In this document: one piece after another, positions 1 through 64,000 of the stretch
How the letters are laid out: every line of letters begins with the position of its first letter
Position numbering within the stretch: position 1 is the stretch's first letter
Sequence record: OR352952.1
DNA from: Escherichia phage AV122
Length of the DNA: 64,000 nucleotides
Reading direction: 5' to 3' (one strand)
Translations under genes and position numbers: made by a program
Notes under the pieces: model-generated
The model's database searches: none
The model's input: the letters and a program-made list of their open reading frames with translations, nothing else
What the model was told of the DNA's origin: nothing

Positions 1-2314
<2,314 letters not shown>

Positions 2315-2342
2315 TATTAAAGCATATTAAAGAGGATTAAAA

Positions 2343-4322
2343 ATGACTTTATTATCTCCGGGCATTGAGCTCAAAGAAACTACGGTTCAAAGCACCGTGG
2401 TTAATAACTCTACTGGTACAGCAGCTTTGGCCGGTAAATTCCAGTGGGGTCCTGCTTTTCAGATTAAACAGGTTACAAATGAAGTAGATTTAGTTAATAC
2501 TTTTGGTCAACCAACCGCTGAAACTGCTGACTATTTTATGTCTGCGATGAATTTCTTGCAGTACGGAAATGACTTACGAGTAGTTCGTGCTGTTGATAGA
2601 GATACCGCTAAAAACTCATCACCAATTGCTGGTAATATTGAATACACAATTTCTACCCCAGGTAGTAACTACGCGGTTGGAGATAAAATCACGGTCAAAT
2701 ATGTTTCAGACGATATTGAAACTGAAGGTAAAATTACTGAAGTAGACGCAGATGGAAAAATTAAGAAAATTAATATTCCTACTGCAAAAATTATCGCTAA
2801 AGCAAAAGAAGTCGGTGAATATCCAACATTAGGTTCTAACTGGACTGCGGAAATTTCTTCATCTTCCTCTGGTTTAGCTGCAGTAATAACTCTTGGAAAA
2901 ATTATTACTGATTCTGGTATTTTATTAGCTGAAATTGAAAATGCTGAAGCTGCTATGACAGCGGTTGACTTTCAAGCAAATCTTAAAAAATACGGAATTC
3001 CAGGAGTAGTAGCTCTTTATCCAGGCGAATTAGGCGATAAAATTGAAATTGAAATCGTATCTAAAGCTGACTACGCAAAAGGGGCTTCTGCATTACTCCC
3101 AATTTATCCAGGTGGTGGTACTCGCGCATCTACTGCTAAAGCAGTGTTTGGGTATGGACCGCAAACTGATTCACAGTACGCTATTATAGTTCGTCGTAAT
3201 GATGCTATTGTTCAAAGTGTTGTTCTTTCAACTAAGCGTGGTGAAAAAGATATTTACGATAGTAACATCTATATCGATGACTTTTTCGCAAAAGGCGGCT
3301 CAGAATATATTTTTGCAACTGCACAAAACTGGCCAGAAGGCTTCTCTGGAATTTTAACTCTGTCTGGTGGATTATCATCAAATGCTGAAGTAACAGCAGG
3401 AGATTTGATGGAAGCTTGGGACTTCTTTGCTGACCGTGAATCCGTTGATGTTCAATTGTTTATTGCGGGTTCTTGTGCCGGTGAATCTTTAGAAACAGCA
3501 TCTACTGTCCAAAAACACGTCGTTTCAATTGGGGATGCTCGCCAAGATTGCTTAGTATTGTGCTCACCACCGCGTGAAACTGTAGTTGGAATTCCTGTAA
3601 CTCGTGCAGTAGATAATTTAGTTAACTGGAGAACTGCAGCAGGTTCATACACTGATAATAACTTTAATATCAGTTCAACCTATGCAGCAATCGACGGCAA
3701 CTACAAATATCAGTATGACAAATATAATGATGTGAATCGTTGGGTTCCATTAGCAGCTGATATTGCTGGTTTATGCGCAAGAACTGATAACGTATCTCAG
3801 ACTTGGATGTCTCCAGCTGGTTATAATCGTGGCCAGATTCTTAACGTTATTAAACTTGCTATTGAAACTCGCCAGGCTCAGCGCGACCGTTTATACCAAG
3901 AAGCTATCAACCCGGTAACTGGTACAGGTGGTGATGGTTACGTATTGTACGGTGATAAAACAGCTACTTCTGTTCCTTCTCCGTTTGATCGTATTAACGT
4001 TCGTCGTCTGTTTAATATGTTGAAAACGAATATCGGACGTAGTTCAAAATATCGTTTGTTCGAATTAAACAACGCGTTTACTCGTTCATCATTCCGCACA
4101 GAAACTGCCCAGTACTTACAGGGAATTAAAGCTCTCGGTGGAATTTATGAATATCGTGTAGTTTGCGATACAACAAATAATACTCCGTCAGTAATTGATA
4201 GAAATGAGTTTGTTGCAACATTCTACATCCAACCGGCGCGCAGTATAAATTATATTACTTTGAATTTCGTCGCAACTGCTACTGGTGCAGATTTCGATGA
4301 GTTAACTGGTCTTGCAGGTTAA
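2343..4322 (+). CDS. 18: contractile tail sheath protein gp18
   Basis: 659 aa as T4 gp18; TATAAATA and SD AGAGGA upstream. Confidence 0.95.
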   Translation: MTLLSPGIELKETTVQSTVVNNSTGTAALAGKFQWGPAFQIKQVTNEVDLVNTFGQPTAETADYFMSAMNFLQYGNDLRVVRAVDRDTAKNSSPIAGNIEYTISTPGSNYAVGDKITVKYVSDDIETEGKITEVDADGKIKKINIPTAKIIAKAKEVGEYPTLGSNWTAEISSSSSGLAAVITLGKIITDSGILLAEIENAEAAMTAVDFQANLKKYGIPGVVALYPGELGDKIEIEIVSKADYAKGASALLPIYPGGGTRASTAKAVFGYGPQTDSQYAIIVRRNDAIVQSVVLSTKRGEKDIYDSNIYIDDFFAKGGSEYIFATAQNWPEGFSGILTLSGGLSSNAEVTAGDLMEAWDFFADRESVDVQLFIAGSCAGESLETASTVQKHVVSIGDARQDCLVLCSPPRETVVGIPVTRAVDNLVNWRTAAGSYTDNNFNISSTYAAIDGNYKYQYDKYNDVNRWVPLAADIAGLCARTDNVSQTWMSPAGYNRGQILNVIKLAIETRQAQRDRLYQEAINPVTGTGGDGYVLYGDKTATSVPSPFDRINVRRLFNMLKTNIGRSSKYRLFELNNAFTRSSFRTETAQYLQGIKALGGIYEYRVVCDTTNNTPSVIDRNEFVATFYIQPARSINYITLNFVATATGADFDELTGLAG

Positions 4323-4329
4323 TTGATAT

Positions 4330-4343
4330 GGGGCTTCGGCCCC
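4330..4343 (+). terminator. stem-loop after gene 18 (GGGGC-UUCG-GCCCC)
   Basis: Perfect 5-bp GC stem with UUCG tetraloop just after the gene 18 stop. Confidence 0.55.
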
Positions 4344-4360
4344 TATTCTCGAGGAATCAA

Positions 4361-4978
4361 GTGATTATTTCTAAATTTATTAAAGTGAAAATTGTACCAT
4401 CAAATTTTAAACATTATCAATCAAAGGGTTATAAATTAACACCTCTTGGAGCGGTTAAACACGGATTTAGGTATTATGAAATTGATGTTAAAGTTGAAGA
4501 CATTAAAGGTAGTACCGCGTATGTAAAATGCCGTTGCGATAAATGTGGAATTGAATATAACCAACGCATTGGAAGAAACACTGATATTTGTCGTGATTGC
4601 CGTCATAAAGATAAAATGCGCAATAATTCATATGGTTCCGCGAATAAAGGAAAAACAGTAGAATGTATGCATGGCGTAAATCATCCAAGATGGAACCCAA
4701 ATAAATCTGAAATGCGTGAATATATTTCATTGGTATATAAAGAAACTCGTAAGCATAAGAAAATTTGGTCAAAATGGCCGAATGCTGATAAGATAGGAGT
4801 GTGTGGTACAGAAGGTGCTTACCAACTTGATCATAAGGTATCTATCAAATACGGTTTTGATAATTTAATTCCTGCTAAAATAATTGGCGGTATTAATAAT
4901 TTAGAAATAATCACTTGGGAATCTAACCGAGAAAAGTCAAAAAGAAATAGTGTAGATCTTTGGGATTTGCTAGAATGA
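4361..4978 (+). CDS. HNH-family endonuclease-like protein (putative freestanding homing endonuclease)
   Basis: GTG 4361 preceded by GAGGAA at 5-nt spacing; in-frame ATG 4328 lies inside hairpin 4330-4343 without SD; Cys cluster CRCDKCG..CRDCRH; C-terminal DH...NN..N motif. Confidence 0.6.
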   Translation: MIISKFIKVKIVPSNFKHYQSKGYKLTPLGAVKHGFRYYEIDVKVEDIKGSTAYVKCRCDKCGIEYNQRIGRNTDICRDCRHKDKMRNNSYGSANKGKTVECMHGVNHPRWNPNKSEMREYISLVYKETRKHKKIWSKWPNADKIGVCGTEGAYQLDHKVSIKYGFDNLIPAKIIGGINNLEIITWESNREKSKRNSVDLWDLLE

Positions 4979-4985
4979 TTCTAAA

Positions 4986-5003
4986 GGCCTGTTTCGGCAG
5001 GCC
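4986..5003 (+). terminator. stem-loop after the HNH ORF
   Basis: GGCCTG-TTTCGG-CAGGCC after stop 4978. Confidence 0.5.
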
Positions 5004-5004
5004 A

Positions 5005-5012
5005 TATAAATA
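5005..5012 (+). promoter_or_regulatory. late promoter TATAAATA (gene 19, distal)
   Basis: Exact TATAAATA after hairpin 4986-5003. Confidence 0.6.
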
Positions 5013-5063
5013 CACTATATCCTTAATTCTTTAATTCTATATGCCCTAGGTTAAACATAGGGA

Positions 5064-5071
5064 TATAAATA
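5064..5071 (+). promoter_or_regulatory. late promoter TATAAATA (gene 19, proximal)
   Basis: Exact TATAAATA 15 nt upstream of ATG 5086. Confidence 0.65.
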
Positions 5072-5085
5072 CTACAGAGGCTAAT

Positions 5086-5577
5086 ATGTTTGTAGATGAT
5101 GTAACACGCGCGTTTGAATCGGGTGATTTTGCGCGACCTAACTTATTCCAAGTAGAAATTTCTTATCTTGGACAAAATTTTACGTTTCAATGTAAAGCCA
5201 CTGCTTTACCAGCTGGTATTGTAGAAAAAATTCCAGTCGGATTTATGAACCGTAAAATTAACGTAGCAGGCGATCGTACATTCGATGACTGGACTGTTAC
5301 AGTAATGAACGATGAAGCTCATGATGCTCGCCAGAAGTTCGTTGATTGGCAAAGCATTGCTGCGGGGCAAGGAAACGAAATTACTGGTGGAAAACCTGCA
5401 GAGTATAAAAAGAGCGCTATCGTTCGTCAATATGCTCGTGATGCTAAAACAGTAACAAAAGAAATTGAAATTAAAGGTCTGTGGCCTACTAACGTGGGTG
5501 AACTTCAATTAGATTGGGATTCAAACAATGAAATCCAAACATTTGAAGTAACTCTTGCTCTCGATTATTGGGAATAA
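5086..5577 (+). CDS. 19: tail tube protein gp19
   Basis: 163 aa as T4 gp19; two TATAAATA late promoters and SD GAGG upstream. Confidence 0.9.
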   Translation: MFVDDVTRAFESGDFARPNLFQVEISYLGQNFTFQCKATALPAGIVEKIPVGFMNRKINVAGDRTFDDWTVTVMNDEAHDARQKFVDWQSIAAGQGNEITGGKPAEYKKSAIVRQYARDAKTVTKEIEIKGLWPTNVGELQLDWDSNNEIQTFEVTLALDYWE

Positions 5578-5582
5578 AATGA

Positions 5583-5600
5583 ATGGGGAGAAATCCCCAT
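5583..5600 (+). terminator. stem-loop after gene 19
   Basis: ATGGGGA-GAAA-TCCCCAT. Confidence 0.5.
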
Positions 5601-5609
5601 CCTGCTTAA

Positions 5610-7234
<1,625 letters not shown>

Positions 7235-7235
<1 letters not shown>

Positions 7236-7480
7236 TGGAAGGTTTAATTGAAGCTATTAAATCAAACGACCTCGTAGCCGCTCGTAAATTATTTGCTGAA
7301 GCCATGGCTGCAAGAACGATTGATTTAATTAAAGAAGAAAAAATCGCTATCGCTCGTAATTTCTTAATCGAAGGTGAAGAACCTGAAGACGAGGATGAAG
7401 ATGAAGATGATGACGAAGATAGCGATGATAAAGACGACAAAAAAGACAAAGACTCTGACGAAGACGAGGATGATGAATAA
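7235..7480 (+). CDS. 67: prohead core protein gp67 (acidic C-terminus)
   Basis: 81 aa, Asp/Glu-rich tail; TAATG overlap with gene 20 stop. Confidence 0.8.
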
Positions 7481-7905
7481 TGCTTCTGATCCCTGAAACT
7501 CATGAATTAGTTCTCGAGAATGTCGAAGCACTTATTCCTGAAGCACAGGGTCGCTTTGACGAATTGTCTTCTGCTTTAAATAAAGACGATATAAATACAA
7601 TTGTCGAGAATATGCTTGATGATGAAACTGATTTAGCGGTTGCATTAGCTTCTATTAATGAAAATATGCCGCTAAATGAATTTATCGTTAAACATGTTTC
7701 TGCCCGTGGTGAAATTACTCGCACTAAAGACCGCAAAACGCGTGAACGTAATGCATTTCAAACCACCGGGCTGTCTAAAGCAAAACGTAGACAAATTGCT
7801 CGTAAAGCTACCAAAACGAAGATTGCCAATCCAGCAGGTCAATCTCGTGCTCAGCGTAAGCGTAAAAAAGCTCTTAAACGCCGTAAAGCATTAGGATTAA
7901 GCTAA
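7480..7905 (+). CDS. 68: prohead core protein gp68
   Basis: 141 aa; start overlaps gp67 stop; position between 67 and 21. Confidence 0.8.
7590..7597 (+). promoter_or_regulatory. candidate internal late promoter (within gene 68)
   Basis: Exact TATAAATA inside the gene 68 coding sequence. Confidence 0.35.
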
Positions 7906-8543
7906 TGAATGAACCCCAATTACTAATTGAAACTTGGGGTCAACCTGGCGAAATTATTGATGGCGTGCCAATGCTTGAATCTCACGATGGAAAAGACTTA
8001 GGTTTAAAACCGGGTTTATACATCGAAGGAATATTCATGCAAGCGGAAGTTGTCAATAGAAATAAACGTCTTTATCCAAAACGCATATTAGAAAAAGCGG
8101 TAAAAGACTATATTAATGAGCAAGTTTTAACTAAACAAGCTCTCGGAGAATTAAATCATCCTCCACGCGCTAATGTTGACCCAATGCAAGCCGCTATCAT
8201 TATAGAAGATATGTGGTGGAAAGGAAATGACGTATACGGACGAGCTCGTGTTATTGAAGGTGACCATGGTCCTGGAGATAAATTAGCAGCTAATATTCGT
8301 GCCGGATGGATTCCAGGAGTTTCTTCTCGTGGATTAGGTTCATTGACTGACACAAATAAAGGTTATCGTATCGTAAACGAAGGATTCAAATTAACTGTAG
8401 GTGTTGATGCAGTATGGGGTCCAAGTGCTCCAGATGCATGGGTAACTCCTAAGGAAATTACCGAATCACAGACGGCGGAAGCCGATACAAGTGCCGATGA
8501 CGCCTATATGGCTCTCGCAGAGGCCATGAAAAAAGCGTTATAA
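7905..8543 (+). CDS. 21: prohead core protease gp21
   Basis: 212 aa as T4 gp21. Confidence 0.9.
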   Translation: MNEPQLLIETWGQPGEIIDGVPMLESHDGKDLGLKPGLYIEGIFMQAEVVNRNKRLYPKRILEKAVKDYINEQVLTKQALGELNHPPRANVDPMQAAIIIEDMWWKGNDVYGRARVIEGDHGPGDKLAANIRAGWIPGVSSRGLGSLTDTNKGYRIVNEGFKLTVGVDAVWGPSAPDAWVTPKEITESQTAEADTSADDAYMALAEAMKKAL

Positions 8544-8546
8544 ATA
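8539..8546 (+). promoter_or_regulatory. late promoter TATAAATA for gene 22
   Basis: Exact TATAAATA overlapping the gene 21 stop. Confidence 0.7.
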
Positions 8547-8573
8547 TTATTATCTAAACAACAGGACTACAAA

Positions 8574-9383
8574 ATGCTTAAAGAACAACTGATTGCCGAA
8601 GCGCAGAAAATTGATGCTTCCGTTGCTCTTGATAGTATTTTCGAATCAGTTAATATTTCTCCGGAAGCAAAAGAAACTTTCGGCACTGTATTCGAAGCTA
8701 CCGTCAAGCAGCACGCCGTTAAATTAGCTGAATCTCATATCGCTAAAATTGCTGAAAAAGCAGAAGAAGAAGTAGAAAAAAATAAAGAAGAAGCAGAAGA
8801 AAAAGCTGAGAAGAAAATCGCTGAGCAAGCTTCTAAATTCCTTGACCATCTTGCAAAAGAATGGCTCACTGAAAATAAATTAGCAGTAGATAAAGGTATC
8901 AAAGCCGAACTGTTTGAATCCATGCTTGGTGGATTGAAAGAGCTCTTCGTTGAACACAACGTTGTTGTTCCAGAAGAATCAGTTGATGTTGTAGCTGAAA
9001 TGGAAGAAGAGCTGCAAGAACATAAAGAAGAATCAGCTCGTCTGTTCGAAGAACTCAATAAGCGTGACGCATATATCAATTATGTGCAGCGTGAAGTGGC
9101 ATTGAGCGAAAGTACTAAAGATCTGACTGAGTCTCAAAAAGAAAAAGTCTCTGCTCTGGTCGAAGGTATGGATTATTCAGATGAATTCTCAAGTAAATTG
9201 AGTGCCATCGTAGAAATGGTGAAGAAGTCTAATAAAGATGAAAGCACTATTACTGAGGGTATAAATACTCCTGATACTGAAGCAGCCGGACTGAATTTCG
9301 TCACTGAAGCTGTAGAAGATAAAGCTGCACAGGGTGCAGAAGATATTGTAAGTGTATATGCGAAAGTCGCATCTCGTTTCTAA
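8574..9383 (+). CDS. 22: prohead scaffold core protein gp22
   Basis: 269 aa, highly charged coiled-coil-like; synteny. Confidence 0.9.
   Translation: MLKEQLIAEAQKIDASVALDSIFESVNISPEAKETFGTVFEATVKQHAVKLAESHIAKIAEKAEEEVEKNKEEAEEKAEKKIAEQASKFLDHLAKEWLTENKLAVDKGIKAELFESMLGGLKELFVEHNVVVPEESVDVVAEMEEELQEHKEESARLFEELNKRDAYINYVQREVALSESTKDLTESQKEKVSALVEGMDYSDEFSSKLSAIVEMVKKSNKDESTITEGINTPDTEAAGLNFVTEAVEDKAAQGAEDIVSVYAKVASRF
9260..9267 (+). promoter_or_regulatory. candidate late promoter for gene 23 (inside end of gene 22)
   Basis: Exact TATAAATA about 135 nt upstream of ATG 9402. Confidence 0.5.
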
Positions 9384-9401
9384 TTTTAAAGGTTAACACA
9401 A

Positions 9402-10967
9402 ATGACTATCAAAACTAAAGCTGAACTTTTGAACAAATGGAAGCCATTACTGGAAGGTGAAGGTTTACCGGAAATTGCTAATAGCAAACAAGCGATTATC
9501 GCTAAAATCTTTGAAAACCAGGAAAAAGATTTCCAGACAGCTCCAGAGTACAAAGACGAAAAAATTGCTCAGGCATTTGGTTCTTTCTTAACAGAAGCTG
9601 AAATCGGTGGTGACCACGGTTACAACGCTACTAACATCGCTGCTGGTCAGACTTCTGGCGCAGTAACTCAGATTGGCCCAGCTGTTATGGGTATGGTACG
9701 TCGTGCTATTCCTAACCTGATTGCTTTCGATATTTGCGGTGTTCAGCCGATGAACAGCCCGACTGGTCAGGTATTCGCACTGCGCGCTGTATACGGTAAA
9801 GACCCAATCGCTGCCGATGCTAAAGAAGCATTCCACCCAATGTATGGTCCAGATGCAATGTTCTCTGGTCAGGGTGCTGCTAAGAAATTCCCAGCTCTGG
9901 CTGCTAGCACACAAACCACAGTAGGTGATATCTATACTCACTTCTTCCAGGACACTGGTACTGTGTATCTGCAAGCTTCTGCTCAAGTAACAATCGATGC
10001 TGGTGCGACTGATGCTGCTAAATTAGATGCTGAAATTAAGAAACAAATGGAAGCTGGTGCACTGGTAGAAATCGCTGAAGGTATGGCTACTTCTATCGCT
10101 GAACTTCAGGAAGGTTTCAATGGTTCTACCGATAACCCATGGAATGAAATGGGCTTCCGTATCGATAAGCAAGTTATCGAAGCTAAATCTCGCCAGCTGA
10201 AAGCTGCTTACTCTATTGAATTAGCACAAGACCTCCGCGCTGTTCACGGTATGGATGCTGATGCTGAACTGTCTGGTATTCTGGCTACCGAAATCATGCT
10301 GGAAATCAACCGTGAAGTTGTTGATTGGATTAACTACTCCGCACAGGTTGGTAAATCTGGTATGACCCTGACTCCGGGTTCTAAAGCTGGTGTATTTGAC
10401 TTCCAGGACCCAATCGATATTCGTGGTGCTCGCTGGGCGGGTGAATCCTTTAAAGCTCTGTTGTTCCAGATTGACAAAGAAGCAGTTGAAATTGCTCGTC
10501 AAACCGGTCGCGGCGAAGGTAACTTCATTATCGCTTCTCGTAACGTAGTTAACGTACTGGCTTCTGTTGATACTGGCATTTCTTATGCTGCTCAAGGTTT
10601 GGCAACCGGTTTTAATACTGATACTACTAAGTCAGTATTTGCAGGTGTTCTGGGTGGTAAATACCGTGTATATATCGACCAGTATGCTAAACAGGATTAT
10701 TTCACTGTAGGTTATAAAGGTCCGAACGAAATGGATGCTGGTATTTACTATGCTCCATATGTAGCTCTGACTCCGCTGCGTGGTTCCGATCCGAAGAACT
10801 TCCAACCAGTAATGGGATTCAAAACTCGTTACGGTATCGGTATCAACCCATTTGCAGAATCCGCTGCTCAGGCTCCGGCTTCTCGCATTCAGAGTGGTAT
10901 GCCTTCTATCCTGAACAGCCTTGGTAAGAACGCTTACTTCCGCCGTGTATATGTTAAAGGTATCTAA
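9402..10967 (+). CDS. 23: major capsid protein gp23
   Basis: 521 aa as T4 gp23; strongly biased codon usage typical of a highly expressed late gene. Confidence 0.95.
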   Translation: MTIKTKAELLNKWKPLLEGEGLPEIANSKQAIIAKIFENQEKDFQTAPEYKDEKIAQAFGSFLTEAEIGGDHGYNATNIAAGQTSGAVTQIGPAVMGMVRRAIPNLIAFDICGVQPMNSPTGQVFALRAVYGKDPIAADAKEAFHPMYGPDAMFSGQGAAKKFPALAASTQTTVGDIYTHFFQDTGTVYLQASAQVTIDAGATDAAKLDAEIKKQMEAGALVEIAEGMATSIAELQEGFNGSTDNPWNEMGFRIDKQVIEAKSRQLKAAYSIELAQDLRAVHGMDADAELSGILATEIMLEINREVVDWINYSAQVGKSGMTLTPGSKAGVFDFQDPIDIRGARWAGESFKALLFQIDKEAVEIARQTGRGEGNFIIASRNVVNVLASVDTGISYAAQGLATGFNTDTTKSVFAGVLGGKYRVYIDQYAKQDYFTVGYKGPNEMDAGIYYAPYVALTPLRGSDPKNFQPVMGFKTRYGIGINPFAESAAQAPASRIQSGMPSILNSLGKNAYFRRVYVKGI

Positions 10968-10982
10968 TCTTTGACGATTTAA

Positions 10983-10998
10983 GGGACCTTCGGGTCCC
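10983..10998 (+). terminator. stem-loop after gene 23
   Basis: GGGACC-TTCG-GGTCCC followed by T-run. Confidence 0.6.
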
Positions 10999-11015
10999 TT
11001 TAGTTGTTTTTATGG

Positions 11016-11023
11016 TATAAATA
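11016..11023 (+). promoter_or_regulatory. late promoter TATAAATA for gene 24
   Basis: Exact TATAAATA between hairpin and ATG 11051. Confidence 0.7.
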
Positions 11024-11050
11024 AATCATATAAACTGAAAGGAAAGCGCA

Positions 11051-12334
11051 ATGGCTAAAATCAACGAACTTCTGCGCGAATCAACCACAACGAATAGCAA
11101 CTCAATCGGTCGCCCAAATCTCGTTGCTTTGACTCGCGCTACCACTAAATTAATATATTCTGACATTGTAGCAACGCAAAGAACTAATCAACCTGTTGCT
11201 GCTTTTTATGGTATCAAATACCTTAACCCAGACAATGAATTTACATTTAAAACTGGTGCTACTTACGCTGGCGAAGCTGGATATGTAGACCGAGAACAAA
11301 TCACAGAATTGACAGAAGAGTCTAAATTAACTCTCAATAAAGGCGATTTATTCAAATATAATAATATCGTTTATAAAGTATTAGAAGATACTCCATTTGC
11401 TGATATTGAAGAAAGCGATTTAGAATTAGCTCTTCAGATTGCAATTGTTCTTTTAAAGGTTCGTCTATTTTCTGACGCAGCATCAACAAGCAAATTTGAA
11501 AGCTCTGATAGTGAAATTGCGGATGCTAGATTCCAGATTAATAAATGGCAAACCGCCGTTAAATCTCGTAAACTTAAAACTGGCATCACAGTTGAATTAG
11601 CACAAGATTTAGAAGCAAATGGATTCGATGCTCCTAATTTCTTGGAAGATTTGCTTGCAACTGAAATGGCAGATGAAATCAATAAAGATATTCTGCAGTC
11701 TTTGATTACAGTATCAAAACGTTATAAAGTTACAGGAATTACTGATACTGGATTCATTGATTTGAGTTATGCATCTGCACCTGAAGCTGGTCGTTCATTA
11801 TACCGAATGGTATGTGAAATGGTTTCGCATATCCAAAAAGAATCAACTTATACAGCAACGTTTTGTGTTGCTTCAGCTCGTGCCGCTGCGATTCTTGCTG
11901 CATCAGGTTGGTTAAAACATAAACCAGAAGATGATAAATATCTTTCACAAAATGCCTATGGGTTCTTAGCTAATGGTTTACCGCTTTATTGCGATACTAA
12001 CAGCCCATTAGATTATGTAATCGTTGGCGTAGTAGAAAATATCGGTGAAAAAGAAATTGTTGGATCAATTTTCTATGCTCCGTATACAGAAGGTCTCGAC
12101 TTAGATGACCCTGAACATGTAGGTGCATTTAAAGTTGTTGTTGATCCAGAAAGCTTGCAACCGTCTATCGGTTTATTAGTTAGATATGCTTTATCTGCAA
12201 ATCCTTACACCGTAGCAAAAGATGAAAAAGAAGCAAGAGTAATTGATGGTGGAGACATGGATAAAATGGCGGGTCGTTCAGATTTGTCTGTTTTATTAGG
12301 TGTTAAGCTACCAAAAATTATCATTGATGAATAA
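11051..12334 (+). CDS. 24: capsid vertex protein gp24
   Basis: 427 aa as T4 gp24; gp23 paralog; late promoter upstream. Confidence 0.9.
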   Translation: MAKINELLRESTTTNSNSIGRPNLVALTRATTKLIYSDIVATQRTNQPVAAFYGIKYLNPDNEFTFKTGATYAGEAGYVDREQITELTEESKLTLNKGDLFKYNNIVYKVLEDTPFADIEESDLELALQIAIVLLKVRLFSDAASTSKFESSDSEIADARFQINKWQTAVKSRKLKTGITVELAQDLEANGFDAPNFLEDLLATEMADEINKDILQSLITVSKRYKVTGITDTGFIDLSYASAPEAGRSLYRMVCEMVSHIQKESTYTATFCVASARAAAILAASGWLKHKPEDDKYLSQNAYGFLANGLPLYCDTNSPLDYVIVGVVENIGEKEIVGSIFYAPYTEGLDLDDPEHVGAFKVVVDPESLQPSIGLLVRYALSANPYTVAKDEKEARVIDGGDMDKMAGRSDLSVLLGVKLPKIIIDE

Positions 12335-12340
12335 AACAAA

Positions 12341-12356
12341 GGGACCTTTCGGTCCC
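12341..12356. terminator. bidirectional stem-loop between convergent genes 24 and rnlB
   Basis: AAA-GGGACC-TTTC-GGTCCC-TTTTT between convergent stops. Confidence 0.65.
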
Positions 12357-12363
12357 TTTTTAT

Positions 12364-13368
12364 TTAGCTCACCAACTCAATCCAAGCTGGACGAAGTACA
12401 TCTTGTACCATTTTAACTAATTCCTTCTTAATCAAAGAAGGATTATCTGCTTGAGTTAGAGTAATACCTTCACGAGAAGTTTCTTCCAAAATATCTTGAA
12501 CAGTTAGCCCCATCACCTTTCCAAAATCCTTTGGACCAATTTCGCCAATTTTAGAAATAACGTTATTTACCCGGTTCAGTGTAACGTAACAAGCTAAAAT
12601 TCCAACCAATTTGTTATCAGCTTCTGATAGTTCAACTTTAGCTTTAATAGGCTTATCAGACTTTTTCTTTTCACTAAATTTAGAATTCTTGCATTTGATA
12701 GCTACACGATTGCGATTAGGCAGCCAAGAAGGATAACAAGGTTTCAATACATATCCTTCAGCGGTAAATACTTCGCCTTTGGCTTCAGCTTTCCAAACAC
12801 ATTTGTTAGCGTCAATTAAACCTGCATTATCTACGGTAAAATTATAAGACGGAACAACAGAATCCAAATCATTTGGAAGTTTAATAAGATCTTCAAATTT
12901 ACCACGACCCAAAAGTGGAGCGATTTTAAACCCAAATGAATTACAAAACGATTCCATCATGTAATCATCAACATAAGTTACATCGCCACTTTCTGTAGTG
13001 ACAATAATGTCAAATACATAAAAATCTTTATCGCCATAATCAACATTCTTCTGAATGCCAGGTCCAGCGAATTCGCCAAAGACTTGATAAGATACAACCG
13101 CTGAAGTTTCCATAATATCTTGTACTGCTTTAATGGAATCAGCGTAATTCTTTAGAATAATTTCATACCCAAAGAAATCTTCAGCAGGAAGAATCGGTCC
13201 AGTACGTTTAGCGCAAGTTACTTTATCACGCTCAATAATCAAAGAAAAGTTTGTTCCATGAATTTTTTCACGAGCTACCCATTCGCCGCCAGTCAATCCC
13301 AAGCTATAAAGTTTTTCAATAAATTTAGAGTTGTAATGATTTTCAAGACTGCTATACTTTTTAAACAT
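12364..13368 (-). CDS. rnlB: RNA ligase 2 (RnlB)
   Basis: 334 aa as T4 Rnl2; nucleotidyltransferase KxHGxN motif (EKIHGTN). Confidence 0.85.
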
Positions 13369-13377
13369 AATTAATCC

Positions 13378-13656
13378 TCAAAATGTAATTTCTAACCAAT
13401 CACCATCACGCTGATCACTATTGACTTTAAAATTAAATCCTTCTTTTCTCAGCCAATCACCAATTTCTTCAGTAATCAGTTTATCGCGAGCAGTACAATA
13501 ATAACTAAAATATGTTTTACCTTGTTCAGCTGCTTTATTAGCAAGTTCTGAAAAATCTTTAATAAAACACTCTAGCTTAAACTGTTTACTTTTTAATGCT
13601 TTTTCACGTAATTGATTAGCAAAAGATTCATTTTCATAAAGATCATACTGTTCCAT
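13378..13656 (-). CDS. hypothetical protein (T4 24.2 position)
   Basis: 92-aa ORF with ATG; synteny. Confidence 0.55.
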   Translation of the reverse strand: MEQYDLYENESFANQLREKALKSKQFKLECFIKDFSELANKAAEQGKTYFSYYCTARDKLITEEIGDWLRKEGFNFKVNSDQRDGDWLEITF

Positions 13657-13858
13657 TTTTCACCTTTTTATTAATATGTCTTTTTCTATAGACAACTTTT
13701 TCTCGAGTTTCAAATTTATTCTTAGCAGTCATAGCTCGAGCCCATAATACAGCCACTTCTTTCACCTGTAAATTTAATTCACGAGCAATTTCAATGAATG
13801 ACTTTCCAGACTCATGAAGAGTAAACACCACAACCTCAGTTCTCATAATCAATCTCAT
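13643..13858 (-). CDS. hypothetical protein, possible helix-turn-helix (T4 24.3 position)
   Basis: 71-aa ORF; SFIEIARELNLQVKEV resembles an HTH. Confidence 0.5.
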   Translation of the reverse strand: MRLIMRTEVVVFTLHESGKSFIEIARELNLQVKEVAVLWARAMTAKNKFETREKVVYRKRHINKKVKNGTV

Positions 13859-13927
13859 GTTATCGAGTTGGTGCCATTATATACATCATTTTCTGATTGT
13901 GTTTTGTGTGCTTTCAAAATGAAGAAA

Positions 13928-13941
13928 GGGGCCGAAGCCCC
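13928..13941 (-). terminator. stem-loop after hoc
   Basis: GGGGC-CGAA-GCCCC just beyond the hoc stop. Confidence 0.55.
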
Positions 13942-13947
13942 TTATGA

Positions 13948-15078
13948 TTATGGATAGGTATAGATGATACCAGTTTCTAAAGCAGTTTTGTGAATGATGT
14001 ATCCATTACGCGATTCTTGGACATCAACTTCTGGATAGTCTTTCATCATCTTCTGAAGAGTGTAACGATGCAGGTAGTATTTACTATCTGGATCTTCAGT
14101 TTTCCAATCTTTACCTTCTTCAGTCATTTTTTGGATTTCATCCATAACCCACCAACCGCACCAGATGTAAGCTGAGCTACGGTGTGGAAGAGGATGAACA
14201 TAAGGTAATTCACCTTCTGGTTCTGGAGCAACTTTATCAGTTACCTGAACTTGACCTTCTGCCGTAATAGTTTTGCTATCATAATCAGCAGCAGTAACAG
14301 TTGCAGTAACTTCAATAGTTTGACTTCCAATAGATGAGGTATCAACTGTATATACATTAGTTGACCCTTCTACAGGAGAAGAATCTTTCTTCCATGAATA
14401 CTCAATTTGCGCTTCTTCTGGAGCATCAGTGACATTAGCAGTAAATGTAGCCGAAGCATCTTGCTGAACGTTAATAGAAGGAGGAGTCAATGTAACCTGT
14501 GGATTCATTGTCTTCTTATTAACCGTTAATGATACTTCATTCGAAGTAACTTCTTTTGCGTCATAATCCGTTGCCGTCACTTGGGCTACGCATTTAATTC
14601 GTTTTACTCCACTTGTAGTAGGAGTATAACTAAATGTAGTGTTAGTTTCTTCACCAATTTGAGAATCATCTACATACCATTGATACGTAGCAGATGCGCC
14701 TGATGGTTGAGAAGCTAAGGCAGCGGTAAATTCAACAGCTGTTCCAATCACTCCAGCAGCAGGACTATCAGGAGTTACTGCCAAGGTAGTTGTCTGTGTC
14801 TTATTTTGAACTGTGATAGTTGTACTAATTTCAGCTGTTTCAGCTTCAGAATCAGGAACTGGATTTGTTGCAACTACCTTAATAGTCTTTTGTCCAGCAG
14901 GACCTTTTAGTACATAACTAAAAGTTGCAGACGTTTCTTCCTGCGGTGCATCATCAACAGTCCAAGCATAGGTAATAGGTCCATCTCCAGTTTGACCACT
15001 GGGCGTAGCAGTAAACTGCTTAGTCTCATCTATAACTCCAGTAGGTGTTTTAGGAGTTATATCAACTGTAAAAGCCAT
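13948..15078 (-). CDS. hoc: highly immunogenic outer capsid protein Hoc
   Basis: 376 aa as T4 Hoc; Thr/Ser-rich Ig-like repeats. Confidence 0.85.
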   Translation of the reverse strand: MAFTVDITPKTPTGVIDETKQFTATPSGQTGDGPITYAWTVDDAPQEETSATFSYVLKGPAGQKTIKVVATNPVPDSEAETAEISTTITVQNKTQTTTLAVTPDSPAAGVIGTAVEFTAALASQPSGASATYQWYVDDSQIGEETNTTFSYTPTTSGVKRIKCVAQVTATDYDAKEVTSNEVSLTVNKKTMNPQVTLTPPSINVQQDASATFTANVTDAPEEAQIEYSWKKDSSPVEGSTNVYTVDTSSIGSQTIEVTATVTAADYDSKTITAEGQVQVTDKVAPEPEGELPYVHPLPHRSSAYIWCGWWVMDEIQKMTEEGKDWKTEDPDSKYYLHRYTLQKMMKDYPEVDVQESRNGYIIHKTALETGIIYTYP

Positions 15079-15087
15079 AAGTTATCC

Positions 15088-15768
15088 TTATTTTAATGTT
15101 ACGAAAGAAGAATTACGAGTTTCACGAATTAAAACTGATCCATCGCGATTAATGTAATAAATTAAGCTAAATAATGTTTGGTGTGCAGAAGCATGCTCAA
15201 AACTAGTTGGGTGAGATTTCCAATCCGGAGTTTCAGCGATCCATTGATAAATCCACCAAGGAACAGTACAGAATCCTGGATTTTTTCCAATCAGCTGAAG
15301 ATTCGGACTAAAGTTTTCCGGAAGAGTAAATACAGACGGCTTTTCAGATTCAATAATCTCAGCTACAGCCTGTTCAAACTTTTCTTCAACAAAGGGAGTA
15401 TCTTCAATCAAAACTGAGGTATTTTCAGGAATTTTATCCGTTTCTACTACTTCAATTTTAATGTCAGATTTAACCGGAGAATCAATCAGAAGTGCTGCTT
15501 CTGGATTGACTTCTTCATCGTCATATTTTAATCCCTCTGCGGCATCAGCAGCATCAATTAAGTCTTTAATAGATAACCCATCAGTCTCTGGCATAGGTTC
15601 ACTAGCGAGCTTCTGGAGGGCTTCTTCAATATCAACAACGATATTATCAAAAGATTTATTCTTTTTGACCTTTATACCAAACTGTTCAGCATATTCAGCT
15701 AATTTAGCTTTAGCTTCTTTATTATCATCAAGAGCCTTCAGCTCTGCAATATAATCTTTATCTATCAT
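15088..15768 (-). CDS. inh: inhibitor of prohead protease (Inh / hoc.1)
   Basis: 226 aa; position between hoc and uvsW. Confidence 0.7.
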   Translation of the reverse strand: MIDKDYIAELKALDDNKEAKAKLAEYAEQFGIKVKKNKSFDNIVVDIEEALQKLASEPMPETDGLSIKDLIDAADAAEGLKYDDEEVNPEAALLIDSPVKSDIKIEVVETDKIPENTSVLIEDTPFVEEKFEQAVAEIIESEKPSVFTLPENFSPNLQLIGKNPGFCTVPWWIYQWIAETPDWKSHPTSFEHASAHQTLFSLIYYINRDGSVLIRETRNSSFVTLK

Positions 15769-15781
15769 AATATTTCCTCAG

Positions 15782-15789
15782 TATAAATA
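15782..15789 (+). promoter_or_regulatory. late promoter TATAAATA for uvsW
   Basis: Exact TATAAATA 30 nt upstream of ATG 15819. Confidence 0.7.
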
Positions 15790-15818
15790 TAGATATATTT
15801 ATTACATGGTATTTAGAC

Positions 15819-17330
15819 ATGACTGACATTAAAGTACATTTTTATGATTTTAGTCACGTGAGAATTGATTGTGAAGAAAGTACATTTCATGAACTCCGTG
15901 ATTTCTTTAGCTTTGAAGCTGATGGGTATCGTTTTAATCCGAAATACAAATATGGCCACTGGGATGGACGAATCCGTCTTTTAGATTATAATCGTCTTCT
16001 TCCATTCGGCTTAGTCGGGCAAATTAAAAAGTTCTGTGATAACTTTGGCTATAAAGCCTGGATTGACCCGCAAATTAACGAAAAAGAAGAATTATCAAGA
16101 AAAGATTTTGATGAATGGCTTTCTAAATTAGAAATCTATTCAGGAAATAAAAGAATTGAACCGCACTGGTATCAAAAAGATGCAGTGTTCGAAGGATTAG
16201 TTAATCGTCGTAGAATTCTTAATCTTCCAACATCCGCTGGTAAATCGTTAATTCAAGCTTTGCTTGCGCGGTATTATTTGGAAAATTATGAAGGTAAAAT
16301 TCTTATCATTGTTCCAACAACTGCTCTGACAACTCAGATGGCTGATGACTTCGTCGACTATCGTCTATTCAGTCATGCAATGATAAAGAAAATTGGTGGC
16401 GGAGCATCAAAAGATGATAAATATAAAAATGATGCACCAGTCGTTGTTGGTACATGGCAAACTGTAGTTAAACAACCGAAAGAATGGTTCTCACAGTTTG
16501 GAATGATGATGAATGATGAATGCCATCTTGCTACAGGAAAAAGTATTTCATCTATCATATCAGGTTTAAATAACTGCATGTTTAAATTTGGTCTATCTGG
16601 TTCATTACGTGATGGCAAAGCCAATATCATGCAGTATGTTGGAATGTTTGGTGAAATATTTAAGCCAGTAACGACTTCTAAGTTAATGGAAGATGGACAA
16701 GTAACTGAGCTAAAAATTAATAGTATTTTTCTTCGCTATCCCGATGAGTTCACTACTAAATTAAAGGGAAAAACTTATCAAGAAGAAATAAAAATTATTA
16801 CGGGGCTTAGTAAAAGAAATAAATGGATCGCTAAATTAGCTATTAAGCTTGCGCAAAAAGATGAAAATGCTTTTGTCATGTTTAAACATGTATCACATGG
16901 TAAAGCTATTTTCGATTTAATTAAAAATGAATACGATAAAGTTTATTACGTATCAGGGGAAGTTGATACCGAAACCCGCAATATAATGAAAACCTTAGCT
17001 GAAAATGGTAAAGGAATAATTATAGTAGCTAGTTATGGTGTATTTTCTACTGGTATTTCAGTTAAAAATCTGCATCACGTTGTTTTAGCGCACGGTGTTA
17101 AATCAAAAATCATTGTATTACAAACAATCGGTCGTGTATTACGTAAGCATGGTTCTAAGACAATAGCAACCGTCTGGGACCTCATAGATGATTGTGGCGT
17201 TAAGCCAAAATCTGCTAATACGAAAAAGAAATATGTTCATTTGAACTATCTTTTAAAACACGGCATTGATCGTATTCAGCGCTACGCAGATGAAAAATTT
17301 AATTACGTAATGAAAACAGTTAATTTATAA
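15819..17330 (+). CDS. uvsW: UvsW RNA-DNA / DNA helicase
   Basis: 503 aa; SF2 helicase motifs (PTSAGKS, DECH); TATAAATA late promoter upstream. Confidence 0.9.
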   Translation: MTDIKVHFYDFSHVRIDCEESTFHELRDFFSFEADGYRFNPKYKYGHWDGRIRLLDYNRLLPFGLVGQIKKFCDNFGYKAWIDPQINEKEELSRKDFDEWLSKLEIYSGNKRIEPHWYQKDAVFEGLVNRRRILNLPTSAGKSLIQALLARYYLENYEGKILIIVPTTALTTQMADDFVDYRLFSHAMIKKIGGGASKDDKYKNDAPVVVGTWQTVVKQPKEWFSQFGMMMNDECHLATGKSISSIISGLNNCMFKFGLSGSLRDGKANIMQYVGMFGEIFKPVTTSKLMEDGQVTELKINSIFLRYPDEFTTKLKGKTYQEEIKIITGLSKRNKWIAKLAIKLAQKDENAFVMFKHVSHGKAIFDLIKNEYDKVYYVSGEVDTETRNIMKTLAENGKGIIIVASYGVFSTGISVKNLHHVVLAHGVKSKIIVLQTIGRVLRKHGSKTIATVWDLIDDCGVKPKSANTKKKYVHLNYLLKHGIDRIQRYADEKFNYVMKTVNL

Positions 17331-17342
17331 GGGCTTCGGCCC
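17331..17342 (+). terminator. stem-loop after uvsW
   Basis: GGGC-TTCG-GCCC immediately after stop, followed by SD and uvsW.1 ATG. Confidence 0.5.
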
Positions 17343-17355
17343 TTTGGAGAAAAAG

Positions 17356-17586
17356 ATGTTACTAGAATTTAAACAATTTCTTTATGAAGCTTCTATTGAT
17401 GAATTTATGGGTAAAATTGCCTCTTGTCAAACATTAGAAGGTTTAGAAGAACTTGAAGCTTATTATAAGAAAAGAGTTAAAGAAACTGAATTAAAAGATA
17501 CTGATGACATCTCTGTGAGAGATGCTTTGGCAGGAAAAAGAGCTGAATTAGAAGATTCAGACGATGAAGTAGAAGAAAGCTTTTAA
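17356..17586 (+). CDS. UvsW.1 small acidic protein
   Basis: ATG 17356 after SD GGAG; ORF-track start 17344 is TTG. Confidence 0.6.
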   Translation: MLLEFKQFLYEASIDEFMGKIASCQTLEGLEELEAYYKKRVKETELKDTDDISVRDALAGKRAELEDSDDEVEESF

Positions 17587-17641
17587 ATTAAAAAAGGCCC
17601 AACCAAAAAGGAAGGGCCAAAACTATAGACTAAAGGTCACA

Positions 17642-17809
17642 CTATAGCAAAAGTTGTGTTTCATTTAATTGTTCTTCCGAACTTTCTGAAACTGGTAGTT
17701 CTTTAATGTAATTATAGCAAGGCCCAGGATGTACAGGACCTTTGTCTGTTTCAACAACCAATGCAGAATCGATTGGAGTTTTACAGACAACACAAATCTT
17801 ATCTGACAT
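17642..17809 (-). CDS. small Cys-containing protein (T4 uvsY.-1 position), 55 aa
   Basis: Not in ORF track (<60 aa); ATG preceded by GAGGAG; translation MSDKICVVCKTPIDS...PGPCYNYIK, possible zinc ribbon. Confidence 0.5.
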   Translation of the reverse strand: MSDKICVVCKTPIDSALVVETDKGPVHPGPCYNYIKELPVSESSEEQLNETQLLL

Positions 17810-17837
17810 GATTGTCTCCTCTGAATTATATATCTAT

Positions 17838-18062
17838 TTATACAACTCTCATATGCATATCAATGCCCATATCTTTAGAATAAAAATATTCATCAAGATA
17901 TCCGGCAAATTTTCCTTTAATATAAAGGACATCTTCACCACACGGGTGGTCTGCCAGGATACGAATATCCTGACGCTTAAGATTATGCTTTTTCATTAAG
18001 AATTGAATTTCCGTTTCAAATTCTTCTTCATAATTAAAAGCATCATCAATGCTATATCTCAT
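17838..18062 (-). CDS. hypothetical protein (T4 uvsY.-2 position)
   Basis: 74-aa ORF; ATG overlaps uvsY stop (TAATG). Confidence 0.6.
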   Translation of the reverse strand: MRYSIDDAFNYEEEFETEIQFLMKKHNLKRQDIRILADHPCGEDVLYIKGKFAGYLDEYFYSKDMGIDMHMRVV

Positions 18063-18475
18063 TATTTTCCAGCCTCAAATGCTCGCATGTCTTGAATATG
18101 CTTAATAGCAAATCCGCGTGATTTGATAGCATCAAGAGCTCCGCTACAGAAATCTAATAAAATTCCCCAATATTGTAATGAAGTATCAACCTTTAAAACA
18201 TCCTTATCAGCTGATAGAACTGTCTTCATTTCTGATTTCTCGTAACGATCCATACTAAATTCATCACCATCTCCTCGTCCCGAGTAGTAGTCTAATTTAG
18301 CTTTAAGAGCAACTTTTTTCTGTGCATCAATTCTAAGCATTTCCTTTTTAATACTTGAATGCTTATTAAGCCATTTACTATATAACATCACATTATTAGC
18401 TGCTTCATACTGTAATTTAGTCGAATCTATAAACACATCTTTCTTCAATTCTTCTTGAAGATCTTCTAATCTCAT
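18062..18475 (-). CDS. uvsY: UvsY recombination mediator
   Basis: 137 aa as T4 UvsY; MotA-type middle promoter upstream. Confidence 0.9.
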   Translation of the reverse strand: MRLEDLQEELKKDVFIDSTKLQYEAANNVMLYSKWLNKHSSIKKEMLRIDAQKKVALKAKLDYYSGRGDGDEFSMDRYEKSEMKTVLSADKDVLKVDTSLQYWGILLDFCSGALDAIKSRGFAIKHIQDMRAFEAGK

Positions 18476-18515
18476 ATTGTTCTCTATTCAATTGTTATTG
18501 GATGGACTTAGATTC

Positions 18516-18543
18516 ATTATACCACGTTTATACGTGAAGCATT
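18516..18543 (-). promoter_or_regulatory. MotA-dependent middle promoter for uvsY
   Basis: Minus strand aaTGCTTCA, 13-nt spacer, TATAAT. Confidence 0.7.
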
Positions 18544-18940
18544 ATACTCTATTACTGGAAGCCAGTTGTAGTTTTATCTGCTCAATGTCATCAGGGTTAT
18601 CAATGACCGAAAAGCGTATTTCTACTATCAGAGTATAATCATCATAAACTGGTATAGCATTAACTGCTAATTTATCAATACGTGGCTCATAGTTTCTTAC
18701 TGCGCTTTCGATATTACGCTCAACCGTGTCAGCAGTAAGAGGAGTCATATTCTCAAAAAGTTGGTCAGATAAATCACATCCAAATTCAGGGTCAAACGGT
18801 CTTGAACCTTTTCTTGTTGTAATAATTCCTAAAAGACTATTTTTAATTGACCTTAATCCAAGTGATCTTGAAACGTCTTTGTTCCAATCCATTTTCATCT
18901 CTGGGTCAATATCAGAATAAAGCTTATTAATATTTGACAT
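18542..18940 (-). CDS. 25: baseplate wedge protein gp25
   Basis: 132 aa as T4 gp25; hairpin-split SD upstream. Confidence 0.9.
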   Translation of the reverse strand: MSNINKLYSDIDPEMKMDWNKDVSRSLGLRSIKNSLLGIITTRKGSRPFDPEFGCDLSDQLFENMTPLTADTVERNIESAVRNYEPRIDKLAVNAIPVYDDYTLIVEIRFSVIDNPDDIEQIKLQLASSNRV

Positions 18941-19566
18941 TATAGTAACTCAAAGAACTCTTTGAGGCCTCTTATTACGTGAGCATGGGTTTTTCCACAC
19001 TCTGGACACTTAATTGGAACAGCCAAATAAACAGTAGGCTTTAAAAGCATATCTTTTATAGCTACAATATCTGACTCTGTGATGATAGAATATAAATCTT
19101 CCAGTTCTTTTTCATTTAAGTCTTCAACTGGAATGCTTTCCCCGTTAGCATGAATCGTTTCTATGCATGATACTATCATGTGGGCTATATTTTTATCATC
19201 AAAAATTTTAGGGTATCGGAATTTAATTTTAATGTCACCCAGTGTATACCAGAGGTCTTCTGGTGCATCTATTTGTGTATGTAATAGATTTATATGGGTT
19301 GGTATTTCAGTTCCACAGGTGCACTTCCAGGAGTTTTCGTGATTAACTTCACCGAGAGAATGTGCCCATAAATGAATCAACAATAGTTCTGATTCTTGAC
19401 GGTTTAAATCTTTTGCATTTGTGCAGTCTTTGATTAGCTTTTTAACAATTACTTCTACGGAACCATTATTTTTGGCAGTAATAAGTTCTAGATATTCTTT
19501 AAGAGTAAATGCGCGACAATTGATTATTTTAGAACCAACTCTCACATCAAATTTGTATTCATACAT
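18940..19566 (-). CDS. 26: baseplate hub assembly protein gp26
   Basis: 208 aa; synteny; late promoter upstream. Confidence 0.8.
18941..18972 (-). promoter_or_regulatory. gene 25 split ribosome-binding site
   Basis: SD AAGAGG about 26 nt from AUG with CTCAAAGA/TCTTTGAG hairpin (18949-18966) between. Confidence 0.6.
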
Positions 19567-19588
19567 ATTTTAGCTCCTTTATTTATCA

Positions 19589-19600
19589 TATTTATAAATA
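19589..19600. promoter_or_regulatory. divergent overlapping late promoters for genes 26 and 51 (palindrome TATTTATAAATA)
   Basis: TATAAATA on plus strand 19593-19600 and on minus strand 19589-19596. Confidence 0.65.
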
Positions 19601-19617
19601 GAATAAAAGGAGCATCT

Positions 19618-20367
19618 ATGGCAAACATTATTCGTTGTAAATTACCAGATGGTGTTCATCGTTTTAAACCATTTACGGTAGAAGATTATCGAGATTTTTT
19701 GTTAGTTCGAAACGATATAGAACATCGGTCGCCACAAGAACAAAAAGAAATAATTACTGATTTAATTGATGATTATTTTGGAGACTATCCGAAGACTTGG
19801 CAACCATTTATATTTTTGCAGGTATTTGTAGGGTCAATAGGTAAAACTAAAGTACCAGTCACATTCGTATGTCCAAAATGTAAAAAAGAAAAGACAGTTC
19901 CATTTGAAATATATCAAAAAGAATTAAAGGAACCTGTTTTTGATGTAGCTAATGTTAAAATTAAATTAAAGTTTCCTTCTGAGTTTTATGAAAATAAAGC
20001 AAAGATGATTACTGAAAATATTCATTCTGTTCAAGTAGATGAAATATGGTATGATTGGAAGGAAATTAGTGAATCAAGCCAAATAGAACTTGTTGATGCC
20101 ATCGAGATAGAAACATTAGAAAAAATTCTCGATGCAATGAATCCTATTAATTTAACTCTACATATGTCATGCTGTAATAAGTACATTAAAAAATACACTG
20201 ATATAGTAGACGTGTTTAAGCTATTAGTTAACCCAGATGAGATATTTACTTTTTATCAAATTAATCACACACTCGTAAAAAGTAATTATAGCTTAAATTC
20301 AATAATGAAAATGATTCCTGCTGAGCGCGGATTCGTATTAAAACTGATTGAGAAGGATAAACAATAA
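19618..20367 (+). CDS. 51: baseplate hub assembly catalyst gp51
   Basis: 249 aa; late promoter upstream; synteny. Confidence 0.8.
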
Positions 20368-21542
20368 TGAGTATGTTGCAACGCCCCGGATATCCAAATC
20401 TCAGCGTTAAATTATTTGATAGCTACGACGCTTGGAGTAATAATAGATTTGTTGAATTAGCTGCTACTATTACCACATTAACTATGCGGGATTCTCTTTA
20501 TGGCCGAAATGAAGGAATGCTGCAGTTTTATGATTCTAAAAACATCCATACAAAAATGGATGGAAATGAAATAATTCAGATTTCTGTAGCTAATGCAAAT
20601 GATATTAATAATGTTAAAACACGAATTTATGGATGTAAGCATTTTTCCGTGTCAGTAGATTCAAAAGGTGATAACATCATTGCTATTGAATTGGGAACTA
20701 TTCATTCTATAGAAAATCTTAAATTTGGTAGACCATTTTTCCCTGATGCAGGTGAATCTATAAAAGAAATGCTTGGTGTCATTTATCAGGATCGCACATT
20801 ATTAACTCCAGCAATAAATGCTATAAATGCTTATGTTCCTGATATTCCATGGACTAGCACATTTGAAAACTATTTGTCATATGTAAGAGAAGTTGCTCTA
20901 GCTGTAGGAAGCGACAAATTTGTATTTGTATGGCAAGACATCATGGGAGTTAACATGATGGACTATGATATGATGATAAATCAAGAACCATATCCAATGA
21001 TTGTCGGTGAGCCATCTTTAATAGGTCAATTTGTCCAAGAATTAAAATACCCATTAGCATATGATTTTGTTTGGTTGACTAAATCGAATCCTCACAAACG
21101 TGACCCAATGAAAAATGCTACTATCTATGCTCATTCATTTTTAGATTCTTCACTGCCAATGATTACTACAGGAAAGGGCGAAAACTCTATTGTAGTGTCA
21201 AGGTCAGGTGCTTATTCTGAAATGACTTATAGGAATGGATATGAAGAAGCTATTCGTCTTCAAACTATGGCACAATATGACGGCTATGCTAAATGTTCTA
21301 CTGTCGGTAATTTTAACTTGACTCCTGGTGTTAAAATTATTTTTAATGATAGTAAAAACCAATTTAAAACAGAATTTTACGTTGATGAAGTTATCCATGA
21401 ATTATCAAATAATAATTCAGTAACTCATCTTTATATGTTCACTAATGCAACGAAACTGGAAACAATAGACCCAGTTAAGGTTAAAAATGAATTTAAATCT
21501 GATACTACCACTGAAGAAAGTAGTTCTTCCAATAAGCAATAA
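20367..21542 (+). CDS. 27: baseplate hub protein gp27
   Basis: 391 aa as T4 gp27. Confidence 0.9.
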
Positions 21543-22020
21543 AGAAGTTTCTATTCCTAAAATGGGTCTTAAACATTATAACATTTTAAAGGATGTTAAA
21601 GGTCCTGATGAAAATTTAAAACTTCTTATTGATTCTATTTGTCCGAATTTATCACCGGCAGAAGTTGATTTCGTTTCTATTCATTTATTGGAATTTAATG
21701 GAAAGATTAAATCTCGTAAAGAAATAGATGGCTATACTTATGACATTAATGATGTCTATGTATGCCAAAGATTGGAATTTCAATACCAAGGAAATACATT
21801 TTATTTTAGACCTCCTGGAAAATTTGAACAATTTTTAACTGTAAGCGATATGTTATCTAAATGCTTACTTAAGGTCAATGATGAAGTTAAAGAAATTAAT
21901 TTTCTTGAGATGCCAGCATTCGTTTTAAAATGGGCAAATGATATTTTTACAACTTTAGCAATTCCTGGCCCTAATGGTCCAATAACTGGAATTGGCAATA
22001 TTATTGGATTATTTGAATGA
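21487..22020 (+). CDS. 28: baseplate distal hub protein gp28
   Basis: 177 aa; overlaps gene 27 end. Confidence 0.8.
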
Positions 22021-23789
22021 AAAAGCCACAAGAAATGCAAACGATGCGTAGAAAAGTTATTTCAGATAATAAACCAACACAGGAAGCGGCTAAATCTGCT
22101 TCTAACACTTTATCTGGACTTAATGATATATCTACGAAATTGGATGATACTCAAGCTGCTTCTGAATTAATAGCTCAAACTGTCGAAGAAAAATCGAATG
22201 AAATAGTTGGAGCAATTGGTAACGTAGAAAGCGCAGTGAGTGATACTACTGCCGGTTCTGAGTTAATTGCTGAAACTGTCGAAATTGGCAACAATATTAA
22301 TAAAGAAATCGGTGAATCACTCGGAAGCAAATTAGATAAATTAACGAGTTTATTAGAACAAAAAATTCAGACAGCTGGAATTCAACAGACTGGGACTAGT
22401 TTAGCTACAGTTGAAAGCGCTATTCCTGTTAAAGTCGTTGAGGATGATACTGCTGAATCTGTGGGTCCTTTATTACCGGCTCCCGAAGCAGTTAATAATG
22501 ATCCTGACGCTGATTTTTTCCCTACCCCTCAGCCAGTTGAGCCAAAGCAAGAATCACCAGAAGAAAAACAGAAAAAAGAAGCATTTAACTTAAAATTATC
22601 TCAAGCTTTAGATAAATTAACAAAGACAGTTGATTTTGGATTTAAGAAATCCATTTCAATTAGTGATAAAATATCAAGCATGTTATTTAAGTACACCATC
22701 AGTGCTGCTATTGAAGCTGCTAAAATGACTGCAATGATATTGGCTGTTGTTATTGGAATAGACTTGCTGATGGTTCATTTTAAATATTGGTCAGATAAAT
22801 TTTCAAAAGCCTGGGATTTATTTAATACTGACTTTACTAAATTCTCTAGCGAAACCGGAACATGGGGTCCTTTATTACAGAGCATCTTTGATTCTATTGA
22901 TAAAATTAAACAACTTTGGGAAGCGGGAGATTGGGGTGGATTGACAGCAGCTATTGTTGAAGGACTCGGAAGTGTTCTTTTTAATTTAGGTGAACTTATT
23001 CAATTAGGTATGGCTAAATTATCTGCTGCAATTCTTCGAGTCATTCCTGGTATGAAGGATACTGCTGATGAAGTAGAAGGAAGAGCATTAGAAAATTTCC
23101 AAAATTCTACTGGAGCATCTCTCAATAAAGAAGACCAGGAAAAAGTTGCAAATTATCAAGATAAACGAATGAATGGAGACCTTGGTCCGATAGCAAAAGG
23201 ATTAGATAAAATTGCTAATTGGAAAACTCGTGCATCTAATTGGATTCGTGGGGTTGATAATAAAGAAGCACTAACTACTGACGAAGAGCGTGCGGCAGAA
23301 GAAGAAAAATTAAAGCAACTTTCACCTGAAGAAAGAAAAAATGCTTTAATGAAGGCTAATGAAGCCCGTGCCGCAATGATTCGCTTTGAAAAATATGCTG
23401 ATTCAGCTGATATGAGTAAAGACTCAACGGTTAAATCAGTTGAAGCTGCCTATGAAGACCTTAAAAAACGGATGGATGACCCGGATTTAAATAATTCACC
23501 GGCAGTTAAAAAAGAACTTGCTGCTAGATTTTCTAAAATTGATGCTACTTATCAAGAGCTCAAGAAAAATCAGCCTAATGCCAAACCTGAAACTTCTGCT
23601 AAATCACCAGAAGCGAAACAAGTCCAGGTGATTGAAAAGAACAAAGCACAGCAAGCTCCTGTTCAACAAGCATCTCCTTCAATCAATAATACTAATAATG
23701 TTATTAAGAAAAATACTGTCGTTCATAATATGACACCCGTAACGAGCACGACTGCTCCTGGTGTATTTGATGCGACTGGAGTTAATTAA
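22017..23789 (+). CDS. 29: tail length tape-measure / baseplate hub protein gp29
   Basis: 590 aa as T4 gp29. Confidence 0.9.
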   Translation: MKKPQEMQTMRRKVISDNKPTQEAAKSASNTLSGLNDISTKLDDTQAASELIAQTVEEKSNEIVGAIGNVESAVSDTTAGSELIAETVEIGNNINKEIGESLGSKLDKLTSLLEQKIQTAGIQQTGTSLATVESAIPVKVVEDDTAESVGPLLPAPEAVNNDPDADFFPTPQPVEPKQESPEEKQKKEAFNLKLSQALDKLTKTVDFGFKKSISISDKISSMLFKYTISAAIEAAKMTAMILAVVIGIDLLMVHFKYWSDKFSKAWDLFNTDFTKFSSETGTWGPLLQSIFDSIDKIKQLWEAGDWGGLTAAIVEGLGSVLFNLGELIQLGMAKLSAAILRVIPGMKDTADEVEGRALENFQNSTGASLNKEDQEKVANYQDKRMNGDLGPIAKGLDKIANWKTRASNWIRGVDNKEALTTDEERAAEEEKLKQLSPEERKNALMKANEARAAMIRFEKYADSADMSKDSTVKSVEAAYEDLKKRMDDPDLNNSPAVKKELAARFSKIDATYQELKKNQPNAKPETSAKSPEAKQVQVIEKNKAQQAPVQQASPSINNTNNVIKKNTVVHNMTPVTSTTAPGVFDATGVN

Positions 23790-23797
23790 GGAATAAT

Positions 23798-24892
23798 ATG
23801 GCAATTGTTAAAGAAATAACTGCTGATTTAATTAAAAAGTCTGGTGAGAAAATTTCAGCCGGACAGAGTACTAAATCAGAAGTAGGAACTAAAACATACA
23901 CTGCCCAGTTTCCAACTGGGCGTGCTAGTGGTAATGACACTACAGGGGACTTCCAGGTAACAGATCTATATAAGAATGGATTATTATTTACTGCATACAA
24001 TATGTCATCTAGGGATTCTGGAAGTCTTAGATCGATGAGATCTAACTACTCTTCTTCATCTTCGAGTATTTTACGTACAGCTAGAAACACTATTAGTAGT
24101 ACAGTATCAAAATATCAAATAATAATTCAATCAAATAATAATTCAGGAACAATAAGTAAATCTCCTATCGCAAATATTCTTTTACCGAGATCTAAATCTG
24201 ATGTTGATACATCATCACATAGATTTAATGATGTTCAAGAAAGCCTCATCAGTAGAGGCGGAGGTACTGCTACTGGTGTGCTAAGTAATATTGCTTCAAC
24301 CGCAGTATTTGGGGCGCTGGAAAGTATAACACAAGGTATAATGGCTGATAATAATGAACAGATTTATACGACAGCCAGAAGTATGTATGGTGGTGCTGAA
24401 AATAGAACTAAAGTGTTTACATGGGATTTGACTCCACGTTCAACAGAAGATTTAATGGCTATTATTAATATCTATCAATATTTTAACTATTTTTCTTATG
24501 GTGAAACGGGTAAATCTCAATATGCTGCTGAAATAAAGGGATATTTAGATGATTGGTATCGTTCTACGTTAATTGAACCTTTATCTCCGGAAGACGCAGC
24601 TAAAAATAAAACACTATTTGAGAAAATGACATCGAGTTTAACTAACGTTCTAGTAGTTTCAAACCCGACAGTTTGGATGGTGAAAAACTTTGGTGCAACA
24701 TCTAAGTTTGATGGAAAAACGGAAATATTCGGTCCATGTCAAATCCAGAGTATCAGATTTGATAAAACACCTAATGGTAACTTTAACGGATTAGCTATTG
24801 CTCCAAACCTCCCTAGTACATTTACTCTTGAGATTACTATGAGAGAAATTATCACGTTAAACCGTGCTTCTTTATATGCGGGGACTTTTTAA
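23798..24892 (+). CDS. 48: baseplate tail-tube junction protein gp48
   Basis: 364 aa as T4 gp48. Confidence 0.85.
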   Translation: MAIVKEITADLIKKSGEKISAGQSTKSEVGTKTYTAQFPTGRASGNDTTGDFQVTDLYKNGLLFTAYNMSSRDSGSLRSMRSNYSSSSSSILRTARNTISSTVSKYQIIIQSNNNSGTISKSPIANILLPRSKSDVDTSSHRFNDVQESLISRGGGTATGVLSNIASTAVFGALESITQGIMADNNEQIYTTARSMYGGAENRTKVFTWDLTPRSTEDLMAIINIYQYFNYFSYGETGKSQYAAEIKGYLDDWYRSTLIEPLSPEDAAKNKTLFEKMTSSLTNVLVVSNPTVWMVKNFGATSKFDGKTEIFGPCQIQSIRFDKTPNGNFNGLAIAPNLPSTFTLEITMREIITLNRASLYAGTF

Positions 24893-25857
24893 TGTATTCT
24901 TTAGAGGAATTTAATAATCAAGCAATAAACGCAGATTTCCAACGTAATAATATGTTTAGCTGCGTTTTTGCGACAACTCCATCAACTAAAAGCTCTTCGT
25001 TGATAAGTTCAATTAGCAACTTTTCTTATAATAACTTGGGCCTAAATTCAGATTGGTTAGGATTGACTCAAGGTGATATTAATCAGGGAATTACCACGCT
25101 AATTACTGCTGGCACACAAAAACTGATAAGAAAATCAGGGGTTAGTAAATATCTTATTGGTGCCATGAGTCAACGTACAGTTCAAAGTTTATTAGGCTCA
25201 TTTACAGTTGGTACATATTTAATTGACTTCTTTAATATGGCATATAACTCATCTGGATTGATGATATATTCAGTAAAAATGCCAGAGAATAGATTATCCT
25301 ATGAAACTGACTGGAACTATAATTCTCCTAATATTCGTATAACTGGGAGAGAATTAGACCCTTTGGTTATTTCATTTAGAATGGATTCAGAAGCATGTAA
25401 CTATCGTGCAATGCAAGACTGGGTTAACGCTGTTCAAGACCCAGTAACTGGATTACGCGCTTTGCCACAAGATGTCGAGGCAGATATTCAGGTTAATCTT
25501 CATTCTCGCAATGGATTACCTCATACTGCGGTGATGTTCACAGGATGCATTCCAATATCAGTGAGCGCTCCTGAGTTATCATATGATGGAGATAACCAAA
25601 TAACTACATTTGATGTTACTTTCGCTTATAGAGTCATGCAGGCTGGAGCAGTTGATAGACAAGCTGCCCTTGAATGGCTTGAATCTGCTACTATAAATGG
25701 TATTCAAAGCGTTCTCGGAAATAGTGGAGGTGTTACTGGACTATCTAATTCGCTTTCACGACTTAGTAGATTAGGGGGAACTGCAGGAAGCATTTCAAAT
25801 ATTAATACTATGACAGGAATTGTCAATTCGCAAAGTAAAATATTAGGAGCAATATAA
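24892..25857 (+). CDS. 54: baseplate tail-tube initiator gp54
   Basis: 321 aa; synteny. Confidence 0.85.
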   Translation: MYSLEEFNNQAINADFQRNNMFSCVFATTPSTKSSSLISSISNFSYNNLGLNSDWLGLTQGDINQGITTLITAGTQKLIRKSGVSKYLIGAMSQRTVQSLLGSFTVGTYLIDFFNMAYNSSGLMIYSVKMPENRLSYETDWNYNSPNIRITGRELDPLVISFRMDSEACNYRAMQDWVNAVQDPVTGLRALPQDVEADIQVNLHSRNGLPHTAVMFTGCIPISVSAPELSYDGDNQITTFDVTFAYRVMQAGAVDRQAALEWLESATINGIQSVLGNSGGVTGLSNSLSRLSRLGGTAGSISNINTMTGIVNSQSKILGAI

Positions 25858-25861
25858 CAAT

Positions 25862-25879
25862 GGGGACCTTTCGGTCCCC
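25862..25879. terminator. bidirectional stem-loop between gene 54 and the minus-strand alt block
   Basis: GGGGACC-TTTC-GGTCCCC with T-run between convergent stops. Confidence 0.65.
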
Positions 25880-25885
25880 ATATTT

Positions 25886-26176
25886 TTATTTACGGAATGA
25901 AATAAAAGCAGCAACTGAAGCAACTAAACTGTCTTCAATATAAACTTCAATTTTTACCGGAGCTTCTGACTCAAATTTACCTGTTACTACACCCTGAAAA
26001 ATACTTTCAGTCTGTTCTGGCTTTGAAAAATTTTCAGAAGGAAAAATTCCGAACTTTTTATCTGTTCCAAAAATTTTGATAAATTCATCGTAAACTGCTT
26101 CATTAAAAGCATTATCAGCAGGAATAACGCCTTCAACTACAAGTTCTTGACCTAAAAAGCGCAAAGAAGATTTCAT
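25886..26176 (-). CDS. hypothetical protein downstream of alt
   Basis: 96-aa ORF; own early-type promoter and SD GAGGAA. Confidence 0.55.
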   Translation of the reverse strand: MKSSLRFLGQELVVEGVIPADNAFNEAVYDEFIKIFGTDKKFGIFPSENFSKPEQTESIFQGVVTGKFESEAPVKIEVYIEDSLVASVAAFISFRK

Positions 26177-26184
26177 TTTGTGTT

Positions 26185-26237
26185 CCTCATGTTATGTCAG
26201 TAAGACTACTATAACACAACACGAGGGACTTGTAAAC
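26185..26237 (-). repeat. 53-nt exact direct repeat, copy 1 (early promoter plus leader)
   Basis: Identical to 42052-42104. Confidence 0.85.
26208..26237 (-). promoter_or_regulatory. early promoter (GTTTAC-17-TGtTATAGT) for ORF 25886-26176
   Basis: -35 GTTTAC overlaps the alt TAG stop; extended -10 TGnTATAGT; part of the 53-nt repeat. Confidence 0.6.
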
Positions 26238-28294
26238 TACATTTTGAACTTTTTAGACATTCCGTTGATGTTAACCAAAGAAGCCAAGATTTGAGAAACT
26301 TCGTTTTCCTCTTCTTTTGATTCTTCTACAAGGAATTGATTAAATCCAGCCATTGGACGAACTTCACCAGTTTCCATTAGATGGTCGCCATCATATACCG
26401 ATTCCTCTAATTGTTCAGAAGGAGGAACGATTGTACCTTCTATTAGATACTTGTTATAAGCAGTTTCTTTCATAAAGTACGTGCTCACTTTATTAATCTT
26501 CAGTAAAATTCCACGTGGTAGAATAACTTCAGCTTCTGATGGAAATCCTGATAAATGACCTGGAACGATAACTTTGATTCGCTCAGCTCCTTTAATTACC
26601 ATACCCACGCTAGTTTCAGCATCTTCATTAGCATATGTAGAATGACTACCCATATGCATCAAATCTTCTGCATCAACGGAACCTTCTCCTTCACCAGAAA
26701 ATACTGCGCCGGAATCATCTAGAGCCATATAGTTTTTACCATGCTCACCGAAGATATTTGGTTTAAGTGATGTCGATACGAAGTTCTTGAAATAGAACAT
26801 TTTATTTTCAATATTGTGACGCAAAGTTTTAAAGGTAACTTCTTGTCCACGGTAAAGTGTAGTTCCTGGAGGAAGAACTGAACCTTTAGCGAATGCAGAA
26901 TCCAGCGTCTCAATATGTTTAATAGCTCGTTCCATATATTCTTCACGGGTAGAATCTGGTTTACCCAAAAGGAACGAGTTCATTTCAACATATGAATCTG
27001 CGCAATAATCTTCAATTACGTCAGATTCAGCCTGAGTTAATCCTTTTGGAGTTACTTCAGTACTTGCATATTCATATGCCTGAGCGGCAGATTCATTAAT
27101 CAATTTATAAATGCCATTCATGACAAATTGAATAATAGCTGTCTTTTCATCTGGCGTAGCTTTAGAACCTTTAACTAAATCATTGATAATTTTCTTAATA
27201 ACATCAAAACTATTAGAAATATTAATATCAGCAAGATCGCTTAAAATTTTATCAGTTTTATAATCAAAGAATTCTTTATTCTTTAAATATTCTTGAGAAC
27301 CTTGATATGTTATATCGCTCTGCAACTTGATAGATGGATCGCGTAAACGTGCATGGGCTAATGCAATATGATTTCGGAAACTTTCTAGTTCATAATCGTT
27401 AGATTTAAAACGAGAAGCACTTCTCATACCGCCGATAGCTCCTTTGCCGAAGTTTGAACCAATCTGAATAACGCCAGAGTTCATTGGTCCTTCTGCTTTA
27501 TATACCGGAACTTTAGATTCAAACTCTTGATATTTCTTAGCAGCGAAGCTATCACCCTGAAGTGAAGCATCAACAGTAGAATATTGAGCTTGTGCTGCTA
27601 ATCGACGACTAATTTTAGTTTTCTGAATAACAGCTTGATCCGTACGCTTATCATTTTCTAAAGCAATAGAAGCAGCAACTGCGACAGCTTTAGGAACAGC
27701 ATTACCTGTTTTAACGTCTACATAAACATCACCAACCTTTGATTCAACTTTTGTGAATAACTCAGTTGAAATAGGAGGTACACCTGGAATGTCTTCTAAA
27801 TTGGCATTTTTACGGTAAACCATAATATATGCATATTTCTTATCATAGTCCCAGATTTCCTTTAAAAGAACATATCGACCTGCTCCTTTAGTACGTACTA
27901 AACGGTCAGCAATAACTTGCATTTGACGAGCAGCGCCATTTGTTTTACTCTTTAGTACGCGGAATAAGCATGCATCAATTTTATACTGTTTCATTGTTTG
28001 AAGAGCAGTATCAAAAACAGCATTAATGACGCCAATTGGATTTCCACCCAAGTTTTTAAGCTTAACTAATGATAGTTTCTCATTAACACCTATCATTACG
28101 ATATGCATCATTTTGTCGCCTGGCTTAACGTTTTTATTCGTATCACCGCCAGAGGTGTATGTACAAAATCTAAATCCAGGAAGCACGCTTTCTTCACCGG
28201 CTTGAATAGCAAAAATTTGAGGTATTTTATGCTTAGGATTTAAGTTAACAACCGGCGCCGAAGCGCCGTCAAATAATTCTGTAATAAGTTCCAT
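26237..28294 (-). CDS. alt: Alt-family ADP-ribosyltransferase (paralog A, 685 aa)
   Basis: N-terminal MELITE capsid-targeting-like motif; R-S-E motifs (LYRGQ, FVSTSL, EAEVILPRG); SD AAGGA. Confidence 0.85.
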   Translation of the reverse strand: MELITELFDGASAPVVNLNPKHKIPQIFAIQAGEESVLPGFRFCTYTSGGDTNKNVKPGDKMMHIVMIGVNEKLSLVKLKNLGGNPIGVINAVFDTALQTMKQYKIDACLFRVLKSKTNGAARQMQVIADRLVRTKGAGRYVLLKEIWDYDKKYAYIMVYRKNANLEDIPGVPPISTELFTKVESKVGDVYVDVKTGNAVPKAVAVAASIALENDKRTDQAVIQKTKISRRLAAQAQYSTVDASLQGDSFAAKKYQEFESKVPVYKAEGPMNSGVIQIGSNFGKGAIGGMRSASRFKSNDYELESFRNHIALAHARLRDPSIKLQSDITYQGSQEYLKNKEFFDYKTDKILSDLADINISNSFDVIKKIINDLVKGSKATPDEKTAIIQFVMNGIYKLINESAAQAYEYASTEVTPKGLTQAESDVIEDYCADSYVEMNSFLLGKPDSTREEYMERAIKHIETLDSAFAKGSVLPPGTTLYRGQEVTFKTLRHNIENKMFYFKNFVSTSLKPNIFGEHGKNYMALDDSGAVFSGEGEGSVDAEDLMHMGSHSTYANEDAETSVGMVIKGAERIKVIVPGHLSGFPSEAEVILPRGILLKINKVSTYFMKETAYNKYLIEGTIVPPSEQLEESVYDGDHLMETGEVRPMAGFNQFLVEESKEEENEVSQILASLVNINGMSKKFKM

Positions 28295-28297
28295 GAT

Positions 28298-30391
28298 TTA
28301 TCCTTGAACGAACTTGTAAGGCATGTTTGTAATATCTATGCAAGACGCAATAATTCCAAGAGATGATTCTACTTTCTGTTTAACGTTTGATGAAACAAAT
28401 GATGCAAAGTCAACTCTGTCTTCTATTTCAATATCACCTGTCATTGCAACTACTTCGCCGGTTTCCATTAAATGGTCTCCATCATAGATTACCGATTCGG
28501 TGAGCTCTTCCGTGGTCATAACTTCAGCTTGAATGAGTTTTGTATTATTAGACGTGGTTCCGTCATTATTAGAAGCATCAGTTATTTTATTAACTTTGAC
28601 CATCAATCCGCGCGGTAGAATAACTTCAGCTTCTGTTGCTATTCCGAGACTTCCTGGATATACAACATTAACTTTATGAGCTCCATCAATTGCCCATCCT
28701 ATTTGAACTTTAACGTATTCAGGATTTTCTTTATACGCTCTTATTTCGTTTGGATTAATAGTTATTCCTTCTTCATTTTTATCAACTGTCAATTCATTAC
28801 GAGCTTCTGGTTCTAAAAGACCAATACCAGCATGTGTAATTCCAAAACGTCCAAAAATGATAGGAGTTAAAGAAGTAGATACAAAATTTCTGAAATAGAA
28901 CACTTTATTTTTAACTAGTGCTTCGTATATAGGAGCAGTCATACTTTGAGCACGATAAACTGTGATGCCTTCCGGTATGCGGTCACCATTTTCAAAAGCT
29001 GAATCTAAGTTATTTATAGCAGATTCAATTTCTTTTTCACTCATTACATCATATCGTTCTGGATTGTAACGACCTAAAAGAAGATTATTGATGTCAGTAT
29101 ATCCTGAACCACAATATTCTCTAATGCCACGCTTTTGTGATGGAGTATATTTAGAACCATCGCGGGCAATAGTAATATCAATCATTGGACCAGCACCAAT
29201 TCCAGAAAAACTGTAAATCATTCGTTTGAGGAATTTAGTTTTTGCTGCGTTCCAGGAATTTTTAGTTATTTCTTCCCAGACTTCATCTGGTTGTCCTTTA
29301 CGATTTTTATTATGATTAGCAAGCCATTTATCTTTATAATCTTCAAAGAATTGATTTACAGCTGCTGCGTATTTCTCTAAACATTTTATTGAAGTAGTTG
29401 GTTCATTTTTAATTGCATTAAAAATTACTTCTTTAATTTTTTCTGAAACTTCACCGACTTGACTCATTGGAAAGAATTTATAATCATAGTGAAGTTCATC
29501 TGCCGTTCCTTCAGCAATAATTTTTGCTGCCTTTGTTTTAGAAGCTAATGAATTAATTCCAATTTTCATTTCTTCTGCTTCGGGAATTAAAGGTGCAGTA
29601 GCTGGTTTATTAAAATTAGCTGCTGTAGATTCATACTTCTGGAATAATTCACTTTCAAATCTAGAAGATTCCAATGACTGACTTTGTGCAATTGCTCTAC
29701 GGGAAATTTTAACTTTAACGATTACGGCTTGGTCAGAACGTTTATCATTTTCTTGTGCAATAGATGCAGCAATTGCCTCATTTTTAGTTACTTGAGCTCC
29801 AGTATCTTTATTGATATAAACATCACCGACCTTCGATTCAACTTTAGTAAAGAGCTCGGTGCTAATTTCCGGAACTCCTGGAATGTCTTCTAGTGATACA
29901 TTTTTACGATGTATAAGAATATATGCATACTTTTTATCGTAATCCCAGAGTTCCTTAAGAAGGACGTATCTGCCACCTGAACGACTGCGGATAAGTCTAT
30001 CAGCAATAAGTTGAATTTGACGAGCTTGACCAGCAGTTTTAGACTTAAGAATACGAAGCATGCAGGCATCAATTTTATATTGACGCATTGTTTGCATTGC
30101 AACAGTAAAAACTGAATTGATATAATTAATCGGGCTTGGACCGAGACCTTTTAATTTAGCAATTGAACCTTTAGCAGTTAATGTAAAAGGAACAATATGC
30201 ATCATTTTATCGCCCATCTTTAAATCGCGATTAGTATCACCTCCAGATGTATAGGTACATAAACGAAAGCCTGGTTGTTCAATTGCGTCATCAACATGAA
30301 CTGAAAAAATTTGTGGTATTTTCTTCTTTGGATTTAAGTTTGTAATCGGAAGAGTAGTATCTTCGTCAAATAATTCTGTAATGAGTTCCAT
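28298..30391 (-). CDS. Alt-family ADP-ribosyltransferase (paralog B, about 697 aa)
   Basis: N-terminal MELITELFD; R-S-E motifs (VYRAQ, FVSTSL, EAEVILPRG); TATAAATA late promoter 24 nt upstream; start taken as second ATG (30391). Confidence 0.85.
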   Translation of the reverse strand: MELITELFDEDTTLPITNLNPKKKIPQIFSVHVDDAIEQPGFRLCTYTSGGDTNRDLKMGDKMMHIVPFTLTAKGSIAKLKGLGPSPINYINSVFTVAMQTMRQYKIDACMLRILKSKTAGQARQIQLIADRLIRSRSGGRYVLLKELWDYDKKYAYILIHRKNVSLEDIPGVPEISTELFTKVESKVGDVYINKDTGAQVTKNEAIAASIAQENDKRSDQAVIVKVKISRRAIAQSQSLESSRFESELFQKYESTAANFNKPATAPLIPEAEEMKIGINSLASKTKAAKIIAEGTADELHYDYKFFPMSQVGEVSEKIKEVIFNAIKNEPTTSIKCLEKYAAAVNQFFEDYKDKWLANHNKNRKGQPDEVWEEITKNSWNAAKTKFLKRMIYSFSGIGAGPMIDITIARDGSKYTPSQKRGIREYCGSGYTDINNLLLGRYNPERYDVMSEKEIESAINNLDSAFENGDRIPEGITVYRAQSMTAPIYEALVKNKVFYFRNFVSTSLTPIIFGRFGITHAGIGLLEPEARNELTVDKNEEGITINPNEIRAYKENPEYVKVQIGWAIDGAHKVNVVYPGSLGIATEAEVILPRGLMVKVNKITDASNNDGTTSNNTKLIQAEVMTTEELTESVIYDGDHLMETGEVVAMTGDIEIEDRVDFASFVSSNVKQKVESSLGIIASCIDITNMPYKFVQG

Positions 30392-30414
30392 CATATCCTC
30401 TCTAGTGTTTATTC

Positions 30415-30422
30415 TATTTATA
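30415..30422 (-). promoter_or_regulatory. late promoter TATAAATA for Alt paralog B
   Basis: Minus-strand TATAAATA 24 nt upstream of ATG 30391, after hairpin 30428-30445. Confidence 0.65.
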
Positions 30423-30427
30423 AAATT

Positions 30428-30445
30428 AAAGGCCCGAAGGCCTTT
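30428..30445 (-). terminator. stem-loop upstream of the Alt B late promoter
   Basis: AAA-GGCC-CGAA-GGCC-TTT. Confidence 0.5.
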
Positions 30446-30632
30446 AATAATCTATTGGTAAGAGAGTACGATATATTTCAAACTTTGGACCTTTTTCATA
30501 GGCATCAAATGTTTCTGTGAATTTATTATAAGCATATGCATCTATAAATTCAATCGTGATTTGTGATACAGAAGTAGAAACATCTCCACCTTCTTTTTGA
30601 GCCACGACAATTGTTTCTAAGTAAGCTTTCAT
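30444..30632 (-). CDS. hypothetical small protein between gene 30 and alt
   Basis: 62-aa ORF; ATGA overlap with gene 30 stop. Confidence 0.45.
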   Translation of the reverse strand: MKAYLETIVVAQKEGGDVSTSVSQITIEFIDAYAYNKFTETFDAYEKGPKFEIYRTLLPIDY

Positions 30633-32092
30633 AAACCAGTTACCTCATGAAAATCGCCAAATACATCTTCGAACGTATTAGCTTTAGTTTTATCTTCACG
30701 TAAACGAATCGCAATCGGAAGAAATAATTTAACGTAATCAGTGCGGCCATCAGATTTTAACCAACCGTTGCATTCGCACTCTAGAATTTTTCCAATATAA
30801 TAATTTTGGTTTTCCATAATGCGAGTACGGTCAAGTTCATGCGATTTTACACCAGCTTTATCTTTTAAGCCTGAACCAGCATTTACTTTAATTTTTCCAC
30901 ACTCTGACTCAAGAACGAAACCACCTGCTTTAGTAGGGTCTTTACGGTGAGGATAAATTCCTACAATTTTTAAATCAACATCAATTACTTCTTTAAATTT
31001 ATAAAGATTTTTTGAACGAGCATTTTCCCATAATCCATCGATATTTTTGAGAATAATACCTTCAAGACCTTGGTCAATATACTTTTTGTAAATTACCTTA
31101 GCTTCATCTAGGTTATTTACTACCTGGTTTTCAATTAAAATTACTTTGTCATATCCTGATGTCATTTGTTCTAGTTTAGAAAAACGTACATCATATTTTA
31201 AACGAAATGCTGGAAGACCATATATTTCTACTAATGGAACATAGTCCCAGACCTGAAACTTCATGCATTGTGCTTCTTTTTCAGAAATGGTTCCCTTTAA
31301 AGATTTATTAGCGATTCCATTAGAAGCAGTACGTGATTCAGCTACTTCGGCGAATTCTTTAGCTTTACTAATTTCAGGATAAGCATCAAAAAGAAAATCT
31401 AGGCCTTCTGGTTCCTTTTCAACTTGCTCATGGTATACCAATTCGCCATCAATTAACACACCTTCTGGATGAATCTGGCGGGCTTCAGCAGTCATTTTAA
31501 TTAACTCTTCCTTAAGAAGATCTAATCCTAGATATTCATTACCAGCTCGTGATAAAAGACGAACATCATCTAATTCATCACCTCTGACTTCAGCAAAGCA
31601 CCGAGCTCCATCAGCTTTTAATTGGGCAAAGGCTGGAAATTTGATATTCTTATTAATGCCTTTTTCATCATAAGAACTTGCCAGCATTTGAGGTTGTTCA
31701 GGAATTAAACCTGGCCAAACTTTGTTTGCAATAGATACTGATGCACCGCATTCAAGGTCTCGCATCATCACCCGACGCAAAACTTCAACATCATCTTTTT
31801 TACCGTCAGCAATATATCCAGTTAATTCCTCAATTGCCGTATTTCCGGTCAATTTCCGAGTAGCTAACGTGAATTCAATGAAGTCAAGCATATCGGTAAG
31901 AGTCAACATTCCAAAACTCTGGGTAGCAATACCAGGTTTAGGCCATTTCTTGATATAATACTGTAACCCACGAGAATAAGTCAGACGATATACTCGTTTA
32001 AGCAATTCATTATCTTTATTCTTTTCAAGAATTGCTTGCTTCTGCTTAGTTGAACCAATAGATGCTATTTCGTTCAGAATTTTAAGAATCAT
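30629..32092 (-). CDS. 30: ATP-dependent DNA ligase gp30
   Basis: 487 aa as T4 ligase; adenylation motif KADGAR. Confidence 0.95.
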   Translation of the reverse strand: MILKILNEIASIGSTKQKQAILEKNKDNELLKRVYRLTYSRGLQYYIKKWPKPGIATQSFGMLTLTDMLDFIEFTLATRKLTGNTAIEELTGYIADGKKDDVEVLRRVMMRDLECGASVSIANKVWPGLIPEQPQMLASSYDEKGINKNIKFPAFAQLKADGARCFAEVRGDELDDVRLLSRAGNEYLGLDLLKEELIKMTAEARQIHPEGVLIDGELVYHEQVEKEPEGLDFLFDAYPEISKAKEFAEVAESRTASNGIANKSLKGTISEKEAQCMKFQVWDYVPLVEIYGLPAFRLKYDVRFSKLEQMTSGYDKVILIENQVVNNLDEAKVIYKKYIDQGLEGIILKNIDGLWENARSKNLYKFKEVIDVDLKIVGIYPHRKDPTKAGGFVLESECGKIKVNAGSGLKDKAGVKSHELDRTRIMENQNYYIGKILECECNGWLKSDGRTDYVKLFLPIAIRLREDKTKANTFEDVFGDFHEVTGL

Positions 32093-32358
32093 TGTTCATC
32101 CTTTAGAGTTTGGTTTACAGCTCTATTATAAATCAATTCATCATTAAGCTCAGTCAAAGACCTGTGGTACGTTGTTCTAACTTTATTTCCTTGCATCCAG
32201 TGCTTGACGTAAATGAAACCTTGCTCTACACATTTTTTAAAAATTCGTTCGTCTTTTTGAGCTCGGAATTCTGGATTGCATCTAAAAAATTGATTTACGT
32301 GACCGTAATCACGTGTAGTATTACCTTCATTTTCATAAATAGTGTGAACGACAAACAT
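32089..32358 (-). CDS. hypothetical protein (T4 30.1 position)
   Basis: 89-aa ORF translationally coupled to gene 30. Confidence 0.5.
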   Translation of the reverse strand: MFVVHTIYENEGNTTRDYGHVNQFFRCNPEFRAQKDERIFKKCVEQGFIYVKHWMQGNKVRTTYHRSLTELNDELIYNRAVNQTLKDEQ

Positions 32359-33197
32359 TAGAATGCTCCTTGGAAAATATTATCACCACTAGTAGGTCTA
32401 TTATACAAATACTCTATGCCACCAGGTTTAATATAGTTCCATGTCTGAAACGGATGTGTCTGATATGGATGATATAGATGATTATAAGGATTAAATCCAG
32501 GAGTTCTCCAGGTAGTGTTCCAAGGAAAAGAATCGTTTTTGATCATCTTCTCAATTACATCTTTTATAAATTTTTCACTATCAAAACTTTCTTTATTTTC
32601 CTTCGATGGAAAAAGCTTATTCTCTACATCATTCCATGTATAAACTCGCTGTGCAGTTTTTGGAATACTGTCACGCTCTCCTCGAGCCATCCAATAAACT
32701 GGAACATTTAATATTTCACTCGCATGATCGCAGTGGTGAGCGAGATCGTCAATATAACAAATTACGTTATATTTCTCTTTTGCCTTTTTGAACAACTCTT
32801 CTTTTGAAGAATCATGACCACACATCAATATTTCTGAGAAGGCACCAGGAAAAAGAGCATTCAAATTAAATTGACGATTCAGCAAAGCATCAATAGAATC
32901 ACCCAATGCTGTAACAGCTACAAAATTATAATCTTCTTTTAATTTGTTAATTACACACAGGGCATCTTTATATGGAGACAAGTAACGAATAAAATCTGAA
33001 CGATTGTATTTTTCAATTAACTTGACGCCAAGTTCTTCATCACAATTAAAGAGTTTACCAGGAGAAATAAATTTCTCATCTTGGATCATTTTTAAAATAT
33101 GTTCTAACGGAAGATTATATTTCTGAGCAAAATAAGGAAGGCCTGATTGCCAGCTTAAACATACTCCATCAATATCAGTCAAAATAGTAGGCTTCAT
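32358..33197 (-). CDS. HAD-superfamily phosphatase-like protein (T4 30.2 position)
   Basis: 279 aa; N-terminal DIDGV (HAD motif I) and CYIDD (motif IV-like). Confidence 0.6.
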   Translation of the reverse strand: MKPTILTDIDGVCLSWQSGLPYFAQKYNLPLEHILKMIQDEKFISPGKLFNCDEELGVKLIEKYNRSDFIRYLSPYKDALCVINKLKEDYNFVAVTALGDSIDALLNRQFNLNALFPGAFSEILMCGHDSSKEELFKKAKEKYNVICYIDDLAHHCDHASEILNVPVYWMARGERDSIPKTAQRVYTWNDVENKLFPSKENKESFDSEKFIKDVIEKMIKNDSFPWNTTWRTPGFNPYNHLYHPYQTHPFQTWNYIKPGGIEYLYNRPTSGDNIFQGAF

Positions 33198-33652
33198 AGA
33201 GAGTCTCTTAATAGGTTTAACACATCAATAAATTCAGCTTCGGTTAGTATTGTATCATCTTTTGTTAGATCACTAGCCATGCTGTGCTTCAAAACTTTTC
33301 CTTTCGAGGCTTGTAATGCATCACGAAAGCCCTTGTTTTGGATCGCTGCTTCAAAATATGCATTTGTGTATAATTCTTTCCACGCCGGGGAGTATCTTGA
33401 AAACGGAACTCCAAGCCAGAAGAGGGTCCCACGGTCCTGAGCTCTAGCATAAGACCTTCCAGCTTGTTGGGCGGCAAGCCCGGATAACCCAAATATACGA
33501 CGTTGTTGTTCAACATTTTTCACCTTGCATCCTTGGAGGAATCCTTCAAGACCTCCAAATTGAATACCATCCATGACGAAAGGCCATTGGGCGAAATTAC
33601 TTAATGCACATGATGGCCACCTAAAATTGCTTCTAATCTCTAACTCAGACAT
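33194..33652 (-). CDS. NADAR/YbiA-like protein (T4 30.3 position)
   Basis: ATG 33652 (track start 33658 is TTG); LSNFAQWP...EGFLQGCK resembles the YbiA/NADAR FSNF..WP...E.YFQA.K signature. Confidence 0.5.
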   Translation of the reverse strand: MSELEIRSNFRWPSCALSNFAQWPFVMDGIQFGGLEGFLQGCKVKNVEQQRRIFGLSGLAAQQAGRSYARAQDRGTLFWLGVPFSRYSPAWKELYTNAYFEAAIQNKGFRDALQASKGKVLKHSMASDLTKDDTILTEAEFIDVLNLLRDSL

Positions 33653-33851
33653 TTTCAATGCTTATAATTTCAACATCAGCCCAATGACCATAGCAAGGAA
33701 GACGAAATTCAACTGGCCAGTTAGGGTCCTTTTCTAATATAATAGACTTAACTTGTGGTTCTTCATGTTCATCAGTATATGGATTTTTATCTGTTACTTT
33801 ATATGTGACCTTAATGTACTGAATTCCAAAAATCTTATTAATTATATTCAT
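33645..33851 (-). CDS. hypothetical protein
   Basis: 68-aa ORF with ATG in the 30.x cluster. Confidence 0.45.
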   Translation of the reverse strand: MNIINKIFGIQYIKVTYKVTDKNPYTDEHEEPQVKSIILEKDPNWPVEFRLPCYGHWADVEIISIENV

Positions 33852-34045
33852 ACTAGTTCCTTTAATCCGTAAATAGGAGATAATTCATCACCCATACGAA
33901 GGTCTTCATTTCCATCTACCCAGGAAACAATATAAGCCTCTTTTATTTGAACACCACTCCATTTAAATGGAGGTAGAACCTTAGAAATTAATCCAGGTAT
34001 ACCAACTCCCTTTAATTCAACAGTTTGACCTAAAAAGAATTTCAT
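33848..34045 (-). CDS. hypothetical protein
   Basis: 65-aa ORF with ATG, overlapping neighbours. Confidence 0.45.
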   Translation of the reverse strand: MKFFLGQTVELKGVGIPGLISKVLPPFKWSGVQIKEAYIVSWVDGNEDLRMGDELSPIYGLKELV

Positions 34046-34332
34046 TAGAACCTCATCTGAAAACCGTGCGATTTAACATTACCGCCACCAATATCAGAAA
34101 TGTTAATTTCACTCGCAATTGAAGGGTCAATGTCAATTTCACGATTGAGTTTAGTGATAGCTAAAGTATCGCGCCCATTTACAGTACGAAACTCTAAAGG
34201 ACAAACCACATCAACGTAGTTTTTAATCGATTCACTGGTAGGTTGCAAATGAGCAGGAAGGCCTTTGGGCGCCTTTGAGAAAACCACTTCGCAGAAGTTT
34301 TTACGGGTATCAAAATAAGTAGTCATAAACAT
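34045..34332 (-). CDS. hypothetical protein
   Basis: ATG 34332 after SD GAGGAAA; track start 34383 is TTG upstream of a hairpin. Confidence 0.45.
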   Translation of the reverse strand: MFMTTYFDTRKNFCEVVFSKAPKGLPAHLQPTSESIKNYVDVVCPLEFRTVNGRDTLAITKLNREIDIDPSIASEINISDIGGGNVKSHGFQMRF

Positions 34333-34372
34333 AACATTTTCCTCAGTAAGGGGCCAAAGCCCCTCATTTATT

Positions 34373-34738
34373 TTAAATATCAAATTCGTTAAGAACTACA
34401 TCAAAGATTGCTTCAAGATGCTCAGGTTTAGCTCTGTTACTCAGAATATGACGAATCCAAGTTTTAACCAAAAGCTTGCGATTATCACCATTCCAGCAAG
34501 GATGAGTCCCTAAATCGCGTTGACGAAAATCATCATCCAGAGCGATTTTAAAGTTGGAACCTTCCATTGTGATTGAAACCGTGATGCCATTTTCAAATCG
34601 CATATAAACATAGTTAGGAGTCATATACTGTTCAATTTCGCATACTGAACCATTTTGATGTTTCCAGAGGCAAATAGTATCAATAGAACCTGCAATACCA
34701 TTAGAAACATATTTACGTTCAAAGTTGATGTAGTTCAT
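34373..34738 (-). CDS. hypothetical protein
   Basis: 121-aa ORF with ATG. Confidence 0.5.
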   Translation of the reverse strand: MNYINFERKYVSNGIAGSIDTICLWKHQNGSVCEIEQYMTPNYVYMRFENGITVSITMEGSNFKIALDDDFRQRDLGTHPCWNGDNRKLLVKTWIRHILSNRAKPEHLEAIFDVVLNEFDI

Positions 34739-34806
34739 TTTTATTCTCCGAGATGTTTAATTGCGGTACAGGTATATAATATCATATCCTGTACCAAAGT
34801 AAACAA

Positions 34807-35139
34807 TTATTTTACTACTTTCCAATGTTGCATGTCAAGTTTACCAACTTTTTTCATCTTCTCAATCAAACGTTCGGCACGTTGGCGAGCTGTAACATAA
34901 TACCATTCACCTAATTCATTTTGTTCAATTTTTCCAACGATTACTGTATTCAATTCATAAATCCAACCAGTAAAGAAATTATGAACTTGAATTGTAAAGG
35001 TGAAATCTGTTCCCATACCTTCTGTTGTTTCTACTTCAATAATATCACCTTCAACTGCCATTAAGAACCACATAGTTTCATCATATTTACCATTGAAGCA
35101 TTTAGTTTTAACTGTAGCGTTCAGATTAATCGTTTTCAT
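34807..35139 (-). CDS. hypothetical protein
   Basis: 110-aa ORF; SD AAGGAG; early-type promoter upstream. Confidence 0.5.
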   Translation of the reverse strand: MKTINLNATVKTKCFNGKYDETMWFLMAVEGDIIEVETTEGMGTDFTFTIQVHNFFTGWIYELNTVIVGKIEQNELGEWYYVTARQRAERLIEKMKKVGKLDMQHWKVVK

Positions 35140-35162
35140 TTTATTCTCCTTTGTTTGTATAA

Positions 35163-35196
35163 GATAATACTATCACAAAGGAGCTATACTGTAAAC
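35163..35196 (-). promoter_or_regulatory. candidate early promoter for ORF 34807-35139
   Basis: GTTTAC, 17-nt spacer, TGaTAGTAT. Confidence 0.45.
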
Positions 35197-35226
35197 AACT
35201 TTATGCAATCTTTGGAAAATAAAAAA

Positions 35227-35244
35227 GGACTCCCGAAGGAGTCC
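35227..35244 (-). terminator. stem-loop after the 58-aa basic ORF
   Basis: GGACTCC-CGAA-GGAGTCC. Confidence 0.5.
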
Positions 35245-35249
35245 TCAAC

Positions 35250-35426
35250 TTATGCTTTCTGCTTACCAAAACGAGAAGCATCATCTCGAAGAACCGCACG
35301 TGCTCGGCGCATGATCTTCTCAACAGTTTGATTGATACGAGAGTTCGACCCACGCTTGTAGCCAGCGCGTTTAGAATCACCAACTTTCTTTTCAACTGCT
35401 TTCTTTGCTTTAACTTGTTTTGCCAT
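35250..35426 (-). CDS. small basic protein (58 aa)
   Basis: ATG 35426 (MAKQVKAKK...), Lys/Arg-rich; weak SD; followed by hairpin 35227-35244. Confidence 0.4.
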   Translation of the reverse strand: MAKQVKAKKAVEKKVGDSKRAGYKRGSNSRINQTVEKIMRRARAVLRDDASRFGKQKA

Positions 35427-35714
35427 TATAAATTCTCTTTTAAATGAAAATGCAGGACTTATTGGCATTGCCTGCGCAAGCCCTCAAGGGGTACTTAGGT
35501 TTTGAATATTTACCGACAGGATAACCATAAACCTCGTCAACATACCACCAAGACTTACACAGATAACACTTTTCTGACGCATGATAGTAACATTCAAGAG
35601 GTACACCATAAAACTGCCGGGGTCTTAAAACTATAATGATTCGCAAATCATTAATCAGACAGTTCGACGGCTCCTCGATTTTAGCTCACACTAAGGCAGT
35701 GAATCTCCAATAAA

Positions 35715-35963
35715 TTACTTCAGTGTTACCACAAAGTGACGAACTGCTTTTCGTGCAGCAGAAGCCAGAGGCTTAGCATATTTAAGTTCATCTTTTTCCT
35801 GAAGCTCAGCAGCTAATGCAGTTTGAGCAGGATTCAGATGTTTGAAATAACGCAGGATTTCAAGAGCTTCGGCTTCAACATCAATAGATGCGCCATAGTT
35901 TTCGTGACCATTATTCCATGCGTTTCGTTGCAGTTCAAGAGCGTGTTGTAATTGTTTAATCAT
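35715..35963 (-). CDS. rIII: rIII lysis-inhibition accessory protein
   Basis: 82 aa as T4 RIII; position next to gene 31. Confidence 0.7.
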   Translation of the reverse strand: MIKQLQHALELQRNAWNNGHENYGASIDVEAEALEILRYFKHLNPAQTALAAELQEKDELKYAKPLASAARKAVRHFVVTLK

Positions 35964-36110
35964 TTAAAAATTCTCGTTAGAGATTAAAACTCGGTAGTCA
36001 CGTTCTTCTGAATTTCATCTTCTTTCGACAGATCTCTCAGTTGTAGACTACCACATAGAATTGTTCGGTTAACTTATTATTCCGACACCCAATTCATATT
36101 ATTATTTATA

Positions 36111-36446
36111 TCACTTATAAAGACACGGAATAGCTTTATAGTGACAGGTAACGAATTTTTGCTTAATTTCTTTTGGCTGCTTAAGACCCAGAGCTACAAA
36201 AGGATGTGGAACGTTTCGAATTTGACCAACTGGAAGAGAAGTCAAATCACCAACTTCACAGAAACCTTCAGGAACATCAGGACCAACAGAGTGAATTACA
36301 CACAGTTCAGGAACTTCACCTTGAACACGTTTACCGATAATAAGTCCTGATTCTGTAACTTCTTCATCACCGGCTTGTGCAGGTTCAGAAACTAAAATAA
36401 CATATTCACCGACAGCACGAATTGGTAGCTGTTGTACTTCAGACAT
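36111..36446 (-). CDS. 31: co-chaperonin gp31 (GroES-like, for gp23 folding)
   Basis: 111 aa as T4 gp31; MotA-type promoter upstream. Confidence 0.9.
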
Positions 36447-36476
36447 CGTTTTTCCTTTTTGTTAACAGATGAATTA

Positions 36477-36503
36477 ATAATAACAAATAATTCTTAAAGC
36501 ATT
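36477..36503 (-). promoter_or_regulatory. candidate MotA-type middle promoter for gene 31
   Basis: Minus strand aaTGCTTTA, 12-nt spacer, TATTAT. Confidence 0.4.
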
Positions 36504-36811
36504 TATTTACCAATAAATTGGAGTAAATGCTCAACTTTCATACCATTAACAGAAATCAATTTGTCAATAGAAAAACCTCGCCACTCGCCAAGCTCAACAT
36601 CAAATACTGGAATCATGTCAGTAGATTCTTTCCGAGTAGATTCAGTCAATTTACCGGTTTGCATGGTTGGCATAAAGTCTGCATCACGAGTACCTTTCAT
36701 AGTACGAATAGTACCATCAGACTTTTCAAAAACTATGTTTGAAACACCCATGGACAATTTAGTTTTCAAAATTTCACGAACTGCTACTTTCTGCTCAGTT
36801 GTCAGTTTCAT
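36503..36811 (-). CDS. hypothetical protein
   Basis: 102-aa ORF with ATG. Confidence 0.5.
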   Translation of the reverse strand: MKLTTEQKVAVREILKTKLSMGVSNIVFEKSDGTIRTMKGTRDADFMPTMQTGKLTESTRKESTDMIPVFDVELGEWRGFSIDKLISVNGMKVEHLLQFIGK

Positions 36812-37048
36812 TTATTTACCTATCACAGTTTTAATATGAGTTGTTCCACGTTCTTTAAGGGTGGAAAGTAATTTTTGGCATTTTTCTAAATCAGATTTCC
36901 AACTATATGGTCTATCAATACTAGTCCAATCAGTTTTATAATACTGTTTCCATTTAGAGAAAAAATATTTCTTATACTCTACAGCAAATGAAATGTTCTC
37001 GTTAGAATAAGAACTAATTGCTGTGAGCTTTACCAAACGAAATTTCAT
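36812..37048 (-). CDS. hypothetical protein
   Basis: 78-aa ORF. Confidence 0.45.
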   Translation of the reverse strand: MKFRLVKLTAISSYSNENISFAVEYKKYFFSKWKQYYKTDWTSIDRPYSWKSDLEKCQKLLSTLKERGTTHIKTVIGK

Positions 37049-37629
37049 TATTCACCACAGAATTCGTTGATATTTTCCCAGTTTAACTTATTCAAGTTTT
37101 TCTTAGGAACATTAAACACTTCAATACCTGCATTTCGCAGAATATCATCCCAGCCAGGTTTATTTTTATCATATGTTTCGCAATAAACCAGCTTTTTAAT
37201 TCCAGATTGGGCTATCGCTTTTGCACAATCTGGGCAAGGAGAAAGTGTTACATACATAGTAGCACCTTCAATTGAAGAACCGTTTCGTGCAGCAAACAAA
37301 ATTGCATTTAGTTCAGCATGAATTTCATTTTTAGACGACCATTCAGAGTGAGCGCTACGGTGTTCTTTCGCCAAGACAAAACGATCAGTTGAACCAAACG
37401 ATACACATTCAGGCTTATGACCTTGAATGATAGTATGTTTAGGTTTATTCAACAACCAACCTTGCTCGGCAGCATAATCGCAGCAGTTCACACCCCCGGC
37501 AGGTGAACCATTATATCCGGTAGAAATAATACGTCCATTCTTTTCAATTACTGCTCCTACCTTCCAGGAGCAACATTTTGATTCTTGTGATACTAAATAT
37601 GCAATTTGAAGTACTGTACTCGCTTTCAT
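37048..37629 (-). CDS. cd: dCMP deaminase
   Basis: 193 aa; zinc-binding HAE and PCxxC motifs. Confidence 0.9.
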   Translation of the reverse strand: MKASTVLQIAYLVSQESKCCSWKVGAVIEKNGRIISTGYNGSPAGGVNCCDYAAEQGWLLNKPKHTIIQGHKPECVSFGSTDRFVLAKEHRSAHSEWSSKNEIHAELNAILFAARNGSSIEGATMYVTLSPCPDCAKAIAQSGIKKLVYCETYDKNKPGWDDILRNAGIEVFNVPKKNLNKLNWENINEFCGE

Positions 37630-37964
37630 TTCATAATCACCAGATAAGCAGATTTAGCAGTTTCAACACGATAAATTTCGTGACGAAGTTTAGTTATACT
37701 TTTAATAACAGAACTAATTATATTCTGCCCATCTTTAAAGCGGTTTTTCTTATCAATAAAAATTGCGCCAACAATCTTTTTGTGAAGCTCAACTGGATAC
37801 TTCGTCACAATAATAGCATCATACACAGAAGGATGAATACTATTCACTAAAGTATCATTCATTAAAGTTATTCTAATGAACTGTGCTGTTTCAGAGTCAA
37901 GCGCTCTATGATCGCCAGTATCATTTTCAAGACAATTATCAATTATATCAGTTAAATTCATCAT
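37626..37964 (-). CDS. hypothetical protein (cd.1 position)
   Basis: 112-aa ORF coupled to cd. Confidence 0.5.
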   Translation of the reverse strand: MMNLTDIIDNCLENDTGDHRALDSETAQFIRITLMNDTLVNSIHPSVYDAIIVTKYPVELHKKIVGAIFIDKKNRFKDGQNIISSVIKSITKLRHEIYRVETAKSAYLVIMK

Positions 37965-38197
37965 AGTACGCCATACACCCTTTGTGCTTCAACTAATCCA
38001 TCAAAATCCAATTTGAGATGTGTTATTTGGTCACCATCACCTGGATTCACAATTACTAATACTGAACGAGGAGTTTCGGTAATAACGCGAACCGATGTTT
38101 CTGGAAATCGTTCAGAAACCTTATTTACCAATTCCTGAGCAAATAGTTTAACTTTTTCTTGGAATTCTTTAACAGTAATTGGTTTTTCACTTAGCAT
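37961..38197 (-). CDS. hypothetical protein
   Basis: 78-aa ORF. Confidence 0.45.
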   Translation of the reverse strand: MLSEKPITVKEFQEKVKLFAQELVNKVSERFPETSVRVITETPRSVLVIVNPGDGDQITHLKLDFDGLVEAQRVYGVL

Positions 38198-38718
38198 GTT
38201 AATCCCAGCTCCTTACTTTCAACGTTTTTAACTAATTTGACAGAAACTAATTCGGCATCTTGGGTAATCATTACCGGGCCTTCTTCATACTCTTCAAGAT
38301 ATTCTAGAGCTTTCTTTTTAGCTTCTTCCTTCGTATCAGTTTGAGCATAGATATAAAACATGCAACCAGTAATACCTACTACTTTCCACTTAATTTCTTT
38401 ATCAGTTTTAATTTCAAATTTACTGACAGAATCATCTTTTTGAACTTCTTCGAAAAAATAATATTCTGACATATAAGTAATTGAAAATAGCGGGCTATCT
38501 TTGTAGCATTCGCCCATTACATCAACAGCTTTATACCAGCAGTCATCAATTTCGCGTTTAATGCTAATAACATTTTTCGCAGGATCTATTTTTACTTTAA
38601 ATGAATTTTCCCCAATAAATTGAGCAATTCGTTTATTAGCCCCACAAGTTTCATTAAAAATATCTTTATATCCAGCTTTAAAGCGATAAACCTTATCTTC
38701 TTCAAACCATTCGCTCAT
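38191..38718 (-). CDS. hypothetical protein
   Basis: 175-aa ORF. Confidence 0.5.
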   Translation of the reverse strand: MSEWFEEDKVYRFKAGYKDIFNETCGANKRIAQFIGENSFKVKIDPAKNVISIKREIDDCWYKAVDVMGECYKDSPLFSITYMSEYYFFEEVQKDDSVSKFEIKTDKEIKWKVVGITGCMFYIYAQTDTKEEAKKKALEYLEEYEEGPVMITQDAELVSVKLVKNVESKELGLTC

Positions 38719-38781
38719 TTCAATTTCCTCATTTGTTTTTGGTAGAGCTATAATATCACAACTCTACCGTAAAGTAAACTA

Positions 38782-39057
38782 TTAAATTGCTTTGAATTCT
38801 GATGTCTGCGATTCAAAACGAATATCGCCTTTGATGACTAGCTCAGCATCAAGACCGAATACGACAATGATATGCGCTGAACCTGGATACAGCGTAATGG
38901 CAATAGAATCCACCTGGTCTGGAAGCAAAGTGTTCAACACATGAGTCACTTGAGCATGAATTCGAAGCTCAGCTGCGTTATCAAGTTTTTCAAACATATT
39001 ATTAGCAATAATTTGACTAAACACTACTTCTACGATTTTAGAATAAGTCGGAAACAT
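38782..39057 (-). CDS. hypothetical protein
   Basis: 91-aa ORF. Confidence 0.45.
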   Translation of the reverse strand: MFPTYSKIVEVVFSQIIANNMFEKLDNAAELRIHAQVTHVLNTLLPDQVDSIAITLYPGSAHIIVVFGLDAELVIKGDIRFESQTSEFKAI

Positions 39058-39059
39058 AT

Positions 39060-39252
39060 TTACCTCACATAATTTTCTTCAAGCCAATTAATAACATCCA
39101 ACGCATTGTCAAAAGTTGAACCATCTACTTTATCTTCTGTTTCATAATCAAGAACATCTAAGCCTACTCTTCCATCAACAATAGGCCATAAACAAAATAG
39201 ATATTTCTTTTCTTTTTCAATTTTATCACAAAGTCGATAAATCTTTTCTATG

Positions 39253-39260
<8 letters not shown>
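39060..39260 (-). CDS. hypothetical protein
   Basis: 66-aa ORF. Confidence 0.4.
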
Positions 39261-40675
<1,415 letters not shown>

Positions 40676-40678
40676 TTA

Positions 40679-40909
40679 TTATTTCTCAACCAATGATTGA
40701 ATATAATCATGTAGGTCTTTAGATGCTTTACCCCACTTATTTTGGTATTCATTTTTAAGATTAGCACGTGATTGAGCTAATAAAACATCATTAGTTGGAG
40801 GTAAAGATTCTAACCGCTGAATCTGGCGTCCGTAAATCATTGCAGCCATCTCGGATTCATAAATCAATCCTTTGAGATGTTCAAATTGATGCCATGAAAT
40901 CATTTGCAT
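40679..40909 (-). CDS. hypothetical protein
   Basis: 76-aa ORF. Confidence 0.45.
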   Translation of the reverse strand: MQMISWHQFEHLKGLIYESEMAAMIYGRQIQRLESLPPTNDVLLAQSRANLKNEYQNKWGKASKDLHDYIQSLVEK

Positions 40910-41199
40910 TTATCCTCTTTTAACTCTTGGCGATAATAACATATCATAGTTTTCTGATCATGTACATATCGTTTTACATCATTAAGCCAAATACGAAATT
41001 CCTGGGAATCTTCGAATGGCATACCGACCCAAGCTTTACCATCAATAACTTTAACTTGCCAGGATAGTTTAGCTTCATCGTATGACTTTATTTGTACTGG
41101 CCAATTAGGATGAACTGTTTCTTTCTTTACTTCTAGAGGCTTTGTCGAACAACCAACTAGAAGACCAATAGATAATATTACTGCTGATAGTTTAATCAT
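40900..41199 (-). CDS. outer-membrane spanin lipoprotein (o-spanin, Rz1-like)
   Basis: 99 aa; signal peptide with lipobox LLVGC; start overlaps the i-spanin end. Confidence 0.7.
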   Translation of the reverse strand: MIKLSAVILSIGLLVGCSTKPLEVKKETVHPNWPVQIKSYDEAKLSWQVKVIDGKAWVGMPFEDSQEFRIWLNDVKRYVHDQKTMICYYRQELKEDKCK

Positions 41200-41549
41200 T
41201 TAGAAAGGTCCTGGATGTCTTCTGCAAACTTGATGAAGGAGTTGTTGATTTGTTTTTCAACCAATCCTGGCTTATGAGCCACCACATCCGCCTTCTTTGC
41301 ATCTTTGCGCAGTTTTTCATTTTCACGCTCAATAGCAGCAATTGCCTCACGATTTTTATTATTCATCGCATCAATATAATTATACTGAATTCGCAAATTA
41401 TTTAATGCTAAAGCGTTTTCATTGGCCGTTTTTGTAATTTCTACAACAGACGTTTCTAATCTTTCAATTTTATTTTTTAAAATTAAAGAAGTTCCGCCCA
41501 ATGCAATTACAATTAATAGCAAGCCTGCTGTCGTATTACTTAATTGCAT
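41196..41549 (-). CDS. inner-membrane spanin (i-spanin, Rz-like)
   Basis: 117 aa; N-terminal TM helix LLLIVIALGGTSLIL followed by coiled-coil-like region. Confidence 0.7.
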   Translation of the reverse strand: MQLSNTTAGLLLIVIALGGTSLILKNKIERLETSVVEITKTANENALALNNLRIQYNYIDAMNNKNREAIAAIERENEKLRKDAKKADVVAHKPGLVEKQINNSFIKFAEDIQDLSK

Positions 41550-42043
41550 AAAGTTTTAATAACCTCTATAATATCGTCTTGAGAAAGACCGTTAATTAAA
41601 ATATGATGTTCAGCAGGAGATTTAGAAATTTTAAAGCATGCCTCAACATCTTCTGCCATATCCGATGCACTACGATTTGGATTACTAATACCAAGGCGGT
41701 GTTTTCCTGTCAAAGGATTAACGATAATATAGCATTTACAGCTATTGATATGAACATTAGGTTGAGTCTGATTAATGAACACTTCACAATCATACTTAGC
41801 GAGTTGATTTTCTAAAAAGACTTTCATCTCTTCAACCGCATCAGGAAGCATATCACGGGCTTGCTCAAGACGACGATTTCGATATTCTTTAATGGTCGTT
41901 TTCCGCTTGACTTGCTTAGCTAAATCTTTCTTAAGATCGGTGATATATCCAACTCGACGATTTCCTTTAAATACAGAAATCCCATCTGTAGTATCACCGT
42001 ATGCTTCAACGACCATTTCAGTAGTAATAAGCTGCAAATCCAT
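41540..42043 (-). CDS. alc: Alc transcription-termination protein
   Basis: 167 aa from second ATG; position between spanins and rnlA; early promoter upstream. Confidence 0.75.
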   Translation of the reverse strand: MDLQLITTEMVVEAYGDTTDGISVFKGNRRVGYITDLKKDLAKQVKRKTTIKEYRNRRLEQARDMLPDAVEEMKVFLENQLAKYDCEVFINQTQPNVHINSCKCYIIVNPLTGKHRLGISNPNRSASDMAEDVEACFKISKSPAEHHILINGLSQDDIIEVIKTLCN

Positions 42044-42051
42044 CATAAAGT

Positions 42052-42104
42052 CCTCATGTTATGTCAGTAAGACTACTATAACACAACACGAGGGACTTGT
42101 AAAC
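42052..42104 (-). repeat. 53-nt exact direct repeat, copy 2
   Basis: Identical to 26185-26237. Confidence 0.85.
42075..42104 (-). promoter_or_regulatory. early promoter for alc (identical copy)
   Basis: Same 53-nt sequence as 26185-26237, ending at SD GAGGA and alc ATG. Confidence 0.6.
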
Positions 42105-42107
42105 AGC

Positions 42108-43695
<1,588 letters not shown>

Positions 43696-43722
43696 AATAA
43701 AATGGGCCTTGCGGCCCACTCC
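43696..43722 (-). promoter_or_regulatory. denA split ribosome-binding site
   Basis: SD AAGGAG overlapping nrdB stop, GGGCC-GCAA-GGCCC hairpin, then AUUUUAUU-AUG. Confidence 0.5.
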
Positions 43723-44901
43723 TTAAAAATATTTTTTAAAACTCATCATAACTTTATCATCAACATCATTATCAATCTGTGCAACAAGGTAAGATGACAG
43801 TTCTACTTCTTGTGGCGCGGATTGAACATTATCAGAATTAAGATATTCACGAATCCAAGGATATGGATGTTTAACCGGAGCATCGGTAATTGGGCATGGA
43901 AGACCACACTGTTTCATACGAGATACGGTTAAGTAATCAATAAAGCTCCACATGCTATTTGTATTTAATCCAGGAACATCGCCATCTTTAAATAAATGAA
44001 CTGCCCAATCTTTTTCTTGGCGGTTAACTTCCATGAAAATATCAACTGCTTCTTGTTCACACTCTTGAGCAATTTTAACCCATTCATCGCCGTCAGTGCC
44101 AAGTTGAAGTTGACGAATAATATATTGGGTGCCTTTAAGGTGAAGCTGTTCATCGCGTGCAATGAACTTCATAATCTTGGCATTACCTTCCATGATTTCC
44201 ATGTTCTTATGGAAGTTAAAGGTACATGCGAAAGATACATAAAAACGAATAGCTTCCAATGCGTTGATTACATGAAGGCAAAGGTAAAGGGATTTCATTA
44301 GCTCACGCTTCCAATACATCTCATGCTCAATAGCATCTTCAATATCGTCTTCGTCTGCATTAATTTCTTTTTGGTATTCGATATCAGCTTTAGCATTCTG
44401 CCAATAGCGAGTTTTCTCAATAACGTCGTCGTAATAACGACCGATAGATTCAGCACGTTTCATGATAGCGTCATCTAACAGAATTTCATCAAATACCTTA
44501 GATGGGTCTGTATAGAGGTTACGCATGATATGGGTATATGAACGAGAGTGGATAGTCTCACTAAAAGTCCATGTAGCAACCCATGTATCAAGACTTGGGT
44601 CTGAAATTAATGACATAAGTGCAGAAGACGGTGCACGACCCTGAATGCTATCTAGAAGTGATTGATACTTCAGGTTATTAGTAAAAATATCTTGCTGATA
44701 CTGAGGAAGCTTGTTAAATTGCGCAGCATCCATCATTAAGTTTACTTCTTCAGGACGCCAGAAAAATGACAACTGCTTTTCGGTTAAATCTTCAAAAACT
44801 TTATGGCGTTGAATATCATAACGCGCAATACCAAGACCTGAACCGAAGAACATAGGTTCTTTTAAAACATCAACTGGATTTGTATTAAAAACTGTGCTCA
44901 T
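43723..44901 (-). CDS. nrdB: ribonucleotide reductase small subunit NrdB (intronless)
   Basis: Continuous 392-codon ORF, no intron. Confidence 0.9.
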   Translation of the reverse strand: MSTVFNTNPVDVLKEPMFFGSGLGIARYDIQRHKVFEDLTEKQLSFFWRPEEVNLMMDAAQFNKLPQYQQDIFTNNLKYQSLLDSIQGRAPSSALMSLISDPSLDTWVATWTFSETIHSRSYTHIMRNLYTDPSKVFDEILLDDAIMKRAESIGRYYDDVIEKTRYWQNAKADIEYQKEINADEDDIEDAIEHEMYWKRELMKSLYLCLHVINALEAIRFYVSFACTFNFHKNMEIMEGNAKIMKFIARDEQLHLKGTQYIIRQLQLGTDGDEWVKIAQECEQEAVDIFMEVNRQEKDWAVHLFKDGDVPGLNTNSMWSFIDYLTVSRMKQCGLPCPITDAPVKHPYPWIREYLNSDNVQSAPQEVELSSYLVAQIDNDVDDKVMMSFKKYF

Positions 44902-44952
44902 AAATTTTCCGCTTAGTTAATAGATAGTGACTCGTCCGTGAGTCAAATTATA

Positions 44953-47217
44953 TCATAATTTACAGGATGAACAATCTTCAGCTTTTGGAGTTTCTATTTC
45001 ATAATCATCAGTACCGGAACCGTCGCGGGTATTATGATAATAGAAATTTTTTCCGCCAAAATACCAAAAATACAAAAGGTCATCAATCATTATTGACATT
45101 GGAACCTTTCCTTTTGGAAAAATCTGCGGGTCATAATATGTATTCGCTGAAGCTGATTGACATACCCATTTAAGCATAATAGCTACCTGCGTAAGATAAG
45201 GTTTATTACCTTTCTTAGCTAATTTCCACGTATAATCATACAGGTCTATGTTATGCTCAATATTGGGCACGACTTGATTAAAGGAACCCTCTTTTGATTC
45301 TTTAACAGAGACTGGTCCACGTGGAGGCTCGATACCGTTTGTACTGTTAGAAACTTGGGAAGATGACTCACATGGCATAAGTGCTGATAATGTGCTATTA
45401 CGGATGCCAAAGAGCTTAAGGTCTTCCCGCAGCGACGACCAGTCACAAACGTATTTTGGAGCTGCGATTTGGTCAATCTTTTTATTGTACCAGTCGATAG
45501 GTAATTCGCCTCGAGACCAACGAGTGTCTGAATAATATTCGCAAGGTCCTTTTTCTTTGGCGAGCTTAATGGATGCTTTAATGAGTCCATACTGTAATCT
45601 CTCAAATAGTTCATGTGTTAAATCGTTAGCATCTTCATAAGAAGCAAAATTACTTGCCAGCCAAGCTGCATAGTTAGTAACACCGACGCCAAGGTTTCGA
45701 CGCTTTTTAGCTTTTTCTGCTTCAGGAACTGGATATCCTTGGTAATCCAAAAGATTATCAAGAGCGCGTACTTGAACTTCTGCTAATTCATTAATTTTAT
45801 CTTGGTCTTGCCAATCGAAGTTATCCAACACAAACGCAGATAATGTACACAATCCAATTTCAGCATCAGGACTATTCACGTCATTTGTTGGAATAGCAAT
45901 TTCACAACACAAGTTACTCTGACGAATAGGTGCCTTTTCACGAATAAACGGAGTATAGTTATTCGTATTATCAATGAACTGTACATAAATCCTTGCTGTT
46001 CCTGAGCGTTCAGTCATGAGTAATTCAAACAGTTCACGCGCTTTAATACGCTTTTTACGAATATTAGGGTCTTTTTCTGCGGCTTCGTACAATTCACGGA
46101 AACGGTCTTGGTCTTTAAAATAAGAATAATAAAGTTCGCCACCCATTTCATGTGGACTGAACAAAGTAATGTAGTCGTTCTTTCCAAAACGTTCCATCAT
46201 CAAATCATTCAGCTGGACGCCATAATCCATATGACGGATACGGTTTTCTTCTACACCTTTGTTATTTTTCAAAACGAGAAGATTTTCAACTTCCAAATGC
46301 CAAATAGGATAATAAGCAGTAGCAGCGCCGCCACGAATTCCGCCTTGTGAACATGATTTAACTGCAGTCTGAAAATGTTTCCAAAAAGGAATAACACCAG
46401 TATGACGTACTTCACCCATGCCAATCTTAGAACCTTCGGCACGAATCATACCAACATTAATACCAATTCCAGCGCGTTTAGAGATATATTCAACAATTGA
46501 AGCGGAAGCCTTATTGATAGACTTCAATGAATCACCTGCCTCAATAACAACACATGAACTAAACTGTCGAGTCGGAGTACGACAACCAGCCATAATAGGA
46601 GTTGGCAATGAAATCTGTCGAGTAGATACTGCTTCATAAAAACGGATAACATGTTTTAATCTATCAACAGGTTCATCTTGATGCAGTGCCATTCCAATAG
46701 TCATAAATGCAAACTGCGGAGTTTCATAAATTTGACCGGTGGTTTTATCTTTGACTAGATATTTTTCTTTTAATTGCATCGCTCCGGAATAAGTAAATTC
46801 CATATCCCGCTCGTGCTTAATTTTTGATTCTAAAAATGTAATTTCTTCCGCAGAATATTTTGACAATAATTCAGGGTCATATTTCCCTTCATTTACGCAA
46901 TAAGAAATATGGTCAATAAATGAACGCGGTTCATACTGCCCGTAAACATGCTTACGAAGAGCAAACATTAAACAGCGTGCAGCTACATATTGATAATCAG
47001 GCTCTTCAACCGAAATAGAATTCGCAGCAGCCTTAATGACAATAGTCTGAATATCATCAGTTGTCATTCCATCACGGAGATAAGATTTAATATTTTCATA
47101 TAATTCATAAGGATCTACTGATGTTCCTTCAGCTGCCCAAGATAAAACTTTAATAATTTTTTGTGGGTCGAAGCTCTGAGAAACACCACTACTTTTGATA
47201 ACATTAATTAATTGCAT
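44953..47217 (-). CDS. nrdA: ribonucleotide reductase large subunit NrdA
   Basis: 754 aa as T4 NrdA; active-site NLCCEI region. Confidence 0.95.
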   Translation of the reverse strand: MQLINVIKSSGVSQSFDPQKIIKVLSWAAEGTSVDPYELYENIKSYLRDGMTTDDIQTIVIKAAANSISVEEPDYQYVAARCLMFALRKHVYGQYEPRSFIDHISYCVNEGKYDPELLSKYSAEEITFLESKIKHERDMEFTYSGAMQLKEKYLVKDKTTGQIYETPQFAFMTIGMALHQDEPVDRLKHVIRFYEAVSTRQISLPTPIMAGCRTPTRQFSSCVVIEAGDSLKSINKASASIVEYISKRAGIGINVGMIRAEGSKIGMGEVRHTGVIPFWKHFQTAVKSCSQGGIRGGAATAYYPIWHLEVENLLVLKNNKGVEENRIRHMDYGVQLNDLMMERFGKNDYITLFSPHEMGGELYYSYFKDQDRFRELYEAAEKDPNIRKKRIKARELFELLMTERSGTARIYVQFIDNTNNYTPFIREKAPIRQSNLCCEIAIPTNDVNSPDAEIGLCTLSAFVLDNFDWQDQDKINELAEVQVRALDNLLDYQGYPVPEAEKAKKRRNLGVGVTNYAAWLASNFASYEDANDLTHELFERLQYGLIKASIKLAKEKGPCEYYSDTRWSRGELPIDWYNKKIDQIAAPKYVCDWSSLREDLKLFGIRNSTLSALMPCESSSQVSNSTNGIEPPRGPVSVKESKEGSFNQVVPNIEHNIDLYDYTWKLAKKGNKPYLTQVAIMLKWVCQSASANTYYDPQIFPKGKVPMSIMIDDLLYFWYFGGKNFYYHNTRDGSGTDDYEIETPKAEDCSSCKL

Positions 47218-47534
47218 AAGTCCTCAACTTGAAAATCGTCTTTAAACACTCGGTTAACTATATGAGCTATTATATCACCATGACACGGCTTTGGTTTACA
47301 TGTGCATCCTAGCCTCATTCCACGTAAAGGCTCTAAATGTGCTTTAGTTATTTCTCCGGATTTAATTCGACGTATAAAATCTTTTTTGAATAATTCAATG
47401 GCAGCCTCCCGGCTGCCAGCATCTTTACCGACGTAATTTCCCCAAAATGTACCGCGGTGAATATTAACATCAAAGTCGGATTTGTATTTATTCACTACCC
47501 GGCATAGACGGCCCACGCTGGAATAATTCGTCAT
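47208..47534 (-). CDS. hypothetical protein (nrdA.1 position)
   Basis: 108-aa ORF; Cys/His cluster [11 protein letters not shown]. Confidence 0.5.
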
Positions 47535-47751
47535 ATTGTTTTTCCGTTAAAACAGTAATATCGTAGTAACAGTCAGAAGAAGTTTTAACTGTGGAAATTT
47601 TATTATCAAAATACTCACGAGTCATTTTATGAGTATAGTATTTTTTACCATAAATGGTAATAGGCTGTTCTGGTCCTGGAACTTCTAACTCGCTTGGGTT
47701 AGGAAGTGTAAAAAGAACAACGCCAGAAGTATCTTTAAATCGTAAAATCAT
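47488..47751 (-). CDS. hypothetical protein (nrdA.2 position)
   Basis: 87-aa ORF. Confidence 0.5.
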
Positions 47752-48608
47752 ATTGCCATTTTCCCTTTAATTGCTGGATGCGATTCATAATTTTCAAGGA
47801 TAAAATCTTTCGGTTTCATGTATTCAGTTAACCAGTAAAGCTGTGTTTCGGTGTCACAATTTCCAAACTCTATAGGCCAATCAATTTTAAGTTCACATAG
47901 TTCTTTAGGCTCACGACGTAAAATTTCTTTACATTGCTCAGTATGATTCATATAGATGTGAGTATTACCACCAGAAAATATCAAATCTCCTGGGATAAGA
48001 TTACACATCTTAGCCACAATATGCGTCAAGGCAGCGTACGAGGCAATGTTGAATGGCAATCCCAAGAAAACATCTACACTTCTTTGGTACCATTGTAAAT
48101 CAAGATAACCATTACGCACATTAAACTGATAGAACATATGACAGGGCGGTAATGCCATTTGATTGATTTCAGCTGGATTCCATGCTGAAACGATTTGACG
48201 TCGATCAGTTGGTAATTTTTTAATACGATCAATAGTTTCAACTAATTGATCCACACCGCCGAAATCACGCCATTGTTTACCGTATATAGGACCAAGTTCA
48301 CCACTATGATATCCTAGGTCTTTAGCCTGGTTTTCATAGTTATCGTCCCAAATAGTTTTACCTTGAATAAGACTACCATGTGTGCGAAGACGTAAATCAT
48401 TAACATTGGTAGAACCGGAAATAAACCATAGAAGCTCAGCAATGCATGCATTCCACGCAAGCTTCTTAGTTGTTACCGCAGGAAAACCTTTAGTTAAATC
48501 CCAACGTAATTTAGTACCGAACAAAGCAATTGTTCCTGTGCCTGTTCGGTCATCGGTTTCATAGCCATTTTCAAAAATGTCTTTAATTAAATCTTGGTAT
48601 TGTTTCAT
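47748..48608 (-). CDS. td: thymidylate synthase (intronless)
   Basis: Continuous 286 aa; active-site PPCH motif. Confidence 0.95.
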
Positions 48609-48653
48609 TTAGTACCTTATATAAATTATAATACATTTTATGAAGCTAAATAA

Positions 48654-49001
48654 TCAATACGGTTTAGCATCAAATTTTCTCTCAATTTCAGGCGTGAAAT
48701 ATAATTCTTTACCGCGTTTGGAAAAGCGACCAATAATATGATAATTATTCTCATCAAACGTGATATTACCAATATCCATAGCTTTCAACCAAATATCGAT
48801 ATTTCTATCCAGCTTTATGTCAAAATTCCAATACGCAGAACTATTACCGAAAATACTGCAAGCGGATTCAGTGAAACAACTGCTATAAATCTTGTCTTTA
48901 GGAACTACTAATTGATATACACCTTTAATAAACTGAGGACCCTGCCACTTTGGTTGTTTCTCATCTTTTTCTAATAGAATAGGGTAATAATTAAAATTCA
49001 T
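48654..49001 (-). CDS. hypothetical protein inserted between frd and td
   Basis: 115-aa ORF with ATG, weak SD; occupies a junction where T4 frd and td overlap. Confidence 0.5.
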   Translation of the reverse strand: MNFNYYPILLEKDEKQPKWQGPQFIKGVYQLVVPKDKIYSSCFTESACSIFGNSSAYWNFDIKLDRNIDIWLKAMDIGNITFDENNYHIIGRFSKRGKELYFTPEIERKFDAKPY

Positions 49002-49020
49002 ATTTCCGCCACGCGTTATT

Positions 49021-49847
<827 letters not shown>

Positions 49848-49858
49848 ATTATCTCCTA

Positions 49859-50191
49859 TTAAAAAGGATCAGGAACATATCCGCTAGCTTTAATCATTTT
49901 AATTAACGTTACCATTCCTTTGTTAACTGCTCGTGAGATTTCATCAAAAACTTCATCACTAAAAAGTTCTAACACGCCCTTCTGAACTTTTAATTTACAG
50001 CCAACAATTTCTTCATCGCCTATAGTAAATTCATTACCACCAATTCCACCGAAAAACTTAATTACACCAGTTAACTGTCTTCCACGAGAATATGGGTCGT
50101 GTGATAAAGTAATATGAGTCACCCCGGGTACAGTTTTAAATTGGCAGCGAATATTTACTTGTGAAATTCCAGTTACATGAATGTCAGACAT
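49859..50191 (-). CDS. hypothetical protein (frd.2 position)
   Basis: 110-aa ORF. Confidence 0.5.
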   Translation of the reverse strand: MSDIHVTGISQVNIRCQFKTVPGVTHITLSHDPYSRGRQLTGVIKFFGGIGGNEFTIGDEEIVGCKLKVQKGVLELFSDEVFDEISRAVNKGMVTLIKMIKASGYVPDPF

Positions 50192-50201
50192 AATATTTTC
50201 C

Positions 50202-50444
50202 TCAAATAGACTTTTTCACAATTTTCCAATCAGCTTTAAACTGATCGACGTCAGAATGATAAATCCAGAATCCTGCGCTTTCTCCATCTTCATAAAGCGG
50301 ACACCCATCACATTCATCTTCCCATCCCATGCCACGTAAAAGGTGTTCAGCTTTTTCAACAAGTTCAGAATCTTTACCGATGATATTAAAATACCATTTA
50401 CCTCTAACTTCTGAATCTTTGATGCTCTGGCGTTGTAATCTCAT
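50202..50444 (-). CDS. hypothetical protein (frd.3 position)
   Basis: 80-aa ORF; early-type promoter and SD GAGGAG upstream. Confidence 0.5.
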   Translation of the reverse strand: MRLQRQSIKDSEVRGKWYFNIIGKDSELVEKAEHLLRGMGWEDECDGCPLYEDGESAGFWIYHSDVDQFKADWKIVKKSI

Positions 50445-50472
50445 TTTATTCTCCTCGGTAGTTGATAGGGTA

Positions 50473-50502
50473 ATAGTATCACACTACTACCCTTCTGTAA
50501 AC
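50473..50502 (-). promoter_or_regulatory. candidate early promoter for frd.3 operon
   Basis: TAGTTTAC (overlapping upstream TAG stop), spacer, TGaTACTAT, SD GAGGAG. Confidence 0.5.
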
Positions 50503-50882
50503 TACTTTTTGAAAGTTTTTCGCAAAAGTTCAATGATTTCATCTACATTGTTTTCGTCAACAATGCAGTGAATTTTTGTTACGCCAGAAACCTTGTCTTT
50601 GACTTCATCTTCTTCAGAAGTCGGTTCTTTATACTCACGAAAACAATGAAATTCATCTTCGCAAATTTCTAAAAGTCTATCTTTGAGGTAAAAATGCTTT
50701 CCATTTGCGCATTCAATGTGTTTTACTGCTTTATATCCATTAGCAACGGAAACTTCTTTAACTTCAAACCATCCGCCATTATCTCGAATAGCTTTAACGA
50801 TTGATGAATTAGAACGTGGGCTATAATTAATAAATGTATCAATAAGTCTTGGAACAAGTTCATACTTTTTACCAGTATACAT
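50502..50882 (-). CDS. hypothetical protein
   Basis: 126-aa ORF; SD GAGG; preceded by hairpin. Confidence 0.5.
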   Translation of the reverse strand: MYTGKKYELVPRLIDTFINYSPRSNSSIVKAIRDNGGWFEVKEVSVANGYKAVKHIECANGKHFYLKDRLLEICEDEFHCFREYKEPTSEEDEVKDKVSGVTKIHCIVDENNVDEIIELLRKTFKK

Positions 50883-50925
50883 TACGTTTCCTCATTTTGA
50901 TAGGGGCTTGATAGCCCCTTGATAA

Positions 50926-51156
50926 TTATTGTTCAATCAGTCCCATGTAAAATTCTGCGTCTTCAGAATCCATACCATCACAATATTCATTAGCCATAAA
51001 GCGGGTGAGGTCTTCAAGAGGACCTTCAATGACAATAGAAAAATTGCAATAATTGGGATCATCATGAATACTTGTGATACTAAGTTCAGGATAACGATTA
51101 CGAATAATCTCTTCAATATATTCAAAATCAACGATGTCAATATCAACTTTAGCCAT
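50926..51156 (-). CDS. hypothetical acidic protein
   Basis: ATG 51156 after SD GAGGAAA (MAKVDIDIV...); track start 51177 lacks SD. Confidence 0.45.
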
Positions 51157-51199
51157 ATCATTTTCCTCTTTAATCATCAGCAGTATTGCCGATAGTTGT

Positions 51200-51229
51200 A
51201 TAGTACCATAAAGCTTTATGCTTGTAAAC
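51200..51229 (-). promoter_or_regulatory. candidate early promoter downstream of gene 32
   Basis: GTTTAC, 18-nt spacer, TGgTACTAT. Confidence 0.45.
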
Positions 51230-51260
51230 TGTTTTGTGAAAAAATTTTTGAAATAAAAAA

Positions 51261-51279
51261 GGGGACCTCTAGGGTCCCC
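51261..51279 (-). terminator. stem-loop after gene 32
   Basis: GGGGACCC-UAG-AGGUCCCC with U-run on the minus strand. Confidence 0.6.
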
Positions 51280-51301
51280 AATTAATTAGTAATATAATCT
51301 A

Positions 51302-52210
51302 TTAAAGGTCATTCAAAAGGTCATCCAGGTCCGTGTCATCAGCACTAGATGAACTGCCAGAGCTTGAGCTCATAAAATCATCTTCAGTTTTTGTATTGAA
51401 GTCATCAACATTGAATGCATCCAAATCATCAGCAACTTTATCAGCTTTCTTAGCAGCAGTTGCAGCGGCACCGCCCATCACAGCAGTTCCCATAACTTGA
51501 CCGAATTTAGTATTCAGTTCTTCAAACGATTTGAATTTATCTTTAGAAGTCATTTCAGAAAGGTCAACCATTTGTTCGAACAGTTCTTTCTGGAAAGATT
51601 CATCGTCAATGTTTGGAATCGCAGATTGATTCAGGAATTTAGATTCATCGTAGTTACTAAATCCAGAAACCTGTTTAACTTTCAGTACAAAGTTAGCGCC
51701 TTCCCACGGACAAGTTACATCAACCGGAGTTTCACCCATTTCAACATCAACCGCAATCATCGCGTTGATTTTATCCCAGATTTTCTTACCGAAACGATAT
51801 TTAAATACTTTACCTTCATTTTCTGGAGCAGCTGGGTCTTTTACTACAAGAATGTTAGCCCAGTAAGAAGTTTTACGTTTAACAAGACTGTACTCTTTAT
51901 TGTCAGTGTTGTACAAATCATTTTTACTGATGTACTGACATACTGGACAAGAATCGTAATCACCGTGGGTAGATGAGCAATTTTCGATATACCATTTACC
52001 GTTTTTCTTGAAACCGTGATTTACAAGAATTGCGAATGGTGCTTGTTCATCATTTTTAGACGGAAGAAAACGAATTACTGCTTGACCGTTACCCGCATTG
52101 TCGAGTTTCAGTTTCCACTCGCCTTTATCTTCAGAAGAAAAACCACCTTTATTTCCAGCCAGTTTAGCCATTTGTGCAGCGAGTTCAGCAGTAGATTTAC
52201 GTTTAAACAT
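51302..52210 (-). CDS. 32: single-stranded DNA-binding protein gp32
   Basis: about 301 aa; Ser/Asp-rich acidic C-terminus; autoregulatory leader upstream. Confidence 0.95.
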
Positions 52211-52301
52211 TTTTATTTCCTTTTTAATTTAATTAACAGTTGGTGCTATGACGATGTATGACCTCATAGCTGGTCAGTGAGATAATTATAATCTATTTAT
52301 A
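52211..52301 (-). promoter_or_regulatory. gene 32 leader: late promoter, pseudoknot and A/U-rich autoregulatory operator
   Basis: Minus strand TATAAATA (52294-52301), GACCAGCUAUGAGGUCAUACAUCGUCAUAGCACC pseudoknot-forming segment, then UUAAAUUAAAAAGGAAAUAAAA before AUG 52210. Confidence 0.75.
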
Positions 52302-52309
52302 ATAAGCAA

Positions 52310-52963
52310 TTAATACTTGCAAGATTTCACAGTTTCAATGAAAACATTTTTAGCTTTCTGTGAATCAATATTTAAAATTTTTCTATAAGCCTTTAACTTT
52401 ATAGAATAATTATTCCAGACTAAATTATCAGTCTGTTCATCATGTTTATCAATTATATTTAAAAATGAATCAAGCAAGATAAACGTTTCAAACGAAATTA
52501 TGTTCGACTGAAGCAGTTTAAAAATATAACTTGATTGAACTTTTGAATTATATTCAAAGATTTCTTTAAAAGCAGAAACTTCAACTTTTTTACTAAAATA
52601 ATAAATGTTGCGAATATCTTCTTCAAACTTAAATTTAATTTGCTTTAAGCGTCCGATATATTCACGATAAAACACAAGTGCATCAGCGTCAGAGATGTCA
52701 CCAATCCAAGCATCTTGGTTAGCAACCAAATTACTTATAAAGATTAAAGCAAGTTCCTTTAATTTATATTTTTCTGATAACTTCTGGAAAAAATACTTAT
52801 CCCTTCGCTTTTGATAAGCGGCATCAGACACCCGCATGCACCAATTATACTTAATTACATCATACTTTCCATTCATATGCTGTTTTATCATTAAGTATAA
52901 TTTATAAACTGATTTACCATCAATGTATCTTTCACCACCAGCAGGCATGCGGAGTTTAATCAT
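52310..52963 (-). CDS. 59: helicase loader gp59
   Basis: 217 aa as T4 gp59. Confidence 0.9.
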   Translation of the reverse strand: MIKLRMPAGGERYIDGKSVYKLYLMIKQHMNGKYDVIKYNWCMRVSDAAYQKRRDKYFFQKLSEKYKLKELALIFISNLVANQDAWIGDISDADALVFYREYIGRLKQIKFKFEEDIRNIYYFSKKVEVSAFKEIFEYNSKVQSSYIFKLLQSNIISFETFILLDSFLNIIDKHDEQTDNLVWNNYSIKLKAYRKILNIDSQKAKNVFIETVKSCKY

Positions 52964-53298
52964 AGCAGAAAATCTAATGTATTAGTTTTTTCACAACGAA
53001 CAACAGAAGGACGTAAAAGATTTTCGTCAATAGCTTCTGACTGAATTTTTTCAATTATACCCGAAGGAATAAATTTAGCAAATTGAGTTTCAGGAATAGA
53101 GTTTTCTTCCAAGAATGCTGTCGTAGCTTCAAGATAACTCATTCCAAATTCTTCTACCATCTTTTCAATAATAAATCCATTTTCTTGACGATCAAGAAGC
53201 TTTGCTATTTCATCCTTTTCTTTCTTAATTGAAAGTTCTTTTTCTGAAAGCCCGGCCTCATCGACCGGGCGAATATCATTTAGAGAAAACTGTGTCAT
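52960..53298 (-). CDS. 33: late transcription co-activator gp33
   Basis: 112 aa from ATG 53298 (MTQFSL...). Confidence 0.85.
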   Translation of the reverse strand: MTQFSLNDIRPVDEAGLSEKELSIKKEKDEIAKLLDRQENGFIIEKMVEEFGMSYLEATTAFLEENSIPETQFAKFIPSGIIEKIQSEAIDENLLRPSVVRCEKTNTLDFLL

Positions 53299-53545
53299 AA
53301 AGTTCAACTACCTCTTCAGTTTCAGCTTCAAACACATCACGGTTATCTTTATGATACAAAGCTAATAGACGATTAAACATCTTACCATCAACACCAAGTT
53401 CATCTTTGGCACGAATTCGAATATCTTTAATCAGTTCATTATAACCGGAAATTTTCAGTTTATGATCAGATGCTTCTTTAATAAATTTAGCCAAGTCTTC
53501 GCCGTGGATAGCTTCATCAAATTCAACCATTTCTTTTTTAGCCAT
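53276..53545 (-). CDS. dsbA: dsDNA-binding protein DsbA
   Basis: 89 aa; synteny between rnh and 33. Confidence 0.8.
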   Translation of the reverse strand: MAKKEMVEFDEAIHGEDLAKFIKEASDHKLKISGYNELIKDIRIRAKDELGVDGKMFNRLLALYHKDNRDVFEAETEEVVELYDTVFSK

Positions 53546-53553
53546 TATTCACC

Positions 53554-54471
53554 TCAAAATTCATTAATGCTATTAGTTAATTTAGAAAGACCCGCTTTTA
53601 CAAAATATGAATAAATTTTGCCACGCGGTGGTAATTTATATGAATTATAGTAATTCACAATGTTTGAAGCAATATTATCAGGAATATAATCAAAATCAAT
53701 TAGAACTAAATTTTCTTTATAACGATTATATTCAGATTCTGTGAGAAGCACCTTAGCTTGCTCACGGTCATTAGCAATAGCTTCAACGATTGAAGTTTTC
53801 ATTGAAGGAGTTCGTTCACCTTCAACTCTGGTAAACCAAAAGTCAGATCGTACTTTAACTGAAGCAACGTTATCCTTTTTGTCGCCTTTAAGGATTTTAG
53901 TCATACAGTCAATTTCAGCAGAACCGCTTTTAATTTTAACCCATTTCTTATGCATTGGTGACCATTGCTTAACATTTGGGTATTTATGAAGCTGTGTAAA
54001 GTCACCATCCGATGAAATGATTAAAATCTTATGTCCTTCTAAAGAGAACTTTTTAACAAGAACAGCAATGTGGTCATCTGCTTCATACTTATCAATATCC
54101 ATAACAATGTATGGCATATAAGCTTTCAATTCATCTATAACTTTATGACTAGATTCAAAATAACCTTCCCAGTCCCAAGTCGATTCTTCTCGTGCTTTTC
54201 CACGGTTTTTCTTATAATAATAAGCGAAATCACGACGCCAGTATCCAGATTTCGCGTTATCAATACACAGTACAATTTTAGTGTATCCAAGCGTTTTTGC
54301 TTTTTTGACATTAAACTTAATTGAGTTCAATATCAAATGACGAACCATTGATAAATTAATTTTTTCTTTATCTGGGAAGTTTACTAAAGCAGTTGAAAGC
54401 GCAATTTGACTAAAGTCAATAAAGCAAATTCCTTCTTTGTAATCTTCATCCAGCATCATTTCTAAATCCAT
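53554..54471 (-). CDS. rnh: RNase H (5-prime to 3-prime exonuclease, FEN family)
   Basis: 305 aa from ATG 54471 with SD GAGG; ORF-track start 54486 is TTG. Confidence 0.9.
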   Translation of the reverse strand: MDLEMMLDEDYKEGICFIDFSQIALSTALVNFPDKEKINLSMVRHLILNSIKFNVKKAKTLGYTKIVLCIDNAKSGYWRRDFAYYYKKNRGKAREESTWDWEGYFESSHKVIDELKAYMPYIVMDIDKYEADDHIAVLVKKFSLEGHKILIISSDGDFTQLHKYPNVKQWSPMHKKWVKIKSGSAEIDCMTKILKGDKKDNVASVKVRSDFWFTRVEGERTPSMKTSIVEAIANDREQAKVLLTESEYNRYKENLVLIDFDYIPDNIASNIVNYYNSYKLPPRGKIYSYFVKAGLSKLTNSINEF

Positions 54472-54500
54472 ATGAACCTCGTTCAATTAGTGAGATTTCT

Positions 54501-54530
54501 ATTATATACCATCCAAATCTTAAAGTAAAC
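54501..54530 (-). promoter_or_regulatory. candidate early promoter for rnh
   Basis: GTTTAC, 18-nt spacer, TATAAT (TGgTATATAAT). Confidence 0.5.
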
Positions 54531-54533
54531 AAG

Positions 54534-54541
54534 TATAAATA
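54534..54541 (+). promoter_or_regulatory. late promoter TATAAATA for gene 34
   Basis: Exact TATAAATA 35 nt upstream of ATG 54576. Confidence 0.7.
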
Positions 54542-54575
54542 CTTATTATTGAAAACACAATAGGAGCCCGGGAGA

Positions 54576-57500
54576 ATGGCCGAGATTAAAAGAAAGTTCA
54601 GAGCAGAAGACGGTCTGGACGCAGGTGGTGATAAAATAATCAACGTAGCTTTAGCTGATCGTACCGTAGGAACTGACGGTGTTAACGTTGATTACTTAAT
54701 TCAAGAAAACACAGTTCAACAATACGATCCAACTCGTGGATATTTAAAAGATTTTGTAATCATTTATGATAACCGCTTTTGGGCTGCTATAAATGATATT
54801 CCAAAACCGGCAGGAGCTTTTAATAGCGGACGCTGGAGAGCATTACGTACCGATGCTAACTGGATTACGGTTTCATCTGGTTCATATCAATTAAAATCTG
54901 GTGAAGCTATTTCAGTTAACACCGCAGCTGGTAATGATATTACATTTACTTTACCATCTACCCCAATTGATGGTGATACTATCGTTCTCCAAGATATTGG
55001 AGGAAAACCTGGAGTTAACCAAGTTTTAATTGTAGCTCCAGTGCAAAGTATTGTAAACTTTAGAGGTGAACAGGTACGTTCAGTACTAATGACTCATCCA
55101 AAGTCACAGCTAGTTTTAATTTTTAGTAATCGTCTGTGGCAAATGTATGTTGCTGATTATAGTAGAGAAGCTATAGTTGTAACACCAGCGAATACTTATC
55201 AAGCGCAATCCAACGATTTTATCGTGCGTAGATTTACTTCTGCCGCACCGATAAATATTAAACTTCCAAGATTTGCTAATCATGGAGATATTATTAATTT
55301 CGTCGATTTAGATAAACTAAATCCACTTTATCATACAATTGTTACTACATACGATGAAACGACTTCAGTACAAGAAGTTGGAACTCATTCCATTGAAGGC
55401 CGTACATCGATTGACGGTTTCTTGATGTTTGATGATAATGAGAAATTGTGGAGACTGTTTGACGGGGATAGTAAAGCGCGTTTACGTATCATAACGACTA
55501 ATTCAAACATTCGTCCAAATGAAGAAGTTATGGTATTTGGTGCGAATAACGGAACAACTCAGACAATTGAGCTTCAGCTTCCGACTGATATTTCTGTTGG
55601 TGATACTGTTAAAATTTCCATGAATTACATGAGAAAAGGACAAACAGTTAAAATCAAAGCTGCCGGTGAAGATAAAATTGCTTCTTCAGTTCAATTGCTG
55701 CAATTCCCAAAACGCTCAGAATATCCACCTGAAGCTGAATGGGTTACAGTTCAAGAATTAGTTTTTAACGGTGAAACTAATTATGTTCCAGTTTTACAAC
55801 TTGCTTATATAGAAGATTCTGATGGAAAATACTGGGTTGTACAGCAAAACGTTCCAACTGTAGAAAGAGTTGATTCTTTAAATGATTCTACTAGAGCAAG
55901 ATTAGGCGTAATTGCTTTAGCTACACAAGCTCAAGCTAATGTCGATTTAGAAAATTCTCCACAAAAAGAATTAGCAATTACTCCAGAAACATTAGCTAAT
56001 CGTACTGCTACTGAAACTCGTAGAGGTATCGCAAGAATAGCAACTACTGCTCAAGTAAATCAGAACACCACATTCTCTTTTGCAGATGACCTTATCATTA
56101 CTCCTAAAAAGCTGAATGAAAGAACTGCTACAGAAACTCGTAGAGGTGTTGCTGAAATTGCTACGCAGCAAGAAACTAATACAGGTACTGATGATACTAC
56201 AATCATCACTCCTAAAAAGCTTCAAGCTCGCCAAGGTTCTGAATCATTATCTGGTATTGTAACTTTTGTATCTACTGCAGGTGCTACTCCAGCTTCTAGC
56301 CGTGAATTAAATGGTACGAATGTTTATAATAAAAACACTAATAATTTAGTTGTTTCACCTAAAGCTTTGGATCAGTATAAAGCTACTCCAACGCAGCAAG
56401 GTGCAGTAATTTTAGCAGTTGAAAGTGAAGTAATTGCTGGACAAAGTCAGGAAGGATGGGCAAATGCTGTTGTAACGCCAGAAACGTTACATAAAAAGAC
56501 ATCAACCGATGGAAGAATTGGTTTAATTGAAATTGCTACGCAAAGTGAAGTTAATACAGGAACTGATTATACTCGTGCAGTCACTCCTAAAACTTTAAAT
56601 GACCGTAGAGCAACTGAAAGTTTAAGTGGTATAGCTGAAATTGCTACACAAGTTGAATTCGACGCAGGCGTCGACGATACTCGTATCTCTACACCATTAA
56701 AAATTAAAACCAGATTTAATAGTACTGATCGTACTTCTGTTGTTGCTCTATCTGGATTAGTTGAATCAGGAACTCTCTGGGACCATTATACCCTTAATAT
56801 TCTTGAAGCAAATGAGACGCAACGTGGTACACTTCGTGTAGCTACACAGGTTGAAGCTGCTGCAGGAACATTAGATAATGTTTTAATAACTCCTAAAAAG
56901 CTTTTAGGTACTAAATCTACCGAATCGCAAGAAGGTGTTATTAAAGTTGCAACTCAGTCTGAAACTGTGACTGGAACGTCAGCAAATACTGCTGTATCTC
57001 CAAAAAATTTAAAATGGATTGTGCAGAGTGAATCTACTTGGGCAGCTACTACTGCAATAAGAGGTTTTGTTAAAACTTCATCTGGTTCAATTACATTCGT
57101 TGGTAATGATACAGTCGGTTCTACTCAAGATTTAGAACTGTATGAGAAAAATAGCTATGCGGTATCACCATATGAATTAAACCGTGTATTAGCAAATTAT
57201 TTACCGTTAAAAGCAAAAGCTGCTGATACAAATTTATTGGATGGTCTAGATTCATCTCAGTTCATTCGTAGGGATATTGCACAGACGGTTAATGGTTCAC
57301 TAACCTTAACCCAACAAACGAATCTGAGTGCCCCTCTTGTATCATCTAGTACTGCTACGTTTGGTGGTTCAGTTTCGGCAAATAGTACATTAACTATTTC
57401 TAATACTGGAACTGCAACTCGTCTGATTTTTGAGAAAGGACCTCAAACTGGAACTAACCCAGCACAGACGATGACTATTAGAGTTTGGGGAAATCAGTTT

Positions 57501-58445
57501 GGCGGCGGTTCAGATACAACACGTTCTACTGTATTTGAAGTTGGTGATGAAACGTCTAATCACTTTTATTCTCAACGTAATAAAGCTGGGAATATAACGT
57601 TTAGTATCAATGGTACTGTAATGCCAATAAACATTAATGCTTCCGGTTTGATGAATGTTAATGGCGTTGCAACATTTGGTCGTTCAGTCACAGCCAATGG
57701 TGAATTCATTAGCAAGTCTGCAAATGCTTTCAGAGCAATTAGCGGTGATTACGGATTCTTTATTCGTAATGATGCTGCTAATACCTATTTTATGCTTACT
57801 GCATCCGGTGATCAGACTGGCGGATTTAATGGATTACGTCCTTTAGCTATTAATAATGCATCTGGCCAAGTAACGATTGGTGAAAGCTTAATCATTGCCA
57901 AAGGTGCTACTATAAATTCAGGTGGTTTAACTGTTAACTCGAGAATTCGTTCTCAGGGTACTAAAGCATCTGATTTATATACCCGTGCTCCAACATCTGA
58001 TACTGTAGGATTCTGGTCAATTGATATTAACGATTCAGCCACTTATAACCAGTTCCCGGGTTATTTTAAAATGGTTGAAAAAACTAATGAAGTGACTGGA
58101 CTTCCGTACTTAGAACGTGGCGAAGAAGTTAAATCTCCTGGTACACTGACACAGTTTGGTAACACACTTGATTCGCTTTACCAAGATTGGATTACTTATC
58201 CAACGACACCAGAAGCGCGTACCACTCGCTGGACACGTACATGGCAGAAAACCAAAAACTCTTGGTCAAGTTTTGTTCAGGTATTTGATGGAGGTAACCC
58301 TCCTCAGCCGTCTGATATCGGTGCTTTGCCATCTGATAATGCTACAATGGGGAATCTTACTATTCGTGATTTCTTACGAATTGGTAATGTTCGCATTATT
58401 CCTGACCCAGTGAATAAATCTGTTAAATTTGAATGGATTGAATAA
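54576..58445 (+). CDS. 34: long tail fibre proximal subunit gp34
   Basis: 1289 aa as T4 gp34; late promoter upstream. Confidence 0.95.
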   Translation: MAEIKRKFRAEDGLDAGGDKIINVALADRTVGTDGVNVDYLIQENTVQQYDPTRGYLKDFVIIYDNRFWAAINDIPKPAGAFNSGRWRALRTDANWITVSSGSYQLKSGEAISVNTAAGNDITFTLPSTPIDGDTIVLQDIGGKPGVNQVLIVAPVQSIVNFRGEQVRSVLMTHPKSQLVLIFSNRLWQMYVADYSREAIVVTPANTYQAQSNDFIVRRFTSAAPINIKLPRFANHGDIINFVDLDKLNPLYHTIVTTYDETTSVQEVGTHSIEGRTSIDGFLMFDDNEKLWRLFDGDSKARLRIITTNSNIRPNEEVMVFGANNGTTQTIELQLPTDISVGDTVKISMNYMRKGQTVKIKAAGEDKIASSVQLLQFPKRSEYPPEAEWVTVQELVFNGETNYVPVLQLAYIEDSDGKYWVVQQNVPTVERVDSLNDSTRARLGVIALATQAQANVDLENSPQKELAITPETLANRTATETRRGIARIATTAQVNQNTTFSFADDLIITPKKLNERTATETRRGVAEIATQQETNTGTDDTTIITPKKLQARQGSESLSGIVTFVSTAGATPASSRELNGTNVYNKNTNNLVVSPKALDQYKATPTQQGAVILAVESEVIAGQSQEGWANAVVTPETLHKKTSTDGRIGLIEIATQSEVNTGTDYTRAVTPKTLNDRRATESLSGIAEIATQVEFDAGVDDTRISTPLKIKTRFNSTDRTSVVALSGLVESGTLWDHYTLNILEANETQRGTLRVATQVEAAAGTLDNVLITPKKLLGTKSTESQEGVIKVATQSETVTGTSANTAVSPKNLKWIVQSESTWAATTAIRGFVKTSSGSITFVGNDTVGSTQDLELYEKNSYAVSPYELNRVLANYLPLKAKAADTNLLDGLDSSQFIRRDIAQTVNGSLTLTQQTNLSAPLVSSSTATFGGSVSANSTLTISNTGTATRLIFEKGPQTGTNPAQTMTIRVWGNQFGGGSDTTRSTVFEVGDETSNHFYSQRNKAGNITFSINGTVMPININASGLMNVNGVATFGRSVTANGEFISKSANAFRAISGDYGFFIRNDAANTYFMLTASGDQTGGFNGLRPLAINNASGQVTIGESLIIAKGATINSGGLTVNSRIRSQGTKASDLYTRAPTSDTVGFWSIDINDSATYNQFPGYFKMVEKTNEVTGLPYLERGEEVKSPGTLTQFGNTLDSLYQDWITYPTTPEARTTRWTRTWQKTKNSWSSFVQVFDGGNPPQPSDIGALPSDNATMGNLTIRDFLRIGNVRIIPDPVNKSVKFEWIE

Positions 58446-58453
58446 GAGGTATT

Positions 58454-59569
58454 ATGGAAAAATTTATGGCAGAGTTTGGACAAGGATATGTCCAAACGCC
58501 ATTTTTATCGGAAAGTAATTCAGTAAGATATAAAATAAGTATAGCGGGTTCTTGCCCGCTTTCTACTGCAGGACCATACGTTAAATTTCAAGATAATCCT
58601 GTTGGAAGTCAAACATTTAGCGCAGGTCTTCATCTAAGAGTTTTTGACCCTTCCACCGGAGCATTAGTTGATAGTAAGTCATATGCTTTTTCTACTTCAA
58701 ATGATACTACATCAGCTGCTTTTGTTAGTTTCATGAATTCTTTGACGAATAATCGAATTGTCGCTATATTAACTAGTGGAAAGGTTAATTTTCCTCCTGA
58801 AGTAGTATCTTGGCTAAGAACTGCAGGAACGTCTGCTTTTCCATCTGATTCTATATTGTCAAGATTCGACGTATCATATGCTGCTTTTTATACTTCTTCT
58901 AAAAGAGCTATCGCATTAGAGCATGTTAAATTAAGTAATAGAAAAAGCACAGATGATTATCAAACTATTTTAGATGTTGTATTTGACAGTTTAGAGGACG
59001 TTGGAGCCACAGGATTTCCTAAAAGAACATACGAAAGCGTTGAGCAATTTATGTCGGCGGTTGGAGGAACTAATAACGAAATTGCACGTCTACCAACTTC
59101 AGCTGCTATAAGTAAACTCTCTGATTATAATTTAATTCCTGGTGACGTTCTTTATCTTAAAGCCCAGTTATATGCCGATGCTGATTTACTTGCGCTTGGA
59201 ACTACAAATATATCTATCCGTTTTTATAATGCATCTAATGGATATATTTCCTCGACACAAGCTGAGTTTACTGGACAGGCTGGGTCTTGGGAATTAAAGG
59301 AAGACTATGTAGTTGTTCCAGAAAATGCAGTTGGATTTACGATATATGCACAAAGAACTGCTCAAGCTGGACAAGGCGGTATGCGAAATTTAAGCTTTTC
59401 TGAAGTATCAAGAAACGGCGGCATTTCAAAACCTGCTGAATTTGGTGTCAATGGTATTCGTGTTAATTATATCTGTGAATCTGCTTCACCTCCGGATATA
59501 ATGGTACTTCCTACGCAAGCATCGTCTAAAACTGGTAAAGTGTTTGGGCAAGAATTTAGAGAAGTATAA
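58454..59569 (+). CDS. 35: long tail fibre hinge connector gp35
   Basis: 371 aa; synteny. Confidence 0.9.
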   Translation: MEKFMAEFGQGYVQTPFLSESNSVRYKISIAGSCPLSTAGPYVKFQDNPVGSQTFSAGLHLRVFDPSTGALVDSKSYAFSTSNDTTSAAFVSFMNSLTNNRIVAILTSGKVNFPPEVVSWLRTAGTSAFPSDSILSRFDVSYAAFYTSSKRAIALEHVKLSNRKSTDDYQTILDVVFDSLEDVGATGFPKRTYESVEQFMSAVGGTNNEIARLPTSAAISKLSDYNLIPGDVLYLKAQLYADADLLALGTTNISIRFYNASNGYISSTQAEFTGQAGSWELKEDYVVVPENAVGFTIYAQRTAQAGQGGMRNLSFSEVSRNGGISKPAEFGVNGIRVNYICESASPPDIMVLPTQASSKTGKVFGQEFREV

Positions 59570-59574
59570 ATTGA

Positions 59575-59592
59575 GGGAGCCTTCGGGTTCCC
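59575..59592 (+). terminator. stem-loop after gene 35
   Basis: GGGAGCC-TTCG-GGTTCCC followed by T-run. Confidence 0.6.
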
Positions 59593-59600
59593 TTTTTCTT

Positions 59601-59608
59601 TATAAATA
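59601..59608 (+). promoter_or_regulatory. late promoter TATAAATA for gene 36
   Basis: Exact TATAAATA after hairpin 59575-59592. Confidence 0.7.
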
Positions 59609-59631
59609 CTATTAAAATAAAGGGGCATACA

Positions 59632-60297
59632 ATGGCTGATTTAAAAGTAGGTTCAACAACCGGAGGCTCTGTCATTTGGCATCAAGGAAATTTTCCATTG
59701 AATCCAGCCGGTGACGATGTACTCTATAAATCATTTAAAATATATTCAGAATATAATAAACCACAGGCAGCTGATAACGATTTCGTTTCTAAAGCTAATG
59801 GTGGTACTTATGCATCAAAGGTAACATTTAACGGCGGCGTCCAAGTCCCGTATGCTGTAAACAACACAAACCCATGCGGTATTTATCCAGGTAACGGTGA
59901 TAATGCTACTTTTGCTGTAGCAAATATTGATATTGTTTCGTGGAATGGTATTGGTTTTAAATCATCGCAAGGTTCAGCAGCCCGAACTGTTGTAATTAAT
60001 GCACGTAATGGTGATATTAATACAAAAGGTGTTGTGTCTGCGGCAGGTCAAGTAAGAAGTGATGCAGCTGCTCCTATAGCAGCGAACGACCTTACTAGAA
60101 AGGACTATGTTGATGGAGCAATAAATACTGTTACAGCAAATGCGAACTCTAGAGTGTTGCGTTCTGGCGACACTATGATAGGTAATTTAACCGCGCCAAA
60201 CTTTTTCTCACAGAATCCTGCGTCTCAACCTTCACATGTTCCACGATTTGACCAAATCGTAATTAAGGATTCTGTTCAAGATTTCGGCTATTATTAA
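59632..60297 (+). CDS. 36: long tail fibre distal connector gp36
   Basis: 221 aa; late promoter and terminator hairpin upstream. Confidence 0.9.
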
Positions 60298-60305
60298 GAG
60301 GACTT

Positions 60306-63300
60306 ATGGCTACTTTAAAACAAATACAATTTAAAAGAAGCAAAACTGCAGGTCAACGTCCTGCTGCTTCAGTATTAGCCGAAGGTGAATTGGCTATAAA
60401 CTTAAAAGACCGTACTCTTTTTACTAAAGATGACTCGGGAAATATTATTGATTTAAGCATTACCGCTGGCGGTAATATTAGTGGAAATATCACTCAAACT
60501 GGCGATTATACACAGACTGGAAAATTTAATTTAATTGGTCCGCAAATTGTAGCAAGCGGTGGATATATTGAGTTTAATTATCGTACTACTGGAAGTGGGG
60601 CTTGGTCCGGTCAACACACTGCAAAAGCTCCAATTTTTGTAGATTTAAGCTCAGCTACTTCCACATCTGAATATAATCCTATAATTAAACAGCGCTTTAA
60701 AGATGGTACTTTTTCATTAGGTACTTTAGTTTCTGAAGGTTCGTTGAAGATTCATTATATCAATGAATCTGGCGATTCGAAATATTGGACGTTTCGACGT
60801 GACGGCGGATTTACTGTTGACGGTGGAGGTTTAGCAGTATCAGGAGGTAGTATAACTACAACCGGAAATATTGCAGCTCTCGGAAATATTACTTCGCCTC
60901 AGATTAATACTAAAAATATTATTTTAGATACAAAAGCATTTGGACAATACGACAGTCAGTCTTTAGTTAATTACGTATACCCGGGCACCGGTGAAGAAAA
61001 TGGTATAAACTATCTTCGTAAAGTTCGGTCTAAATCAGGTGGAACTATTTACCATGAAATTTGTACAGCTCAGACTGGGCTAGCTGATGAAGTTTCTTGG
61101 TGGACTGGTAATACACCGTTATTTAAACTATACGGTATTCGTAACGACGGTAGAATGATTATTCGCAATAGCTTGGCCATCGGGACCGTGACTGAAGGAT
61201 ACCCGTCAAGCGATTATGGAAATACCGGGGTAATGGGAGATAGGTATTTAGCTATTGGCGATAATGCTTCTGGACTTAAATGGGTTCGTACTGGCGTTTA
61301 TGACCTGATGGCTAATGGTATTTCATCTGCTACCATTTTGAACAACGGTATTAACAGCACCAAGAAATTGATGGTTGGTTATAGTCGAGATTCCGGTTCT
61401 ACTTGGGATTTTCCAAATAACAACCAGGCAATGTTTACTGCGCGTACCGATGTTGATGGTAATAATAACGGTGATGGGCAAACTCATATCGGTTATAACA
61501 GTAATTCTAAAATGTATCACTATTTCCGTGGTGCAGGTCGTATGTCCGTTAGTATGGGCGATGGACTTCTTGTTGAGCCGGGTATTTTAGACATTAAAAC
61601 TGGGTCTAATAGAGTTGCTATTAGAGCAGATGGTACATTTGACTCAACCCAACGTATTTCTATGCGTACGGGCTTGTTTTTAAATGGTGATGATAATACT
61701 AATGCTTTATCGTTTAAAGCTCCTACCGGTGTTGACGGAACCAAAACCATTAACTGGGATGCAGGCACTCGTAACGGACAGAATAAAAATACTGTTTCAA
61801 TTAAAGCATGGGGTAATGCCTTTAACTCAGTTCCCGGTATTAGAGAAACTGTATTTGAAGTATATGATTCACAAGGTTATTATTTTTATTCACAACGCCA
61901 GCGCCCAGAAGGTTCTGAAACTGTTGGGCCCGTTGTAACCCAGTTCAATGGACCAGTTAATGCTAACGGCTCTATTAGCACTGCAGGAAATCTTAAAGTT
62001 GATGGTTTAAGCACTTTAAACGGTAATGTTACAATGAAGAACGGCTTGTTTGTCCAAGGTGGTTCTTCTATTACTGGGCAAGTTAAAATCGGCGGAACAA
62101 CAAATGCATTAAGAATTTGGAATGCCGAATATGGCGCTATTTTCCGTCGTTCAGAAAGTAACTTTTATATTATTCCAACCAATAAAAATGAAGGCGAAAG
62201 TGGAGACATTCACAGCTCTTTAAGACCTGTGAGAATAGGATTAAACGATGGCATGGTTGGGTTAGGAAGAGATTCTTTTATAGTAGATCAAAATAATGCT
62301 TTAACTACTATAAACAGTAACTCTCGCATTAATGCCAACTTTAGAATGCAATTAGGACAAAATGCTTATATAGATATTGAGGCTTCTGATGGAGTTCGCC
62401 CAACAGGTTGTGGTTCCTTTGCATCTCAGAATGACGTAAACGTCAGAGCTCCAATTTATATGAATATAGAGCGTACTGCTACTTCTGAATACATTCCTAT
62501 TGTTAAACAACGGTATGTAAAGGGTGATAGTACTTATTCTATTGGTACCTTGATTTCTCAGGGAGACTTCCGCGTCCATTATCACCAGGGAACTAGCACC
62601 AATGGCGTAGATTTGAGTTGGGAATTCCGTCGCACAGGCGATTTCCGCGCGCCAGGTAAAATTATTGCCGGTGCTGCTACTCTTGGCACGGATGGTAATA
62701 TTACTGGCGGTTCTGGTAACTTTGCTAACTTGAACACAACTATCGAATCATTAAAAACCGATATTGTTTCAAGTTACCCAATCGGTGCTCCTATTCCATG
62801 GCCAACGGATACTCCTCCTGACGGTTACGCTATTATGGAAGGCCAGACCTTTGATAAGTCTGCATACCCAAAATTGGCTATGGCTTACCCATCTGGCGTA
62901 ATTCCAGATATGCGCGGGCAAACTATCAAGGGTAAACCAAGTGGTCGTGATGTATTAAGTGCAGAAGCTGATGGTATTAAGGCTCATAGCCATAGTGCAT
63001 CGGCTTCAAGTACTGACTTAGGTACTAAAACCACGTCAAGTTTTGATTATGGTACTAAAACATCTTCAAGTTTTGATTATGGTACGAAGAACACTAATAG
63101 TACTGGTGGTCATACTCACTCTGTAAGTGGTACAACAAGTGCTGCTGGTGAGCATGCTCACCACTTAGGTCTGTTATTAGTTAACGGTGGTGATGCTTTG
63201 TACGGGTATACAACCGTTGGTAACAGCCTCCCTAGAACACTTGACTGGCTTGACAGAAGAGACAATAAATTCCCCAACACTAACACAACTGGTAACCATA

Positions 63301-63509
63301 CACATACATGGTCTGGCACTACAAGCAATGCTGGTGCTCATACACATACTGTAGGTATTGGTGCTCATACACATACTGTAGGTATTGGTGCTCATACTCA
63401 CTCGGTAGCAATTGGTTCGCATGGTCATACTATCACTGTAAATAGTACAGGTAATACAGAAAACACGGTTAAAAACATTGCTTTTAACTATATCGTTCGT
63501 TTAGCATAA
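60306..63509 (+). CDS. 37: long tail fibre distal subunit gp37 (receptor-binding tip, His-box needle)
   Basis: 1067 aa; C-terminal HxH repeats; T4-type gp38 follows. Confidence 0.9.
63021..63080 (+). repeat. in-frame tandem 30-nt repeat in gene 37 ([10 protein letters not shown] / [10 protein letters not shown])
   Basis: Two adjacent 30-nt units with 27/30 identity, degenerate third unit follows. Confidence 0.8.
63333..63386 (+). repeat. in-frame perfect tandem 27-nt repeat in gene 37 (GAHTHTVGI x2)
   Basis: Two identical 27-nt units, followed by degenerate units GAHTHSVAI and GSHGHTITV. Confidence 0.85.
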
Positions 63510-63536
63510 GGAGAGGGGCTTTGGCCCCTTCTAAAT
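63509..63536 (+). promoter_or_regulatory. gene 38 split ribosome-binding site
   Basis: AAGGAGAGGGG followed by GGGGC-UUUG-GCCCC hairpin (63515-63528) then UUCUAAAU-AUG. Confidence 0.6.
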
Positions 63537-64000
63537 ATGAAAATATATCATTATTATTTTGACACTAAAGAATTTTACAAAGAAGAAAATTACAAACCGG
63601 TTAAAGGCCTCGGTCTTCCTGCTCATTCAACAATTAAAAAACCTTTAGAACCTAAAGAAGGATATGCAGTTGTATTTGATGAACGTACTCAGGATTGGAT
63701 TTATGAAGAAGACCATCGCGGAAAACGAGCATGGACTTTTAATAAAGAAGAAATTTTTATAAGTGAAATTGGAAGCCCGGTTGGTATAACTTTTGATGAG
63801 CCTGGCGAATTTGATATATGGACTGATGACGGTTGGAAAGAAGACGAAACATATAAGCGAGTTTTAATTCGTAATAGAAAAATTGAAGAATTATATAAAG
63901 AGTTCCAAGTTTTAAATAATATGATTGAAGCTTCTGTCGCCAATAAAAAGGAAAAATTTTATTATAAAAACCTTAAGCGGTTCTTTGCTCTTTTAGAAAA
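63537..64000 (+). CDS. 38: gp38 tail-fibre assembly chaperone (T4 type), 3-prime partial at window end
   Basis: MKIYHYYFDTKEFYKEENYKPVKG... recognised as T4 gp38; runs off the window. Confidence 0.85.
   Translation, partial: MKIYHYYFDTKEFYKEENYKPVKGLGLPAHSTIKKPLEPKEGYAVVFDERTQDWIYEEDHRGKRAWTFNKEEIFISEIGSPVGITFDEPGEFDIWTDDGWKEDETYKRVLIRNRKIEELYKEFQVLNNMIEASVANKKEKFYYKNLKRFFALLE

Follow-up and report, generated by a model that had tools for sequence, protein, structure and literature searches.

The window analysed here (64,000 nucleotides of Escherichia phage AV122, record OR352952.1) contains two adjacent minus-strand genes that encode full-length proteins of the Alt family, referred to as copy 1 (upstream) and copy 2 (Table 1). 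A sequence-only reading of this DNA had described them as paralogs of about 697 and 685 aa, preceded by a late promoter and separated by 3 nt, and all of this is borne out. The copy 1 frame (28298-30394) encodes 698 aa from its first ATG; translation from the second ATG, at 30391, gives a 697-aa protein that begins with MELITELFD, like T4 Alt. The late promoter motif lies 20 nt before this start and 23 nt before the first in-frame ATG at 30394. It occurs 19 times in the window against 8.3 expected, a count reached in none of 100 shuffles, and is found at the same position in T4, T2, T6, RB14 and PYPS2T, with CATAAATA in the Dhakavirus phage dhaeg. Next to it, an RNA hairpin with a folding energy of -14.5 kcal/mol (z = -4.3; 0 of 200 shuffles equally stable) is unchanged in the same five phages and kept in dhaeg, and its counterpart is labelled a terminator in the record of phage KAW1E185. 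It is likely the terminator of upstream early/middle transcripts, located just ahead of the late promoter.

No promoter was found at the 5' end of copy 2, and the sequence AAGGA lies inside the 3' end of copy 1, 6 nt upstream of the copy 2 ATG. The junction sequence does not vary among T4, T2, T6 and PYPS2T, and the 3-nt spacing recurs in dhaeg; like the promoter and the spacer, the Shine-Dalgarno sequence is conserved in these four phages, in RB14 and in Dhakavirus. Such an arrangement suggests that the two copies are co-transcribed and that their translation is coupled. Between copy 2 and alt.-3, immediately behind the stop codon of the former, a sigma-70 or T4-early-like promoter is predicted from 10 of 12 consensus matches. 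The same interval shows no terminator-like site, and late transcripts from the alt promoter therefore probably end at the hairpin that follows alt.-3. The T4 homolog of alt.-3 is where the CmdTAC escape mutations map (PMC11618068).

Table 1. Features of the tandem alt locus in the window, in the direction of transcription of the pair.
Feature	Position	Strand	Remarks
Hairpin AUUAAAGGCC-UUCG-GGCCUUUAAU	30425..30448	(-)	Overlaps alt.1 stop codon; U-rich stretch follows
Late promoter motif TATAAATA (T4-type)	30415..30422	(-)	Shine-Dalgarno GAGAGGA follows
Copy 1	28298..30391	(-)	697 aa; T4 alt positional ortholog
Copy 1 N-module	29687-30391		aa 1-235
Copy 1 helical centre			about aa 240-415
Copy 1 ART domain	28508-29155		about aa 413-628
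Copy 1 catalytic residues	28952-28954; 28877-28879; 28631-28633; 28625-28627		R480; S505; E587; E589
Copy 1 C-propeptide (putative)	28301-28495		aa 633-697
Spacer ATC	28295..28297	(-)	3 nt, between copy 1 TAA and copy 2 ATG
Copy 2	26237..28294	(-)	685 aa
Copy 2 N-module	27590-28294		aa 1-235
Copy 2 helical centre			about aa 240-415
Copy 2 ART domain	26429-27049		about aa 416-622
Copy 2 catalytic residues	26849-26851; 26774-26776; 26534-26536; 26528-26530		R482; S507; E587; E589
Copy 2 C-propeptide (putative)	26240-26401		aa 632-685
Copy 2 segment absent from T4	26257..27946	(-)	~1.69 kb; blastn of T4 locus against window, and junction sequences
Sigma-70/T4-early-like promoter	26208..26236	(-)	TTTACA, 17 nt, TATAGT, with TG; consensus match only
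alt.-3	25886..26176	(-)	96 aa, DUF5498; last gene of the block
Bidirectional terminator hairpin	25860-25881		Follows alt.-3

Both proteins are end-to-end collinear with T4 Alt. The phrog_802 profile (674 positions) covers residues 1-696 of copy 1 (E 4e-273) and 1-685 of copy 2 (E 1e-256), in agreement with their earlier description as full-length Alt-type enzymes, and Pfam ADPrib_exo_Tox matches them at 1e-37 and 6e-20, respectively. The complete R-S-E triad that had been noticed is confirmed in both copies, with YR480AQ, S505-T-S507 and E587-A-E589 in copy 1 and YR482GQ, S507-T-S509 and E587-A-E589 in copy 2; the R, S-T-S and E-x-E residues are invariant across 21-sequence alignments, and YR and ExE align to the CdtA motifs. 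This combination is the signature of arginine-specific transferases. Structural models predict for both copies the C3/VIP2-type ART fold of the T4 Alt family.

The two copies share 41% identity (BLASTP, E 4e-163), a paralogy well above chance. By region, identity is 56-76% over the N-terminal 250 residues, which had been described as near-identical in pattern, and falls to 12-22% at residues 250-450; the ART core and the tail reach about 40% and 30-41%, respectively. The stretch from S-T-S to E-x-E is only 16% identical, and the ARTT turns differ (GIATEAE versus GFPSEAE, and APSNEME in T4). The observation that the central regions differ markedly holds for the sequence and has to be refined for the structure, since AlphaFold models predict the same all-helical layout with a near-identical helix pattern in both copies.

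Alignment with T4 Alt (gpAlt, 682 aa, NP_049811), which the sequence-only reading could not assign to either copy, shows copy 1, the upstream gene, to be the positional ortholog. It lies where alt lies in T4, between alt.1/ligase and alt.-3/gp54, and shares its hairpin, late promoter and start; the two proteins have in common the four-part architecture, R/S-T-S/ExE and the ITE-6 and LTE motifs. Their N-terminal 250 aa are 98-100% identical and their C-tails 92-96%, whereas the cassette made of centre and ART domain reaches only 27-62% (70-72% overall); dS is 0.16 in the N-module and 1.15-1.58, that is saturated, in the cassette. In the tree, the window's cassette joins that of Dhakavirus copy 1 and not the T4 allele (100% bootstrap). 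Two old cassette alleles of copy 1 exist, and the one in the window differs from the T4 type in both its centre and its catalytic part. The targets of T4 Alt are not simply transferable to copy 1 because of this divergence and grouping. Alt of phage ECO4 is 100% identical to copy 1, and that of RB51 99.7%. Taken as a whole, copy 2 shares 37% identity with T4 Alt, and the catalytic cassettes of both copies differ substantially from that of T4 Alt.

In the place of copy 2, after the same 3-nt spacer, T4 carries alt.-1 and alt.-2 (61 and 67 aa; NP_049810 and NP_049809; phrog_23015 and phrog_15247), which are near-identical to copy 2 residues 1-56 and 62-117. A 1-nt loss in an A-run separates the two frames, and a deletion of 1.69 kb starts near codon 117 and ends 7 codons short of the copy 2 stop codon, its ends joined at a 9-nt near-repeat (CTAAAGAGT / CTAAAAAGT). 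T4 is the exception, and its alt.-1/alt.-2 is a relic 5' stub of copy 2. In the T4 record these genes are described as a duplicated beginning of alt; the comparison identifies them as a truncated full-length paralog. The tandem cannot be set aside as the standard T4 layout with characterised products, because T4 has no intact duplication and only this frameshifted, deleted stub.

A second alt gene is present in about 80% of Tequatrovirus records, including T2, T6, RB14 and RB51. At least 80% of the segment missing from T4 is carried by 401 phage records, and about 400 have an intact copy 2 (90% identity or more). It is annotated as 'alt.-2' in RB14 and T6, as 'alt.-1' in T2, and its counterpart in some records as 'hypothetical protein' or 'apparent insertion in alt.-2'; in RefSeq, both members of the pair carry the name 'Alt-like RNA polymerase ADP-ribosyltransferase'. 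Selection on copy 2 is strongly purifying, with dN/dS of 0.01-0.05 at dS of 0.13-0.27. In a tree of the centre and ART domain, copy 1 and copy 2 form two clades (100% bootstrap), each with the Dhakavirus copy of the same position, which means that both lineages predate the split of the two genera and were retained after it; the N-terminal modules, unlike these parts, group by genus. In phages SCS4 and KAW1E185 the pair has collapsed into a single chimeric gene. The tandem itself is no discovery: it is annotated and common, and the duplication is mentioned in three papers, with alt duplication in other T4-like genera noted previously (PMC1524935; PMC4177764). Our analysis adds the purifying selection on copy 2, the ancient module lineages, the copy 1 cassette alleles and the chimeric collapse.

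A T4 head contains about 40 molecules of Alt, which undergo cleavage at ITE-6 and LTE-619 (PMC5694885; PMC9026906). These sites were documented by mass spectrometry, and ITE-6 is a gp21 site that delimits an N-propeptide (PMC5694885). The match of MELITELFD to the prohead-protease site, pointed out earlier, is found in both window copies, whose MELITE/L propeptide is the same as in T4 Alt. At the other end an LxE (LTE-632 in copy 1, LEE-631 in copy 2) directly precedes a conserved S-x-YDGDHLMETGE at a homologous position. The same cleavage rule applied to T4 Alt yields 68.2 kDa, its published mature mass; a motif match alone is weak evidence of cleavage, because (L/I)xE is frequent (7-11 per protein). 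The propeptide motifs, taken with the conserved N-module, suggest capsid targeting of both copies. Literature searches found no demonstration that the 6-residue N-propeptide suffices for Alt head targeting, and no virion proteomics, enzymology or genetics of copy 2.

The explanation that best fits these data, to which we give a probability of roughly 70%, is that the genes encode two late-made, head-packaged and injected arginine ADP-ribosyltransferases with different targets. A two-gene late operon would produce paralogous Alt-family mono-ADP-ribosyltransferases, both built of a conserved ~235-aa N-module that opens with the ITE-6 propeptide, a helical centre, a C3/VIP2-type ART domain and a putative LxE-preceded C-propeptide. 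By analogy with T4 Alt, both would be made late and enter the prohead core by way of the N-terminal part that they have in common, and possibly also the C-terminal one. Cleavage of each at both ends by gp21 would leave proteins of about 70.1 and 69.1 kDa, to be injected together with the phage DNA. Once inside a new host, these would ADP-ribosylate host proteins in an NAD-dependent manner, ahead of any phage gene expression. Since the centre, the S-T-S/E-x-E stretch and the ARTT turn are unrelated in sequence between the copies, their host targets would most likely differ, although they may overlap. Tentatively, and with odds somewhat below even, copy 2 may be a second virion-delivered ADP-ribosyltransferase with targets unlike those of Alt, for example a host defence or stress protein or the translation/RNA machinery.

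One alternative, which we consider rather improbable, is that the copies are a redundant pair, in which a packaged and active copy 2 modifies the targets of copy 1 (RNA polymerase alpha and others) and provides more dose or a backup. The common architecture, the identical catalytic motifs and the predicted helix pattern of the centre fit this option, and since both AlphaFold models show the same helical centre, divergence in sequence need not imply divergence in targets. The loss of copy 2 in T4 and the single gene in SCS4 and KAW1E185 are tolerated as well. Yet the low identity in the centre and in the specificity-determining S-T-S/ExE stretch, together with the different ARTT turns, argues against it, and so does the separation of the catalytic lineages since before the Tequatrovirus/Dhakavirus split, with N-modules that group by genus and catalytic parts that do not. 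Each copy is also under strong purifying selection, whereas redundancy usually leads to loss or homogenisation.

Another option, less probable again, is that copy 2 is a late-made but unpackaged ART that acts in the producing cell, on phage or host proteins or against defence. The late promoter would suit such a role equally well. Against this, copy 2 keeps the T4 Alt propeptide unchanged, the LxE/YDGDHLMETGE site and the whole 235-aa N-module; between the paralogs, constraint is strongest in this module (dN/dS 0.20 versus 0.46-0.64 elsewhere). A search for this module gave only 69 clusters among 1.84 billion protein representatives, always at the N-terminus and nearly all in proteins of 600-712 aa. 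Ten length outliers were sampled: seven match PF03496 (one of them, the 461-aa fragment P0122, with a score under the curated cut-off), P0183 aligns over the ART region by BLASTP, and no ART match was found for P0184 and P0186 (221 aa). The module was also considered as a general head-packaging adaptor with varied effectors, similar to polyvalent or MuF-like proteins; these clusters do not support that reading, as the module occurs among them only in Alt-type proteins. That copy 2 is a decaying duplicate, as its loss in T4 and nearest relatives and the 'hypothetical protein' and 'apparent insertion' labels could imply, is effectively refuted by the intact 685-aa frame in about 400 records, the low dN/dS despite ample synonymous change, the invariant catalytic residues and the ortholog maintained in Dhakavirus.

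Alt is the textbook example of a virion-carried enzyme that reprograms the host once the DNA enters, and knowledge of it derives almost entirely from T4. This phage is atypical: members of its genus, T2 and T6 included, usually have two different transferases of the injected type under strong selection, with catalytic modules older than the genus and an upstream gene that has two old interchangeable cassette alleles. Studies of T-even take-over or anti-defence should therefore avoid equating 'Alt' with a single enzyme that has the T4 targets. If two packaged enzymes with different targets are indeed made, a pair of distinct 'first-strike' enzymes would be delivered by the majority of T-even phages, T2 and T6 among them, whereas T4 lost one; this loss would be one cause of the known contrasts in host range or defence sensitivity between T4 and T2/T6. 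That one of the two enzymes escaped notice for decades would be due to the use of T4 as the reference and to the co-migration on gels of mature proteins of 70.1 and 69.1 kDa. T4 thrives without copy 2, the pair has collapsed in SCS4 and KAW1E185 and Alt itself is non-essential in T4 (PMC9026906); the second enzyme is thus dispensable, at least on laboratory hosts.

Compared with known systems, the window is one further instance of the tandem of RB14 (alt.-2, ACP30838), RB51, T6 (AXN58232), T2 (AYD82791) and about 400 Tequatrovirus records, whose copy 2 is 90-100% identical, with no substantive difference. Dhakavirus phages (JS98 'alta', dhaeg) have adjacent full-length Alt paralogs with the same lineage order and 3-nt spacer and a similar promoter. 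Tandem alt pairs are also found in Gaprivervirus P896, Biquartavirus B614/44RR and the Acinetobacter phages ZZ1 and Ac42. In all these genera, Dhakavirus included, the pair is next to gp54/gp48 and its proteins are 30-50% identical to those of the window; Gaprivervirus has the two catalytic lineages in reverse order, and in Biquartavirus both copies group with one another. The internal proteins IPI-III of T4, which have a capsid targeting sequence, are, like Alt, head-core proteins that are injected with the DNA after gp21 cuts a short N-propeptide behind (L/I)xE, but they are small, non-enzymatic and unrelated in sequence, whereas Alt adds a 235-aa N-module and a C-propeptide. The R-S-E toxins of the C3/VIP2/iota-Ia/Vis type share the fold and catalytic motifs of the copies' C-terminal domain; they are bacterial exotoxins with other delivery modules, 14-25% identical, and have neither the Alt N-module nor the gp21 propeptides.

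The sequence-only reading described two full-length Alt-type ADP-ribosyltransferase genes on the minus strand, 3 nt apart and led by a late promoter, and every element of this description was confirmed from the ORFs, BLAST, motifs and the gene junction. The gene order (gp48, gp54, alt.-3, two large ORFs, alt.1 and DNA ligase) is the canonical T4-like order of Tequatrovirus. The spacer between the stop codon of the upstream gene (copy 1) and the start of the downstream gene (copy 2) is ATC, and AAGGA lies 6 nt before the copy 2 ATG. Between copy 2 and alt.-3 no terminator-like site was seen in the window sequence, and a search of Rfam over 25000-31500 gave no match.

Features of the alt locus, from upstream to downstream on the minus strand
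Feature	Position	Strand	Description
alt.1	30444-30632	minus	62 aa; full-length match to Pfam PF24647 'Phage blade protein', E 2e-28
UUCG hairpin, likely terminator		minus	stable, -14.5 kcal/mol, z -4.3; upstream of copy 1 and its late promoter; overlaps the alt.1 stop codon
Late promoter motif TATAAATA	30415-30422	minus	directly after the UUCG hairpin, followed by a Shine-Dalgarno sequence
Copy 1 ORF	28298-30394	minus	698 aa; starting at the second ATG (30391) leaves 697 aa that begin MELITELFD, like T4
Copy 1 centre and ART cassette	28508-29700	minus	compared with T4 (L001) and dhaeg (L009)
Second TATAAATA	29011-29018	minus	within copy 1 at gene nt 1374, ~720 nt upstream of copy 2
Copy 2 ORF	26237-28294	minus	685 aa
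Segment missing from T4	26257-27946
Early-type promoter match, TTTACA-17-TATAGT (TG)	26208-26236		immediately next to the stop codon of copy 2
alt.-3	25886-26176	minus	96 aa; Pfam DUF5498, phrog_1739; adjoins copy 2 on its downstream side
Bidirectional terminator hairpin	25860-25881		next terminator-like site past copy 2

The second late motif is found in every RB51-type allele of copy 1 that was examined (window, T2, T6, RB14, P922 and UFV11) and is missing from the T4-type allele (T4 and PYPS2T). It may serve copy 2 as an internal late promoter or may be a chance match, and its conservation is uninformative because the RB51-type alleles are too alike. As for the downstream neighbor, T4 mutants with a C-terminal extension of alt.-3 block CmdA degradation and so escape the CmdTAC defence (PMC11618068). 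The mentions of 'alt' in that paper refer to alt.-3 and not to the ADP-ribosyltransferase genes (PMC11618068).

Copy 1 and copy 2 are 41% identical (E 4e-163), with 56-76% identity in residues 1-250, ~40% in the catalytic core (including an internal 16% stretch) and 30-41% in the tail. Over residues 250-450 the identity is only 12-22%, which bears out the earlier statement that the central regions have diverged. Both proteins match phrog_802, the Alt family of PHROGs, from end to end (E 4e-273 for copy 1 and 1e-256 for copy 2) and Pfam ADPrib_exo_Tox (E 1e-37 and 6e-20). The catalytic residues, which had been read as complete in both copies, are indeed present (R, S-T-S and E-x-E) and are invariant across 21-sequence alignments; the YR and ExE of copy 1 line up with their catalytic counterparts in CdtA. 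Searching PDB by sequence gave weak matches to CdtA and iota Ia and nothing else for copy 1, and no match at E 0.01 or better for copy 2, while neither protein falls in any NCBIfam family. The AlphaFold model of copy 2 (pLDDT 75.9) can be divided into four: an N-terminal alpha/beta domain (~1-200), an all-helical centre (~202-468), the beta-core of the ADP-ribosyltransferase (ART) domain (480-622) and a tail of low confidence.

The reading that we favor, with a probability of about 0.7, is that one late operon would supply two Alt paralogs that are both packaged in the head, trimmed by the prohead protease gp21 and injected, where they would act as arginine-type ADP-ribosyltransferases with different target preferences. 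The interpretation that had been proposed earlier, two packaged and injected enzymes that could have different host targets, is supported to the extent that sequence can show. Its parts differ in strength: the functional integrity of the genes is close to certain, packaging in the head is likely judging from the motifs and homology, and distinct targets, suggested by the diverged centres, have about even odds. Two facts weaken any strong claim about function: T4 and the chimeric phages are viable although they lack a separate copy 2, and under laboratory conditions Alt itself is non-essential (PMC9026906). One alternative is that the two genes form a redundancy or dosage pair; the complete catalytic residues in both would fit this, the 12-22% identity of the centres fits it poorly, and we consider it unlikely.

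T4 Alt is a head-core protein present in ~40 copies, and gp21 cuts it after ITE-6 and after LTE-619, the latter found by mass spectrometry in 2017 (PMC5694885; PMC9026906). Both copies start with MELITE|L. An LxE, which is LTE-632 in copy 1 and LEE-631 in copy 2, directly precedes the conserved S-x-YDGDHLMETGE in each. Applied to T4 Alt, the same cleavage rule yields 68.2 kDa, which is the mass published for the mature protein; the predicted mature products are 626 aa and 70.1 kDa for copy 1 and 625 aa and 69.1 kDa for copy 2, and these would be difficult to resolve on a gel. Since (L/I)xE motifs are frequent, with 7-11 in each protein, the argument for cleavage rests on position and homology and not on the motif by itself. 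A second alternative, that of a late enzyme which stays inside the cell and is not packaged, agrees with the late promoter, is opposed by the retained cleavage motifs and is more doubtful still.

It was found that the tandem is not the standard layout of T4, where alt (682 aa) is followed by two small ORFs, alt.-1 (61 aa) and alt.-2 (67 aa). These are nearly identical to copy 2 residues 1-56 and 62-117, respectively. The T4 DNA lacks most of copy 2, with the ends joined at a 9-nt near-repeat (CTAAAGAGT / CTAAAAAGT), and the remaining stub is split into two ORFs by the loss of 1 nt in an A-run. The deletion, the frameshift and the match to copy 2 together indicate that T4 holds what is left of a paralog that was once full-length, and the partial duplication noted in the T4 record is the wrong description of alt.-1 and alt.-2. 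Copy 1 is the positional ortholog of T4 alt, but alignment of the pair with T4 Alt shows it to be mosaic. It is 98-100% identical to T4 Alt over residues 1-250 and 92-96% in the tail, yet only 27-47% in the centre and ~60% in the ART core, and synonymous divergence is 0.16 in the N-terminal module (N-module) against 1.15-1.58 in the centre and ART.

The tandem pair had been annotated and remarked on before, and within the genus it is the usual state. With 4.9 kb of the locus as query, 542 phage records matched, 367 of them with at least 80% coverage at 95-99% identity. Records with at least 80% coverage of the segment that T4 lacks number 401, against 498 with the flanking gp54/alt.-3 region, a share of about 80%. 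The pair is intact in both T2 and T6 (locus identity to the window 96.6% and 97.0%), and RB14 is closer (98.1%). In the GenBank records copy 2 is labelled 'hypothetical protein; alt.-1' in T2 (L010 5744-7801) and 'apparent insertion in alt.-2' in T6 (L011 6302-8359); such T4-centred labels hide an intact ADP-ribosyltransferase gene. Copy 2 is named alt.-2 in RB14, and the RefSeq name for both genes is 'Alt-like RNA polymerase ADP-ribosyltransferase'. The alt duplication was mentioned in the comparative paper of Nolan et al. 2006 (PMC1524935) and by Jin et al. 2014 (PMC4177764), and a 2026 genome note described two Alt paralogs with 43% identity in a Tequatrovirus and suggested functional divergence (PMC13600099). 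Literature searches on proteomics, enzymology and T2/T6 found no experimental study of the second Alt, which T2, T6 and most of their relatives carry in strongly conserved form.

Among six phages the dN/dS of copy 2 is 0.01-0.05 at dS 0.13-0.27, which shows strong purifying selection. The T4 relic shows that such a gene can be lost, and on selection and conservation copy 2 was rejected as a pseudogene, which leaves the third alternative, a decaying duplicate, essentially refuted. For copy 1, two allele classes were seen: the RB51/T2/T6/window type (at least 90% identity, 316 records) and the T4 type (60-80% identity, 212 records). The T4-type allele coexists with an intact copy 2, for example in PYPS2T and W143; PYPS2T also has one 1293-nt ORF (L004 242-1534) in place of the separate T4 genes 30.2 and 30.3. 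The modules that flank the copy 1 cassette of the window on its N- and C-terminal sides are nearly identical to those of T4, and together with the closeness of the cassette itself to Dhakavirus copy 1 (below) this points to an old cassette polymorphism or to exchange between genera.

Neighbour-joining trees (19 proteins from 7 genera, 100 bootstraps) were built by module. The tree of centre and ART has two clades with 100% support, one with Tequatrovirus copy 1 (both alleles), Dhakavirus copy 1 and the single Mosigvirus gene, and the other with copy 2 of Tequatrovirus and Dhakavirus; the catalytic lineages therefore predate the genera. The copy 1 cassette of the window groups with Dhakavirus copy 1 (100%) and not with the T4 allele. 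In the N-module tree Tequatrovirus copy 1 groups with copy 2 (89%). Recent gene conversion between the N-modules of this genome was rejected (dS ~1.5, longest near-identical stretch 31 nt at the 5' end), so the grouping by genus goes back either to homogenisation at an earlier time or to co-evolution with the head, the latter as expected for a module that must fit the head of its own phage. Two phages have a single chimeric alt: in SCS4 (L003 3501-5561) copy 1 residues 1 to ~150 are joined to the rest of copy 2, and in KAW1E185 (L005 3501-5558) copy 1 residues 1 to ~610 are joined to the copy 2 tail, with the crossover near the conserved EVILPRG-coding repeat. Judging from these junctions, the tandem pair evidently collapsed through unequal recombination between homologous stretches. 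In Phi1 (Krischvirus, L014 4653-5477) alt is followed by a short stand-alone ADP-ribosyltransferase ORF of 274 aa, which is not a full-length paralog.

A search of 1.84 billion representative proteins with the N-module gave only 69 clusters. In all of them it sits at the N-terminus, nearly always ahead of an ART domain, and it is restricted to the Alt family. This search gives no support to the idea that the N-module is a packaging adaptor of general use, joined to effectors of other kinds. Two proteins that it returned, P0183 (485 aa) and P0184 (541 aa), are shorter and very divergent, with an Alt-type N-module at 25-26% identity and no Pfam match; P0183 aligns weakly to the ART region (TLY.., ..SCSL, ..EIVLPRG), and BLASTP gave no recognisable ART in P0184. 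The 'Alt' of T-even phages can be described as a few catalytic cassettes that are exchanged on one conserved frame for packaging, and the reference phage T4 is the exception in its genus.

What the first reader, a model, noticed from the sequence alone, without database searches (positions are those of the whole stretch)
32358..33652. NADAR/YbiA-like ORF and a HAD phosphatase-like ORF next to the Alt ADP-ribosyltransferase pair
The ORF ending at 33652 carries LSNFAQWP...EGFLQGCK, closely resembling the YbiA/NADAR signature FSNF..WP...E.YFQA.K. NADAR domains act as ADP-ribose-processing hydrolases, including reversal of guanine ADP-ribosylation on DNA by DarT-type toxins. Its neighbour 32358-33197 has HAD motifs DIDGV and CYIDD. 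Together with the two Alt genes within 3 kb this forms a cluster of ADP-ribose-related enzymes. It could be counter-defence against host DarT-like systems, or processing of phage-made ADP-ribosyl adducts. The functional link is inference.
Basis: inference. Interest (0 to 1): 0.45.

Follow-up and report, generated by a model that had tools for sequence, protein, structure and literature searches.

The report
T4 AdfN NADAR plus neighbouring HAD phosphatase
The two genes are phage T4 genes 30.3 and 30.2: the first is AdfN, an enzyme already shown by experiment to strip ADP-ribose off phage DNA and defeat the bacterial DarTG1 defence, and the second is an uncharacterised HAD-type phosphatase that published T4 data show is not needed for that counter-defence.

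Summary

**ORF 33194-33652 (minus strand)** is gene 30.3.
- It is 150/152 identical to T4 gp30.3 and matches Pfam Phage_30_3 at E=2.7e-70.
- Its model's only convincing structural matches are the three solved NADAR structures.
- The catalytic residues E36 and K43 and the phage-clade residue H123 are all present.
- T4 gp30.3 is published as AdfN: it removes ADP-ribose from guanine in DNA, and T4 needs it to grow on DarTG1 hosts.

**ORF 32358-33197 (minus strand)** is gene 30.2.
- It gets no direct Pfam hit.
- It has all four HAD motifs (D8xD10, T96, K132, D150-D151) and a confident C1-capped HAD fold.
- It carries a disordered, hypervariable C-terminal tail.
- Profiles place it closest to 5'(3')-deoxyribonucleotidase-like (NT5C) phosphatases. 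Its substrate is unknown.

**The proposed ADP-ribose enzyme cluster is not supported.**
- In T4 transposon sequencing under DarTG1, gene 30.3 drops 150-fold, while 30.2 and alt are unaffected.
- Across T4-like phages, 30.2 stays beside the DNA ligase gene, whereas 30.3 is often about 55 kb away.

The finding is ordinary and mostly already explained.

The parts
33194..33652 (-). Gene 30.3 = adfN, a phage-clade NADAR DNA ADP-ribosylglycohydrolase of 152 aa. Catalytic codons: E36 at 33545-33547, K43 at 33524-33526, H123 at 33284-33286. The C-terminal helix (aa 138-151) is intact.
   Evidence: Pfam PF08010 E=2.7e-70. 150/152 identical to T4 gp30.3. AF2 model pLDDT 94. Foldseek top three hits are YbiA 2b3w, PnNADAR 8bau and G. 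lovleyi NADAR 8bat. E36 and H123 are invariant and K43 nearly invariant in 57 homologues. Codons checked. Function published for T4.
32598..33197 (-). Gene 30.2, N-terminal catalytic domain (aa 1-200): a C1-capped HAD-superfamily phosphatase. Motif I is D8/D10 (33168-33176), motif II is T96 (32910-32912), motif III is K132 (32802-32804), motif IV is D150-D151 (32745-32750). W16 (33150-33152) is invariant.
32358..32597 (-). Gene 30.2, C-terminal tail (aa 201-279 plus stop): one short helix, then a W/P/Y-rich segment predicted disordered. Contains GGIEYLYNRPT.
   Evidence: pLDDT <50 for aa 224-279. Tails of homologues range from 0 to 147 aa and are hypervariable. 14 of the 100 homologues match a loose G..[IVL]EYL pattern, and 13 of them read GTG[IL]EYL.
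33645..33851 (-). Gene 30.4 (68 aa, unknown function), directly upstream. Its stop overlaps the 30.3 start by 8 nt. Listed as context only.
   Evidence: phrog_2042 E=2.2e-35. T4 annotation. Junction. In T4 Tn-seq under DarTG1, log2FC -1.79, q=0.014.
30629..32358 (-). Genes 30.1 (DUF3045, 32089-32358) and 30 (ATP-dependent DNA ligase, 30629-32092), directly downstream of 30.2 in the same tightly packed gene string.
   Evidence: Pfam PF11243 and PF01068. A ligase homologue lies just downstream of 30.2 in 71 of 77 loci.
26237..30394 (-). Two Alt-type ADP-ribosyltransferase genes. 28298-30394 is 71% identical to T4 Alt. 26237-28294 is 41% identical and sits where T4 has the alt.-1/alt.-2 remnants. 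Listed as context; not shown to work with 30.2 or 30.3.
   Evidence: PF03496 E=9.8e-38 and 5.9e-20. Comparisons with T4 Alt. T4 annotation. alt is neutral under DarTG1 in T4 Tn-seq.

Best explanation
These are two unrelated enzymes that sit side by side in the T4 early-gene string 30.4-30.3-30.2-30.1-30.

Gene 30.3 is adfN.
- It is a minimal phage-clade NADAR.
- It cuts the bond between guanine N2 and ADP-ribose on phage DNA that the host DarT1 toxin has modified. This releases ADP-ribose and restores replication.
- It is the phage's anti-DarTG1 factor. This is shown by experiment for the 99%-identical T4 protein and inferred here by identity.

Gene 30.2 is a Mg-dependent HAD phosphatase.
- It has an Asp8 nucleophile, an Asp10 acid/base and a helical C1 cap. 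A cap of this kind implies a small-molecule substrate.
- Its closest relatives are the NT5C-type 5'(3')-(deoxy)nucleotidases. The most likely job is dephosphorylating a (deoxy)nucleoside monophosphate as a dispensable nucleotide-pool accessory. The substrate is inferred, not shown.
- Its disordered, fast-evolving tail has no known role.

Neither 30.2 nor Alt is needed for AdfN's counter-defence. The clustering reflects inherited T4 gene order, not a functional module.
For: gp30.3:
- Pfam PF08010 E=2.7e-70, and 150/152 identity to T4.
- 23 of 57 relatives also hit Pfam NADAR PF08719, best E=1.5e-7. The family profile hits YbiA 2b3w at E=0.0069.
- The AF2 model has pLDDT 94, and its only convincing PDB matches are the three NADAR structures.
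- E36 and H123 are invariant and K43 is nearly invariant.
- Published for T4: G-ADPr removal in vitro (PMC11125620; PMC12945103). Deletion sensitises T4 and T2 to DarTG1, ectopic expression rescues RB69, and E36A and K43A weaken the protein (PMC11825919). Tn-seq gives log2FC -7.25 under DarTG1.

gp30.2:
- D8, D10 and K132 are invariant, and T96 and D150-D151 nearly invariant, among 44 homologues. D8, D10, R108 and K132 are invariant and W16 nearly invariant among 123 more distant ones.
- The model has pLDDT >90 over aa 1-190.
- The A3 profile hits 3bwv at E=4.9e-7 over its full length. 44/123 relatives hit NT5C, best 4.2e-10, against only 1 for HAD_PNKP.

No coupling between the genes:
- T4 Tn-seq is neutral for 30.2 and alt under DarTG1, and for 30.2 in M9 versus LB.
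- 30.2 is non-essential, with 72/72 sites hit.
- Synteny counts.
Against: - gp30.2 itself gets no hit in Pfam or NCBIfam. Its NT5C link rests on relatives and on borderline E-values for the closer profile (E=0.034).
- No substrate has ever been tested.
- T4 has no described need for a dNMP phosphatase, and no phenotype was seen for 30.2 in the three Tn-seq comparisons I read.
- The genes overlap by ATGA, and about half of the loci holding a 30.2 homologue keep the pair together. A redundant or conditional link therefore cannot be excluded.
- AdfN of T4 needs an unidentified T-even factor for full activity, so AdfN's mechanism is not fully closed.
- The phage in this window itself has not been tested.
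Confidence: 0.8

Rival explanations
1. gp30.2 is the missing T-even-specific helper of AdfN, or otherwise handles a product of ADP-ribose removal. For example, it might dephosphorylate an ADP-ribose breakdown product. On this view 30.3, 30.2 and perhaps Alt form one ADP-ribose module.
For: - The stop of 30.3 and the start of 30.2 overlap (ATGA), which suggests translational coupling.
- The pair is adjacent in all close T-even relatives and within 1.3 kb in 36 of 77 loci holding a 30.2 homologue.
- AdfN of T4 works fully only during T-even infection, so a phage co-factor has been proposed (PMC11825919).
Against: - T4 Tn-seq under DarTG1: 30.2 log2FC -0.12, p=0.61 over 71 sites, and alt -0.01, against -7.25 for 30.3.
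- In at least 11 T4-like genomes the 30.3 homologue lies about 55-60 kb from 30.2.
- About 59 of 80 loci holding a 30.3 homologue have no 30.2 homologue within 5 kb.
- Overlapping stops and starts occur at every junction in this gene string, so they are not specific to this pair.
Confidence: 0.05
2. gp30.2 is a nucleic-acid end-healing 3'-phosphatase, like the HAD domain of polynucleotide kinase-phosphatase. It would prepare nicks for the DNA ligase encoded just downstream.
For: - A gp30 ligase homologue lies just downstream of 30.2, on the same strand, in 71 of 77 loci, mostly within 600 nt.
- There is a weak match to phrog_415 'polynucleotide kinase' (E=0.0025).
- 1 of 123 relatives hits HAD_PNKP.
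Against: - The protein has a large helical C1 cap (aa ~12-88). From established HAD knowledge, such caps are typical of small-molecule enzymes, while enzymes acting on macromolecules are usually capless.
- Sequence profiles favour NT5C 44 to 1 over HAD_PNKP.
- Distant relatives persist in T4-like loci with no ligase nearby (L155-L158).
- T4 gene order is broadly inherited, so adjacency alone is weak evidence.
- T4 already has PseT for this chemistry (own knowledge).
Confidence: 0.1
3. gp30.2 is a catalytically active HAD enzyme with a non-nucleotide small-molecule substrate, such as a sugar phosphate, phosphoglycolate or a cofactor phosphate. Alternatively it is a counter-defence phosphatase acting on a host signal or toxic nucleotide.
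For: - One source names a homologue 'FMN phosphatase YigB'.
- The hypervariable tail could be an arms-race interface.
Against: - The only full-length sequence-profile match to a solved structure is a deoxyribonucleotidase-like protein.
- NT5C is the most frequent Pfam match among relatives.
- W16 aligns with the aromatic residue eight positions after the nucleophile in cdN.
- No defence-dependent phenotype was seen under DarTG1, the only one of the paper's defence screens in which I read the 30.2 value.
Confidence: 0.2

Closest known systems
T4 AdfN (gp30.3), the phage-clade NADAR / Pfam PF08010 Phage_30_3
   Same: - 150/152 identical, same length and same genomic position.
- Same catalytic E36 and K43 and the phage-specific H123.
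- Intact C-terminal helix.
   Different: Two substitutions (I125M, G128D) just after the catalytic His. I125M moves towards the family consensus. Activity of this exact allele is untested.
DarG1 (the DarT1-associated NADAR antitoxin) and E. coli YbiA
   Same: - Same YbiA fold (Foldseek TM 0.58-0.68).
- Same conserved Glu and Lys.
- Same chemistry: guanine-ADPr hydrolysis, published.
   Different: - No N-terminal extension.
- His replaces Asp (DarG1) or Glu (YbiA) in the last strand.
- T4 AdfN does not neutralise DarT1 in uninfected cells and does not remove C-ADPr.
NT5C family 5'(3')-deoxyribonucleotidases (cdN/mdN; S. epidermidis 3bwv; Pfam PF06941)
   Same: - HAD core with a four-helix C1 cap.
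- DxDGV motif I followed by an aromatic residue at nucleophile+8.
- The family profile matches 3bwv over its full length (E=4.9e-7).
- 44/123 relatives hit PF06941.
   Different: - gp30.2 itself is below every Pfam threshold and only about 15-20% identical.
- It has its own conserved signature (WQSGLPYF, YNxSDFIRYL, LNRxFNL).
- It carries an 80-aa disordered tail.
- Its substrate is unknown.
T4 PseT / PNKP-type HAD 3'-phosphatase domain
   Same: DxDxT-type HAD phosphatase chemistry, encoded by a phage, near a ligase gene.
   Different: PNKP phosphatase domains lack the C1 cap that gp30.2 has. Only 1 of 123 relatives gives a weak HAD_PNKP hit.

Membership tests
NADAR superfamily, phage clade (gp30.3/AdfN) | YbiA fold: helical core flanked by small beta sheets | tested here: met
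   AF2 model pLDDT 94, pTM 0.89. Foldseek top three hits are the three solved NADARs, 2b3w, 8bau and 8bat. All other hits have E>2.
NADAR superfamily, phage clade (gp30.3/AdfN) | Conserved catalytic Glu and Lys (E88/K95 in E. coli C7 NADAR; E36/K43 in T4 AdfN) | tested here: met
   E36 is invariant and K43 is >=90% conserved in 57 homologues. Both codons are present in the window. Their roles are given in PMC11543638 and PMC11825919.
NADAR superfamily, phage clade (gp30.3/AdfN) | [quoted passage not shown] | tested here: met
   H123 is invariant in 57 homologues. It directly follows predicted strand 120-122.
NADAR superfamily, phage clade (gp30.3/AdfN) | Curated profile match | tested here: met
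   PF08010 at 235 bits against a cut-off of 36. The protein itself does not reach PF08719 NADAR at E<=1, but 23/57 relatives do, best 1.5e-7.
NADAR superfamily, phage clade (gp30.3/AdfN) | Full-length C-terminal helix (its loss in RB69 inactivates AdfN) | tested here: met
   152 aa with helix 138-151. The RB69 truncation is described.
NADAR superfamily, phage clade (gp30.3/AdfN) | Guanine-ADP-ribose glycohydrolase activity and DarTG1 counter-defence | not testable with these tools
   Shown for the T4 protein, 99% identical. Not tested for this allele.
HAD superfamily phosphatases | Motif I DxD (nucleophile and Asp+2 acid/base), motif II Thr/Ser, motif III Lys, motif IV DD | tested here: met
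   D8, D10 and K132 are invariant. T96, D150 and D151 are >=90% conserved in 44 homologues. D8, D10 and K132 are invariant in 123 distant ones.
HAD superfamily phosphatases | Rossmann-like HAD core with a cap inserted after motif I (C1 type) | tested here: met
HAD superfamily phosphatases | Curated profile match for this protein | tested here: not met
   No Pfam or NCBIfam family at E<=1. Only some relatives reach PF00702/PF13419, and weakly. Membership therefore rests on motifs and fold.
NT5C 5'(3')-deoxyribonucleotidase family (PF06941) | Profile-level relationship | tested here: inconclusive
   Not reached by the protein itself. 8/44 close and 44/123 distant relatives hit PF06941, best 4.2e-10. 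The A3 profile hits 3bwv at E=4.9e-7, and mdN/cdN at E 0.015-0.06.
NT5C 5'(3')-deoxyribonucleotidase family (PF06941) | Aromatic base-stacking residue eight positions after the nucleophile (Phe in cdN/mdN) | tested here: met
   W16 aligns with the Phe of NMDGVLADFESGL in mouse cdN and is >=90% conserved. That this Phe stacks on the base is from my own knowledge of the mdN/cdN structures.
NT5C 5'(3')-deoxyribonucleotidase family (PF06941) | Nucleoside monophosphate phosphatase activity | not testable with these tools
   My searches of the paper library for gp30.2, 'gene 30.2', NP_049815 and T4p204 found no paper on it.
PNKP-type DNA/RNA 3'-phosphatase | Capless HAD core open to polynucleotide ends | tested here: not met
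   A large C1 cap is present. Only 1/123 relatives gives a weak HAD_PNKP hit.

The most novel reading that the evidence does not exclude
gp30.2 is not a housekeeping nucleotidase. It is a ligase-linked or defence-related phosphatase, for example one that heals 3'-phosphate nicks for gp30 ligase, or one that destroys a toxic or signalling nucleotide made by a host defence. Its hypervariable disordered tail would serve as a fast-evolving interaction surface, and its phenotype would appear only on hosts or conditions not yet screened.
Probability: 0.12. Interest if true: 0.5.

Novelty: already known. Interest (0 to 1): 0.18.

Why it matters
There is little new here.

- The NADAR gene is T4 adfN.
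- The useful residue is negative. The tidy picture of an ADP-ribose gene cluster should not be carried forward, because published T4 transposon data and synteny both argue against it.
- gp30.2 remains one of the roughly 100 T4 genes without a function. This work narrows it to a C1-capped, NT5C-like HAD phosphatase that travels with the ligase gene. That makes a simple substrate screen worthwhile, but it is not surprising.

Tried and rejected
- Direct Pfam and NCBIfam scans of gp30.2 gave nothing. Single-sequence searches of PDB sequences gave only E~1 noise for both proteins.
- Literature searches for 'gp30.2', 'gene 30.2', NP_049815 and T4p204 found no paper on gp30.2. 'Phage_30_3' found nothing useful.
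- I considered gp30.2 as the unidentified T-even co-factor of AdfN. I rejected this because T4 insertions in 30.2 are neutral under DarTG1 and the two genes are unlinked in many T4-like genomes.
- I looked for a nutrient-dependent phenotype of 30.2 (M9 versus LB) and found none (log2FC -0.10).
- I looked for informative domain fusions among distant relatives (P0254, P0312, P0206 and others) and found none.
- The gene context of the most distant relatives (L155, L157, L158) was not decisive. By eye, L157 and L158 look like T4-like loci with replication and nucleotide genes.
- I could not inspect model coordinates to check active-site geometry.
Full report
**What is there**

The window is a T4-like Tequatrovirus. 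The 2-kb stretch around the finding is 98.7% identical to phage RB3 and its relatives, and 659 phage records match it.

On the minus strand the genes run in T4 order: 30.4, 30.3, 30.2, 30.1, 30 (DNA ligase), alt.1, alt, and a second alt paralogue. The two ORFs of the finding are gene 30.3 (33194-33652, 152 aa from the ATG that T4 annotates) and gene 30.2 (32358-33197, 279 aa). The proteins are 150/152 and 269/279 identical to T4 gp30.3 and gp30.2.

Every junction in this gene string has an overlapping stop and start:
- 30.4/30.3 overlap by 8 nt.
- 30.3/30.2 share ATGA.
- 30.2/30.1 share TAATG.
- 30.1/30 share ATGA.

The overlap between 30.3 and 30.2 is therefore not special to that pair.

**Gene 30.3 is a NADAR, and specifically AdfN**

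The protein matches Pfam PF08010 (Phage_30_3) at E=2.7e-70. It does not itself reach the general NADAR model PF08719. However, 23 of 57 aligned relatives do (best E=1.5e-7). Several relatives are named YbiA/DUF1768 by their source. The family profile finds E. coli YbiA among solved structures (E=0.0069).

An AlphaFold model built on 57 homologues is confident (pLDDT 94). Its only convincing structural matches are the three solved NADARs:
- YbiA 2b3w
- Phytophthora NADAR 8bau
- Geobacter lovleyi DarG1-type NADAR 8bat

The residues that define the family are in place. E36 and H123 are invariant and K43 is at least 90% conserved across the 57 homologues. H123 follows the last predicted strand. 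This is the position where the literature says phage NADARs carry His, in place of the Glu of YbiA or the Asp of DarG1. The C-terminal helix, whose loss inactivates the RB69 allele, is intact.

**This biology is already published for the T4 protein**

- Schuller et al. 2023 (PMC11543638) defined NADARs as guanine-ADP-ribose hydrolases and antitoxins of DarT1, and noted the phage clade.
- A 2024 study (PMC11125620) purified T4 gp30.3. It removes ADP-ribose from guanine but not from thymine in ssDNA, yet it does not rescue cells from DarT1.
- Johannesman et al. 2025 (PMC11825919) named it AdfN. Deleting it makes T4 and T2 unable to plate on DarTG1 hosts. Expressing it rescues RB69. E36A and K43A weaken it. 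It does not counter DarTG2.
- A 2026 study (PMC12945103) shows that it does not remove cytidine-ADPr.
- A T4 transposon-sequencing preprint (10.1101/2025.11.20.689424) independently finds 30.3 insertions lost under DarTG1.

One open point remains in the literature. AdfN of T4 is fully active only during T-even infection, so an unknown phage factor has been proposed.

**Gene 30.2 is a HAD phosphatase, probably nucleotidase-like**

The protein gets no Pfam or NCBIfam hit. It belongs to phrog_420, whose function is unknown.

Alignment of 44 homologues shows all four HAD motifs conserved:
- motif I, D8 and D10
- motif II, T96
- motif III, K132
- motif IV, D150-D151

In 123 more distant relatives, D8, D10, R108 and K132 are invariant. 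Asp at the +2 position marks a phosphatase or phosphomutase rather than a dehalogenase (established HAD knowledge).

The model is confident over residues 1-190 (pLDDT >90). It shows a Rossmann-like core with a helical cap inserted right after motif I, the C1 type.

Fold searches return only HAD enzymes:
- Foldseek gives 71 hits at E<=1e-3. They include the cytosolic and mitochondrial 5'(3')-deoxyribonucleotidases and the deoxyribonucleotidase-like protein 3bwv.

Sequence profiles are more discriminating:
- The family is large, with 1374 representative clusters at E<=1e-3.
- A profile of 123 members matches 3bwv over its full length at E=4.9e-7.
- 44 of the 123 members hit Pfam NT5C (best 4.2e-10), against 21 for the generic Hydrolase model, 20 for HAD_2 and only 1 for HAD_PNKP.
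- The nearly invariant W16 aligns with the Phe eight residues after the nucleophile in mouse cdN. From my knowledge of those structures, that Phe stacks on the base.

I therefore read gp30.2 as an NT5C-like (deoxy)nucleotide phosphatase, with moderate confidence in the substrate class and high confidence in the fold and chemistry.

Residues 224-279 are predicted disordered. Among homologues this tail ranges from 0 to 147 residues and is hypervariable and rich in W, P and Y. A subset shares a GTGIEYLxxQPT motif, seen in this window as GGIEYLYNRPT. Its role is unknown.

**Are the genes a functional ADP-ribose cluster? The evidence says no**

Genetics comes first. In the T4 transposon data under DarTG1 (Extended Data Table 6, sheet S6):

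| Gene | log2FC | Significance |
|---|---|---|
| 30.3 | -7.25 | q=0 |
| 30.2 | -0.12 | p=0.61, 71 sites |
| alt | -0.01 | not significant (p=0.97) |

Gene 30.2 is also non-essential (72/72 sites hit) and neutral in minimal versus rich medium.

Synteny points the same way:
- Of 77 viral loci with a 30.2 homologue, 71 have the ligase gene just downstream on the same strand. Only 36 have a 30.3 homologue upstream.
- Of 80 loci with a 30.3 homologue, about 21 have 30.2 within 5 kb.
- In at least 11 T4-like genomes the two genes lie about 55-60 kb apart.

The stable partner of 30.2 is therefore the ligase gene, not 30.3. Because T4 gene order is largely inherited, even that link is weak evidence of shared function. 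Distant relatives of 30.2 also occur in loci without a ligase.

Both Alt proteins do carry ADP-ribosyltransferase domains. However, T4 Alt modifies host proteins (T4 annotation). Nothing here or in the papers I read links AdfN to Alt adducts.

**Verdict**

The finding is a correct rediscovery of a characterised T4 counter-defence gene sitting next to an ordinary, still uncharacterised accessory phosphatase.

Noticed in passing
window 33645-33851 (-), gene 30.4: This 68-aa gene of unknown function overlaps the adfN start by 8 nt. In the published T4 Tn-seq under DarTG1 it is modestly but significantly depleted (log2FC -1.79, q=0.014). The simplest reading is a polar effect on adfN, but it could also be a candidate for the unidentified T-even factor that AdfN needs.
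   Followed up: partly
window 26237-28294 (-): A full-length second Alt paralogue (685 aa, 41% identical to T4 Alt, PF03496 E=5.9e-20) sits where T4 has only the alt.-1/alt.-2 remnants of an old alt duplication.
   Followed up: partly
window 32358-32597 (-), C-terminal tail of gp30.2: The tail is disordered and W/P/Y-rich, and hypervariable in length (0-147 aa) and sequence among homologues. 14 of the 100 homologues match a loose G..[IVL]EYL pattern, and 13 of them read GTG[IL]EYL. This is unusual for an otherwise conserved enzyme.
   Followed up: partly
window 33289-33516 (-): A 75-aa ORF lies in another reading frame inside adfN. It corresponds to the T4-annotated gene 30.3' ('internal translation in a different reading frame'). 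Whether it is expressed is unknown.
   Followed up: no
window 30444-30632 (-), gene alt.1: This 62-aa ORF between alt and the ligase gene matches the recent Pfam family PF24647 'Phage_blade' (E=2.1e-28).
   Followed up: no
loci L027, L029, L036, L051, L056, L065, L066, L077-L080 versus L096-L153: Many T4-like genomes of 160-176 kb carry their 30.3/NADAR homologue (about 38-43% identical) at a different genomic position, about 55-60 kb from the 30.2-ligase block. This suggests the NADAR gene has moved or been acquired separately in those lineages.
   Followed up: partly

Follow-up and report, generated by a model that had tools for sequence, protein, structure and literature searches.

A T4-type long-tail-fibre tip in Escherichia phage AV122 with one more HxH motif than T4 and an unrelated head sequence

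T4-type long-tail-fibre tips set which bacteria a phage attacks, and they are a main target in therapeutic phage engineering. A tip of this type is an intertwined homotrimer of gp37 with octahedral Fe(II) sites, and in T4 gp57A also takes part in the folding of the gp37 chains. In the T2/T6/S16 type, gp38 carries glycine-rich motifs and hypervariable segments, and gp37 ends in an S16-like domain. The structure of the T4 tip is reportedly the work of Bartual et al. in 2010, while Tetart et al. in 1996 are said, going by the title of their paper, to have linked duplications in the T4 gp37 tip to an expansion of host range.

Natural variation around the T4 tip has been described in several phage groups. 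Between seven and nine HxH motifs were reported in the gp37 of KAW1E185, R5505 and further phages (Korf et al. 2019), and a T4-like needle tip has been published on the fibres of the genus Felixounavirus, where the fold was described for Bas63 and needle length was found to go with HxH number (Sci Adv 2025). Magaziner and Salmond 2022 include the tip of Shigella phage SHBML-50-1, which forms part of a commercial Shigella phage cocktail, in their alignment of the T4/lambda tip family. Escherichia phage AV122 (OR352952), a Tequatrovirus isolated from wastewater, was described by Vitt et al. 2024 (PMC10844046), who assigned its gp38 to the chaperone type and found its gp37 to depart from that of T4 chiefly in the head, at T4 residues 918-973. 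Its nearest whole-genome relative is R5505, of the KAW1E185 group.

Here, we examine the gp37 tip of AV122 in a window of 64,000 nt, the term denoting the whole stretch of DNA that was analysed. The divergent head, the chaperone-type gp38 and the LPS dependence of AV122 are already in print, the tip allele is already in GenBank by way of SHBML-50-1, and what AV122, a published phage, shows here is natural variation of an ordinary and previously described kind. Taken as a whole, the explanation that we consider very probable is a tip of T4 type with one extra layer, made of a 10-aa and a 9-aa unit (a 10/9 layer), and a recombined head that likely recognises the LPS outer core. A sequence-only reading of the same DNA is confirmed in what it observed and proves partly right in how it interpreted the observation, and one of the checks it put forward has already been published for AV122.

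Anatomy of the AV122 tip

The gp37 encoded in the window matches WPK37121.1 ('tail fiber [Escherichia phage AV122]') exactly, and its open reading frame bears out the length first noted, 1067 aa against 1026 aa in T4. Upstream lie gp34 (54576-58445), gp35 (58454-59569) and gp36 (59632-60297), in the gp34-35-36-37-38 order of T4, and the features studied here are confined to the last 520 nt of the gene 37 frame. They are listed below with gene 37, its collar domain and the downstream sequence, all on the plus strand, with the basis for each in brackets.

60306..63509, plus strand: gene 37, distal long-tail-fibre subunit (3204-nt ORF, 1067 aa)
62784..62927, plus strand: collar domain, aa 827-874, which the needle leaves and later rejoins (Pfam PF07484 Collar, E = 2.3e-11; 2XGF alignment)
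62985..62993, plus strand: first HxH motif, H894/H896, on the ascending strand and adjoining the collar (HxH spacing)
63021..63110, plus strand: three 10-aa GTK units on the ascending strand, the extra one relative to T4 being 63051-63080 (tandem repeats, 2XGF alignment)
63105..63164, plus strand: ascending 14-aa module with two HxH motifs, 14 aa and then GEHAHH (HxH spacing)
63165..63290, plus strand: head segment of 42 aa, the putative receptor contact, unrelated to the T4 head (alignment, homologue searches)
63291..63332, plus strand: descending 14-aa module with HxH (HxH spacing)
63333..63440, plus strand: four 9-aa HxH units on the descending strand, where T4 has three (tandem repeats, 2XGF alignment)
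63441..63506, plus strand: C-terminal strand back to the collar, 22 aa, the same as in T4 (alignment)
63515..63528, plus strand: GC-rich hairpin GGGGC-TTTG-GCCCC between the gene 37 stop and gene 38 start codons (RNA fold, -13.8 kcal/mol)
63537..64000, plus strand, cut by the end of the window: gene 38, T4-type tail-fibre assembly chaperone (153/154 identity to T4 gp38)

The last 267 aa of gp37 match the T4 tip structure, PDB entry 2XGF, with E = 5.1e-101 (phmmer against PDB; 2xgf_A, query 1-267, chain 6-242). The alignment has gaps only at three places, namely a gain of 10 aa at the GTK repeat, a longer and different head, and a gain of 9 aa at the HxH repeat, and these are exactly the sites, two repeats and a head unlike that of T4, to which the differences had been assigned beforehand. 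AV122 shares with T4 the collar, the six-stranded HxH needle and the identical C-terminal 22 aa, and differs from it in having one more 10/9 layer and an unrelated head sequence. Together with this homology, the collar domain, the HxH motifs on both strands flanking a variable head, and the adjacent gp38-type chaperone identify a tip of the T4 gp37 type. The gp38 product is identical to the T4 chaperone at 153 of 154 residues (window 63537-63998), as its description as the T4 chaperone type had anticipated; AV122 does not have the T2/T6/S16-type system, in which gp38 is an adhesin on the gp37 tip, since its gp38 is a T4 chaperone and its gp37 ends in a T4 needle.

Within the needle, the ascending GTK units occupy 63021-63050, 63051-63080 and 63081-63110, where T4 has two, and the descending units read GAHTHTVGI (63333-63359), GAHTHTVGI (63360-63386), GAHTHSVAI (63387-63413) and GSHGHTITV (63414-63440). 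The HxH motifs fall at H894, H936 and H950 on the ascending strand and at H998, H1012, H1021, H1030 and H1039 on the descending strand, eight in all against seven in T4, so the expected surplus of one is present. The head gap between the flanking motifs measures 48 residues, compared with 37 in T4. AlphaFold2, with an alignment of 30 sequences, gave a pLDDT of 56 and a pTM of 0.28 for the 267-aa tip, an obligate intertwined trimer here folded as a monomer, and this model is too poor to be of use.

The collar, needle and head of gp37 would be folded with the help of the T4-type gp38 chaperone. Three gp37 chains would then build a six-stranded needle, each chain running up, forming the head, and running back down. 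A His6 metal site, presumably occupied by iron, is predicted at every HxH motif, where it would staple the needle together, giving eight sites in AV122 and seven in T4. The head at the end of the needle would be the part that touches the receptor.

Two further elements of the region deserve mention. The hairpin between genes 37 and 38 is also kept in SHBML-50-1, KAW1E185, N2 and T4. A minus-strand frame at 63177-63428 (83 aa) was considered as a gene and rejected: it lies within a plus-strand gene that has strong support, and it owes its existence to the repeats there.

The two tandem repeats and the paired needle layer

Of the tandem arrays that Tandem Repeats Finder scores across the 64-kb window, the top two are a 27-nt one at 63332-63397 (2.4 copies, 100% matches, score 132) and a 30-nt one at 63006-63093 (2.9 copies, 84% matches, score 109). 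The 27-nt duplication is perfect, as had been stated, with 63333-63359 equal to 63360-63386 nucleotide for nucleotide; chance cannot account for a perfect tandem copy of this length in 64 kb, the expectation being ~64000 x 4^-27. The 30-nt repeat is likewise present, but its description as a unit occurring twice was inexact, the copies differing at 3 of 30 nt (27/30 identical) and in one residue.

The two repeats had been taken for separate events. HxH spacing was parsed in the proteins that two database searches returned, as well as in IMG/VR and GenBank loci, giving a survey set of 208 unique complete needles, the sequences of which are mutually related, so that independent copy-number changes are far fewer than 208. 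Across this set, the distance from the collar-proximal HxH motif to the next ascending one is 12+10k residues, that is, k GTK units; the descending strand closes with k gaps of 9 residues; and m gaps of 14 residues lie beside the head, in equal number on each strand. The range is k = 1 to 6 and m = 0 to 2. T4 has m=1, k=2 and seven HxH motifs, while the needle in the AV122 window has m=1, k=3 and eight, and is balanced, with a collar gap of 42, one 14-aa gap per strand and three 9-aa gaps.

Balance, by which ascending 10-aa units equal descending 9-aa units and the 14-aa units are equal on both strands, is a working rule set up in this analysis, and the parser scores 205 of the 208 unique needles as balanced. 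One of the others (P0212) is a parser artefact, in which an additional HDH splits a gap of 52, and another (P0219) has a frameshifted C-terminus. The one true exception is the T4-like metagenomic contig L007, IMGVR_UViG_3300030021_000020, in which the ascending units number three and the descending gaps two, a count that may reflect either an unbalanced needle that is tolerated or a repeat that collapsed in assembly. Over the 247 needles parsed, the lengths of the ascending and descending strands (Lup, Ldown) correlate at r = 0.997. The AV122 type of needle, with one layer more than T4, accounts for 40 of the 208 unique needles, including those of the backbone relatives KAW1E185 and R5505.

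Separate events are contradicted by these counts, in which the copy numbers of the two repeats co-vary in essentially all 208 unique homologous needles. If a 10-aa and a 9-aa unit form one layer that is gained or lost whole, the co-variation of GTK and HxH counts is explained, and as part of the overall explanation given above it is in all likelihood the case that both 'duplications' belong to a single added needle layer, one as its ascending half and the other as its descending half. Two published contacts in the T4 tip, G921-F970 and G964-H929 (Islam et al. 2019), suggest that an ascending residue i lies beside a descending residue j at i+j ~1892, which would set the T4 GTK units at 895-914 alongside the HxH units at 978-997; the side-by-side placement of 10-aa and 9-aa units is drawn from these two contacts and from the co-variation, not from coordinates. 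The 10/9 module would accordingly consist of an ascending 10-aa GTKxxSSFDY unit next to a descending 9-aa GxHxHxVxI unit, and the 14/14 module of one HxH motif from each strand. From 9-10 extended residues and a T4 needle of ~150 Å, we estimate that the extra layer may lengthen the needle by ~2-3 nm.

The literature surveyed, outside which the 2010 paper on the T4 tip structure falls, yielded no statement of the 10/9 pairing rule. It may be a design rule of general reach that 10-aa and 9-aa units are strictly paired, which would let needle length be engineered in whole layers, and the admission of matched up and down modules only would be a practical constraint on the design of chimeric fibres.

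Shared heads, mosaicism and the history of the repeats

The closest relative of the tip region is found in SHBML-50-1 (gp37, YP_009288611), which, in a megablast search of ~50,000 phage genomes, aligns without gaps to the full 861 nt of window 62700-63560 at 95.2% identity, and which from 63161 to 63560 is identical at 398 of 400 nt, both 27-mers included. The head is the same in the two phages, as is the needle architecture, including the extra GTK unit and both perfect 27-mers, whereas identity drops to 86-93% in the collar and ascending strand, and the shaft differs, the SHBML-50-1 gp37 being 1025 aa long against 1067. The collar of AV122 (window 62706-62945) is instead 97% identical to that of KAW1E185. 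Tequatrovirus KAW1E185 and R5505 (Korf et al. 2019) likewise have three GTK units and eight HxH motifs, but carry a longer and different head, with a gap of 55 residues, and descending units that have diverged (8 and 5 nt mismatches). The stretch at ~63066-63160 is closest to phages sutha and N2, and from 63161 on the match is to SHBML-50-1, a pattern by which the tip within the window reads as a mosaic.

The AV122 head is found on needles of three lengths. Felixounavirus phages Z31 and LTH02 carry it at k=1; sutha (with an intact 1066-aa gp37), BYEP01 and N2 carry it on needles of T4 length, k=2; and AV122 and SHBML-50-1 carry it at k=3. The N2 record has a frameshift within the head. With a 58-aa query spanning the head, residues 13-58 were 100% identical in SHBML-50-1, BYEP01 and several Felixounavirus long fibres, and many phages of that genus carry the head on the long tail fibre, for example Z31, LTH02 and ECML-1. 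At the nucleotide level, window 63064-63367 matches Felixounavirus over 304 nt at 90.5% identity without gaps. The long-fibre tips of Shigella phage Z31 and Escherichia phage LTH02 thus resemble that of AV122 in the head and adjoining needle modules, and differ from it in a shorter needle (6 HxH, collar gap 24) and in collar, C-terminus and fibre shaft; no gp38 homologue was found within 4 kb of the Felixounavirus loci. Bas63 is absent from the 35 records matching the AV122 head, and may carry another head.

Because the head occurs on three needle lengths and in two unrelated phage groups, it moves by recombination, apparently with crossovers at the conserved repeat units. That T4-like and FelixO1-like phages have one head module in common, at ~90% nucleotide identity, illustrates how host-range modules travel between unrelated groups.

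As to the origin of the repeats, the interpretation first offered was that the 27-mer, and separately the 30-mer, had been freshly duplicated by replication slippage in the lineage of AV122 itself, with a change of host range. The 27-mers of AV122 are the sole neighbouring units with 0 mismatches among ~25 non-redundant alleles with three descending units, the others differing at 4-13 nt, and duplication in the gp37 tip is, by the account of Tetart et al., a published route to a new host range. Like AV122, those T4 mutants reportedly have a small unit of the gp37 adhesin region duplicated in tandem and in frame, but they were selected in the laboratory, whereas the extra units of AV122 belong to a widespread natural architecture. 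The suggestion of a recent event holds to the extent that the pair shared by AV122 and SHBML-50-1 looks the youngest relative to the other alleles sampled; it fails in that SHBML-50-1, isolated and assembled independently, has the same two perfect 27-mers base for base, and the duplication is therefore older than the split of the two phages. The matching 30-mers, with their three differences, look older, and needles that are out of balance are almost never seen (one in ~207), which makes a fresh one-sided duplication unlikely. Nor is needle length, given the occurrence of one head at k=1, 2 and 3, obviously a determinant of specificity. Fresh duplication in AV122 is in our judgement improbable, and the simpler history, which we favour, is that a k=3 frame was inherited from a parent like KAW1E185 or R5505, that the head module was then swapped by recombination, and that two neighbouring descending units were homogenised, either by gene conversion or by loss and gain through slippage.

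An error of assembly in the repeat copy number, also raised at the outset, would be a more trivial origin. Short perfect tandem repeats can be mis-assembled, and contig L007 has an odd, unbalanced count; yet the perfect stretch of 54 nt is shorter than an ordinary sequencing read, the copy number is the same in the independent genomes of AV122 and SHBML-50-1, balance with the ascending strand requires just this count, and the reading frame stays open through to the T4-identical C-terminus. We give the artefact almost no credence. With inheritance of the k=3 frame and later homogenisation as the favoured history, the identical adjacent 27-mers could still act as a slippage hot spot, yielding mixed needle lengths or transiently unbalanced, defective fibres (L007 may be compared), and so a contingency-type tuning of the reach of the head through surface polysaccharide, an idea that we regard as a long shot.

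The head and its receptor

AV122 fails to plate on the LPS-core mutants waaC and waaR of ECOR4, from which an LPS core receptor was deduced, with a secondary outer-membrane protein receptor considered possible (Vitt et al. 2024, PMC10844046). The dependence was measured on the whole phage, and T4-type short fibres bind LPS too. T4 differs in that it uses OmpC plus LPS, while AV122 depends on the LPS outer core. Read together, the head sequence and this published phenotype make the LPS outer core, and not OmpC, the most likely target of the AV122 head.

The alternative is that the head binds OmpC, the protein that T4 uses on K-12, or another outer-membrane protein, and that the LPS dependence is indirect, acting through the short fibres or through protein display. 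In T4 itself, OmpC and LPS are both bound by the tip (Islam et al. 2019), which lends this some plausibility. Against it, the waaC and waaR mutants are both resistant to AV122, and the relevant text of Vitt et al. 2024 (PMC10844046), so far as it is drawn on here, gives LPS only for this phage and names no porin as its receptor. The head is moreover common to Felixounavirus long fibres, and Bas63 of that genus is LPS-dependent, though perhaps with another head. We consider a protein receptor of this kind unlikely. For any phage with the AV122 head, no receptor assignment at the level of the head was found beyond the whole-phage LPS result for AV122, and for SHBML-50-1 no receptor was found reported in the literature searched.

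With recognition of the LPS outer core as the preferred reading, the possibility raised at the start that the tip might turn out identical to that of a well-characterised phage with a known receptor is borne out only in part: it is near-identical to that of the sequenced SHBML-50-1, and the published assay that bears on its receptor is that of AV122 itself, which points to the LPS outer core and not to OmpC. The presence of one and the same head on needles with k=1, 2 and 3 makes head identity a likelier determinant of specificity than needle length.

Mosaicism of the shaft and the collar match

The mosaic character of AV122 gp37, the distal subunit of the long tail fibre, extends to its shaft:

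Window 60306-62700, + strand: gp37 shaft, mosaic too

In megablast comparisons, separate parts of gene 37 match separate phage records, and the most of the gene covered by any one of them is 83%. Escherichia phage N2 aligns at 87.9% over 83% of the gene, and FJ1 aligns at 93% across the gene's first 2436 nt. Long and short fibres share a common collar fold, and the additional alignment of the collar (window 62784-62927) with the 'short tail fiber' chain of the recently solved PDB entries 9cuy/9mjn (E = 6.5e-9) is consistent with this sharing.

The AV122 head in other fibres

Fibres carrying the AV122 head segment include the following:

L002, locus positions 550-3752: gp37 homologue with the AV122 head, Escherichia phage N2 (ON645936.1)
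L005 and L006, locus positions 1904-4291 and flanks: long fibre with the AV122 head and distal needle, Felixounavirus Z31 and LTH02

The N2 homologue, whose sole annotation in its record is 'similar to tail fiber protein', is frameshifted by a 1-nt deletion in the part that encodes the head, following ...LDWLD; it could be a real pseudogene, or the sequence could be in error. For the Z31 and LTH02 long fibre, tblastn over the 4 kb to each side detected no homologue of gp38 (best E = 4); downstream lie two small unannotated ORFs of 65 and 123 aa.

An unbalanced needle

Among approximately 207 complete needles, just one is truly unbalanced, that is, with unequal counts of ascending 10-aa and descending 9-aa units. 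It is found in L007 (IMGVR_UViG_3300030021_000020), in a gp37-like ORF whose end lies close to locus position 1995. Its ascending strand has three GTK units and its descending strand only two gaps of 9 aa, the middle 27-nt unit, of the type found in the related Tequatrovirus KAW1E185, being absent. Either slippage produced a true variant here, or the repeat collapsed during metagenome assembly.

A hairpin between genes 37 and 38

The interval from the gene 37 stop codon to the gene 38 start codon contains a short inverted repeat:

Window 63515-63528: GC-rich hairpin, GGGGC TTTG GCCCC

With its flanks included, the hairpin has an RNA folding energy of about -13.8 kcal/mol, and it overlaps the GGAG that precedes gene 38. 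The Shigella phage SHBML-50-1, KAW1E185, N2 and T4 all keep it, with minor differences.
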